A program made the translations under genes and the position numbers. A DNA stretch of 64,000 nt from Cetorhinus maximus (taxonomy: Eukaryota): assembly GCF_964194155.1 (NCBI RefSeq), contig NC_135917.1, positions 10,230,001 to 10,294,000 on the forward strand, in the 5' to 3' direction. Positions 1-64,000 of this stretch are shown piece after piece. Every line of letters begins with the position of its first letter. The first letter of the stretch is position 1. Below the pieces are notes generated by a model, which saw only the letters and a program-made list of their open reading frames with translations, ran no database searches and was not told the DNA's origin.

Positions 1-1984
1 AAGCTGGCCAACATCGTCCAGATAATGAGCGCCAGCGGGATATTCAGGTATGGAGGCATCAATCCTGACCTCACCCCGATCCCGGGTTGGCCTTGTTTTC
101 CCTCTGCCTGGCTCAGATAAACCAGGCCAATTCTGACCCCTGAGCTGTCAACTCCAGCCGGAGGCCAACTCACATAGGGCAGGTCAAGTGAGCCACTGGA
201 GAGCTGGTAAAACTCATTGAAGGCGTGGATTCAAGCCCCAGTAGCTGCTGTGGCTGAATTGAAACACCGACTCCTCTGAAGGCAAAAGCAGTCTTCAGCC
301 ACCTGAGATGACCAGACTCCATCCCCAGTCTCGGTCAAGACGTAACAAAATAATTGCATTCTTAAAACAAAACAATCCCGAGTTTGGCTGTATACAATGT
401 CACTTCAGCCTGAGCTCGGTGCCAGAGTAGAGACATTACCAGGAAACACGTTGAGCTGATGAAGGAGCTAAAGAATTTCCTGTGAAAAGATAAGGGCTGA
501 TTTGCTGGGGAGATTTGATTTTGGAAGCCTTAAAAGGCCCAGTCATCATCTTCGATGTATTAACCCCGTGTAGGGTTGCCAACCCTCCAGGGTTGCCCTG
601 GCGTTGCCAGGAATTAAAAATTAGCATCTCTGGAGAAAAATCATGGGGGTGTCCAGAAAAATGTTTGCCCATTTCCTTAGAACACCCTAGTTTTTAATTA
701 GTTGCATAAATACTGGAGACGGAGCAGCAAGAATCACTCAATTGGATAACAAGGGGCAGGACTGTTCCTGTGGGCCAAATGGGGGTCATGACCCCACACT
801 GTGGGGCAAACAGCCACCCGGCTGTGATATTCCCCCGAATTGGCCAGTTAGCCGTCCAATTAAGGACGGAGGGCTCTCGAAGCTGGGAGGGCCTTCCCCC
901 ACTGAGGAAGCAGCAGCAGCAGCCTGTCTTCAGGTAACGGAGAGAGGGTGCCCCTCAAGATGGAGGCGTCCCCTCTCCAATTTTATTAACTTTAAAATAA
1001 AGAAAGCCCTTATCAGCCAGGCCCCTCCACAGAACGGCCTGTGGCTGCAGCTGAAGCCTGGCGGGCAGGGAGGGCCTCAAAGCCTGCCTGGAGTGCTGGC
1101 TCTCCTTCTGCTATTGGGAGGCTGTCTCCAGGCAGCTGCACTGCCTCCCAATACCTCAGAGGCTGGAGGCAGGTTGGAAAATTCTTATTGGGCCTTCAAC
1201 AAAGTCAGTTTGCTGCCCGCCACGTGCGGGCAGGTAGCGCTGCCGCCAACCCATCCCGCCTCTAGGAAAATGGCCCGCTTCACTGGAAGGGTGACAGGTT
1301 CGGCTGCGCTGCACATTTCTCACCAGGCCTGGGATTGAGGTCCGGGCTCCTCTTAAGCATCCCACCGCCCTCCAATTCCCATCGCTCCACCATTGGCTTC
1401 AGCTGCCTGAGCCCCGAGTTCTGGAATTCCCTCCCGAAACCTCTCCACGTCTCTACCTCTCTCTTTCGACACTCCTTAGAACCGCTCTCTTTGACCAAGC
1501 TTTCAAGGTCCAGAATTGGGGTGGTTGTAGGGCTGGAGGAGAATGGGAAGGGGCGAGGCCATGGAGGGAACAAGGACGGGAATATTTGTTTAATGTGTTT
1601 GAATGAATTTCCTCTTTCCAATATTTTTATGGAGGAACTTCTGCATGAAGATAGCAGACAAAGAAGCTCCATCAGAACGGGTTAAGAATCCCTATGCAAA
1701 TATTGATCATGCCATTTCAATACCTCAGTCTTTAAACTACTGCAACGCTGACAGCATTTTACTAGCGCCACAGGATGGGAGAGAGCATGGCTTATTTGGC
1801 TGGCTGCCGATTAGTAGGGTTAGGCAGAGTTTGGTGCATAAAAGATCCATCCTCCTGCAGGGGCCCGTCGCTCAATGGTCAAACCAATGTCTTCTGACTC
1901 GGAGGGGCTGCTGGGTGTGCTAGCTTTTCTCAATGGAATTAAATCTGATAGTGATGCCCCCTGCTGCTGATGCTTGGGCTAAGC

Positions 1985-2350
1985 CTACAGACCAGGGAGC
2001 TGAGAGGTTTGGTCTTGTCATCCATGCTGAGTGAGTCGGAGTTGCAGCAGGGGTGGTGTGATTGGCCTCAGTGCCCTTAGGATATAGTGAGGGGCAGAAA
2101 GTGGTCAACGTTTCTGCTCCTGGTCACCATCCAGTGACTGCTACCAACAAAACAAATGCAGGTGTGCAAACCTGCACTGAGGACAGGATTGGACTGCAGT
2201 GTGATGCCTTACATAGCCGAATAGTCTGTCGGCACTCACCCGTCACAGGCAACATGTGAAGAATAGCTACTTGGCTAAGGTAGAAGGATAAGGATCTCTA
2301 AGGATAGAGACAGGTGCCTACCCGACTGTACGAGTCAGCAACTTCAGGAG
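1985..2350 (+). repeat. Old dispersed SINE-like repeat (unclassified)
   Basis: Blocks such as GGACAGGATTGGACTGCAGTGTGATGCC and GAATAG are loosely shared with about 38370-38620, 49010-49150 and 50640-50900. Confidence 0.4.
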
Positions 2351-4549
2351 AACTGGCTGAGTTAAAACAACACTTACCCGGTCAAATGCCACCGCTACGC
2401 CAACAATCGCTACACTGAACTGTTGGCACTGGCACACTGAAAAAGTACCAAACTGGCATCAGCGTCAAAGGGGCAGTGCAAGGCTAACTAGCCGTACTTT
2501 GGACTAGACTGGCCTCGCACGCTTCAGAAAGGTCTGCACTGACATGCGCTCCTGGGCATTAAGGTCCACCTGAATGGTGCTCGGTTCAGGTGCAGATAAA
2601 CGATTGCGTACATCAAACATAAAGCACCCTGCTGAAACTGACTGCCATCGGCACTTCAATTGAAATGAATAAATGCTTTAAAAATATATAATTAAAATAG
2701 ATTCAATCACAAACAGTGATTGAGTAAGTACAGTGGGATTAAAGGCACCACCCACCCCAGTTATCCTCATGGACTAAATAATAGAAAATGAACAATCTGG
2801 TTCTCAGTATAAGCAGGAACTTATAGAAGGAATGCCTTCCTATTCATTATCATGGCATGTGGATTAGAGCCTGGCATTGACCCAATTCCTTGTATATATA
2901 CCACAGATTGTATGCTTCTTTTTAAAAGCCTTTTTCACTCCACAGTATAAATGCCCCGATGCCCAAGAAGGCAAGACCCACAAAAGTGCCTGTCCACGAT
3001 TGTACCTTCAGGAACAAGGTGTTTTAACAACTTGCATTTATATAGCATCTTCAATGTTGTAAAATGTCCCAAAGCACTTCATAGGCAAAAACTGACACCG
3101 AGCCACATAAGGAGCTATTAGGGATAGGTGATCAAACGCTTGGTCAAAGAGGTAGATTTTAAGGAACGTCATAAAGGAGGAGAGTTGCAGAGGTTGAGAA
3201 GTTTAAGGAGGGAATTCCAGAGCTTAGGGCCCAGGCTATTGAAGGCACGACCACTAATGGTGGGGCGATTAAAATCGGGGATGCTCAAGAGGCCAGAATT
3301 AGAGGGTCAAAATCCTGGGACTCCCTACATAACAGCACTGTAGGTGTACCTACACCACATGGACTGCAGTGGTTCAAGAAGGCAGCTCACCACCACCTTC
3401 TCAAGGGCAATAAATACTGGCCCAGCCAGAGAAGCCACATCCCGTGAATGAGTAAAATAATTTGCAGAGGGTTGGAGGACTGGAGGAGGTTAGGGAGTTA
3501 GGGAGGGGCAAGGCATTGGAGGGTTCGAACAGGGGGAATAAGAATTTTAAAATTGTGATGTCGCTATTGTAGATCAGAGAGCACAAGGTGACAGTGACTT
3601 GGACTTGAAGTGAAAAGAGGCAGCTAAGTATTTACACTGTTCCAAGCAATTGGATCACTGGACTCCACGGTGTCCCTGGTACCTGACTGTAAGAAGGAAG
3701 TCACACACTGAGATTGCCCTCCCTAGACAGCGAACATCCAAACAAAGCAAGAGGCTCCTAAAGTGAAAACATGTTAATGGATGGAATCAGGTAATGCAAT
3801 CTGTAAATTGTGGAATGTCATGTCATTAAAAACTTGCCTCACCGTGATCCATTGGGCCCATCCTTTATAGATGGGCTGAATATTTGAGTATGTAGATTGC
3901 TACCACAGCTCCTGCTAAATGTCATTGCTGATTGGTTGGGAGTGAGGGGAAGATTTATAATATCATAAATGCTGCTGCTCCTGGTTTACATTAGATTTTT
4001 ATTTTAACTGGCAGCAGATTGAAATCGGCACATAAAAGGGCTTCTCTCTCGCTTGAAAAACCAACTAAAAGTCAACACAATTTCCTCATGCCTAGTTTTC
4101 CAGACAAAACTCTCTCCCCGTCACCACCCCCCGGCCTCCACAAACAACCCCCCCACCCCCCACTCCACCCACACCCTTAAGGCTAGCTTCACCAAATGCA
4201 CCTCCTTTCTGATCTCTATCATGGTTAGATCTGTCTGCATACTCTTACTCCCTGTGCACCACTAAATAACTTTCCATTTGTTGCACGCTTGCAGCCTAGT
4301 CTTGCCGACTGTCGAATCAGCAGGGAGCTGCTTTGCTTTTTAAGTCCGATTTTGGAGCAAAAACAAAAAAAAAAGCGGAGCGAGTCTGATTCATATCCCT
4401 GTAAATATGCAGCCCGTCACCAGTGTGGGTCACCGCTGACCTGTGTGGGCTTGGCAATGGGAACAGTCTTGCTAGGAGAGTGCCCCCAGTGGCCATGCAG
4501 GTGGTGTAATGAGGCACTGAATTGAGTGCCAGATCTGTGGACAGTTAGC

Positions 4550-5183
4550 TGGTGCAGGATTTTACTTTTTGGGCCAGGACCCCAATATTGGGGTCAAATG
4601 GGGGTCCCGACCCCGCATTCTGTTTGGAGCAGTCACCTGACATCTGATTCTGCCGTGATTGGCTAATCAATGGCCAGAGGGCAGGTCCACTGCCCAATTA
4701 AGAATGACACGTGGGCTCATGAAGCTGGAGGGCCAATAGGAGGCCCTCCAGCATGGAAGGAGCCGCAGCCTGCCATTGCAGATAAGGGAGAGAGAGGGCG
4801 TCTCCATCTTGAGGAGCCATCTTAGCAACTTTAAAAGCCGTTGAGTTGGAAAACGGCCACAGTTGCCGGACTGCTGGGCTGCAGTTGTGGCCAGTGAGGC
4901 AGGGAGGGCACTGGTCCCCCAGCCTTGCACCGAGAGGCAGCCCCCCCAAGTCAGCTGGCCTGTTCTCAATGTCAGGGGGGGCCACAGGTTGACTGGCCTT
5001 CAGCTTATCTTAATCAGCGACCTTGTACTTGTGGGCGAGTAGTCCTGCGGCCCTTGATTCCACCTCCAGGAAAACGGACTGGGGTGGGATGGTGCCAGCA
5101 AAGAGGCACACTAACCGGTGGCGTGAATTTACCTGCCTGTCCATCCCTGTGCTCACCTCCATACCAGGTCAAAAATTCAGCCC
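4550..5183. mobile_element. GC-rich MITE family member
   Basis: Termini GGTGCAGGATTTT and AAAATTCAGCCC. Internal blocks are shared with about 750-1330 and, inverted, about 24800-25350. Confidence 0.6.
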
Positions 5184-7234
5184 CTGGTCTCAGCTAATAA
5201 GCGTGTCAGTTGGAATGCGCAAACTGACTCCAAGTTAGAGATGGCAACAGAGAGAGAAAAGGAAGTAGCACTCTTTGCAAAATTGTCTGCAACTCTGAAT
5301 CAGTCGTGTGTCACGAGCTGTCCACTGCTGGGACACTCCGCGACTCCTGACTACATGGAGTTCAGTGAACTATGGAGAAGTGCAGACATTCAGCTGCATG
5401 GGTTTCTTGTGCTCGAGAAGGCACATGTGCTCAGACGAAGTAGAACTTACACACTTTGGATGGTTCATGGTCCAGCAGAACACACAGCCACTGGGTTCAC
5501 CACTGTATTTCCAGAAACATTAAGCCCTCGGAATCCCGGTCACTTTGGTTATTTTGAACCAAATGGCGCCTCCACTCCACACCACGACGTAGATACTGAG
5601 ATCAGTCCAATTCTTACGTGAACTCGTGCGCTTATCCGTATGGAACCTCTCCCATTTCAGGCACCGGCGCACTCTCAGATACAAATCAGCATTAATCTGC
5701 CTCTCCTTTGCCCCAAAAATGTGCCCGAGTCCCGACCCCAAAGGGAGCTTCCTACTTTGCCAATGTGATATTTTCCATCTCAAGTGCCAGGCATCTTCTT
5801 AACCTCTTTGCTCGAGGTTGCTGTGAGCTAGCTGGTAGATGACGGGGTAGTTACATCCTGTGATTGAGACTCACTGCTCAGATTTACTTCAGTCAGGAGG
5901 CTTTCATCCTAATCGATAGCAACTGGGTCCACACCCAGGTCCCAGTGGCAATGGGGTAGTGCACGCCAGATCACTGCAGTGTCTAGTCTATGCACCCACT
6001 GAACATGGAACTTGAAGGTATGAAGGTGGCGTCACTCAGGAATGAATAGGAAGATGGTCTGTACTCAAACAGAGACCAAAGGCAAAAAGGGCTAATCTGT
6101 AAAGTGCCCTCCGTCCCTTCTGCTGGTTTGGTTCGGCTACCCATCGCCATGTGACATGTGCACACCAGCATGTTCACCCATGTTAGGTGGATAAGTGATG
6201 GCTCACTTCTGAGAGTCTGAAGTGGGAACAGCTTCAAAGTTGGATAATTGGACTGAGTCAGACACCACCACTCAAAATAAGACATTGAACTTCCTATATG
6301 TTATGTAGGCCTGATGTTGCAGTCCAATTAAGAGTGCTACATTCTTCCCCCAGCCATCAGCCTTTACATATAAGGTAATGGAAAGTGTTTCCCTCCAGTT
6401 AATAAGGAAGTTATCTGCATTCAGTGGCTAAACTGACAACAGAGCCATTTCCCATTTTCTAGCCCACATATCCCAGGTCATGCCTTCAACAAGGAACTGA
6501 AGCCAACCTGTTTGGCTGACTCTGTTCAGTTTTATTCTTATTCATTCCTGAGATGTGGGTGTCAGTGGTAAGACCAGCATTTATCACCCATCCCTAATTG
6601 CCCTTGGGGCAATTAAGTAGCTTGCTCGGCCATTTCAAAGTCAACCACATTGCTTTGGGTCTGGAGTCACATATAGACCAGACCAGGCAAGGATGGCAGA
6701 TTTCCTTCCTTAAAAGGACATTAGTGAACCAGATGGGGTTTTAATGGTAGTTCTAATAGTTTCATGGTCTCCAACACTGAAGCTAGCTTTTTATTGCAGA
6801 TTTATTTGTTTAACTGAATTTAACTTCCCCTAATGGTGGGATTTGAACTTAAGTCTCTGGATCATTAGCACAGGCCTCTGGATTACTCATCCAATAACAT
6901 AACCACCATGTGACTGCATGCTCGCTGCCAACTTCAAACAGCACAATTGGTGATGAGTACTGCTGAATAGACTGTTGGGAAGCAGAGCTCGAACTGAATC
7001 CCTGTTATCTGGTGGGGTCCACTTTTTCGTGCTTCTTGTTAATCAACTGACCACATTCCAGTGGTGAGTACATTCCAGTGCTTGTTTACCCAAATTCAGG
7101 TTTAAGTGGCCCACATTTCAACCCTGAAACCTAAACAACCCAGGCACTCTCAGCACCTGAAAACAGTCCGCTCCAAAGTTAAAACCCCACGGCAAGTACA
7201 CACAGTAGCTTTCATATTTTATTGTGCCAAATGT

Positions 7235-7860
7235 GATTGACATTCTAAATTCACCATTCACTCCCTCCACCACTGACACACAGTGGCAGCAATGTGTACC
7301 ATCTACAAGATGCACTGCAGCAACTCAACAAGGCTCCTTCGACAGCACCTTCCAAACCCACAACCACTACCATCTAGAAGGACAAGGACAGCAGATAGGT
7401 GGGAAGACCACCACCTGGAAGTTCCCCTCCAAGTCACTCACCACCCTGACTTGGAAATATATCACTGTTTCTTCACTGTCGCTGGGTCAAAATCCTGGAG
7501 CTCCCTCCCTAACAGCACAGTGGGTGTACCTACACCATATGGACTGCAGCGGTTCAAGAAGGCAGCTCACCACCACCTTCTCATCAGTTGGCTGGACGGC
7601 TGGTTTGTGATGCAGAGTAACACCAACAGCGTGGGTTCAGTTCCCATACTGGCTCAGGTCATCCATGAAGGCCCCACCTTATCAACCTCAACCCTCACCT
7701 GAGGTGTGGTGACCCTCAGGTTAAACTCACCACCAGTTGTATCTCTCTAATGAGACAGCAGCTTGTGGTCCTCTGGGACTATGGTGGCCTTCACTTCTCG
7801 AGGGATGGGTGATACATGCCAGCCTCACCAGTGACACCCATATCCCAAGAGTTAATTTTT
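7235..7860 (+). mobile_element. Same LINE family 3' fragment, interrupted by a tRNA-headed SINE (7583-7793)
   Basis: Near-identical to 58500-58850. The inserted SINE has a B-box-like GGTTCAGTTCC and is flanked by the CTTCTC duplication at 7577-7582 and 7794-7799. Confidence 0.8.
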
Positions 7861-8859
7861 TAAAATTACATGTAACCTAGATTTTCTGGCCACATTATAT
7901 TAATGACAGTGATAACCTAATAAGTTAAAACAATGCTGATTGGAAGATCTATGCTAGCTAAGAGCCTTTTAAGACACTGCCCCTTTAACAGAATGCACTA
8001 ATGTTAACTCAATGTTCTTCATGAGCTTTTACCAGGCAGTCTGTAGATCAAAGGCTACGTCCACGAATGTTTCAATGCATCACACCACAGGCGACAGGAC
8101 ATAAATCGGTGCCTGCAGTTCCCCACGCTGTCAACTCTTGATTTCAATTCTAACACTGTGGGTAGTTGTCCAGTGGAAGTCAGGCAATGCCCCACTGGCA
8201 AAAGGAGACACTAGAGACTACATGGTAAATGGACCTGCTGGAACTAGTAGCCTTGTAACCCCAACATCAACTCAAATTCACATAGCACCTTTAACAAAGT
8301 AAAAATGTCCCAAGATTCTTCACAGGAACAATTAGCAAACAAAATTGGATGCTGAGCCACACAAGGAGATATTAGAGAGGTACAAGGAGGAGCGAGAGGT
8401 GGGCATGGTTAAGAAGGATAATCCAGGATTTAGGGCCTTTGCAACTCAAGGCATGGCCACTAATGGTGAAGCAATGGAAATTGGGCTGCACAAAAGGCCA
8501 AAATTGGAGGAATGCATTGATCTCAGAGGGTTGTAGCCTGGTATAAATTCCAGGAATTCACACGTTTTCTGTGAAACATTATCTGTTGCAAATTCTGCAT
8601 TATTCAGTGAAACCCCACAACGCTTTCTTGGTTTCAATGCAGCTCACTCTAGATAAAGGCACAGCCGCCCATTCAAGTTCCGTTGCTACCATTAATAGAA
8701 GACGCTTGCCTTCATATAGCCTTATCTCAAAGCATCTCAAACTAGCTACAGATGACCAAGTGCCATAACTGCCAATGTGGGCACCATGCAAGTCAGACTG
8801 TGTCAGCAGCCTCCCATAACCAGCAGAGAAACATCAATGGAAGGAGGATCATTCATGAA

Positions 8860-9720
8860 ATCCTACATCACAGAAGGTGGCCATTCAGCCCATCATGCCT
8901 GTGCTGGCTCTCTGAAAGAGCTGCCAATTAGTCCCACACGCTCTGTTCTTTCCTTATAGCCCCGCAATATTTTCCCTTTTAAGTATCAGTCCATTTCCCC
9001 TTTGAAAGCTACAGTTGAATCTGCTTCCTCCATCCTTCCAGAGAATGCATTCCAGATCTCAGAGATCAAGGTCTTCGAGAGGGTGCCTAGAAGATTTACT
9101 GGAATGATACCAAGGATGAGGGACTTCAGTTCATGTGGAGACACTGGAGAAGTTGGAGTAGTTTCTCCTTAGAGCAGAGAAGGCTAACGAGAGATTTGAT
9201 AGAGGTCTTCAGAATTATGAGAGCTTTTGATTGAGCAGTTAAGGCAAAACTGTTTCCCGTGGCAGTGCAGTCAGTGACCAGACAACACCGATTTAAAGAG
9301 CCAGATGGGAGATGCGGAGAATATTTTTTTTACACAATGACAGCAGAGAAGGTTAAGAGGATATTTGATAGAGACGTTCAAAGTTATGAGGGGCTTTTGA
9401 TAGAGTAAATAAGGAGAAATGATTTCTAGGGGCAGATGAGTTAGCAATCAGAGGATACAAATTTAAGGTGATTGGCAAAGAGGTAACATGAGGAAACATT
9501 TTTTTGAATGGCAGAGTGGCTGTTGTCTGGAATGCACTGCCTGACAGGGTAGTGGAAGCAGGGCCACTGGTAACATTCAAAGCAGAATTGGATAAATACT
9601 CAAAATGACGCGGCTACGGTGAAAGAGTAATGCAGTGGGATTGATTGGATAACTCATTCAAAGAGCTGGCAGAAAGGGATCAAATGGCCTCCTTCTGTGC
9701 TGCAGCATTCCATGATTCAA
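8860..9720. mobile_element. Cluster of CR1 3' fragments (one minus, two plus)
   Basis: Shows RRLRG(Y)LIETFKVMRG-type ORF2 C-terminal remnants twice (about 9180 and 9350), then TGGAATGCACTGCCTGA and the CR1 tail. Confidence 0.75.
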
Positions 9721-12357
9721 TAACAATTTGCTGAGCAAAAGATTTGCCCTGCTACCTTCAAAGATTGATAGCTGGAACTTCTCATTGCTCTGTTCTTTAG
9801 TGCAACAAGACTCTTAAAATTCCCCTGCATTGGCAGAGGGAAAGCACAATGTTAATACAGTCTCTTAAGGGAAGCATCTCCAATCATTCATCACTACTGC
9901 AGAAGAATTGAAAGAGCAAAGTTGCATCTTGGGGTTTTGTTAGGTAGGGGCATCAAGGGTTACAGATCAACCATGATCAGATTTAATGGACTGTCTAATA
10001 TAATCTTTTGGCAAGTCAACCACTCCTTATATGCTATAATGAAATGCAGCCCTCTTAAGTATGCAGTATGGGTTCACAATTCAATACAATGGAAATGGCT
10101 GAATAAAGTGGAACATGATGTATCAGCTTAGGATAGCTGGTGGCAATCTGGTCACAGAAAGATTGAGGGTTCAAACAGTGCTTATGATAGGAACAAGGAG
10201 GAGGCCATTCAGCCTCTCGAGTCTGTTTAGTTTCATTAGGCCAATCTGTATTTTAACTCCATCTACCTGACTTGTTTCACTAATCCTTAATACCCTCGCC
10301 TGACAAACAAATCTATCAATCTCAGTTTTGGAATTTTCAATTGACCCCCAGCCTCAACACCTCGTTGAGGGAGAGAGCTCCAGATTTTCACTACCCTTTG
10401 TGTGAAGAAGTGCTTTCTGATTACATTTTGCCAAGTGTAACTTCTGGATTTAAAGTTCCTCCTCACAAAAAAAACTAGATCAAGTGCAGCTGTTAACTCT
10501 CAATCCACTTCTCAGCAGATACAAATCCATTTTCTTTTTAAAGATGCCAGTTGGCCCCAATTCAGTGGGAGTTTGTTCCACATTGTGTGGGGGAGAAAAA
10601 CAAGCCTTGGCAGCAAGAGTTGGTGAAAGCAAATGGTCGGGCAAGAGACATGTCCCCTTCACTTTGTGACCTTCGGACAATCTGTTGCGCCATGTGTATA
10701 TGGGCTTTCACTTACAGCCTGCTCAAACATGCTGAACTGGGATTCAGTGTAAACCATCTCTTCAGTGCTGGCCCCTTATCCTAGTCTCCAGTGAAAGGAC
10801 GCATGAGGCATGAAAAGCAAGTGAAAGCTGCTTTTAAAACTAATCGCCTCTCCGTAACCTCCTTCAGCCCCACAACCCTGCGAGATCTCATGTTCCTCTG
10901 ATTCTAGCCCCTCGCACATTCCCAATTCCACCATTGGCGGGCACGCTTTTTGTTGCCAAAGCCCCATGCCCTGGAATTCCCACCCTAAACCTGTCCGCCT
11001 CTCCCCTCATGTAAGACGTTCCTTAAATCCCACCTTTTTGACCAAGCTTTTGGTCAGATATCATTCAGTGTGACTCAGTATTGAGTTGTGTTTCATAGTG
11101 CTCCTGGGGCGCATCCTGGGACGGTTTTACCCACTCAAAGGTGCTATATAAATGTATGTTGTTGGTGTTATGACCCCCTCTACTATCACACAGACACCAG
11201 AAATGGCCTGGTCCCCAAACACAGCTGGACACGCTCCCTAAATGCCTTCGCTAGCCCTCTCCCCACCTATCAAAGTTTCGGACAAAACCAAAAACCATTC
11301 ATTGCATCCCCCAGCCACTTCCTCTCTACTCCGACTGCCCCCCCTCACCCCAACCCTTCCCCCCCCCACCCCAATGTGGCTGTAAATGGTAATTTAATCT
11401 CTTGCCCTCCAGCCTACCAGAGGAGGCCATTCAGCCCCTTTCTAAGTCTGTTCCGCCTTTCGATTAGAATATTAGATCATGACCTCATCTGTATAAATCT
11501 GTTCCAAGCTGTCATCTCCTTTTCCCCCCGTCTCTGCACTCGCTTCTACCTCTCCAACACCTTCCAGTGCACTTAATGGTAAACGACCTTAAACTAACGG
11601 GGGCCGGAGCAGGGCAAAAATCCCCACTTGGCGTCATTCATTTCCAACGCGCTTTTCATGGGAGTTTCACCATTAAATGACCTCATGTTTTGGGGGGGGG
11701 GGGGGGTGGGGATGGAGGACCGAAGAGGTCGCGGAAAAAAGTAGGAGCAGCACCTTAAATGAATCGTGTGACTGATTTTCAGGCCACCGAAAGCAAGCGC
11801 CTCTCAGTACCCATTGAATCATCAAAAAGTTTCACTTCACAGTGATTTCGAGTTACCCCCCCCACCACAAAAAAATATTTTTAAACTCATCGACTCCCAT
11901 TCAAGCTATCAAACTACTGTATGGAAAATATTAATAGGCTGGAACATTTGCTGCTGGAGTAACTGGATTTTTGCAAATGAAATCCTTCTAATAAAAGAGA
12001 GGTCTATTGTTATTGAAACCCAGACTCTTCCTGTCCAGTCTTACAATTACTACTGCAGATAAAACTATTTGGTTTTAATTCAAGAAGCAAAATTGCTCCG
12101 CCAGTGCTGTTTGTTGGCGAGTTCCACCTACTGTAACTGAGCCTGAACAACAGGGTTTGGATGTGTCACCCGCCTGGTGATGCACACAGCAGCAACCCCA
12201 CAGATCTTCCAACCAGCAACCCCCTCCACAATGGTTCTGGGTCGACAATAATAGGCATTTGGAGAGAAACAGACAGACAAAACAGGCGTGTTAAACTAGA
12301 AGGTGCTCCTGTCCAACAAACCCTGTACACACATCAGGCACAAACTCCCTCAACAAA

Positions 12358-12505
12358 AGCAAAACACTGCGGATGCTGGAAATCGGAAACAAAAACAGAC
12401 AATGCTGGATAAACTCAGCAGGTCTGACAGCATCTGTGGAGAGAGAAACAGAGTTAACTCTTTTCCCTCACAGATGCTGAGTTTTTCCAGCATTCTCTGT
12501 TTTTG
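12358..12505. repeat. Fold-back of two PLE tails
   Basis: Arms converge on the palindrome GAGTTAACTC at 12451-12460. Confidence 0.8.
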
Positions 12506-12693
12506 CTCCCTTACAACAGCCCGTTATTTGACTACGGGGGGCTTCACTTTTGAATGGGAGCTTCCTTGTAAGTGGAGACAGTCAGGAACCAAATTTATTT
12601 CAGCTCCTCTGCAATATTGAGGTACCTTCCTAACTTTTTTTTAAAAAATGTGTGTGTGGAGTGTTTTGATGGGATGGCATTCTTGTTACATAC

Positions 12694-12882
12694 CTGCTTG
12701 TGGTTGCGGGGTAATGTGCCCCCCGAGTAGGCGAGGGTCTTGTAAAGCTCGGAGGTCTTGCAAGTTTCCGCACCGGTTTTGTAAGTTTCACTGCTGCCTT
12801 TGTAAATTGCACTCTCAGCCCCGGGATCCGCGCTGCCGTAATCCTCCTTACGGCTCAACTTTTTCACCCTTCGCAAAGTCAT
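12694..12882 (-). CDS. TAMALIN: Tamalin (GRASP, PDZ scaffold) first coding exon
   Basis: Translates to MTLRRVKKLSRKEDYGSADPGAESAIYKGSSETYKTGAETCKTSELYKTLAYSGGTLPRNHKQ, matching the human N-terminus MTLRRLRKL...ELYRALAVSGGTLPRRK. Phase-0 donor CAG|GTATGT. Downstream of ACVR1B on the same strand, as in human. Confidence 0.92.
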
Positions 12883-13290
12883 TTTCCTACAATTCTCATT
12901 CCATTGTGTTCCTCCCCACTCCTCCTCCTCCTCCTTGGACTGGATCGGGTTGAAATGAACAGCGAGCCTGGTCTCCTTGTACCAAAGTGGGAACTGCACT
13001 CGGACACAACGGTTTATTAAAGCCGACTCGACGGATGTTACAGTCCACCCCCTCCCCCTCCACGTGGTCGAGGTGTGGTTACAGTTTCATTTCCCCCTAA
13101 ATTGATAAGAATCTGCAAACAACGAGAAGCTTTCAACTTTTGTTTTATCCTGCCCACACCCCCGGAAAATAAACCTTGCCACTGAAATCTGTCCTGTAGC
13201 TCTAAGTACCGAGTTTCTGAGCTGCACTTACAGAGGGCAACATTTTAGATGGGGAATTGAAACCCGCCCCCAATCCAGCAGTCCCTTCAA
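12883..13290 (-). promoter_or_regulatory. TAMALIN 5'UTR and proximal promoter
   Basis: CpG-enriched unique sequence. TATA-like TTTAATAAA on the minus strand at about 13013-13021, E-box CACGTG at 13061-13066, GC box CCCGCCCC at about 13263 next to CCAAT at about 13270. Confidence 0.55.
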
Positions 13291-13369
13291 GCCGTTTGTT
13301 TTATTCGTTCATGGGACGCGGTGGGCCAGTATTTCCCGCACATCACTAATGTTTCTGAGGAAAACGGCC

Positions 13370-16300
13370 AGTGGTGAGGGTCTGCAATGCACTACCTGAG
13401 AGTGTGGTGGAGACAGAGCCAATCGAGTGGTTAGGATCTGCAATGCACTACCTGAGAGTGTGATGGAGACAGAGCCAATCGAGTGGTTAGGATCTGCAAT
13501 GCACTACCTGAGAGTGTGGTGGAGACAGAGCCAATCAAGTGGTTAGGATCTGCAATGCACTGCCTGAGAGTGTGATGGAGACAGGGCCAATCGAGTGGTT
13601 AGGATCTGGAATGCACTGCCTGAGAGTGTAATGGAGACAGGGCCAATCGAGTGGTTAGGATCTGGAATGCACTACCTGAGAGTGTGGTGGAGACAGAGCC
13701 AATCAAGTGGTTAGGATCTGCAATGCACTACCTGAGAGTGTGATGGAGACAGAGCCAATCAAGTGGTTAGGATCTGCAATGCACTACCTGAGAGTGTGGT
13801 GGAGACAGGGTCAATCGAGTGGTTAGGATCTGGAATGCACTACCTGAGAGTGTGATGGAGACAGGGCCAATCGAGTGGTTAGGATCTGGAATGCACTGGC
13901 TGAGAGTGTGGGGGAGACAGGGCCAATCGAGTGGTTAGGATTTGGAATACACTGTCTGAGAGTGTGGGGGAGACAGGGTCAATCGAGTGGTTAGGATCTG
14001 GAATGCACTGTCTGAGAGTGTGATGGAGACAGAGCCAATCGAGTGGTTAGGATCTGGAATGCACTACCTGAGAGTGTGATGGAGACAGGGCCAATCGAGT
14101 GGTTAGGATCTGGAATGCACTACCTGAGAGTGTGATGGAGACAGAGCCAATCAAGTGGTTAGGATCTGCAATGCACTACCTGAGAGTGTGATGGAGACAG
14201 AGCCAATCGAGTGGTTAGGATCTGGAATGCACTGCCTGAGAGTGTAATGGAGACAGGGTCAATCGAGTGGTTAGGATCTGGAATGCACTGCCTGAGAGTG
14301 TAATGGAGACAGGGTCAATCGAGTGGTTAGGATCTGGAATGCACTGCCTGAGAGTGTGGGGGAGACAGAGCCAATCGAGTGGTTAGGATCTGCAATGCAC
14401 TACCTGAGAGTGTGATGGAGACAGGGCCAATCGAGTGGCTAGGATCTGGAATGCACTGCCTGAGAGTGTGATGGAGACAGATTCAATCGAGTGGTTAGGA
14501 TCTGGAATGCACTACCTGAGAGTGTGATGGAGACAGAGCCAATCGAGTGGTTAGGATCTGCAATGCACTACCTGAGAGTGTGATGGAGACAGAGCCAATC
14601 GAGTGGTTAGGATCTGGAATGCACTGCCTGAGAGTGTAATGGAGACAGGGTCAATCGAGTGGTTAGGATCTGGAATGCACTGCCTGAGAGTGTGGGGGAG
14701 ACAGAGCCAATCGAGTGGTTAGGATCTGCAATGCACTACCTGAGAGTGTGATGGAGACAGGGCCAATCGAGTGGCTAGGATCTGGAATGCACTGCCTGAG
14801 AGTGTGATGGAGACAGATTCAATCGAGTGGTTAGGATCTGGAATGCACTACCTGAGAGTGTGATGGAGACAGAGCCAATCGAGTGGTTAGGATCTGCAAT
14901 GCACTACCTGAGAGTGTGATGGAGACAGAGCCAATCGAGTGGTTAGGATCTGGAATGCACTGCCTGAGAGTGTAATGGAGACAGGGTCAGTCGAGTGGTT
15001 AGGATCTGGAATGCACTGCCTGAGAGTGTGGGGGAGACAGAGCCAATCGAGTGGTTAGGATCTGCAATGCACTACCTGAGAGTGTGATGGAGACAGGGCC
15101 AATCGAGTGGCTAGGATCTGGAATGCACTGCCTGAGAGTGTGATGGAGACAGATTCAATCGAGTGGTTAGGATCTGGAATGCACTACCTGAGAGTGTGAT
15201 GGAGACAGAGCCAATCAAGTGGTTAGGATCTGGAATGCACTGTCTGAGAGTGTGGTGGAGACAGGGTCAATCGAGTGGTTAGGATTTGGAATACACTGTC
15301 TGAGAGTGTGATGGAGACAGAGCCAATCGAGTGGTTAGGATCTGGAATGCACTACCTGAGAGTGTGGTGGAGACAGGGCCAATCGAGTGGTTAGGATCTG
15401 GAATGCACTACCTGAGAGTGTGATGGAGACAGAGCCAATCAAGTGGTTAGGATCTGCAATGCACTACCTGAGAGTGTGATGGAGACAGAGCCAATCAAGT
15501 GGTTAGGATCTGCAATGCACTACCTGAGAGTGTGATGGAGACAGAGCCAATCGAGTGGTTAGGATCTGGAATGCACTGCCTGAGAGTGTAATGGAGACAG
15601 GGTCAATCGAGTGGTTAGGATCTGGAATGCACTGCCTGAGAGTGTGGGGGAGACAGAGCCAATCGAGTGGTTAGGATCTGCAATGCACTACCTGAGAGTG
15701 TGATGGAGACAGGGCCAATCGAGTGGCTAGGATCTGGAATGCACTGCCTGAGAGTGTGATGGAGACAGATTCAATCGAGTGGTTAGGATCTGGAATGCAC
15801 TACCTGAGAGTGTGATGGAGACAGAGCCAATCAAGTGGTTAGGATCTGGAATGCACTGCCTGAGAGTGTGGGGGAGACAGAGCCAATCGAGTGGTTAGGA
15901 TCTGCAATGCACTACCTGAGAGTGTGATGGAGACAGGGCCAATCGAGTGGTTAGGATTTGGAATACACTGTCTGAGAGTGTGATGGAGACAGAGCCAATC
16001 GAGTGGTTAGGATCTGGAATGCACTACCTGAGAGTGTGGTGGAGACAGGGCCAATCGAGTGGTTAGGATCTGGAATGCACTACCTGAGAGTGTGATGGAG
16101 ACAGAGCCAATCAAGTGGTTAGGATCTGCAATGCACTACCTGAGAGTGTGATGGAGACAGAGCCAATCAAGTGGTTAGGATCTGCAATGCACTACCTGAG
16201 AGTGTGATGGAGACAGAGCCAATCGAGTGGTTAGGATCTGGAATGCACTGCCTGAGAGTGTAATGGAGACAGGGTCAATCGAGTGGTTAGGATCTGGAAT

Positions 16301-18020
16301 GCACTGCCTGAGAGTGTGGGGGAGACAGAGCCAATCGAGTGGTTAGGATCTGCAATGCACTACCTGAGAGTGTGATGGAGACAGGGCCAATCGAGTGGCT
16401 AGGATCTGGAATGCACTGCCTGAGAGTGTGATGGAGACAGATTCAATCGAGTGGTTAGGATCTGGAATGCACTACCTGAGAGTGTGATGGAGACAGAGCC
16501 AATCAAGTGGTTAGGATCTGGAATGCACTGCCTGAGAGTGTGGGGGAGACAGAGCCAATCGAGTGGTTAGGATCTGCAATGCACTACCCGAGAGTGTGAT
16601 GGAGACAGGGCCAATCGAGTGGCTAGGATCTGGAATGCACTGCCTGAGAGTGTGATGGAGACAGATTCAATCAAGTGGTTAGGATGTGGAATGCACAACC
16701 TGAGAGTGTGATAGAGACAGAGCCAATCGAATGGTTAGGATCTGGAATGCACTGCCTGAGAGTGTGGTGGAGACAGGGCCAATCGAGTGGTTAGGATCTG
16801 GAATGCACTGCCTGAGAGTGTGGTGGAGACAGAGTCAATCGAGTGGTTAGGATCTGGAATGCGCTGCCTGAGAGTGTGGTGGAGACAGAGTCAATGGAGT
16901 GGTTAGGATCTGCAATGCACTACCTGAGAGTGTGATGGAGACAGGGCCAATCGAGTGGTTAGGATCTGGAATGCACTGCCTGAGAGTGTGGTGGAGACAG
17001 GGTCAATCGAGTGGTTAGGATCTGGAATGCACTGCCTGAGAGTGTGGTGGAGACAGGGTCAATCGAGTGGTTAGGATCTGGAATGCGCTGCCTGAGAGTG
17101 TGGTGGAGACAGAGTCAATGGAGTGGTTAGGATCTGCAATGCACTACCTGAGAGTGTGATGGAGACAGGGCCAATCGAGTGGTTAGGATCGGCAATGCAC
17201 TGCCTGAGAGTGTGATGGAGACAGAGTCAATGGAATGGTTAGGATCTGGAATGCACTGCCTGAGAGTGTGGTGGAGACAGGGTCAATCGAGTGGTTAGGA
17301 TCTGGAATGCACTACCTGAAGAGTGTGATGGAGACAGAGCCAATCGAGTGGTTAGGATCGGCAATGCACTGCCTGAGAGTGTGATGGAGACAGAGTCAAT
17401 GGAATGGTTAGGATCTGGAATGCACTGCCTGAGAGTGTGATGGAGAGAGAGTCAATGGAATGGTTAGGATCTGGAATGCACTGCCTGAGAATGTGATGGA
17501 GACAGAGTCAATGGAGTGATCAGGATCTGGAATGCATTGCCTGAGAGTGTGGTGAAGACAGGGTCAATGGAGTGGTTAGGATCTGGAATGCACTGCCTGA
17601 GAGTGTGGTGGAGACAGAGCCAATGGAGTGGTTAGGATCTGGAATGCACTGCCTGAGAGTGTGGTGGTGCCGGGGCCAATCGAGTGGTTAGGATCTGGAA
17701 TGCACTGCCTGAGAGTGTGATGGAGACAGAGCCAATCGAGTGGTTAGGATCTGCAATGCACTGCCTGAGAGTGTGGTGGAGGCAGGGTCAATCGAGTGGT
17801 TAGGATCTGGAATGCACAGTCTGAGAGTGTGATGGAGACAGAGCCAATCGAATGGTTAGGATCTGCAATGCACTACCTGAGAGTGTGATGGAGACAGAGT
17901 CAATGGAGTGATTAGGATCTGGAATGCACTGCCTGAGAGTGTGGGGGAGACAGAGTCAATGGAGTGATTAGGATCTGGAATGCACTACCTGAGAGTGTGA
18001 TGGAGACAGGGTCAATCGAG
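13370..18020 (+). repeat. 56-bp minisatellite, about 83 copies, derived from the CR1 LINE 3' region
   Basis: Unit is TGGTTAGGATCTG(G/C)AATGCACT(A/G)CCTGAGAGTGTG(A/G)TGGAGACAG(A/G)G(C/T)CAATCGAG. Period of 56 is read directly (TCTGCAATGC at 13381 and 13437). There are no spacers. Confidence 0.98.
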
Positions 18021-18165
18021 GCCTTCCAAACAGAATTAGATTGTTTTCCAAAAAGAAATAACGTGCTGGGTTGTGGGGAGAATGGCACTATATAAATTGC
18101 TCATTTGGAGAGCCAGTGCAGACATGATGGGCTAAATGGCCTCCTTCTGCATTGTAACAATTCTG
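18021..18165 (+). mobile_element. CR1 LINE 3' end continuing from the last satellite unit
   Basis: In-frame AFQTELD follows the last unit, then the tail GCAGACATGATGGGCTAAATGGCCTCCTTCTGCATTGTA, which recurs at about 9680, 20325, 29240, 48160 and 54060. Confidence 0.85.
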
Positions 18166-18169
18166 CGAA

Positions 18170-18690
18170 TTGTCCTTGAGAAGATGGTGGTGAGCTGCCT
18201 TCTTGAACCGCTGCAGTCCATGTGGTGTAGTTACACCCACATGTCTGTTAGGGAGGGAATTCCAGGATTTTGACCCAGCGACAGTGAAGGAACGGCGATA
18301 TATTTCCAAGTCAGGATGGTGAGTGACTTGCAGGGGAACTTACAGGCGGTGGTGTTCCCATGTATCTGCTGCCCCTGTCCTTCTAGATGGTAGTGGTCGT
18401 GGGTTTGGAAGGTGCTGTCTAAGGAGCCTTGGTGAGTTCCTGTAGTGCATCTTGTAGATGGTACACACACTGCTGCTACTGTGCATCGGTGGTGGAAGGA
18501 GTGAATGTTTGTGGATGGGGTGCCAATCAAGTGGGATGCTTTGTCCTGGATGGTGTTGGGCTTCTTGAGTGTTGTGGGAGCTGCACTCATCCAGGCAAGT
18601 GGGGAGTATTCCATCACACTCCTGACTTGTGCCTTGTAGATGGTGGACAGGCTTTGGGGAGTCATGAGGTGAGTTACTTGGCGCAGCATT
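18170..18690 (-). mobile_element. LINE 3' fragment (CR1-group, Crack/L2-like), degenerate
   Basis: Encodes LSTIYKAQVRSVMEYSPLAWMSAAPTTLKK..IQDKA. Same family as 58205-58880 and 7235-7860. Confidence 0.85.
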
Positions 18691-18984
18691 GGGTGCCAAC
18701 TGGGTGCCACAAAAATCTGCCTGTTTCACAGGGGCCTTGAAATTACTCTGTGTAATATTAGAGAAAGAATATTTAACATCTTTGTGCTCTGGGCTGGTTA
18801 CTTTATCTATTGTTACATATTCCTATATGACAATAGTGATCACTCTTCCAAAGTACTTCATTGGCTGTAAAGGCTTTTGGGACATCATGAAAGGTACGGT
18901 AATAATGCAAGCCTTTTCTTAAAAAGAAATTCTGATTAAAAGAAACGGATTAAGCATTCGAACAGGAGAATTCCATATGAACAC

Positions 18985-19116
18985 AAAAGCAAAATACTGC
19001 AGATTCTGGAAATCTGAAATGAAAACAAAAACATACTGGAAATACTCAGGTCTGGCAGCATTTGTGGGGAAAGAAAGAGTTAATGTTTCAGGTCAATGAC
19101 CTTTCATCAGAACTCT
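18985..19116 (-). mobile_element. Solitary PLE pLTR/tail fragment
   Basis: Reverse complement of the 46055-46190 tail. Confidence 0.8.
19077..19115 (-). ncRNA. Minimal type I hammerhead ribozyme motif (PLE-associated)
   Basis: Reads GAGTT-CTGATGA-A-AGGTC-ATT-GACCT-GAAA-CATT-AACTC. Stems I and II are perfect and the core boxes are intact. The palindrome ACGT has decayed to ACAT. Confidence 0.75.
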
Positions 19117-19449
19117 GAATTTCCTTACGAACCCATTTCTTTCATAAGCATTGTTTCTAGAATTTTATCATCCGCATTGGACCTGTCCAGTAAAATGGAT
19201 GTCATGCTGTTTGAATTTGAACTTATTATTTGAAGGTATCAGCACACACCCGGTTAGCGTGAATTGCGATAGCACTGAATTCCTCTTAATTACAGCCTTT
19301 CTATGGCTCTTTTGTGTTAACATGGCTGTTGTATGTAAACAGTTGATGTGATGCGTCAAGCGTGTTAGTGTAGTGGGCGGTGTGTAGTGGTTAGTCTGCC
19401 TGTCACCTCTTGCTTTCAGCTCTCAGCATTGGCTAGAAGCACAAAATAT

Positions 19450-20095
19450 TGCGCAAAAGAGAGCCGGGTGTGGAAGCCTCTCCTGTCAGTACATCTCTAC
19501 AGCAGCAAGCCCTATGTAGTGCCTGCTTGTGACGACATATGACAACTGGGTACCTCATGGACTCAGGCTAAACTAACTACAGGAGACTCGGAGGATGCTG
19601 GCCCCCAGAAGTGTCACATGCATGTGGCTGCACCGTGGTGCCCACGAACCTGACCCCAACATCCCCACTGCCTTCTGGGCGTATCGGGACAATTTGGGGT
19701 CTCCATACTATTTGACCCTGGCCTGTGCCCTGGAGAGGACACTCCAGCTTTGTGGCTTGTGTTGGCACAACACAGGTAGAAACAGCTATCCGTTATAAGC
19801 TCTCACTCGATTGGTGTAGAGCACGAGGGCCAGGGGCTAATTCCCGCCAGTGGGAGAAATCATCCCGTCTCATTCGATACCTACCGCCCAAGCTGGGCAG
19901 CCCCCAATCAGTTAGGTGCTGTCCCACTTGGAGCTTAGAGGATCATCTCTCGACAGGCAGGTGGCTAAACTACGCACCAGGCAAGACAAACTCAACAAAG
20001 AAGACACCAGTTTTTCACATCACCAGCTAGAATGTAAGGGCCATGATGTACACCTTGGTCGCAGTCCATCATCTCCTGAGACAGACGGATGTGTG
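19450..20095 (+). mobile_element. Internally deleted RTE-like element
   Basis: A long UTR-like 5' part leads to an ORF start APGKTNSTKKTPVFHITS*NVR (resembles the APE-endonuclease SWNVR motif), joined directly to an RTE-like 3' end CATCATCTCCTGAGACAGACGGATG. Confidence 0.55.
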
Positions 20096-20239
20096 TGTGT
20101 GTTAACAGGATGACAGCACGTACGTGTGGACATCAGTTAAAGGCAGGTTCTGGCTCAGCTCCAGTGACCTCCCCCATGGTCAAATAGTTTGTTGAAACTC
20201 ACCTGGCTGATCTCACAAATGAAGGAAGCTACATATGAA

Positions 20240-20310
20240 GCATCTGTACTTCATTGACAGAATTCTCCCATGCCACGCAGGAGTCCTGGGTTTGATTCCT
20301 GGCCCGTGCA
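20240..20310 (+). pseudogene. tRNA-Gly(GCC) pseudogene or SINE head
   Basis: 71 nt, colinear without gaps with vertebrate tRNA-Gly-GCC (about 15 mismatches to the recalled sequence). GCC anticodon retained. A-box, acceptor stem and T-loop are damaged. Confidence 0.85.
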
Positions 20311-20931
20311 CGGGTTTTCTGGTGCAGACACAATGGGCCGAATGGCCTCCTTCTGCGCTGTATCATTCTACGATCCTAGACTTGGCACGCAAACGAGCTA
20401 AATCAGATCACACGGATGATGTTCTGCTTAGCAACAGCAAAGTTAACAATGGCAGAGAGGTCACTGGGGGCTCAGTCTGGAGAGTGCGGGAGGACCTGAA
20501 ATACAGAGCAGGTTAACCTGCGCTAACTTTTACAGAACACAGGGCATACCAATGTCCCAAGGATATAAGATATTCAGAATCACTCTGTGATTTCGGGTAT
20601 CATCTGGCCTTGATATTTCGGGTGAGAAAGTGTCAGCATGTTTCACAAAAGCTCTGGATAATCTTCTTGAGACATAGGAATGACTGAGTGGGAAAAGTCC
20701 ATCACGGTCTCTCATCCTGGTTGTCGCATGAGGCAATGATAATGGAGTTGTTGACTAGCTATAGCAATCGATCTCCAGTTAATCCAAAAAGGCTCTAGAA
20801 ATAAGACCTCAGGAGGAGGACCAGGGATCCAAAATCACCTGATCACTCCAAGCAGGCTTTGTCTCAAATAGCTGTGTCCCAAAATGTTATTCTCTGAAGT
20901 TAAAGAGAGATATTTTCAGCTTAATTTCTGC

Positions 20932-21420
20932 NNNNNNNNNNNNNNNNNNNNNNNNNNNNNNNNNNNNNNNNNNNNNNNNNNNNNNNNNNNNNNNNNNNNN
21001 NNNNNNNNNNNNNNNNNNNNNNNNNNNNNNNNNNNNNNNNNNNNNNNNNNNNNNNNNNNNNNNNNNNNNNNNNNNNNNNNNNNNNNNNNNNNNNNNNNNN
21101 NNNNNNNNNNNNNNNNNNNNNNNNNNNNNNNNNNNNNNNNNNNNNNNNNNNNNNNNNNNNNNNNNNNNNNNNNNNNNNNNNNNNNNNNNNNNNNNNNNNN
21201 NNNNNNNNNNNNNNNNNNNNNNNNNNNNNNNNNNNNNNNNNNNNNNNNNNNNNNNNNNNNNNNNNNNNNNNNNNNNNNNNNNNNNNNNNNNNNNNNNNNN
21301 NNNNNNNNNNNNNNNNNNNNNNNNNNNNNNNNNNNNNNNNNNNNNNNNNNNNNNNNNNNNNNNNNNNNNNNNNNNNNNNNNNNNNNNNNNNNNNNNNNNN
21401 NNNNNNNNNNNNNNNNNNNN
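20932..21420. other. Assembly gap (489 N)
   Basis: Run of N characters. Confidence 1.
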
Positions 21421-22679
21421 AGAAAAAATGAAAACCATTGGTTTTGAAGGAAGGAAATGCTGAAGTTACCCGGTCCTTAGTCACGATACTCTGGTCATCA
21501 TAAGCATGGGGCAGGTTTGATAGGCCAGGCAGGCTTTTCCTCCAATGTTAATCTTATATGTTCATATGTGGTGCATAGTGGTACTGTCACTGGACTAGTA
21601 TTTTAGAGACCCAGGGTAATACTCTGGGGACCTGGGTTCAAATCCCACCATGGTAAATGATGAAATTTGAATTCAGTAAAAATTTGGAATTAAAAGACTG
21701 ATAAGGATGATGAAACCATTGCTGATCTTCGTAAAAACCAATCTGGTTCACTAATGTCCCTTACCTGGTCTGGCCTACATGTGACCCACAGCAATCTGAT
21801 GGACAAGACAGCTGAGCAAGCTACTCAGTTAATAAATAAAGAAAAGAAATGCTCTGATTAGCAAATTGATGGTGTCCTCAGTCAGTCAGCTTGGGCCTCT
21901 GGTGTGAGTGAGTGTGTGTGAGTGTCAGTCACTTTCCTTGCATGTAATTGCTGTGACAGTCGAATCAGGTTTCCCAGTTCCTTCAGTCCTTCCTTTATTG
22001 AATTCCTTTGAGGTTGAGGTGCTGTGCACTCAGGAGTGGGTGGAGGCAGACAGGGGTAAGGGTCAGGGCCGAGATCTGGTCAAGAGGCCGTGATTGGGAA
22101 AGGGGAAGGAAGCAGGAGCTGAGTGGGTGAAAAGCGCTCTGCGTATCTGACCTCTGAGCCATAAATCACATGATGATAACAGAATAGACTGATGAAATCA
22201 CCCCAAACAAATGCTCCTCAATGTTAACACTAGGGACTTGCTTCCCCAAAAGGGTACATATAGTATGTTGCAGTTCACTCAGGGAATCTGAGTTGCTCTG
22301 GCAACATGCATGTTGTAATCTGGGGCTATGGTATTCCAGAGACTTGGACCATATAATCCAGCCTGACACTCCCAGTCTAGTACTGAGGGAGTACTTTCTA
22401 CCCATCATGTGGCTGACCAGGAATCTCTCCTGTTACGTACCATTGGTACATGTTGGAAGGATATGCAGGTTGATACTCAACCTGTTTGGCCACATTATAA
22501 TCTCACCTGTCCCAGCAACCAAGTGCTGGGGTGGGACTTGAACCTAGATCTTTTAACTCAGAGGCACTCTACCCACTGCCCCACAAGCCCCTGGCCCTTA
22601 CATATAGTGTAGGACATCACTAAGGTTGAAAATGGCAGAGGAGAAGCTTCTGGTGGGTAAAGAGGTAGTTAGCAAGCTG

Positions 22680-23308
22680 GGGCAGAATTTTATGCTTGGC
22701 ATCTGAATGTAAAATGACGCACGATGACATTGGGCGTGCGTCCTGACGTCATTGCGCACGATATTTCATTCGGCGGGTGCGTGCTGGAGTCGGCTGTGTG
22801 CCCGCCGATAATTAAAAGGCCTATTAAGGCCATTAACAATCTAATTAAATTCAAATTTACGCTGCCTATCCAACCTTACGGTTGGCGGACAGGTGAAAAG
22901 GCCAAGCGGCCTTTACATTTTTTAAAGCAAATAAACATTAAATGAAAACTTTATTTTGGAATTAAAAACATGTCCCAAATGGGACGTGTTTCATTAAATT
23001 TTTATTCTCTTCATTAATATTTTTCTACACAGCGCTTCAATCCCCCTGATGCAGCTCCGTGCCTCAGGGAGACTGAAGCGCTCTCTCTCACAAATGCGCG
23101 AACCTCACGCTAGGCCCGGCTCTCCATCCTCCCCCAGCCCGCACAGGCAGTGCTCAGCACTGCCGCTCATGATCCACACAGAGCGGGCCTTAATTGGCCC
23201 GTCCGCGTGAAATCACGGTACGGAACCGATTGTGGGCGATGGTCGGCTTCCTGACCGTCCCCGCCCACTCCAGTCAAGCCTGCCCGACAAGGGAAAAATT
23301 CTGGCCCT
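22680..23308. mobile_element. Non-autonomous DNA transposon (MITE, Harbinger-like termini)
   Basis: Termini GGGCAGAATTTT and AAAATTCTGGCCC, with a CpG-rich body. A related inverted copy lies at about 23670-24096. Confidence 0.7.
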
Positions 23309-26300
23309 GGAGTTTTAGAAGCCTGCAGACCGTAAAAGGGAGAAAGGAGTGAAGCCGATGAGGAAGTCCACAGATTTGAGGTCCGGGGGAAGATTGAGTT
23401 TACAAGATGGTGGAATGACTCTTATTCAGAACGGTGAATATAGTGGGAGAAGGTTGAGCAGGTTGGAGGGAATATTTACAGTTTAAGAAGATCAAGGGAG
23501 GAAAGTTCAGAGCAGAATCAATAAATTAGAGAGCAACAGGGAAGGCGGTAGCAGAGCAGGAGATTACAGATTAGAAGCCAGAGATGCATTTGCCGACCAA
23601 GCAATAAGCAATTTCTGGCACACTATCAGGTAAAAAGAAAAGAAATAATGTATTTACTTATCACCCCCTCATGCGTCAGCTCCGTGCCTCAGGGAGATTG
23701 AAGCGCTTGTTAAAGACATTAATAAAACCAATGACAATGTAAAAAACATATCCCCTCATGTGTCACATGAGATGGGACATGCTTTTATACTTCAAAATTT
23801 AATTAATAAAAGCTTTAGGAAACCTCATCCCGCTCGTGGATGAGGTTTCTTAAAAAACGTAAAGGCCGCTTGGCCTTTTCGCCTGCCGTAAACACTGACA
23901 CTAATGAATTTGTTAATGACGTTAATAGGCCTATCAGTTATTGGCGGGCACACAGCCGACTCCGGCGCGCGCCTGCTGGACGAAACATCACGAGACTGTG
24001 CGATGATGTCGGGACGCACGCCCGATGTTATCGGGTGTCATTTTACACACTGGCATGTTGAGCCCACCACCGCACGCCGACTGCAAAATCCTGGCCTAAA
24101 TCACCCGATAATCTGCTTTGGCGATTTTGGCTGAATGATAAAAATTGCCCAGGACATCAGTAGAATTGCCCAACGCTTCGAAATAGAGCCAAAGGATCTC
24201 TCGCATCCAACTCAGAGGGCAGAGAGGGCCACGGTTTAACGTCTCGTCTGAAAGATGGCACCTCCAACAGTGCCGCACTCCTTCGGTTCTATACTGGGAG
24301 CGTCAGGCTGAATTATGTGGTTCAACTCTCTGGAATTTATGAGCTCCTGACTTAGAGGCAAGAGTGTTACCTATTAGGGCTGACACTGAAATAAAGAGTG
24401 TGCTGGAAGAGCTTCCCCCCAGATATGAGAGCAGTTTCCAAGTCTTATGCAGTCTTGGGCTTCATAGTTAACAGTTGTTGAGACGAAAGGCAAATGTTTG
24501 GCATAAAGGAGGAAGCCAAGCATCTGGGATACAGATTTAGTCCTGGATGAGATGTGGGAAACTTTTTCGAAAAGAGAGAAGTTAGTGAGACCTGCAGGAG
24601 AACAGGATGAATCTGACAGCTCCCTGTAGTTGCTGTTTACCTGATTGATAGTAACTGGGGAGTGGCTTCTCACTTTCTTTCTTTGCCATTTTCAGATTCT
24701 TCCGATAGATCCTGACAAATCCAGGTTGGTCTGCATCACATCAAATGTCTCCAAAAAAAAACCAAATTGGCCTAACTTAAATTTAAAGAGATAGCGGTCG
24801 CATTGGGTCGGAGGGAGGGCAAAGCTGCATGTCCAACTGAGAGGGCAAGGGATTTATGGAAAAGCCCTGGTTATCTGGCGATTCCATCCTGCTTGGACAG
24901 GTCCTTTAAATTCTGCTGGCAGTGGTGGGTGGGGTCGAGCGGGAGCGGGGAACGTGGGCTGACTTCCCACCCACTACCTGCTATGCCAAGGCTTCACCAG
25001 GAAAATCTGCCCTTCTTGCCCTCTGGAAGCCGCAGCTGAGCTTGCACCAGCTCAGAATTGGCATGAGGCCCATGGAGGCAAGTGACGAGGACCCCAGAGC
25101 CTTGACAAGGGAAAGGCAAATATCACCTGACAGGATGGATTGGCTTCCCAAAGAGGTCCACTGGGCAGGGGCAGAGGGCAGAAGACGAGGCTTTCCTCAG
25201 GGTCTCCACTGCCAGAGGGTGGAGTGGCAGCAAGTTGGCATTCCAGATGGTGGGTCAGGACGGGCACCTCCACCACACCTTAGCAGGCTGGATGGCAGCT
25301 ATCCCAGCCATACACTAATAGCTTGGGGCAAGGCCTGGCAGGATTCTGCCCAGCCACTCTGGCATCAACAGAGCGGAGCCCCCAGGAACATCAAGGAACA
25401 TCCAAAAAAAAAGGTTTGTCAGACAAAAGGAGGGCTAAAAGATTAGGAAGCTGAATAGCATTTGGGCTACCACAACCTCACGCAAGTGATCTGTCTCAAT
25501 GCAATGTATATCCACACATTGTGTGGATTAAAATTAAAAATGGTTGCCAAACACCTCTTCATGACAATTATTCTCCTTGGAACATGGCTGTTGCTTTGCA
25601 CAGGCTTATACCCTTTTCTGCCAGCCAATCTGTTCCCACCTCTCTGGACAGAGGGAATTTATTTAAATGAAGTGAATATCATCAGCAATGAGTTGGAGGA
25701 GGGGCTGGAACTTGGGTCCCCAGACTCATGACTGAAACCACAGCAAACAGAGTCTCCCGATAAAAGCAGGATTGTTTCTCCAGCAAAATGCAGTCAGTGG
25801 AGGATAGTTACATTCTACAAATGATGTGTGTAAAGTCGAACCCAGCAGTGCAGTCTCCAGGCAGGATTGATGGGGGAAATTACCCAAACATCTCTGTCCT
25901 GGCTGGGAATAGCGGGGTCACTGATTGCAGCCTTATTTGAATATACTTTTTCTGGTAACCACCCTGGGGTGGGGGTGGTGTAGTGTTATTGTCACTGGAC
26001 TGATGACCCAGGGTAATGCTCTAGGGACCTGGGTTCAAATCCCACAATGGCAGATGGTGGGAATTGAATAAAAATTTGGAATTAAAAGTCTAAAGATGAC
26101 CCTGGGGCCACTGCTGAGTTGTTGTAAAAGCCCATCTGGTTTACTAATGTCCTTTAGGGAAGGAAATCTGTCCTTACCTGGTCTGGACTACAGACCCATA
26201 AATGTCCATCTCTAATTGTTCAGAGGGCAATTAGGGTTGGACAATATGCCCACATCCCATGAACAAAATTTTTAAAAAGTGTTTGGTGGTCAAGAGAAAA

Positions 26301-27083
26301 TGATATGTGACACTTTGTGACTCAGATGTGCCAGCTTGCCTCATCACATATCAGTGTCAGAGGATTATACTTCAGTGAAGGACTGAAGGGATGCTACACT
26401 GTCGGAGATGCTGGCCTTCAGAGGAGACATTAAACTGAAGCCCCATCTGCCTGTTCAAATGGATGTTAATGGGATATTGCCCACAAGAAGTAGCTGATGT
26501 GTTTTCCTAGTCCCTGTACACCAAATATGTGATTCTCTTTACAAGGTTGGTCCAGTGGGAACTGCATTATTGATGCAATGGGAGCTTTCACAACTGAGAA
26601 TCAAGCTTTTTGTTAGGCAAGGGCATTGAGGGATAAGGAGCAAAGGCATAACTGGAGTTGAGGCTATATTTGATAGAATGGTGGGGCAGGCCCCAAAGGG
26701 GCTGAGTGGCCTACACCTGTTCCTAATGTTTCCTATTATACCCAAAGTGCCTGCAAAGCCCAATGCCACTAGTTATCCTGTACCAAGCAACGTTAAATGT
26801 AGACATATATGAAGGGCATTCCTAAGAGCAGTGTCTGCAGGTACAGGAGGTTGGGAGGGCGGTGAGTTCATTCAAAGGTTGAGTTTTGGGGCCCTTACAT
26901 TATACTAGACAATGCTGTCAAATGCCACTGTCAATGTTCTTAAGGTTAAAGTGAACTGCACAGGAATAGTGAACAAAGGGAACGATTCTCTCATCAAAAG
27001 AAAGGACAGTTGTGAGACAACAGCAAAAGCAGCCCTGCTGTGTTTCTCATTTAAGTTTTGGAGTGCGATCAACTTTAAATTGA

Positions 27084-27100
27084 TAGCGCCCCCTGCTGAA
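27084..27100 (-). promoter_or_regulatory. Candidate CTCF site
   Basis: TTCAGCAGGGGGCGCTA closely matches the CTCF core and sits in unique sequence. Confidence 0.55.
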
Positions 27101-28519
27101 CTTGGGTTATATTTAGCCACACTGGGTGGTTTTGTTGTGTTTGATATTAGGAGGAAGTGGAGCTGACAGCATCTGGTTCCAATGATCAGCAAACTAAACA
27201 AGAACCACTCGGAGTCTCCGTTGCTAATGAACTGCTTGGTTCACCACACATTGGTTGGTCCTTTCAAACTCCCTTTTTTAATTGGTGCAGGTGAAACTGC
27301 TTTCAATGTTGGCGGGCTCGAGCTGTTGGCTTTCCTGGCTGCAGAGCGGCAGACAAGAAAGGGCTTGCTGGAGGCAGGAAAGGAGGTTTGGGAGAACTGG
27401 GAATGTTTTCGCTTTGACAAGCATCAGAGGTTCTTGAGATTTGTTTAATGAGGAACCTTCAAGGGAAGTAGTGAGCTGTCAAGTTCACTTAAGGTTTATA
27501 GGTCGACGCACTGTTCTGTGATTAAACAATGATACATACAGGGGCGGGTGGGTTTTAAGATAGCCAGCCCAAAAGGTCAAGCTACGGGGTCAACCTTGAA
27601 CCAAACCTGCCACTCTTAATTGTAATTTATGTTCCAATTTCAACCTCATTATCGACTTCCAAACATATTAAAATAAACAAGATCATAGGGTTATTTTTAA
27701 CCCTCTTTTTTTGACACTAGTTGGCTTTGATGATGTTTGAGGTATCTCAGTGGGGCATGGGGACCAATTTGTTGGAGTAGGCAGTGTCAAAAATCAGCTA
27801 ATGGTGTTTTGGGAGGGGTTTGGATTAGCAGTTTAATGGACTGGATGAATGTGAAGTGACAGCTTTATCTGCATTGTCTGTAATGCTGCTCCTTATAGAA
27901 TATCAAACACAGGAAGCTCTGGAGAAAACAAATAGCACAGCACAATTTTCAGTGACATTAATTGACCAGACCTTTCATATTCACTGCTTCTGACCCCAGG
28001 CTGTAACCTTAAATGGTTCTCTCTCACACTGTGGGGGGTGGCGTTGGTAGTGTGCCATGAACAGGGCCTTCAGAAATTTTTCTGTGAGGCAGAAATTGAG
28101 ACCACCCACCACCCCCCCCCCGGCTCCTAAAGGTTCAGCACCAAATGTCAGTCTTTTGGCTTCGCTGCTGTCAGGATGTGGACAGTGTTGGCAAGGCCAT
28201 GTTTATTGCCCATTCCAGGTTGCCCCAAAGGCACTAACAGCCAACTACAAAGTGTGGGTCTAGAGTTACATGTAGGCCCAAAGCCAGGTGGAGGTGGCAG
28301 ATTTCCTTCCCCTGCAGGACATCAGTGAAGCATTTGGTTTTTGACAGCAATCAAGCAGATTTTGTGATCATTTTACTGGTGTATATTTGTGTGGTATATT
28401 CCCTATTTATCTGATGGGAAAGTTGCATTTTATTCTCATTGAATATATATCTCCCATATTGCCAGTCAGTCTAGTCTATGCCAATAATCTTTCTGTTAGT
28501 ACACCAGGTCCTCTATATT

Positions 28520-28900
28520 TTTTGCTTCTTTTATGGAATGTGGGCATCACTGGCAAGGCCAGCATTTGTTGCCCATCCCTAATTGCCCTTGAACTAAGTG
28601 GCTTGCTAGGCCATTTCAGAGGGCAGTTAAGAGTCAATGTGGGTCTGAAGTCACATGTAGGAGGCCAGATCAGGTAAGGATGGCAGATTTGGGCATTAGT
28701 CAACCAGATGGGTTTTTAACAATAATCGATGATAGCTGTTATGGACTGAGACTAACTCGCTTTCAATTCCAGATTGATTAATTAAATTTAAATTCTACCA
28801 CTTGCCATGGTGGGATTTGAACCCATGTTGCCAGAGCATTAGCCTGGGTCTCTGGATTACTCGTCCAGGGACATTACCACCACAGCATCATCTGCCCCCA
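28520..28900 (-). mobile_element. tRNA-headed SINE sharing its 3' tail with the Crack-like LINE
   Basis: B box GGTTCAAATCCCACCATGG and tail AAGGGCAATTAGGGATGGGCAACAAATGCTGGCC. Copies at 6540-6910(-), 21570-21830(+), 25975-26265(+), 28170-28380(-) and 32120-32370(-). Confidence 0.85.
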
Positions 28901-31900
28901 CTCAGCCAGGGACCTGAACACAAAACCTCAGCTAACACTCCAGAGCAATCTCTGGACTACTGAGGGCGTGCCCTCCCCCTCAGGTAGATATATAAGATCT
29001 TGTTGCACTATTCAAAGGAAGAGCAGCAAAGATCCCCCTGGGGTCCTGACCAATATTTTATCCCTCCACCCGCACCACTGGGATAAATTACCTGGTCATT
29101 ATCTCATTACTGCTTGTGGGAGCTTGCTGTGTGCAAATTGGCTGCCACACTACAGCAGTGACTGCACTTCATTGGCTGCAAGTTGCTACGGAAATGGAAG
29201 TACTTTCTCTCTGGTTGGATAGTGCTTTCGAAGAGCCAGCACAGACATGATGGGCCAAATGGCCTCCCTCTGTGCCTTATGAGATTCATCTAGTAGAACT
29301 TTACCCCCTCACCCCCCCCCCCCCCCCCCCCCCCCCGCCCCCACCCCAGCCCCCCAGTGTGAGTCACTGGTGTCAGTAAAAGCAGGGACATTTTCAGCCT
29401 GTGAAAGCTAGAAAGGGATATTCCTTCTCTCTCGGTTTCTACCTCATTTTGGTCTCTCCTTCAATCCTTCATTTTGGGGGAGATGGGGGGAAGAGCATGC
29501 ATGTGTTCATAGACATACATGTGGCTTTGTTTCTCTGCCTCCCTGCTGAGGTGCACACATCAAAACAGGATGTCTGGTCACCCTCATTTAAAATAAAGCG
29601 TCACATTTGCAATCGATCTAAAATAGTTCTTGAGTTGAGGTAGATGCAGCAGCTAGTGATGTAAGACTCAGCAGTGGAAACAATAGAACGCTGGCTGATG
29701 CCCTGCTTCTGTATAATAGCCTAATTTTGGCTTGTTATAAATTGCTGCAAAGCTGCCCGTGCAATGACTGGTGGTTTTACTCATATTTGCTTTGGTGCTT
29801 AGCAACATGGGCCACTCTTCCTATAAGCTGAAGCATAGTCACAGCCACAATACAGGAAAGGCAGCAGCCAATTTGCACACAGCAAGCTCCCATGAACAGC
29901 CATGTGATAATGACCAGGTAATCTGTTTTTAGTGATGTTGGTTGAGGGATAAATATTGGGGAAGGACTCCCCAGCTCTCCTTTGAAATAGGGCCCCACTT
30001 TAGTACCTCCTTCCCTTCAGCAGCCCAGCGCTCCCTCAGTGTTGTATTGAGAATATCAACCTAGATCATGGGCTCAAGTCCCACAGCCTCCTGAGACCAG
30101 CATGTTAGCCACTCAGCCACGACTGACACTGCCTAGCAAGGGAACTTGGCAGTCACTTTAAATTGTAGCTACTATCACAGTCAGCATTCAACTGAAAATC
30201 CACAAGCTACTGCACACTGTATCCATGGCTCTCGTATTCAATAAATCAACAGGACGTCCTGCCATGGGAATTGGGTTGAAACTGAAACTCAAATCTGCTT
30301 CATCGGCAAGCTGCCAGGGAAAGCACAGCAGGAGTCCACAGCTTGCCGGTCTAATTGAATTTAGGCCCAAACCCTGAAACTGAGCATGCCTCAGGCCTAC
30401 CCATTCAAGCACAGGGACCAATCCCCGTGCCTAGTTTGCCCTGGCTCCAAGTTTACTTGCTCCGCCATTGGAGGACGTGCTTTCAGCTTTCTAGGCCTTA
30501 AATGTTGGAATTCTCTCCCTCAGCTTCTCTGCCTCTCTACCTCACTTCCCTCACTTAAGGCGCTCCTTAAAACCTACCTCTCTGACCAAGCTTTTGGTTG
30601 CCTGTCCTTAAATCTCCTTATGTGGCTCTCAATGTCAGATTTTGTTTGATAATGCTCCAGTGAAGAAGCACCCTGGGAAGATCTACTACATTAAAGGTGC
30701 TTTCTAAATGCACATTGTTGTTGGTGTGGCCAGCTCCTGCTATCCTGCTTCAACCCCAAAGCAACCCCTCCAACAATGCACCTGATAGACTTGAGAAGCC
30801 AAAGACAAATCAGAGCTGGTTGAAAAAAAAAATGATTCCAGAATGGCCAATCTAATCATGACCTGCTTATTTATCATTGGGAAACCAAGGTGAAAAGGCC
30901 AAAGTTCATAGTGCAGGCTGGCACCGATCGAGGGTGGCATGAGTAGGACTGACGATAAGGTACATCAGGAAGCAGTGAATGCCAACCTTGAGTTTTAGTT
31001 GCCTGCGGATTGCAGGAGGACTGAGAGAGGGAAGGGGTTCCTTAGTTTTGAAGGAAAGAATTTCTCGGAGCAGGCAATGGTGCCATGAGTCAATCAACAG
31101 AATGAGGATGCAAGAAATGGGAAGAGCGCATAGAGTGAACTATTTACAGCTTAATGAGACTAAGTGTGGGAAATTCTGAGGATATGAAAGTGGAGGCTGG
31201 GGTGGTTAAGGGAAGTTTCCCTAAACCTTCCTTCCCCATTTAGGAATCTATCTCAGTGAATAAACACAGTTGTTAGGATGGGGTAGTAAAGAACTCTCTA
31301 TAGGAGATGGTACGTTCCTACTACAGTGAGGGATTTGTGTCATTGCAAGGGAGGCGGTGTCAGATTTAAAGATAACCCCTTTGCTGTGGTTTATCAGAGT
31401 TCTTCCCCACTTTTATTAAAACCAGCTATGAAATGCTCTTGCACCAGCACAGCCAATCTCGAGAAATAGCCTACAGAAAGCAACATCAAATCTGAATATG
31501 CTGCCCTGATTATTTTTGCCAACACACTGCCATTGATCAGCATTCAACCAGCTTTCTCTCAGTTGCTTGGCATATCTTCCCTTTCTGTTGGCAGTGCGCT
31601 GGGTTCCACTCAAGGCACAAAGGCAAGGACACTTGGGAGACAGGATCAAGCTCACAGGAACGCAAGATATTAGAACTTCCTCTTCGTAAAGGGCGGTGAT
31701 CGTCTGTAATCATCTGCCACACAGGTTAAGTCGGGTCACAAACATGACTGGGAGAGTTCGGGTATGAGTGGAATGATCTGTGATGGGACAGATTTCCTTA
31801 ACCTTCCTTCAACATTACCTTGGCAATATTAGCGTATGAATGCTTAACATGGTCATTTGACGTGACATAGAATTATAGCTACAAAAACAGGCCATTTGGC

Positions 31901-32374
31901 CCGTCCCTAATTGCCCTTGAACTGAATGGCTAGCTAGGTATCCCTCTTCATCTCACCCTATCAGCATATGCTTCCATTCCTTTCTCTCTCAACTACTCAT
32001 CTCCTTTCTCTCTCAACTATTCATCTAGATTCTCCTTATTTTCAATGTGCCTCAATCACTCCCTGTGGTAGTGAGTTCCACATTCTAACCACTCTCTGAG
32101 AAAAAGGTTTACTTTCTTTCTTTATTCTATGATGGGATGTGGACATCACTGGCAAGGCCAGCAGTTGTTACCCATCCCTAATTGCCCTTGAACTTGAGTG
32201 ACTTGCTAGGCCATTTCAGAAGGCAGTTAAGAGTCAACCACATTGGTGTGGATCTGGAGTAACATGTAGGCCAGACCAGGTAAGGACGGCAGATTTCCTT
32301 CCCTAAAGGACTTTAGTGAACCAGATGGGTCTTTATGGCACTCAATTATAGTTTAATGGGGCTTCATTTTTGAG

Positions 32375-32815
32375 ACTGGCTTTCTCCTGAATTCCCTATT
32401 GGATTTATTAATGACTATTTTATATTTATGGCCCCTAGTTTTGGAATCGCCCACAAGTGGAAACATCTTCTCTATGTCTACCCTATCAAATGCCTTCATA
32501 ATTTTAAAGACCTCCATCAGATCACCCCTCAGTTTTCCCATTTCGAGATAAAAGAATCCCAGCCTGTTTGATCTTTTCTGATATTTATAGCTTCTCAGTT
32601 CTGGTATCATTCTTATAGATCTTGTTTTGCATCCTCTCCAGTGCCTCTATATCCTTTTTATAATATTGCAACCAGAACTGTGCACAGTACTCCATGTGTG
32701 GTCTAACCAAGGTTCGATACAGGTTTAACATAACTTCCCTACTTTTCAATTCTATTCCTCTAGAAATAAAACCTAGTGCTTGGCTGTTTTTTTTTTAATG
32801 GCTTTATTAACTTGC
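32375..32815 (-). mobile_element. CR1 LINE ORF2 C-terminal fragment
   Basis: Encodes LRGDLMEVFKIMKAFDRVDIEKMFPLVGDSKTRGHKYKI. Confidence 0.88.
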
Positions 32816-33019
32816 AACATTCCTTTCTCCAACATTTTAACAGAGGCGGGCAACCATTTAGAATAAATGCCTGTGTTAAGATAGAGGACAAAGACGTGTC
32901 ATATGATTGATGAAGATGGAGGAGACCTAGGGTTCCTAGTAGGCTCAATATTTATTAAGTCCAACCAATCTAGAGCAGCATTCAAGAAAGCCAAAAGAGC
33001 ACTGATTTACATTTTTTTA

Positions 33020-33604
33020 ATTCTTCCATGGGGCATGGGCATCACTGGCGAGGCCAGCATTTGTTGCCCATCCTTAATTGCCCTTCAACTGAGTGGCTAG
33101 CTAGGCCATTTCGGAGGCTGGTTAAGAGTCAACCCATTGCTGTGGGCCTGGAGTCACATGTAGGCCAGACTGTGTAATGTTACAACGGGGTGAGGAGCAG
33201 TGAACTGGCTCCCCTGTATTCATCCCCCTCGGTTGGTCACAACAAAGGTTTTTTTAAAATTTATTTTCCACATAAATGCCTTTTCAAATCCAAATGCATT
33301 TATTTTTTAATAAGGAGCCAATCGAACCAGGTTTTCTTGAGTCAAAGAAAGAATAAGTTTTTTAGTTACTAAACCCAAGAAAAAATAATAAAAGATGCAA
33401 CGACACGCACACACAGATATCAGAAGTAAGAAAAGTTAGAGTCTAAATAAAGGTTAAAAGAAAATATGATTAAGCCCTTTGCTTGTCCTTGAGGTGTAGA
33501 TTGTTGAATGTTGCTGCCATTTGAGGTTAGCTGATTTCCTTTAAAATCCTGGAGTTGAATTGAAGTCCAGGTAACTGCACTTTGCTGGAGACAATCTTAG
33601 CTTC

Positions 33605-33640
<36 letters not shown>

Positions 33641-34726
33641 GTTCCTTACTGCTTCCTTCAGCAGTTTTTTTAAGAGGGCTTAGATGGTGTCTGTCTCCTT
33701 CTGGCTTGGCAAATCCAGTTCTTAAACCTCCTGTCTGTATATTCCAAGAAAGGAATTTGATTAACATATCTTGCAGTCATTGTTGTAGAATAAGTAGAGA
33801 CATTTTTGATCTTTCATTTCAGAAATTTTTGACACATTTCAAGATAGTAGAAACCAACAGGAGATGGGGTTATTTTGTCCTTCAAAGAGGGGTTTGAGTG
33901 TCTGTTGGGTGTTTTCTGGCTGGCTAGCAGTTCCCAATGTCTTTACAGTTGATTAAAATTTAGCTCTTTGCATTTTTGATGCCTCCCTTTCAATAGCCCA
34001 TTTTTGAAGTGGACATTGGCACCCCCCCCCCCCCCCCCACCCCCAACAAGGTGTGAAATTCCATGCAACAGGTCAGGGTAGGTCTGTAGCGCAATCCATA
34101 TAGGAACTTTCCAGAAAATTGGTCAACTTCAATAGCAGACATCAGGTGACTGGTGGTAGCCATCTTTGGTCAGTGTCTTTCCTTGTTTATTTTTGGGAAA
34201 AAAGGCCCTCTTTGAACAGTTCAATATGTTTTTTGGTTAGCTGGTGAAGGTATAGGTAGATCTCACTCAGTCACAATTTCCTGTCATTGTGACAGTAAGG
34301 ATGGCAGATTTCCTTCCCTGAAGGACAGTAGTGAACCAGATGGGAGTTCCAGGAGAGATGGATCAAAATGCTGGAACTCCCTCCCTAACAGCACTGTGGG
34401 TATATCCACACCAGAGAGTCTGCAGTGGTTCAAGAAGGCAGCTCACCACCGCCTCCTCAAGGGGCAATTAGAGATGGGTAATAAATGCTGGCCTAACCAG
34501 TGATGCCCACATCCCATGAATGAATTTTTTAAAAATGGGCTTTTACAATAACCAATGATAGTTTCATGGTCACCATCACTGAGACTAGCTTTCAATTCCA
34601 GATTTTATTAATTGAATTTCAATTCCAACAGCTACCATGGTAAGATTTCCCATGTGCCCCCAGGGAAATAACTTGGGTCTCCAGATAGCTGGACTAGTGG
34701 TGTTCCCATTACACCACCACCTCCCC
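33020..34726 (-). mobile_element. tRNA-headed SINE split by the solo LTR and by a LINE 3' fragment (34345-34534)
   Basis: Pieces 33020-33177, 34295-34344 and 34535-34726 reassemble into the SINE seen intact at 6540-6910 and 28520-28900. ATGGG is duplicated around the second insert. Confidence 0.85.
33178..34294. mobile_element. Solo LTR (1117 bp), Gypsy- or ERV-like
   Basis: Termini are TGTTACAA and TTGTGACA. 4-bp TSD GTAA at 33174-33177 and 34295-34298. It cleanly interrupts a SINE. Internal (GA)n at about 33606-33640. Confidence 0.88.
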
Positions 34727-36322
34727 TTATGTGGCCAAGCCAGTCAGAGGAACTCACGCTCAAACTGCAAAGTGCTCTGAACAGCTCACACTTCACATAC
34801 TGGGTGGGGCGGGAAAATTTGGAGCGTGGCCAAAAGTCAATTGACTTTTGGCTGCTCTCCAGATTTTCCCATCCTGCCCTCAACAATGCCCGCTGCTGGC
34901 AGGGCCGAAAAATCCCGGCCACCATGCGCAGTTCTGGTCAGCAAGACGTGAGGGCAATATTCAAGGATCGGTAGCAGCTGGTAAAGCTGATCTCCAGGGT
35001 TAGAGAGCCAATTCTTGAGGAGACGGTGCTGGTGATTTTAAACCCACTTTATTCAACAGAAATCGGGTGGCTGGGCACTTAAAATCACCCGGGTAAATTG
35101 CCTTGCCCTTCAGCCTCCACCACCCACCCACTCCGCCTTCCCCAGGAGCTGATCACTCCGATTGCAACCAGCTCACCTGAGCAGGCAGCGGGGACAGCTG
35201 CCAGATCCGGCGGGGTCCTTTTTGTGGACCTCTGCATGTCAGGCCCTGGTATCATCGTCAGGAGAGCAATTTTAACTGGGTGTCCTGAACAGGAAGCGAC
35301 ACTTCATTTCCCACCAGGTGAAGACTGGAAGAGGTTTCGAGGCCAGAAGAGGGCCAAAAAAGGCGCATTTGTTTAAAGATCTTTTTTTACTTTCTTTGTG
35401 AAACCACAAGAACTAGGAGAGCTCCTCAGGGCCCAACAGGGATAATTTAGGCCACCCCAGCATCTTAAAACCTATCTCTTGGACCAAGCTTTTGGTCACC
35501 TGTCCTAATATCTTCTTGTATGGATCAGTGACAAATTTTAGTCGATCGCACTCGCGTGCTTTGGGACATTTTTACTACGTTAAAGATGCTATATAAATAT
35601 TAAGGACAGGTGACCAAAGGCTTGAAGGAAGTCTTGTGCAGTGGGTGGTGTCCCTGCCTCTGAGCCAGAAGCTTTGGGTTCAAGTACCACTCCATGACTT
35701 GATGGCCATGGAAGATGTGTTCATAATGAGGCCAAACAGGTTGATTATCAGCCTGTAAATCCTTCCATTACGGCAGGAGGTAAGACGGGGAGAGTTTCCT
35801 GGTCAGCCATCCTGCAGAAGGCAATGGCAAACCACTGCAGTACTTTGCCAAGCATAATCATGGACTGATCCAATGGAAGTCCATGGCCACTTGGACTTGG
35901 TACTGGAAAAGAGAGAGACAAGAGCTTTGTCAAAAAGGTGGGTTTTAAGGAGTGCCTTAAAGGAAGAGAGAGATTTAAGGAAGGAATTCCAGAGCTTAAG
36001 ACCAAGGCAGCTGAAGGCATGACTGCCAATGGTGGAGTGATTAAAATTAGAAACGCACAAGGGATCAGAATTAGAGAGATCTCAGAAGGTTGGAGGAGAG
36101 AAGGGTGAGGGCTTTGAAAACAAAGATGGGGATTTTAAAATCGAGGCATTCCTGGATCAGGAACCAATATAACTCAGTGAGCAGGGGGTGATGGGTGAAC
36201 AGGGTTTGGTGTGAGTTAGGACATGGGCAGAAAAGTTTTGGATGACCTCAAGTTTTGTGGAGGCTGGAAGATGGGAGCTCAGCCAAGAGAGTGTTAGAAA
36301 AGTTGAGACTGGAGGTAGCAAA

Positions 36323-37280
36323 AGGGAATCTAAAAGTTTTCTATAGGCAGATAAATAGCAAAAGGGGTGGTATAAGGAGGAGAAGGGTCAATTAGAGATC
36401 AAAAATTGAATTTTTACACATGGGAGGCAGGGGCCATGGCTGAGGTATTAAATGAATACTTTGCATCTGTTTATACCAAGGAAGAAGATGCTGCCCAGTC
36501 CATGGTGACAGAAGAGGTAATTCAGACACTAGAAGGGTTTAAAATTGATAAGGAGGAGGTATTGGAAAGGCTATCTGTACTTATAGTGGGTAAGTCACTA
36601 GGACTGGATGAGATGCATCCAAGGGAAATGAGAATGGAAATTGCGGAGGCACTGGCCATAATTTTCCAATCTTCCTTAGATTTAAGGTGATCCCAGAGGA
36701 CTGGAGAATTGCAAATATTACACCTTTGTACAAAAAGGGTGTAAAGATAAGCCCAGCATTTGCTAAACCAGTCAGTTTAACCTCGATGGTGGGGAATCTT
36801 CTAGAAATGATAAATCAGGACAAAATTAATAGTCACTTGGGCAAAAGTAGGTTAATTAAGGAAAGCCAGAATGGATTTGTTAAGGGAAAATGATGTTTAA
36901 CTAACTTGCTTGAGTTTTTTGATGCAGTAACAGAGAAGGTAGATGAGGGCGATGCTATTGATGTGGTGTACATGGATTTCCAAAAGGTATTTGATACAGT
37001 GCCACACAACAGACTTGTGAGCAAGGTTAGAGCTCATGGAATAAAAGGGACAGTAACAACATGGATACAAAATTGGTTGAATGACAGGAAACAGAGAGTA
37101 GTGGTTAATGGATGTTTTTCAGGCTGGAGGAAGGTTTATAGTGGAGTTCCCCAGGGATCAGTGTTGGGACCCCTGCTCTCTCTTATATATATTAATGACC
37201 TAGACCTTGACGCACAGGGAACAATTTCAAAATTTGCAGATAATACGAAACTTAGCATTGTGAACTGTGAGGAGGATAGT
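36323..37280 (+). mobile_element. CR1 LINE ORF2 reverse-transcriptase fragment, frameshifted
   Basis: Encodes [40 protein letters not shown] and [29 protein letters not shown]. Contains stops and frameshifts. Confidence 0.95.
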
Positions 37281-37759
37281 GGGATGAATGGAGGAGGCAG
37301 AGAGATCGAGCTGGGTAGAAGCTGAATGGAGGCTGACCAGTGCTTCTGGTTGAGAGGTAGAGTGTAAAGAATGAAAAGGAGCAGACTAAGGAGAGACTTG
37401 TGAGAAAGGCCAGAGATGACAGTGTGGTAGAGCATGATTTTGAATAACTTTATAAAACCTGTGAAAGCGCTCCCTCTGGTGGATATGTTTTAAAAGTTCA
37501 CAAAGCCTTCAATGCTGCTTGGGAATTCAGAAACAATAATTTACATCGGGTCCTATTTGAGATTCCTGATGATTCCGTTGGGAAGTGCACTGCCTTGTAT
37601 GGTGCAGAATTACACAAATTAGGAAGCTTCCAGCGTTACTCGTGGCCTCAGCATCCCTAGGTTAGAGTTCTTGAGCTAACTGAAAATAAACTCGAAACGT
37701 TCAAAGTGACAGTGGCATCATGAGAAAAAGAGCATTTGCTCAACTTGTTTCCCGCTTTG

Positions 37760-38165
37760 GAGTAGCAGCCTTGACTCACTCGTGCTCTAGCTTCAAACCC
37801 CACTCAAAGCACTTGAGCATCTCATGTAGGCTGACACTCCAGTGCAGTACTGAGGGAGTGCAGCACTGTCAGAGGTGCTGTCTTTCGGATGAGATGTTAA
37901 ACCAAGGCCTTTTCTGCCCTCTCAGGTGGATGTAAAAGCACTATTGAAAGAGGAACAAGGGAGTTCACCCTTGGTGTCCTGGCCAACACTGATCCCTCAA
38001 ACAACACCAAAAACAGACTGGCTGGTGATTATCATCTTGTTGTTTATGGGAGCTTGCTATGTGCAAATTGGCTGTTACTTGCGTTTCCTACACTACAACA
38101 GTGGCTACACTTCAAAAGTGCTTTGGTATATTGTGAAAGGCACTATATAAACGCAATTTGTTTCC
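37760..38165 (+). mobile_element. DeuSINE-superfamily SINE (SacSINE1/AmnSINE1-like)
   Basis: Deu-domain-like GCAGTACTGAGGGAGTG..TCTTTCGGATGAGATGTTAAACC..GGGAGCTTGCT..GCAAATTGGCTG plus an L2-type tail. Copies at about 24150-24375(-), 26340-26480, 28900-29180, 29830-30130(-), 38920-39210(-), 48550-48960 and 53095-53380(-). Confidence 0.8.
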
Positions 38166-39389
38166 TTTCTCTACTTAAAAACACACAATGCAATGAGATA
38201 TACTGTCTTACTTACAAGTGACAGTGTCAGGGCACAAGTGACTATTCTCCCTCTGCCAAAACAAAGCTCAGGCTTGTTAAACACTTCCAAATGTATTCTG
38301 ACTTACTTGGCTCCTTCTCACGGCTCCATCTGTAACTGCACTGAACTGAGGCCCATACAAATCAGGGAGACTCTCGGTTCAGTCGCTGGTCTGTAACTAA
38401 TCTCAGTCAGGGGAGTGATAGGGAATGCTGTGGCTGCCTTCAGTCTCCAAGCAGGGGAGTGCAAACAGCGGCTAAGGAGGCTCCCACTGCTGACTGTCCC
38501 TCAGGGGTCACCCTACCTGAAAGTGGATGTTGCAATATCCTGATGATTTACCCTCGTAGGCAATAGTTCAACAACATGGCTATTTAACCAGCTACAGTGA
38601 GGGTGGGGGCACCTTAAATCCTTCTTTTGAATCAGTGCCAACAGCATCACTCAATCAGGTGTTGGAGTTGCTATTTTCAGCAACGGAGGTTGCGTTGGTT
38701 TTTAATTGAGCCAATTTAGACTTTGAAAAGCTCCGTTAGCCTATCAAAGGCTGTAATGCTCATGCCCCCTCTCGCCAGTGCCAATGCTGCTCCTCTTCCA
38801 AGTCAGACCCGGCATCAGGTTTTTTTTGAACAGAATGCCTTAACCAAGGTGCGCTTGCACTTGCAGTTTGAAAATAGGCGCGTTTCGTAAATTTCAATCT
38901 TGCTCTATGTGAAATGGTTGCACATTGGAAGCATAGGCACTGTTGCAGACCAGGGAGGCGAGGCAGCCAGTCCACAGACTGCTAGATCCGTCAAACAGCC
39001 TTGGGATCAATGTTTTAGTAACGTTGATTGAAGGATTGATGTTGCCCATGGGACTGGAGAGAACTCCCCTGCACTCCTTCGCAATAGCAGCTGTGGGATA
39101 ATTCATATTCGCCTGAGGGTGTCGACTAAAAGGTTTAGCGTCTTGATTTAACATCTCATCTGCAAGATGGCACCCGGGTTGGGGAGCAGCACACTGAAGT
39201 GTCAGCTGGGAGAGGGAGTGATTTTCTGGTAAAAAAAGGCACTGTTCACCCAAAGGACAGCATCTTCAACAACGCAGCCTTCTCTGTAGATAAGGCACCC
39301 TGTCGATCAGGGAACGTGAGCAGAAAATGCTGGAAATACTCAGCAGGTAGCTGTGGAGAGAGAAACATTTCAGGCCGACGGTCTTTCAT

Positions 39390-39699
39390 GGGAGGTCTTG
39401 TGGCGCAATGGGTGGTGTCCCTACCTCTGGGCCAGAAGCTCTGGGTTCAAGTCCCGCTTCAGGACTTGATGGCCATGGAAGGTGTGTTCATAATGTGGCC
39501 AAACAGGATGATTATCAGCCTGCAAACCCTTCCAATATGCCTGATGGCAGGCAATAAGAACGGGAGAGTTTCCTGGTCAGCCATGCTGCAGAAGGCATTG
39601 GCGAACCACTGCATTACTTTGCCAAGCATAATCATGGACTGATCCAATGGAAGCCCATTGTTGCCAATGTCCCCTTAGGGCTTGGTACCTGAAGGAAGA
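39390..39699 (+). mobile_element. tRNA-headed SINE with an RTE-like segment
   Basis: A box TGGCGCAATGG, B box GGTTCAAGTCC, 8-bp TSD TCTTTCAT (39382-39389 and 39700-39707). Sister copies at 35627-35918 and 59190-59360. Confidence 0.88.
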
Positions 39700-40751
39700 T
39701 CTTTCATCAGAACTGGGAAAAGTTAGAGATTAAACAAGTAGTTGAAAAAAAGAGGAGTGGTAGGATGGAACACGCAAGTGATTAAATAACAAAGGAATGA
39801 TGGTGCAAGGCCTAAGGGAGTGGTAATGGTAAAGAAGCAAGTAAAGAAACAAAAGATGTGCCTAGAGGAGGTGTCAATAGCAGAATGCTACCATCTGAAA
39901 GCAAAAACAAGAGTGAAATCAAAACCAGCAAAGAAAAAGGAAACAAAATAGGGGCAAAGGTTGCAGAGCAAATTTGACATTGTGTTGAGAAGACTGTAAA
40001 GTGTCTAATTGAACAATGAGGTGCTGTTCCTTGAGCTTCACTGCAGGAGACCAAGGATAGGAAGGTCAGTGAGAGAGCAAGGTGGAGATTTAAAAGGACA
40101 GGTGACCAGAAGCTCAGGATCACGCAGAGGTGTTCTGAAAAACAGCTCCCCAAACTGCAGTTTTGCACCCCAGTTTTGAGCAGACAGCAGTGTGGGAGTG
40201 ATACTAAGTTGAAAGAAGTGTAAGTAAATCACTGTTTCGCCTGGAAGGAGTGGTTGGATGGTGAGGGGAGAGGAGGTAAAAGGGCAGGTGTTGCGTCTCC
40301 TGTACTTGCATGGAAAGGTGCCGTGGGAAGGAGGGGGGATATTGGGGGGAGTTAGAGGAGTGGACCAGGGAGTTGTGGAGGGAGCCTTCGGAACACTGAA
40401 AAGGGAGGGAAGGAGCAGATGTGTTTGGTGTTGAGTATGGAGGCTGGTGAAGTGGGAGGTGAGGACAAGGGGATCCCTATCGTGCTCCTGGGATGGAAGG
40501 GAAGGGGTGCAAGCATAAATGCAGAAATAGAACGGACACAGTCAAGGGCCCTGACAATCACGGTGGGGAGAAATCCTCAACTGAGGAAGAAAAGAAGACA
40601 TTTCAGAAGCACTGGTATGCAAGTTTGCATTGTCAGAACAGGTGTGACAGAGACAGAGAAGCTGGGAGAATGGAATGGTGTCCTCACAGGAAGCAGAATG
40701 TAAGAGAAGTGTAGTCAAGACAGCTGTGGGGATCAGTGGGCTTATAATAAA

Positions 40752-41481
40752 AACAGAAACAGAAATACCTGGAAAAACTCAGCAGGTCTGGCAGCATCGG
40801 CAGAGAAGAGCAAAGTTGACATTTCGACCTCATGACCCTTCAACAGAACTAAGTAGAAATGGGAAGGGGTGAAATATAAGCTGGTTTAAGGGGTGGGGGG
40901 GGGTGAAGAAGTGGGGCTGGGTTGTTGGGACAAGCAAGCAGTGATAGGAGGAGATAACCAAAAGATGTAGAAATGGAAAGCAATGAAAGCAATGAAGGTG
41001 AACAAGGCAAAAGAGAGATTCGAAAATCCTGACGGAGAGTAGCACAAAACTTCTTCAAGGTAGGCATTTCTTGAAGAGAAGTGGCAGTCAATTAAACACA
41101 GAGATAAAAACAAAAAATTGCAGATGCTGGAAATCCAAAACAAAAATAGAAACACCTGGAAAAACTCAGCAGGTCCCAGAATTTTCGAATCTCTCTTTTG
41201 CCTTGTTCACCTTCATTGCTTTCCATTTCTACATCTTTTGGTTATCTCCTCCTATCACTGCTTGCTTGTCCCAACAACCCACCCCCACTTCTTCTCCTCC
41301 CCCTGCTCCCCCCTTAAACCAGCTTATATTTCACCCCTTTCCCATTTCTACTTAGTTCTGTTGAAGGGTCATGAGAACTCGAAACGTCAACTTTGCTCTT
41401 CTCCGCTGATGCTGCCAGACCTGCTGAGTTTTTCCAGGTATATCTATTTTTGTTTTGGATTTCCAGCATCCGCAGTTTTTT
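40752..41481. mobile_element. Non-autonomous mini-Penelope insertion with partial tandem plus inverted copy
   Basis: 13-bp TSD GGCTTATAATAAA at 40739-40751 and 41482-41494. Inverted arms at 40752-41027 and 41181 to about 41456. CTGGAAAAACTCAGCAGGTC recurs at a 387-bp spacing. Confidence 0.9.
41354..41392 (+). ncRNA. Minimal hammerhead motif with variant core
   Basis: Reads AGTT-CTGTTGA-A-GGGT-CATGAGA-ACTC-GAA-ACGT-C-AACT. The ACGT palindrome and GTC cleavage triplet are intact, but CTGT replaces CTGA. Mirror copy at 40814-40850 (minus). Confidence 0.65.
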
Positions 41482-42236
41482 GGCTTATAATAAATATTAG
41501 CCAACAGTCTATCCCCAGAAATGGAGACAGAGAACTCAAGGAAGGGAAGGGAAGAGTCAGAGATGGAACATGTGAAGGTGAGAGAAGGGTGGAAATTGGA
41601 AGCAGACACAAACACATAGTTGCCAGGACACCTGAAAGAAATCCTCTGCTCTTCTTTGAAATAATAGGACCTATTGGAACAAAATCCTCCTGTGGCCTGC
41701 TAAACACTCTGAGTCCTTTCATATTGGTGCAAGGGACTAGCTCTGTGTCAAAATCCATAAATTAAATCCTTTTTTTGTGGGTCAGGGAATACAAGACTGC
41801 TACTTGACCAGTCACGTTTCACTTGGAAAATCTAATGGGTCTGTTCCCCAATCGATTGAGACATTCTGCACACGTGGATAAAAATTAAAATTGCATGCAC
41901 CCAATTGGGCTCCAGTACAGGAGGTGAAGTGCCAGAGGGAATTTATTGTGACTCTGTTCCCTTGGAACTATATTGTCCACAGACACCAGGTAAACATGTC
42001 TTTTGACTCTGGACAATGGATAATACAGTTTATGCTATGCTATAGTATGTGCTCGCTGACCTATAATGGTCACTTCTGGCAATTTAAAAATTCTCATCCT
42101 TGCTTTCAAATCTTTCCGTGACTTTGCCCTCTACCACCTCCCCCTCCCTATCTCTGGAATATCCTCCAGCCCTACAACCCTCTGTGATCTCTGCGCTCCT
42201 CCAATTCCGGCTTCTTGTGTAACTCCGATTTTAATT

Positions 42237-42894
42237 TTTTTCTTTGCAAAAATATACTTTATTGATAAAATATTGAAAAGAACATTACAAAATATTTCAA
42301 AATGGCCATCACAGACAGTGCAATCATATTCAAATTATCGACATACATCATGTTGCACTCTGAGGTGCTTCAATACAATTATGATACATTTAGTATTCAC
42401 TGTATACATTCAATGTGAGCCGTACAGCCCGAGGGGTCTATACAATTCCCAGCCCTTCTGTACTCTATGGCAGAAAGGTCTTAGACAGCGATCTTTCCCC
42501 ATTGCGCCTTTGTGGCAGCTGCCCCAAGCTTTAGTGCGTCCCTCAGCATGTAGTCCTGGACCTTGGAATGTGCCAGTCTGCAACACTCGGTCGGGGACAA
42601 CTCTTTGCACTGGAAGACCAACAAGTTTCGGGCAGACCAAAGAGCGTCATTCACCGAGCTGATGATCCTCCAGCTGCAGTTGATGTTTGTCTCGGTGTGT
42701 GTCCCTGGGAACAGCCCGTAGAGCACAGAGTCCTGTGTCACAGAACCGCTCAGGATGAACCTCGACAGAAACCACTGCATCTCTCTCCAGACCTTCTTTG
42801 CAAAGGCACATTCCACAAGGAGGTGAACAACCATCTCGTCCCCACCACAGCCACCTCGAGGGCACCGTGCCGAGGGGGTGAGACTCCGGGCGTG
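42237..42894 (-). mobile_element. 5'-truncated L1/Tx1-clade LINE inserted in an L2 copy
   Basis: Open ORF2 C-terminus with CCHC knuckle (CPRGGCGGDEMVVHLLVEC) and LWSARN. 3'UTR has AATAAA and a short A-tail. TTTAATT is duplicated at 42230-42236 and 42895-42901. Confidence 0.9.
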
Positions 42895-43959
42895 TTTAAT
42901 TGCTCCACTATTGGTGGCTGCGCCTTCAGATGCCTGGGCCCTAAGCCCTGGAATTCTCTCCCTAAACCTCTCCGCATCTCTTTAACGTGAAAAGTGCGAT
43001 ACAAATACAAGCTGTTATTGTTGTTCCACTTTATTGGCAGTAAAGAGCATTGTGGTGTCCTGAGTTCACGAAAGGTGCTACAGAAATAAAAGCTTTTCTT
43101 GCTTGAACTGATCGCAAAACACATGAGTATTATTGGCCTGAGCCTTTATTGGGGCAGTGACTCAGAGCACTGTTGACAGCGGGAGAATTTGGCAGCTGAC
43201 AACACATAAAGCTGTCCCCTTTCCCAATGCACACTCTCTCACCTGGAGGAGCTCCACAATCTGAATACAAACACAAAACCACACACATGCAGGCAGCTTA
43301 TTTAGAAGGCACATTTTTTTTGGCGCTAAATCCACCTGTAAGCAGTTCTCTACTGAGGACCTGTTGGGACTTGAAGACATTGCTTGCACTCCTGTGTGTT
43401 GCCCAGGGCCCTGTTCTGTCATATGACTCTATATGTATGTGCCCATTGTTCTTGAAGGGAGACAGTAATGGGTGTGTTGGGAATTCCTGCTCCACCTGAA
43501 CTGGTTTTAGGACTTACAGCAACCGTGTGTACAATGAGATAGCTCTGTTTGGGCAGGAGGAGACAACAACATTTTGTTTGTGACTCAGGCTTGATACCTT
43601 TCCAGTTCCCACGCATTCTCCCCTATTTCCCTGAGACATGGACTAATGGCAGGGCACGAACCAGTTGTCTTCAAGTACATTTCCCGAATGAGGATCCTTC
43701 CAATTCAAATCTAGAGAGTGTGCATTGATCAGGCAGCGACCATTAAAAGCAAGACCAAGCCGGGGGTCTCACCCGATGTTCAAGTGGGATCTTTCTTCTC
43801 CCTTGCCCAGTGATGCTGAGACCATTTATCATAGGCTTACTCATACTAGAGAGGAGCTGACTCAACACAGGCCAGCAATGGAGACCTAGGACCTTCCAGC
43901 TCATGACCACATCGCCCTTCATGAGGAGACCCAGCAGCCATTTTAGGCAAAGGTTTGTC

Positions 43960-45210
43960 TCCTCATCTATGCCTTTGTTACCTGAAGATTTGACTATTTC
44001 AACGCCCCCCTCTCCGGCCTCCCATCTACCAACCTCCATAAACTTGAGCTCATCCAAAACTCTATTGCTCAATTCTTAACTCATACCAAATCATCCTGCT
44101 CTTGCTGGCCTACACTGGCTTCCAATTTGGCAACAACTCGGTTTTAAAATTTGTATCCTTGTTTTCAAATCTCTCCTTGGCCTCACCCCCTCCCGATCTC
44201 TGTCACCTCCTCCAGCCCCTCCAACTCTCCAAAATCTCCGCATTCCTCCAATTCTGGCTCCAGCATTGTTGGGCAGGCTTAGATCCTAAGCTCTGGAATT
44301 CCCTATTAAACCTCTCCACCCGTCTCTCTCTCTCTCTCTCTCCTCCTTTAAACAATTCTTAAAATGTTCCCACCCCTCCTAGTATCGCCATGTGCAGCTC
44401 AGCGTTGAATTTTGTTGGATCATGCGCCTGTGAAGTTCCATTTACTATATGAAAGGTGCTATATAAATGCAAGCTATTGTTGCTCTCTTCCTGCTCATCC
44501 ATGTCTCCAGTTCAGCACCTTTATTCCCCAATTCTTGCATTGGTGGGGGGAGGGGGGGTGGTGGTTGGGGGAAAGAGGAGAATGGCCTGGGATTTCCTTG
44601 GGTGGAAGACTGGCAGAAACAACAAGAAAGGCTTGCGTTTATATAGCGCCTTTGGCATAGAAAAACAACATCCCAACACTTCACTGAGGGTGAAGGAAAA
44701 AAAAATGGATGCTAAACCAAAGGAGGACGTGTGAGGGGGGCAACCAAAAGCTTGGCCAAAGGGTAGATCTAAGGAGGGCCTTGGAGGGTCAAAGAGAGGT
44801 GTGGGGAGGGAATTCCAGAGCTTTGGGCCTAGATAGCTGGAGGCACAGCTGCCATTGGTGGGAGTCAACGCAGAAGAGGATAGAGTCAGAGGAATAGAAA
44901 GTCTCTGGCAGAAAGCTCACTGTAGAGCTGGAGGATTTTGCAGAGATAGGGATGGATGCACGAGGATCAGAACTTTAAATTTGCAGCATTGGGGGTTGGG
45001 AACTCAAGTCAGTCAGTGAGCTCTGGGGTGATGGCTGAACAGGGTTTGGCGCAGGATAGGATACAGACAGCAGAGTTTTGGATGAGCTGCAGCTTACAGA
45101 GACCATTGGAATAATCCCGTTTGGGAGAGACTAAAGCACGGGTCAGCGTTTTAGCAGATGGGCAGAGGGAGGGATGGAGATGGGTGATGCTACAGGTTAG
45201 AAGTAGGTGG
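43960..45210. mobile_element. Two tail-to-tail L2 3' fragments (plus 43960-44480, minus 44630-45210)
   Basis: Contains the CCTAAGCTCTGGAATTCCCT and AAAGGTGCTATATAAATGCAAG motifs. Other copies at about 1335-1510, 3030-3600, 10850-11165, 30450-30725, 35920-36320, 42040-43030, 60250-60710 and 63850-64000. Confidence 0.8.
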
Positions 45211-45219
45211 TCTTGTAAT

Positions 45220-46190
45220 ATCGCCCATCTCCACCCTCGTCCTCCCTTTCCATTCCACCAACCTTGGTATTCAACAGATAATCCTTTGCCATTTCTACCT
45301 CTAGCATGACACCACCAACAAACACACCTTCCCCTCCCCTTGCCCCCCTGAGGGGACCATTCCCTCCGTGACTCCTTGGTTCACTCCTCAGTCACTCCCT
45401 GCACCTCCTCCTTTTCCTAAGACATCTTTCCATGCAAGTGCAGGAGACGCAACACCTGCCCTTTTGCCTCCTCTCTGTTCACCATCTAAGGCTCTAACCA
45501 CTTTTTCCAGGTGCAAACACGGTTTACTTACACTTCTTTCAATTTAGCATAGTGTATGTGTGCTCATGGTGTTGTCTGCTCTATGTTGAGGAGACCAAGC
45601 AGAGTGTAAGTGTGACCCTGAGCTTCCAGTCTCCTGTCATTTTAGTTCTCTATTTTACTCCCACTCTGACCTTTCTGTCCTTGGCCTGCTGCAGTGTTTT
45701 TAGTGAAGCTCAACACAAGCTTGAGGAACATCATCTCACCTTTCAATTAGGACTTGACAGCCTTCCAGACTCAACATTGAGTTCAACAATTTCAGTGACC
45801 TGCCTCCCACTTTGTTCCCTTTAAAACCAAAACCTGCAAAGATACTCTCGTTTTTTTTTCCTTTTGGACATCATTCTGCCATTCACACCTCCTCTAGCCA
45901 CATTTTGTGTTTAACTTGTCCCATTATCACTTTGTCCTTACACCACCAACACTTTTGTCATTTAATCTCTCCTGTCTCCCACCCTCACAGACACTTTTTA
46001 TTTTTCCCCTCCCCTCTTTCACTTGCTTAAAGCCTATTACATCGCTAACTTTTCCCAGTTCTGATGAAAGGTCATTGGCCTGAAGCATTAACTCCGTTTT
46101 TCTCTTTCTACAGATACTGTCAGACCTGCTGAATATATACAGCATTTTCCTGTTTTTATTTCAGATTTCCAGCATGTTTTGCTTTTTTAG
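45220..46190 (+). mobile_element. Penelope-like element 3' fragment (GIY-YIG endonuclease remnant plus pLTR)
   Basis: Encodes YVCSWCCLLYVEETK (degenerate VYCIxCxxCxxxYIGET) and EAQHKLEEHHLTFQLG. The tail has a hammerhead motif and CAGACCTGCTGA..CAGCATTT. Confidence 0.85.
46057..46093 (+). ncRNA. Decayed minimal hammerhead motif
   Basis: Reads AGTT-CTGATGA-A-AGGTC-ATT-GGCCT-GAAG-CATT-AACT, with GAAA mutated to GAAG. Confidence 0.6.
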
Positions 46191-48239
46191 AAATACCATT
46201 TCAGATCGTAAAGTGTATTATTTTACTTCAATCGGAACTAGGCCAGGGCTCTAGGATTGCTTTACGAAATGGAAGCCATGGGCAATATTTCACACTCCTC
46301 CCTTTTGTCCTTTCAACTTGCTGTTGGGAATGTGAACATCCAGCTCTTTCTGGAGATATTACATTTGATTTGAGGGCATGCAATGGCTTGTTAATAAATA
46401 TTATTTCACAAGAACTTGGCTGCAAAATTACAAAGGCCATTGTCTCAAAACTTGACGTCATAAACAATCTATGACACAGGTTGCCTGCCTCAGCAAAAGA
46501 AATATCAAACTCCCCTCTATGGAAAAAAAAGCTTGCTTAGTGAGAAAACTCTTGATTGGAGGTTTGTGAAGATGCCTAGACCAGCTTTAGTAACAACAAG
46601 CCACTTGTTTAATTCATGTTTCCATTGAATTCGTTTCCAACTCTATGACATTCAAAAGGACATGGGCTATGGATTGCTAGGGCAATTATTTTACAGATTG
46701 TGTATGTTTGGCAATGAAACCTTTTCTGTGCAGAGCAGGGGTAAGGGATCTCGTAATATCCATTCTACTGAACTGCTGCATTAAGTGATTATAATGAGCA
46801 TCGTGCCCATGTAGTGATGCCTGCAAATTTATGAAGAAATGGACACTACTTTTAAAAGGTGGAATAAAAAAATGAACAATTTACCTTGATACAAGATGAA
46901 GTCAAGCAGGGTCAGGTGACCTCTCTCTCTTCTCCCTCCCCACAAATTATTGTCTGCAAATATACATGAGACTGCTCAAGGCTGGAAGTAACTTGCTTGT
47001 ATCATCGGGACATTAAAACGTAAACAATCTTTTGGATACTCCTTTGTGAAGGCATTAAAAATGCAACAGATCTCTTCCACGGACTTTAGTTATTATTGTC
47101 TAAATGCCTACCAAAACCACTGTACAATAGCCAGACAGACTTAGTGGCTGCAGAATGAAATTCCACAAAACAGGTGAGAGTAAGCCATTCTATCACAAGA
47201 ACGTGCAAATGGCCGAGATTCAAAACCCCCATTACGGGTCAGTGCTAACATCGTCAGGGGCCATTTATGCAGATGATGGGAATACTGATGACAGAAGAAA
47301 CAGCTTATTAACTCACATCTTGTGCAGCAGTCCAGGTCAGTGAGTCTGGGAGACTGTGGGGAAAAAAATCCCACCCTGATAAAGAAAGGATCCAGCCTAG
47401 CATCCCCCAACAGGCAGAGAAGTGGGGGCTATCCTTTTTCCTACCGAATTGCAGAACCAAACCAGAAACCGACTGTTGCTAGGAGTAAACCATTGTGAAT
47501 TCATCACCAGAAATTTCCAATCTCTATTTTCTTCAATGGACCAAAAGAGGATCATCAGGCCTGCAACGTTTCCAGCTACCGTCTCAAAAACAGTACAAGT
47601 GACTTTTTGGACTCTCTTAAAAAAAAATTTAAGTGCACGCTACCTCTTTTGTAATTATTTTTTCTTGTGGAGGTGCATGCATGTCTTGTGTGGGGAACCG
47701 TCCCACTACCTCTTCCCTATGCATAACGAGATGAATGGTTACTACTTAAGATCTAGCACTTGGTCACCATCCAATTGCTAAATGCTCGAAATTATACATG
47801 TGCAGATGCCAGGTAAGGCTAGGATGCGACGCCTCCCAGGGCCGAGTAGGCACCTAGCAATCGGCTTACATGAAAAAAAATGGCTACAGTTGCAGCATAG
47901 CTAAAGACTTCTGCCAGCTACCGAACTGAACTGCAACGAATCAGGGCATTGTTTGCAAAATGAAAAAAAATTAAAAGGGGGAAAAAGTGCAATTCAAAAG
48001 CCAAATTCTTGTACTTGCCCATAAAACCATGGGCCCATGTTTCAATATTAACTACAGGTTCACATTCACCTGGGCAGTGTAACCAGCATAAATCCCTGGG
48101 CGGATGAACTTATTAATGAATCCCAAGTCTCTGTGTGCTAATGGGCAGCTCTTTCAGAGAGCCAGCACAGGCCCAATGGGCCGAATGGCACCCTTCGAAT
48201 GGTGTAAGGTTCCATGATTCTACAACACAATTGCTTCAA

Positions 48240-48296
48240 CAACAAAAAACCCAACGTAAATGAAAAATTCATCTTTATTTTTCCAATATGTACACA
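48240..48296 (-). terminator. Candidate distal polyadenylation signal
   Basis: Minus strand reads TGTGTGTACA (UGUA), then AATAAA (48279-48274), then the GU-rich downstream element TTTACGTTGGGTTTTTTGTT. Confidence 0.55.
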
Positions 48297-51200
48297 CAAG
48301 TCTGATCGCAAACCTTGAAGAATGCAATACATCAGTTAAAACACACTCCAGTTAGTTCAAATACACAGTGGGATGGGCCGAAACCTTGTTGGGTTTAGTA
48401 CATGGACGGCCAACCATGTTGTCACTATCAAGCCAGATTATCAGCAAAAATGAAGGCTGGGTCAGAGCAGCATTGATTGGAGGCTAAAGAATAGTCTTAA
48501 GCAAGCTTGCCTGGCTGCTTTTTATTACAAGGCAGCTGCACTAGTATTGCTCAAGCCCCACTCGAGACAATCAAGCCCGTAATCTCTGTTTATGCTCCCC
48601 ATGCAGTACTGGAGGGAGGAGTGCTGCACTGTTGGAGGTGCTGCCTTGCTATCGAAACGTGAGAACAGACAGGACCTCGATTTTGCAGGTTAACGTAACC
48701 AATCCCATGGCCCTATTGTGAAAAACAAGAGTAGGGGGAACACTCCCTGGTGTCCTGGCCAATATTTATCCCTCAACTATCAGTAAAGCAGCTCAAGTGA
48801 TCAGTTGTCACATTGCTTGCTGCTTGTGGGAGCTTGCTGTGTGCAAAATGGCTGCCGCATTTCCAACATTACAATAATGATGACACTTCAAAAGTACTTC
48901 CCTGGTAAAGCACTTTGGGGCACGCCAAGGTCAGAGTAAAAAGTGGACGTTCTTTTCTAGATTGCACCACCAAGATGGAACTGGTCCATGCAGAGTTAGA
49001 GCTCAGTCAAGATGGTGGCAAGGTTGGACTGATTCAGGTGGGTGGCGGTCGAAGAGCTACCTTTTGCTCATCTCTATCCAGTGGCTCTGCTGTATGCGTG
49101 GGCATTGGACAGACAGAATCAGGCTTGGATGTGATAAATCCAGCAGTTTCCCCACCCTTTCCCCCCTACTCCCAAATTCGCCTGAAGCCCAAGCAATAAA
49201 CGAAGAAGTTAACGGAGAGGAGTTTCCATTAAGATTTGATGTGAATATGCACGCGCCCAGCATATGCTCTGGCTGTCGGAGGTGCACAGGACACACTTGC
49301 CCTCCATTTGCCCAGTTATGTCAACTATTCCTTCTGTAGAATACAAGCGGGGTGTGCCTTTAAGAAAAGCAACTTGTCCTTTCCAATATGGCTTCTCTGA
49401 GGCCCAGCATGCACTGCAGTCCAGCATTGCAGCAACCAATAAACAAAAGAACAATCCTCCAGTACGCCAGCAGAGATGTGCTCAGTGTTACCCTGCTTCT
49501 AAAACGTTGGCAACTTTCCTTTGGAAGTAGCACGTGGCTTTTTGGAAATTTGGACAATTTTGGAGTGTAGTTGACCCTCGGAGTGTTGCGGGGATTGCCC
49601 CTTTGAAAGCACTTTAGTATTTGCAGAAGACCTTCCCTTACCACCTTCCCCCATTTCCCCTCCCCGCAGCCAACAGAAGTTGAAAGCGACTGGTGTAAAC
49701 CAGGCAGATGGTTACGTGCCAGTTTGCCTGCCCACTGATAACCTTACCCAGCAAGGTTTCGGCCAGTTGATCGTGCAGTGGGCCCTTTTCTTGAGGCCGT
49801 GCAGCATTCGAAATCGTATTAGCAGCATGAAGAAACAGATTTACAAATACCGTCACCAGCCACAACAGCACAGAGGCCCCATACAAAAATATTCAAAGAT
49901 GAAGCGATTTGTTTATACAACAGCAGTAGTCTTAAAACTTGCCTAGCATGTCAAAGTCAAAATACAAGCTCTAGAATATCAAGTTTCACATCAAAACAAA
50001 AGTATTTACAATTGTAACGATTTCTATTTGCATACCATGAGGTAAATTTTTTTTTAAAAAAAAAGATATGGGTGGAAGTCAGTAGTTTTGAGTAAAATGA
50101 GTAACCGATTCCCACGTGCAGTACATGCCAATCTACTTTGGCGTTCAGTGCCAAATCAAGTGGGCATTCAGTGCCAGGACATGTTCAGCAGGTCACCACA
50201 CTATCTGCACGAGAGGCTGAAGGTGATTGAAGGGGCACGGTTGCCAATGGTAAAGCATCTGCCAGCCTTTTTACTACACGGTCATATCAACACAGGAAGG
50301 TGCACTGACCTCGCTGCTGTGCCGATCTGGGGGGGGAGCTGGGGGATGGAGGAGGGGCTTTGCGGGTGATAATAGAATGATATTTGACTGGGGATTTCCT
50401 CCTCACTGCCCAGAGACTGGTTTGGCAATGAGGCCCTTTTAAATTTTAAGAGTCGAGCCCTCACTCTAATGCTGTGCTGGTCAGACAATAAACCCTTTAA
50501 CCCATAATTCAAAAGCAATCAACCTCCACATTTTAATTCTGAAGTGCCTCCAAGGTGCCTGACAGTTGAAAAGTAGAGCAACACTTGCAGTTGGGGGAAA
50601 TGAGGCAAGTGCATTTATTTATTTATTTTTTTAAAAGCCAGGTGCTGGTTCAGTAGGCAAATGCATTACAGATCAATCAGGTTTAAGGTTCAATTCCTAG
50701 TCTGCACAGAGTTAAGATAGCCTCTCTCGAGGGTAAAAACTGGATCACTAAAAAGAGAATGCTGATGAACAGTGAGGGTGGAATCATTTCCTCCCCCCTG
50801 CCCCTAACAGTCGCTGGTGTCAGGGATGCCAGCAGTTCGATTGACCACCTCTTGTACTCGAGCCTGGTGACTGCCCCACATGATGGCACAGGTAACCTTT
50901 TGCACAAGGTACATTAAAACATTTCAAATCTGGAGCAATCTCAACAGGTCACACTGGGGGAAGAAAAATAAAACTAGCCCCCCAGAAAAAAATAGTATGT
51001 CCCCCTGCTCCTTGTTCACATGCTAGATTTCGCAATTGCTGCCAGTCAAATTTTAATCAGCAACTTTCCCCCACCCCACCTCTCCAAATATCACGTTAAA
51101 AAAACAGCCAGTTAAAAACCATCAACAATTGCAAAAGAATGTTGTTGGGCTAGTTACAAAAAACTGGCTAGGTGACAACTCTGAAAGGGGAGGGGGAAGA

Positions 51201-52739
51201 GCAGAGACAAAACATACACCATCTCCCTTTCTTAATGAACTGAAGCACAGAGTCAAGGCTCACAAGTGCTGTGCGCTGTTTTGAGAGGTACCAGCTTCCC
51301 CTTATAGAGAACTGGAGCACTGACACACACCACCACTAGGTGTCACCAGCACCCTTCACTGCCAAGCTGTGTAGAACTCACTGGGAATGCAGGAGGCCTC
51401 TGATGGCTGAAAGCAAGCGCTGCAACACTTGGTCCTCAACAACTCCGCCAAATTGGGTTCCTTAGTGTGGGAATCTTTAATCCAACAGGCATCCCAGACT
51501 TCTGGTCTTGGGTCAGAAGGCTACTGGGTCCAAAGATGGCAGCATTATTTCCCATTCAGTGATGGCTGCCCAAACCCAATATTCTCGGAAATGCTTCAGT
51601 CTATTTACCCAGGGCTGTTGCTGGGCCTATTTAAGGAACTACAGTGGGAACAATCAATTCAATAACCTCAAGGCAGTTCCCAGTTTGAAGCTTCTAATTC
51701 ATCACCTTAAACCAGTTCTCTTCACAGACCAGTTTTGTAAATTTAGCCTCCTTGTTCCGACAGCTCTCTCCAAACACAGCCAATGTTTTGGGAAGGACTA
51801 CAATCTATGGCGATGCTCCTGTGTGTTTCTCTAAGCTACATGGACAATAGTGCGAGCATTTCACATAATTGCCCTCAAACCCAAGGAAAGTGAAGGGGCA
51901 GTGTCTGCCAAAATCCCAGCTGACACAGTGCTAGCGGACTCTAATTTTCTTACAGTCGAGAACTGTTGGGTGGGTTAGGACCCTAGGTGACCCAACTTTA
52001 AAACCTCAAGGATGTACCGTCAAGGAAACAGCCCAGGAGGTCGGTCAGCCAGGCTGCACTGAAGATTTATATTTTCTTTTGATAAAAAGTTAACCTTCCT
52101 CATGTAATAATCTGAAAACCTGTTTGTTAAAACGAGGGATTAGAGAGCTCAGTTTCAATAAATCGCTTCTCCTGTCCCTCCTACCTGGCAATTCCATTTA
52201 AGTTATACAACAATAAAAACAGAGAACAACGTCCTCCATTTCTTACATGGACCTGAAAAAGACATTAAAAAGGGAATTTCTAAAACAAAATTTAAAAGAA
52301 AACACAACTTTGGGGGGGCGGGGGGGGGGCCCACTGTTTAAGGAACACATTGCAATTTCAAAACAAACCAAATATTTTCATCGTTTGCTCGAAGACAATT
52401 TTTCGTCATGAGCAGTTCCGGCCTTCACCATTGCTGGGAAGCCATTTTGTCCCTTCTGGGTTATGAAAATTACCACTTTCTTATCAAAATGAGATCCATA
52501 AGAAGTTCCTAATACTTTATTGTAGTCTTGGCTTACTTAAGCTTTCCTCAAACCTCCCCCACCACCCTGTTTGCCTTCCCTCCCACCACCCCCAATAAAA
52601 CAGGATACTCTTCCAGTCAACACTTCAGCAGGATTGGCTCTTTATGTAGTGAGGTAGACATTGCTCTGCAGCCACAGTGGCAGGTGGTGTGTAGGTTCGA
52701 TTCCACAGTGCCATGCTTCCCTGCTTCTCGCTCCCCGCC
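48255..52739 (-). other. ACVR1B: Putative ACVR1B 3'UTR (maximal extent uncertain)
   Basis: Repeat-poor sequence downstream of the stop that is U-rich on the minus strand. Minus-strand AATAAA at 52516-52521, about 50614-50627 and 48274-48279. Confidence 0.5.
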
Positions 52740-52865
52740 TCAGATCTTCACGTCCTCTTGTATGCTCAGCTGTGACAACGCTTTCTTGATGCGGAGAGCC
52801 GTCAACCTGGCTGCTCCGTTGGCGTACCAGCACTCCCGCATGATCTTGGTCATGACTCGTAATGC
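52740..52865 (-). CDS. ACVR1B: ACVR1B last coding exon including stop codon
   Basis: Translates to [41 protein letters not shown]. The C-terminal QEDVKI distinguishes ACVR1B from TGFBR1 and ACVR1C. TGA at 52742-52740. Confidence 0.97.
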
Positions 52866-53614
52866 CTGGTTTTTAAAAGAGAGATGGATAACAGTAAGGA
52901 AACGTCGCCAGGCACAAGTCCAGAGTTGGCCTCTCTGCTTCCTCAGTCTAACAGAAAGCCCCGACACGGCTGATGCCCTTTCCTCAAGGTCCCTTGGATC
53001 AGGTCACTTGACAGGGAAGAGCCACCTAAGGAAGGGCTACCTAGATCCCACCCAGGCTCATCCAGTTCCAGATCAGCTTCCAGTCTGGCCAAAAAGGTGT
53101 GCTTTACAGCCAATGAAGTACTCTTTAACAGTGCAGTCACTGTTGTAACATGGGGAGACACAGCAGCTAATTTGCATCGGCAAGCTCCCACAAACAGCAA
53201 ACTGATAATGACCAGATAATCTGTTTATCTGTGATGTTGATTGAGGGATAAACATTGGCCAGGACACAAGGGCGAACTCCCCTGCTCTTTCTTTGCAATA
53301 GGGCCAAGAGATCCCTTACATCTACTTGAGAGGGCAGACATCATCTGTGACAGTGCAGCACACCCTTCAGTGCTGCACATAAGCACTATTATAGCGTTGC
53401 ACTATGTAAGGGCCATCCTCAGGAGTGGTGCACCATGGCAACGGGAGCAATAACTCACGGCTCATTGGTGAACGGGACTTGGGCCTCAGGTTGTATTTGG
53501 AATGCCAATGTCAAATCCCCTTTGCAGCAGCTAAGGCCTTTTAGGATGGCAGGACGTTTTTAAACAAGTAAAAGTTTCCAACTGATACCCCTGTACCCCA
53601 TCCCACAGCCTTAC

Positions 53615-53745
53615 CTCATTAGTATGCCAAATATTGGGGACATTTGGCCTCAGGTTCTGTTCACAAACAACCTTCCTCATTTCCTCTATGGAGGGGTCAG
53701 AGGGCACAAGGTCAAAGTATGGCAGCTGATAATCCTCATGGACTC
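53615..53745 (-). CDS. ACVR1B: ACVR1B exon (human exon 8 equivalent)
   Basis: Translates to [44 protein letters not shown]. Acceptor TTTTTTTTCCCAG|, donor |GTAAGG, 131 bp. Confidence 0.97.
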
Positions 53746-54308
53746 CTGGGAAAAAAAATGTAACCATATAAAGAACTGTCAAATTCTAAAAAATGTTTGG
53801 AATAGTTCTCCATCTGAATAGAACTTGAAAGATTGAATTTGACAGACTCACAAGGGGCCAACACTTCCCTAAAATACAAGTAGAAATCTAACAAGAGGAG
53901 AAGGGAAAATCCCCATCACTATACCCAACTGGTGGTTGAGTCAGGAACTCTCATAACATTTAAGAACTATTTAGATATTCACTTGTGTTGCCATAGCCTC
54001 CAGGGCTATGGGTCAAGCACTGTAAAATGGGATTAGTGTAGTCAGATCTTTGTTGACCGGCACAGATACAATGGGCTGAATGGCCTCCTTCTGTGCTGTA
54101 AATGTCCATGAGTCTATATCTAAATTCACACATAGGGAATTGCCACTCCAGGACTGTTATCCAACAAGAGCTAGCGTCTTCAGTAAAGGAAGAGCCCACA
54201 TTGCCAAGGCAGAACAAATACTGTGTCACTTTTGCCTCCCTTCTGGTAAAAAATGTACTGTCAGTGAAGCATGTTCAGTAAATCTTGTGAACCATCCCCA
54301 TACCAGCT

Positions 54309-54673
54309 TGGGTTGCCAACTCTGGTTGGCCACATTCCTGGATGTTTCATCACATAAACCACCCACCTCAAACGGCCCTGCCCCCACACTCCTGCCATTA
54401 GCCCATCTGGGTTTACTGCCTTCTCACATGCTACCCAGTTGGATTAATCATGACTGTTAAGTGAAACCACCTTTCCCACCACCTCCCACCCAGCCCCAAT
54501 TTTTAAAAAATATAAATTAATAAATTAAAATTTAAGTGTGAAATAAACACTTATTTTTTTGTTAATAACTGCCCCTACGATTTTTCTCCTGGTTTTTGCT
54601 CCCAGCAGCATCTTATAGATTAACCCCCAATTCCTGGAAACTCCAGGGCAATCCTGGAGGGTTGGCAAGCCCC
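54309..54673. mobile_element. hAT (Blackjack-like) non-autonomous element
   Basis: TIRs TGGGTTGCCAAC and GTTGGCAAGCCC. A truncated relative starts TAGGGTTGCCAACCCTCCAGG at 571. Confidence 0.65.
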
Positions 54674-55305
54674 ACAGCAGCCTAAATCCCAGTAAACACA
54701 GAGGGAAACATGTAACTCCAGGATGCCATCCCTGCCTCCCCAGTGCCAGGTACGAGACTAGGAAGGAAACGTCACTGGTCAGCCTAGGTGAGCATGCCAA
54801 AACATGGTTGTGCCAGGCACGGGCAAGTGACTTGGTCTCAATGGAGTCAGGGCACAATCAGACTAACTATAGTATTTGGGCAAAAATGGTCTTGCTCAAC
54901 ACAGATTTATGACAGTTGTAGCCCACGTCCATGGTCAGAGCCTGACCTGGACTAGAGGGAGGCTTCCTGGAAAAGGAACCTTGCTCTGCTTTGTTAGATG
55001 GGTGAGGGTATTAAGAGTTACAGGACCAAGGCACGTAAATGGAATTAAGGCACAAATCAGCTGTGATCTAACTGAACAGCGGAACAGGCCTCGAGGGACT
55101 GAGTGGCCTCCTCCTGTTCCTATGCGTTAAAAAGCGAGTTTGGGCCTTCACAACTAGATTCACAATGAATATGTCTGGCGCTGGCACAAAGCCAAGGCCT
55201 CTTCGCACAGACACCAAATCCGCACTTAGGCCTCAGGTTTCTCTCCTCAGAACACGAGGGGGAAGATGTGTGAAGTGAAAGCAACTTCCAGCAACAGCTC
55301 AGTAC

Positions 55306-55430
55306 CTCCGGTGGAGCATCTGCGAGCTATCTCCCAGTACACCAGCCCGAGGGCGTAAATGTCAGCACACTTGAAGGAATCGAAGTGTTGCATATTGATC
55401 GTCTCGTCCAGTACTTCAGGGGCCATGTAA
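55306..55430 (-). CDS. ACVR1B: ACVR1B exon (human exon 7 equivalent), APE motif
   Basis: Translates to [50 protein letters not shown] is ALK4-type. Acceptor TTTGAAG|, donor |GTACT, 125 bp. Confidence 0.97.
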
Positions 55431-55985
55431 CTTCAAAGAGAAAACAGAGGGAGATTGTTAACTAAAGGGCGGGAATCACAGAATAAAACCAGACAAAAGC
55501 AAATATTAAATTAAACCAGATGACTCTTGACCTTCCAAATATGTCGGAATAGCAATATTCACAGGGAAGGCAGCTGGTCTCTCCCACAATGCATCTTCAC
55601 CACATCCACCCTGTCAAAACTTCATTCTTAAAAATCGGTCAGCTCACCTCTCAGCCTTCTCTTTACTAGAGAAAAGAGCCCTAGCCTGTCCTTCCTGATA
55701 GGTAGGACTTCTCAGGTTTGGTATTCTAGCAAATCATTCTCACACCTTCTCCAGTGTCCCGATACGCCTTCTATAACATGGAGGCAAATCCAATCTTATT
55801 TTCCTTTAACTTGCAGAATAAAATGTTAAATGATCTTTATTAAAATCTACTCATTGTTTAGCTTCTGGAAGCAGAGCTTTCAGTTGCACAATGTTAAAAA
55901 TTCAAAATATATATAAATTTAGATTGTGGCTTTTCCAGATCGTCATATCGAGTTATATTGCTTAAAGCTGTTGATAGTTATTCTC

Positions 55986-56128
55986 AATGGTCACTCATTT
56001 GGCATGGTTGGCACACAGGCTGATGTCCTCAAACAGACCAACCAAATAGGCCTCACTGGCTTCCTGTGAAGCTCCAGTTGCAGCGCTCTGAAACCTCAGA
56101 GCAGTTTTCAAGTCCTGGGCAATCTCAC
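55986..56128 (-). pseudogene. Histone H3.3 processed pseudogene fragment
   Basis: [46 protein letters not shown] aligns to H3.3 [47 protein letters not shown]. In-frame stop, truncated at both ends. Confidence 0.92.
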
Positions 56129-56180
56129 CTGCTGACAACAGTTGTTTGGTAGTACAGAATTTGAGTATTAAAAAAGAGAC

Positions 56181-56216
56181 ATGTTGAAGCTTTTCATCTT
56201 GCACTCATCAGGACAC
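56181..56216 (-). ncRNA. Second-family minimal hammerhead motif within a repeat of about 220 bp (56131-56349)
   Basis: Reads GTGTC-CTGATGA-GT-GCAAG-AT-GAA-AAGCTT-C-AACAT. Palindromic AAGCTT replaces stem III. Both stem defects can be explained by CpG decay. Confidence 0.6.
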
Positions 56217-57134
56217 TTTGCAAGAATACCAATATAAGGGGGAAACAACAATTTATACTGCATGTGAAGAGAGTGTTGATTGGTTGGCAAGTGGACTCTA
56301 ATTGGTAGGGTGTTGCCATGGAGAATGCACCAATGACGGTGGCTGACAATATTAAAAACACTTTTTTACCCCCTTTGCAGAAATAATTGTCAGAATATGG
56401 TCAAGTTTTGACAGGGATTGTAACCTTTAGTCAGCTACAGGACAGCCTGCTCTGAATTCTCAGCACAAAATCCCACTCCTAACAAGAGTGCTTTCATCCC
56501 CTCAACCCTAGGCTGCATTCAAATCACCTGATCCGATGGTTTAAATTCATTCAGACAGTCCCTCTTTGTGCTGAAATTCCCCGGCCATGGGTGCAGGTGG
56601 GAAAAATGTTACCTCGGAGCTTTCCGAGTGTTCCGAGATGGGGCTTTTGAATCACCTCTCCCATTCTCAGGGGAACAGATCCTACAATATCAGTCTCCCC
56701 GCACAGTCGCACCCAGTTTACGTTTCAACTGTCTGGTCATTCTCCATCATGAGGCTTCGCTGAGGAGTTAAGCAACCAGGCCCCAAAAATGGCAAGTTGT
56801 CAATTCTGCTGGAACAAGGCCTCAGATCAGCGTGTGCGACGTCAGCTGCAGTTGTACAATGCAAAAAACAGGTTATGGTGGCACACGAGTGCTTGGGACA
56901 ACTTATCCTGCCTGCTTCTGCTCGCCAACCCCTCAGGTGGTGTTGGGCCTACACAAGAGCTACCATGGCAACTTGCGTCGCCTAGTGCATTTCCTGCCAG
57001 CAATAAAAGGTTTTCCCCACTCCTGCACCTACCTAAACTGAAATACTGGAATTTAATATGGGAAATGGGATTAGTGCTACTCCTTAGAGGGCAAAGGTCG
57101 CAAATGGAGGGGAAGGAGCAGATTTGAATTGTTA

Positions 57135-57308
<174 letters not shown>

Positions 57309-58204
57309 TTACATGGGATCACACTCTGATCTACAGAAAGCACACAAAAAAAACTAAACAATGGAAAGGAGGGAGAAGAGGAAAGGAGACAAGAATAGGG
57401 CTTTTGGCACAGGGTTCCCTGCCCCATCTCTCACCTCCTTTTAACACGCTCCTTAAAATCTACCTCTTTGGCCACGCTTTAGCCCCTATATCTTGTGGGC
57501 CAGAGTCCCAGTTTTGCCCCATAACTGCTCCTGTGAAGCGCCTCGCAACAGTTTAGTGCATCAAAAAGGCGCTATATAAATGCAGGCTGTTGTTAAACTG
57601 ACTATTCCTTTGGCTCCACCACCCCCACAACCAGTTTTTCCTCTCTCCCCCCTTCACACGGTCTGCGAGGAGCGCTATAAAAGAAATGCACTGTTGCCAC
57701 GAGCTGTGAGAAACACCCACTCATTGGCTATAAAAAGTGAAGTTCAAAGCCAACAGACTGGCTCCAAAGGAAATCAGACGCCTGCCTTTAACACTAAACC
57801 TTTTGACACCAGTTGATGGGACACTGCCTGCTGATGTCCAGGAACAAAGGCGAGCTTTTAAAATAGTTTTTGTCATGATTAAACAGCAAATGCATTAACA
57901 GCGCATCCTGTGAGAGAAAGAGTCTCCCTGTGTTAAGGGAAGGCAATCCAGCCTCAGGAGCTGTTAACGAAAGGGCCATTAATGATCAATGGCTGCCTTC
58001 AGGTGAACAGCCGGGAGAGAGGGGGGTGATGGTGAAGTCGGTGGGTGGGGGTGGGGAAGGATGCCAATTCTCCACTGTGGGAATCGCTGTCGGTTTAGCA
58101 ATTTCCTACGGTACACCACTGCCTTCAGATGTGCTATTTGCTGCTGAGTTTGAACAATTTCCATCTCTCTCCGCTCAGGCAACACTAAAACGTCCCCCGA
58201 GGTG

Positions 58205-58880
58205 TTTTGACCATCTACAGGGAGATCAGTTTGAGGAGTTCTTCGCAGAATCATTGACCAGAAACTGAACTGGACCAGCCATATAAACACTGTGGCTGCA
58301 AGAGCAGGTCAGAGACTGGAAATTCTGCAGAGAGTAACTCACCTCCTGACTCCCCAAAGCCTGTCCGCCATCTACAAGGCACAAGTCAGGAGTGTGATGG
58401 AATACTCCCCACTTGCCTGGATGAGTGCAGCCCCAACAATATTCAAGAAGCTCGACACCATCCAGGACAAAGCAGCCCGCTTCATCGGCACCGCATCCAC
58501 CACCTTCAATATTCAGTCCCTCCACCACTGACACACAGTAGCAGCAGTGTGTACCATATACAAGATGCACTGCAGCAACTCACCAAGGCTCCTTCGACAG
58601 CACCTTCCACACCCTCAATTGCTACCATCTAGAAGGACAAGGGCAGCAGACACATGGGAACACCACCACCTGGAAGTTCCCCTCCAAGTCACTCACCATC
58701 CTGACTTGGAAATATATCACCGTCCTTCACTGTCGCTGGGTCAAAATCCTGGAACTCCCTCCCTAACAGCACTGTGGGTGTACCTACACCACATGGACTG
58801 CAGTGGTTCAAGAAGGCAACTCACCACCACCTTCTCAAGGGGCAATTAGGAATGGGAAATACAATGCCAATGACATCCAT
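58205..58880 (+). mobile_element. LINE 3' fragment (CR1-group, Crack/L2-like) in an ACVR1B intron
   Basis: Encodes RAGQRLEILQRVTHLLTPQSLSAIYKAQVRSVMEYSPLAWMSAAP. Tail GGTTCAAGAAGGCAACTCACCACCACCTTCTCAAGGGGCAATTAGG. Confidence 0.88.
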
Positions 58881-61559
58881 ATGCCGTCAACAAATATGTA
58901 TGAAAAAAAAATTGAAAGCAGCCCCTATTTTTATGAAAAACCCAATGCTACCAGCAGTGTGATAGAGATATGGGAAATTTGAAGGCTGCTGGAAGAGATG
59001 CCATAGATTCACCTAGTCCACCTTCCTGTTGTCCACCTTCCGATATAGTTTCCTAAAGGTGCTATCCTCAGGTGGGGTTGAGCATTGCCATCATTTGCTG
59101 TTTTTTGTTTCCAATTTCCAGCACCTGCAGTTTTTTTTGTTTTTTTTTTGCCCCTAGCCAATAACATTCATCTATAGACTTCTCCCTCAGCGGTCTTGTG
59201 GCACAGTGGGTAGTGTCCCTGTCTTTGAGCCAGAAGCTCCGGGTTCAAGTCCCACTCAGGACTTCCTTGGCCATCATGCGGCCAAACAGCTCGAGTGCCA
59301 ACTTGGAAAGATTTACAACACACACCAATGGCAGGTGATGTTCCTGGTCAGCCATGTGATGTTGGCGCCTCTATCATCATTGTCCAGAGCGCCAGACAAC
59401 AGCTTGTGTGTAAAAAGCGTATGCTGCCACAACACCTCGGACTTGAGTGAACTGTAACTCACCACCACCATGCACTTTTCCAATTGAAACGTGAAGAGAC
59501 CCAAACATTCTCCCTCCATGCCAGCCCACCCTGTCTTAGCTTATGCCAGTGCCCTTTATCCTGCTGCTGATAATCTCTGCTCAGAGGGTGCGCTCAGTGC
59601 CCATCACTTTGCCACCTGTGTGCTCTTGCTGTGCACAAATGGGCTGTCACATATCCTATGTTACAACAGGCCCTTGGTCATGAAAGGTGCAATATAAATG
59701 CAAGTTCTTCCCCCAGACCAAAACGAATTAGCGGCACTTGCCCACTGGGTGACCCAGCCTCTCAGCTACCTGTAAACCAGAGTCGATTGGGGAGTTTTAC
59801 AAACCAGGCCTTGCTGGAGTGAAATTAGGAAGCAGATCTTCACATGAAAGGGTGACAGGAGTTTGGAACTCTCTTCTGCAAATGGCAATTGATGCTTGAT
59901 CAACTGCTATTTTTAAATGTGAGATTAATGGAATTTGTTAACCAAAAGGTATCATGGGATATGGGGCAAAGGTCAGGTATATATGGCATATAGGGGTCTC
60001 CCGCTGATTTTAATCAGTATTATCAGGCTACTTGTTGTGAGTAGCCTGTGGAAGTGTATTCCATTGAAGCTTGCTACATCATTGCACCACACCCACATTG
60101 CAAGATTAAGCTTAAAGGGACTTTTATCTTATTGCAAAATTTGGTTGCTAGAGAATATCGTGCTATCAATTGCCCACTGCTGGTCAGCTATATTACAGAA
60201 AGACAACAATTGGGAATATAGGGGCCAATAGCAACTTGGTGGATTTCTGACCAAGCCACGTAAGGAGATATTAGGGCAGATGACCAAAAGCTTGGTCAAA
60301 GTTAGGTTTTAAAGGAGAGTCTTCAAGGAGGAAGAGGTGGAAAGGGCTGTGCATGCGCAGTTTGGGGGGGGGCCGGGGGCATGGAGGAGGGGGAAGTTCC
60401 AGAGTTGTTTACAGCCTGGTCAACCGCAGGCACAGCCACCAATAGTGGAGCAATGAAAATCAGGGATGCGCAATTGACGAGTGCAGAGATCTCGGAGGGG
60501 TGTGGGGCTGGAGGAATACAGAGAGATAGCGAGGGGCGAGGTCACGGAGGGATTTGAAAACAAGGATGAGATTTTTAAAATCAATACATTGCCAGACTGG
60601 GAGCCAACGTAGGTCAGTGAGCACAGGGGCGATAGGGAATGGGACTTGGTGCGAGTTAAGGTATGGGCAGCAGAATTTTGGATAAAATCAAGTTTATGGA
60701 GGGTACTAAGGGTCTGCACGTAATGCAGTACAATGACAACACTGTGGGACTTTTATAGCACAGAAATAGGCCATTCGGCCCAACTGGTCTGTGCTGGTGT
60801 TTATGCTGCACACAAGCCTCTTCCCAACCTTCATCATATCAGTTTAATTACATATGCCTTTCTCATGTGTTTGCCTAGCTTTCCCGTAAATGTTATTCCC
60901 ATTGGTAGCAAGTTCCACATTCTAACTGCCTTGAGAAAAGAAGCTTAAGAATGTTAATGTTTCCTGTTGTGCAATCGCATTCCTGCGCAGGAGGGAGTGT
61001 AACAGGGAACTTAATCCCTTGATTTACAGAAATGTTAAATCTGTGTATGAATAGTTGCTCATCAGGCTTATCTGTTAATCACCACAGCCTGGGCTGGAAA
61101 TGGTGAGGTAGGCCTTTTCCGGTCACCTCACTCAGATCAATGTTTGTTCGGCTGGTTTCCCTTCTTCGAAAGGATTCATTTTCCTGTGCGCGATCATCCA
61201 TCGCTGTCCAATTGTGTGGGTGATTCGTAAACCAAAGGAGCCAGCTCAAGACTGCTCACCTATCTCAACTCCCAGCAAAGGATTCATGGTAGCACCCAGC
61301 ACAGATATGATGGCAGAGGCCAACTGCCTGATAACCGCACCTAGCAAAATTACGCAGTGTGTTCCTGCTCCTTTCCCATCAGGAGTCTGCTATAATCATT
61401 GGTACTCACATGGGGAGCTGAAGTGGAGTCTCTATTTGCAGAAAGACTTGCATTCACATAGCATCTTTCACTACCTCCAGAGGTCCCATGCACCTTGCAA
61501 CCTTTGAAGCGCACTCACTGTTCTAATGCAGGGAACGTGGCACCAATTTGTGCACAGCA

Positions 61560-62960
61560 AGATCCCACAAAAAACCTCCTTATATGGCACCTTTAACAGA
61601 ACATCCCAAGGTGCTTCACAGGGGCATTATAAAACAAAATATGACACCCAACTTATATGGTGATACTAAGCAAGATGACCCAAAAGCTTGGTCAAAGAGA
61701 TCGGAGTGTCTTCAAGGAGGAAAGTGAGGTGGAGAGGTGTAGGGAGGGGAATTCCAAAGCTTGGGGCCCAGGCAGCTGAAAGTATGGCCGCCAATGATGG
61801 AGCAATTAGAATCGGGGATGCTCAAGAGGCTGGAATTAGGGGAACGCAGAGATCTCGGAGATCTGTGGGACTGGAGGAAATTATGAAGATGGCGGGGGAG
61901 TGGCGAGATCATGGAGGGATTTGAAAATAATTTTAAAAATCAAGGCACTGCTTGACCAGGAACCCATGGAGTCAGTGTGCATGAGGCTGATAGGTGAATG
62001 GATTTGGTGTGAGTTAAGACCACAGGCAGAGTTTTGGATGAGCTCAAGTTTACGGAGGATAGAATGTGAGAGATCAGCCAGGAGCGCATTGGGACAGTCG
62101 AGTCTAGAGGTAATGAAGGCACGGATGAGGGTTTCAGCAGCAGATGAGCTGAGACAGGGGCAAAGTCACAAGAGGTGGAAATCGGCCATCTTGGTGATGG
62201 CGCAGGTATGTGGTTGAAGCCTCATTTCAGGGCCTAGCATGACAATAAGGTTGTGAACAGATTTGTTGTCAGTGGCTTCAGCCTTCCCAATATTTAATTG
62301 GTGGAAATTTCTGCTCATCCAGTACTGGGTGTCGGATAAGCAGTCTGATAATTTAGCACCAGTGGAGGAGTTGAGAGAGGTGGGGGTGAGGTCGAGCTGG
62401 GTGTCATCAACGTACATGTGAAAACTAACACTGTGCTTTCGGATGGTGTCACTGAGGGGCAGCATGTAGATGAGAAATAGGAGGGGGCCAAGGATAGATC
62501 CTTGGGGGGGACACCAGAGGTAATGGTGCAGGAGCAGGAAGAGAAGCCATTTCCAGTGATTCTCTGGCTCCGATTAGATGGATAAGAATGGAACCAGGTG
62601 AGAGCAGGTCCCACCCAGCTGGACGACAGTGGAGAGGTGTTGGAGGAGGATGGTGTGGTCAAACCGTGTCAAAGGCTGCAGACAGGTCGAGAAGGACGAG
62701 GAGGGAAAGTTTACCTTTGTCACATAGAATGACAATTGTGACTTTGCGAAGGGCTGTTTTAATGCCGTGACAGGGATAGAAACCTGATTGGAGGCATACA
62801 AGTGCGGAGCTGCAAGAAAGATGGGCACAGATTTGGGAAATGACAACACATTCAAGGACTTGGGAAGGAGGTTGAGAGTAGGACAGCACTTTTGCAAGAG
62901 GTCGAAGGTGGGGTTTTGAGGAGGGAGTGATATCAATTGTTCCTGAGGAGAGAGAACTCT
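61560..62960 (-). mobile_element. L2 LINE fragment with RT core, in an ACVR1B intron
   Basis: Encodes LVLLDLSAAFDTV, TSGVP and [24 protein letters not shown], followed by the L2-type 3' end (IGGHTFSCLGPKLWNS). Confidence 0.92.
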
Positions 62961-63492
62961 TAGCAATATTCCCTATCATGGTGGTGGCGGGACTGGGGGC
63001 TCCAGGAAGGGAAGTTGTACACACAGGGTGTCATTGGGACTTTACACTACACTACGGAGTCCAGCAGGGACTTCCTGCTCCCGCACCATTACCCCTGGTG
63101 TCTCCCAAGGATCTCATCCCCCTCCTATTTCTCATCGACATGCTGCCCCTCAACTAACAGTGTTAGTTTTCACATGTGGCTCAGTATCACATCTTGTCTG
63201 ATCACAAAAGGTGCTATACAAATGTAAGTTGTTGTTGTACTCCCGGGGCCCCACTCCCTTAATCTGATGGCGCGTTCACAAGGCCCCTACACCCATCCTG
63301 GGGTTTCAGCTGGTCACCAGGGTGACTATTCTGCCGCCAATACGAGGTTATCAGATTAAGCACGTAAACATCCAGAGCTGCCTCACAGAATTAAAATGGT
63401 GTCAGTATAAAACAGCAATGGGAGCTAGGCCTGAGACACATTTCCACACACGCACACACTTAACAGGGGAGGAATTCTCACCCTTGACTTAC

Positions 63493-63660
63493 CCTGAGTG
63501 CCCACGATCTCCATGTGCAGGTGTGCCAACCCACTGACAGCTGAGAGAGCCAGCTTGATCAGCCCTTCAATGGTGACTGTATACCTGTTCAGGTAGTCGA
63601 AGAGAGAGCCATGTTCGTGATAGTCAGACACTAACCATAGCTGTGTCCATGTTCCATTAT
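63493..63660 (-). CDS. ACVR1B: Activin receptor type-1B kinase-domain exon (equivalent to human exon 5)
   Basis: Translates to [57 protein letters not shown]. Acceptor is CTCCAG| and donor |GTAAGT. Length 168 bp, phase compatible with the next exon. Upstream exons lie beyond the right edge. Confidence 0.97.
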
Positions 63661-64000
63661 CTGGAGCGTGGGCAGGGGGAGAAAATGGAAAAAAAGGTCA
63701 AAATAAAAGCAATGGAACATTTCTGCTCTGCACAAACCTTCTCCCACCCAACTGCATATCCTTCTATTCCTTTCTCCCTCATGTACTTGGCCCTCAAAAG
63801 CTCCTCATCCAAACAAACAGTCAGCATGGTGTCTAATATACCTGGAAACCCAACTCTGCGCTCCTCGTGCACCCCCAATTTTGATCACTCCACCATTGGC
63901 AGCCTTGCCTTCAGCAGCTAAGGCCCTAAAGCTCTAGAATTCCCTCGCTAAACATCTCTCTTCCCCTTTTAAGACACTGCTTCAAACATACTTATTTGAG

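Follow-up and report, generated by a model that had tools for sequence, protein, structure and literature searches.

A shortened Penelope insertion in Cetorhinus maximus and a family-wide class of mini copies with private junctions

Results

Structure of the insert and its host

The analysed DNA, here called the window, is a stretch of 64,000 nucleotides from Cetorhinus maximus (NC_135917.1, positions 10,230,001 to 10,294,000). It harbours an insert of 730 bp between the two copies of a 13-bp, AT-rich target site duplication (TSD), GGCTTATAATAAA, at 40739-40751 (left copy) and 41482-41494 (right copy), neither of which is assigned a strand. The host is an older, related Penelope-like element (PLE) on the minus strand: an upstream part of its RT (41482-41604, 83% to the parent reference described below) ends in the motif YYKP, and a second fragment (39971-40751, 64% to the reference) extends from the RT thumb to the endonuclease region. 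On the minus strand the empty site reads ...LANIYYKPTDPHSCLDY, and taking the insert out gives IYYKPTDPHSCLDY. The coordinates and the restored empty site confirm the initial annotation of this DNA, which had described a 730-bp insert with a 13-bp TSD splitting its host between YYKP and TD.

Two arms of opposite orientation make up the insert. The sense arm (40752-41175, minus strand) contains tail, 5' UTR, ORF start, junction, 3' UTR and again tail, and corresponds to parent positions 1-198 (with a local 9-bp duplication) joined to parent 3092-3291, followed by a tail that extends to parent ~39, the first of the family end-points. Read along the minus strand, the tail at 41175 is followed by the ATG at 41067, the junction at 40969/40968, the hammerhead core at 40846 and the tail again at 40788. 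The ATG (41065-41067, minus strand) is that of the parent ORF and represents the true N-terminus of the autonomous RT-GIY-YIG protein; the ORF start translates from here as MPTLKKFCATLRQDFRISLLPCSPSLL. The junction (40968-40969, minus strand) connects the early ORF (parent 198) to the 3' UTR (parent 3092) and is blunt, with zero microhomology. Splicing was rejected as its cause, the parent letters after and before the junction being CTCCTG and TCTGTG and not GT/AG.

The inverted, 5'-truncated arm (41177-41481, plus strand) measures 305 bp, of which ~278 bp match the sense arm and ~27 bp are extra tail. It is composed of parent 145-198, the same junction as in the sense arm (41230/41231), parent 3092-3291 and a tail that reaches the second family end-point at parent ~65-73. 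The only direct repeat in the insert comprises 39 nt at a spacing of 387, so that the repeat amounts to 1.1 units. Both the period of 387 bp and the inverted copy of about 275 bp with a second hammerhead, as initially annotated, were thus recovered. The arms mismatch at 18 of 217 aligned positions of the 3' part, which corresponds to ~4% decay per arm, and a comparison with 72 family copies revealed no private decay changes common to both arms.

Other mobile-element remnants surround the insert. The probable 3' end of the host PLE (39311-39715, minus strand) contains a hammerhead with the canonical CTGATGA core, which is thus retained in the older host; an insert of 318 bp, flanked by an 8-bp TSD at 39382 and 39700, interrupts this hammerhead. 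This insert carries what we take to be tRNA-like A and B box words and is therefore probably a SINE; ARAGORN detected no tRNA in 39000-40000. A second fragment of the host type lies ~5.5 kb away in inverted orientation (39847-40329 versus 45414-45912, arms 79-88% complementary). Related PLE families of greater age have left short tail or hammerhead pieces that are 70-85% like the insert at 12355-12442, 18991-19114 and 46057-46175, of which the one at 19110 has the canonical hammerhead core. An open frame of 166 amino acids at 42481-42981 (minus strand) has a Cys/His-rich stretch and presumably resembles a LINE ORF2 C-terminus.

The parent family

A full-length unit of 3,291 bp with RT and C-terminal GIY-YIG motifs (locus L079, 1617-4907) was used as parent reference, and the insert is 87-98% like both ends of this element. 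A genome search with the sense arm yielded 73 matches from 40 candidates scored out of 3,914; end-to-end matches among these reached 80-87%, and half matches, at 93-96%, turned out to be the ends of the long autonomous element. Exact copies of anchor words numbered 1,209 for the 3' UTR and 484 for the ORF start. An Atlas search returned RVT_1/HTH_animal/GIY-YIG clusters at 0.94-0.96; none of the five pieces submitted to a Pfam scan was matched, and a PDB sequence search gave zero matches. Upstream of GIY-YIG the L079 protein has the linker CKRKRCNTC, in agreement with the pattern CX2-5CxxC that marks Neptune or Nematis according to passages of PMC8557442; the Neptune-like assignment is made from this linker motif alone. 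Judged by homology, the insert is one aged, shortened copy derived from a very abundant, autonomous Penelope family of ~3.3 kb. The homology to the L079 ends bears out the initial view of a non-coding, Penelope-derived insert, and the mobilisation in trans postulated with it appears likely.

The hammerhead motifs

Each strand of the insert carries one hammerhead-like motif. The motif of the sense arm (40814-40850, minus strand) is a minimal, type-I hammerhead-like sequence with core CTGTTGA that has decayed, with a 2-nt loss in stem II and a change of ACGT to ATGT that breaks the palindrome; the second one (41354-41392, plus strand) has the same core and one mismatch in stem II. The annotated CTGTTGA in both cores was therefore read correctly. 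An Rfam scan of the window gave no match to a hammerhead model and two weak, unrelated matches, and the motifs fold no better than shuffles in all four stretches (z -0.2 to 0.8); such weak signals are expected for minimal, dimer-type motifs, and the hammerhead call is based on the consensus pattern.

Two origins had been offered for the altered core, a family-wide variant or an inactivating mutation at this locus. In a 35-mer context the genome contains 7,655 exact copies of CTGTTGA versus 24 of CTGATGA, which supports the former and rules out the latter. Among 182 family motifs in the retrieved loci, 127 have CTGTTGA, 23 CTGCTGA, 6 CTGCCGA and 3 CTGATGA, and stems I and II of 48 fully parsed motifs are 90-100% paired with one-sided G-U/A-U changes. 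The core counts and the paired stems indicate that position 6 was non-canonical while the family spread. Passages of the biochemical literature report that A6C reduces hammerhead activity (kobs <0.1 per min, PMC3088659) and renders it >10,000-fold slower in Mg than in Mn (PMC7151607); A6U appears in the passages of neither source. By analogy, a U6 or C6 core is predicted to cleave poorly. With the family-wide CTGTTGA and the local decay, the locus does not seem to encode a canonical active type-I hammerhead.

The junction is private to the locus

The insert might represent one member of an amplified, ribozyme-bounded retrozyme family with a monomer of 387 nt, the idea first put forward for this locus. 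Its size suits animal retrozymes (150-450 bp in excerpts of PMC7229834; a chondrichthyan mean of 363 bp in those of bioRxiv 10.64898/2026.07.22.740005), and about twenty other loci among the matches listed align with the monomer end to end at 80-87%. According to the same two sources, retrozymes derive from PLE pLTRs, are defined by two consecutive units with complete hammerheads (both bioRxiv 10.64898/2026.07.22.740005) and are expressed as circles (PMC7229834). A tandem of at least two complete-hammerhead units on one strand is absent at the locus, and with one hammerhead per strand no monomer could be excised from either. The nearer relatives, at 93-96%, are halves of the autonomous element, and the window junction was found in none of 25 aligned look-alike segments. 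A genome search with a 22-mer across the junction (1 mismatch) gave two matches, both at the window locus, and a 26-mer (up to 2 mismatches) gave a third one in unrelated sequence; the reversed pattern used as control gave one match each time. The search for further copies of the deletion junction that had been proposed therefore found it only here, at up to two mismatches. Given the private junction, the single hammerhead per strand and the 1.1 units, the postulate of an independent retrozyme family fails, and we regard it as hardly tenable; the window locus is ordinary and not a retrozyme. The best retrozyme-like candidates within the family are instead L164/L231 (G000:C1:217259800-217260800), L244 (G000:C18, near 42755700), L007 and L242, which have two to three tandem hammerhead-bearing units of 279-400 nt.

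A gapped-pattern search resulted in 16 matches at 14 loci, which comprise 8 junction types, and a second hot spot gave 20 matches at 18 loci. Loci with a common junction mostly carry different subfamily marks, which points to hot spots and not to lineages: mini copies arise repeatedly at these sites. L041 and L042, which have both junction and subfamily marks in common, may be a sibling pair. Exact patterns miss aged siblings at ~4% decay per copy, so that one lost or decayed sibling of the window copy is possible, and an expanded lineage is ruled out.

A class of mini copies

The extent of such deletions in the family was determined on the first 100 of the 484 ORF-start anchors as listed. Three of these that were already seen as minis, one inside another region and the last six were left out, and removal of two duplicates from the remaining 90 resulted in 88 loci. 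Twenty of these are full length, 12 are long up to the edge of the retrieved DNA, 7 stop and 49 show a jump on the same strand. Minis, in which the early ORF is joined to the 3' UTR, account for 35 of the 49 jump loci and for ~40% of the sampled ORF-start loci (35/88). Their units measure 146-1,026 nt, and 33 of 35 leave the ORF at parent 127-330, a range whose lower bound is set by the anchor. Mini junctions are nearly all private, with a junction in common in one pair among the 35. An exact TSD of at least 8 nt is present in 18 of 35 minis by a sliding search that permits chance matches, and an adjacent inverted arm was found at 31 of the 88 loci.

The position of the junctions is restricted on the 3' UTR side. 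Hammerhead stem I has its 5' edge at parent 3229. Of the 26 junctions within parent 3091-3331, 25 do not lie beyond this position and so keep the whole hammerhead, compared to 15 of 51 ordinary arm ends (Fisher P=7e-9). Within parent 3197-3233 we recognise what we take to be a TATA-like word ~29 nt before an initiator-like word, the presumed +1 being the first base of hammerhead stem I, and only one junction lies past the initiator-like word. This putative initiator-like reading would fit the hot spots at 3200 and 3228, but not those at 3092 or 3112. Microhomology of at least 2 nt is not enriched (13 of 32 resolved junctions, 35 tried, versus 42% of 150 random joins), and that of at least 4 nt is in slight excess (8/32 versus 15% in controls).

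In eight of the 35 minis the junction occurs more than once, either in tandem or in both arms, and it is the same junction throughout each of the eight; two or three tandem units with an identical junction are present at L140, L164, L166, L171, L244, L007 and L035. Where an upstream pLTR is present, the arm that reaches the junction point re-enters the ORF start, and none of 20 minis continues into undeleted parent beyond this point, versus two of six upstream arms of longer deleted copies, a contrast that is inflated by the fact that full-length copies are chosen for processive RT. Two of the seven stop loci break off at parent 150 and 205, immediately beside the TSD, and one of them has 8 additional A, which is what RNAs ending at these positions should give. 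Insertions of this kind are L196 (G000:C3, near 26104200) and L218 (G000:C4, near 7694650), in which the sense arm terminates within the early ORF right next to the TSD, with oligo-A in one of the two, and the tail is absent at the early-ORF end; these copies were likely primed at an RNA 3' end. The other arm runs through undeleted parent at L128, L229 and L236, L128 has two junctions in series, and the arms of L012/L023 have different nested junctions.

Discussion

The layout of the insert is that of a textbook PLE insertion, as described in passages of PMC8557442 and PMC3846280 for EN+ elements of the Neptune/Nematis type. These share with it the partial tandem with an adjacent inverted, 5'-truncated copy, the one-sided tail of 30-40 nt, the TSD and the hammerhead in the pLTR, and with its parent the RT, the CX4CX2C linker and the C-terminal GIY-YIG domain. 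Even deleted derivatives, including one with inverted pLTRs and TSD, are described there. What distinguishes the present family is that ~40% of the ORF-start loci are minis, that their junctions are private and often repeated and that these stay within the early ORF at one end and 5' of the hammerhead at the other. For frequent, private, repeated junctions bounded by a hammerhead edge we found no account in the freely readable papers searched. The new part is thus the family-wide, testable mini pattern, the locus itself being ordinary.

From the observed architecture and statistics we infer, with a rough probability of 0.55, that the insert was copied once, in trans, by the protein of its own family from a short, aborted and end-joined transcript; the transcript itself, the positions at which it starts and stops and the way in which it is closed are the postulated parts of this model. 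Transcription would begin within the 3' UTR/pLTR, at the hammerhead or further upstream (at parent 3092 for the window copy), read through the tail and end early in the ORF (at parent 198 for the window copy). The transcript would retain the cis region from hammerhead via tail to ORF start, and we propose that the protein binds the transcript because this region is retained. Its 3' end would then be joined to its 5' end, either by ligation to a circle or by an end-to-end jump of the RT. Finally, the endonuclease would place a nick in either strand of an AT-rich target, at a distance of 13 bp, and the RT would prime on each nick at two internal tail sites and proceed around the closed template. 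This would produce arms in head-to-head orientation that have one junction in common and tails of unequal length. Any mini formed in this way would come close to a dead end. The closed template of ~390 nt suggested in the initial annotation is plausible. Ribozyme cleavage is probably not what closes it, since the junction lies ~170 nt from the predicted cut site.

Several of these steps have counterparts in the Anolis Poseidon element PAc, a member of another clade than the parent family, for which excerpts of PMC11167929 report in vitro nicking and extension of both strands, two internal RT start sites ~30 nt apart that define the tail, an AT-rich target and the need for the ORF start in cis. 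Hammerhead mutants had no effect on PAc insertion in vitro, so that catalysis is dispensable. In PAc the hammerhead and the ATG overlap, and the reaction in vitro did not require the hammerhead core, whereas the present minis nearly always keep their hammerhead.

Circular PLE templates have been proposed earlier, closed by the hammerhead (PMC4209133). The minimal metazoan PLE hammerheads described in passages of that paper resemble ours in the extra nucleotide after position 9, the G10.1-C11.1 pair, the palindromic ACGT in place of helix III and the occurrence of two motifs, one on each strand, at a distance of 100-700 bp; position 6 is U family-wide here (C in subfamilies), whereas those passages report U3-A8 covariation and not A6U. 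Contigs of four sequencing runs, two of them probably RNA and two large, cover family sequence at the locus, and their loose ends at both junctions continue into undeleted parent; none of 32 contig pieces listed, of more than 75,000, bridges the junction, which speaks neither for nor against its presence in RNA, such assembled pieces being blind to ends, strand and circles.

A single RT jump on full-length RNA, from the 3' UTR to the early ORF held close to it in the RNP, would dispense with a closed template, and the same cDNA would also give rise to the inverted arm, either by folding back or through second-strand copying. Such a jump explains a private junction without any source, self-priming and template jumps have been proposed for PLEs in parts of PMC3846280, and the undeleted second arms at L128, L229 and L236 suit a long template. 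It does not, however, give two to three tandem units with an identical junction, and it leaves the hard edge at the hammerhead unexplained. Moreover, the tail of the inverted arm extends ~27 nt further than the end of the sense arm, and therefore this arm was not copied from that end. We consider a single jump improbable for the window insert.

Alternatively, the insert may have formed in two steps: an RT jump or a DNA deletion made a deleted genomic copy, which was transcribed and mobilised in trans once and whose source was then lost or decayed. The transcript was perhaps cut and closed by its two hammerheads, and the locus would be an incipient retrozyme that failed to spread, a weak form of the first idea. 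If such a source allele had since disappeared, the junction would likewise be private and repeated in both arms, so that a single assembly looks alike under both readings, and L242, L164 and L244 with their two tandem hammerheads could serve as sources; the serial junctions of L128, the nested ones of L012/L023, the possible siblings L041/L042 and the published deleted derivatives (PMC3846280) agree with this route. We nevertheless regard it as less likely, since the window junction has no sibling at up to two mismatches, no mini lineage has expanded, common junctions falling in different subfamilies, the arms have no private changes in common and the core is predicted to cleave poorly. Copying from an end-joined transcript is thus our preferred reading of the window insert, although the undeleted second arms and the nested junctions show that a single closed template does not explain every event in the family.

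Animal non-LTR retrozymes are, like the insert, short, non-coding and derived from PLE pLTRs, with a type-I hammerhead and units of 200-600 nt in the sources cited above, and both likely depend on a PLE protein; the insert differs from them in that it has neither a tandem of two intact hammerheads nor an amplified monomer family and in its minimal, non-canonical core. A tentative generalisation, to which we give rather less than even odds, is that PLEs routinely use as templates short RNAs that are made by joining the ends of their own aborted transcripts, that closure is independent of ribozyme cleavage, that the hammerhead serves as a start or binding mark and not as a catalyst, and that animal retrozymes originate from the pool of one-off mini-circles, which make up ~40% of ORF-start insertions. 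A role as mark rather than catalyst is suggested by the thousands of copies to which the family expanded with U at position 6 of the core.

The mini pattern bears on two open questions, namely which template yields the more-than-unit tandem and inverted insertions of PLEs and whether their hammerhead must cleave. It predicts RNA 5' ends at about parent 3092, 3112, 3200 and 3228 and 3' ends at 130-330, and it gives a minimal cis region of ~190 nt. It also suggests in concrete terms how an autonomous PLE could give rise to a retrozyme, a connection that has so far been argued from co-occurrence and trees.
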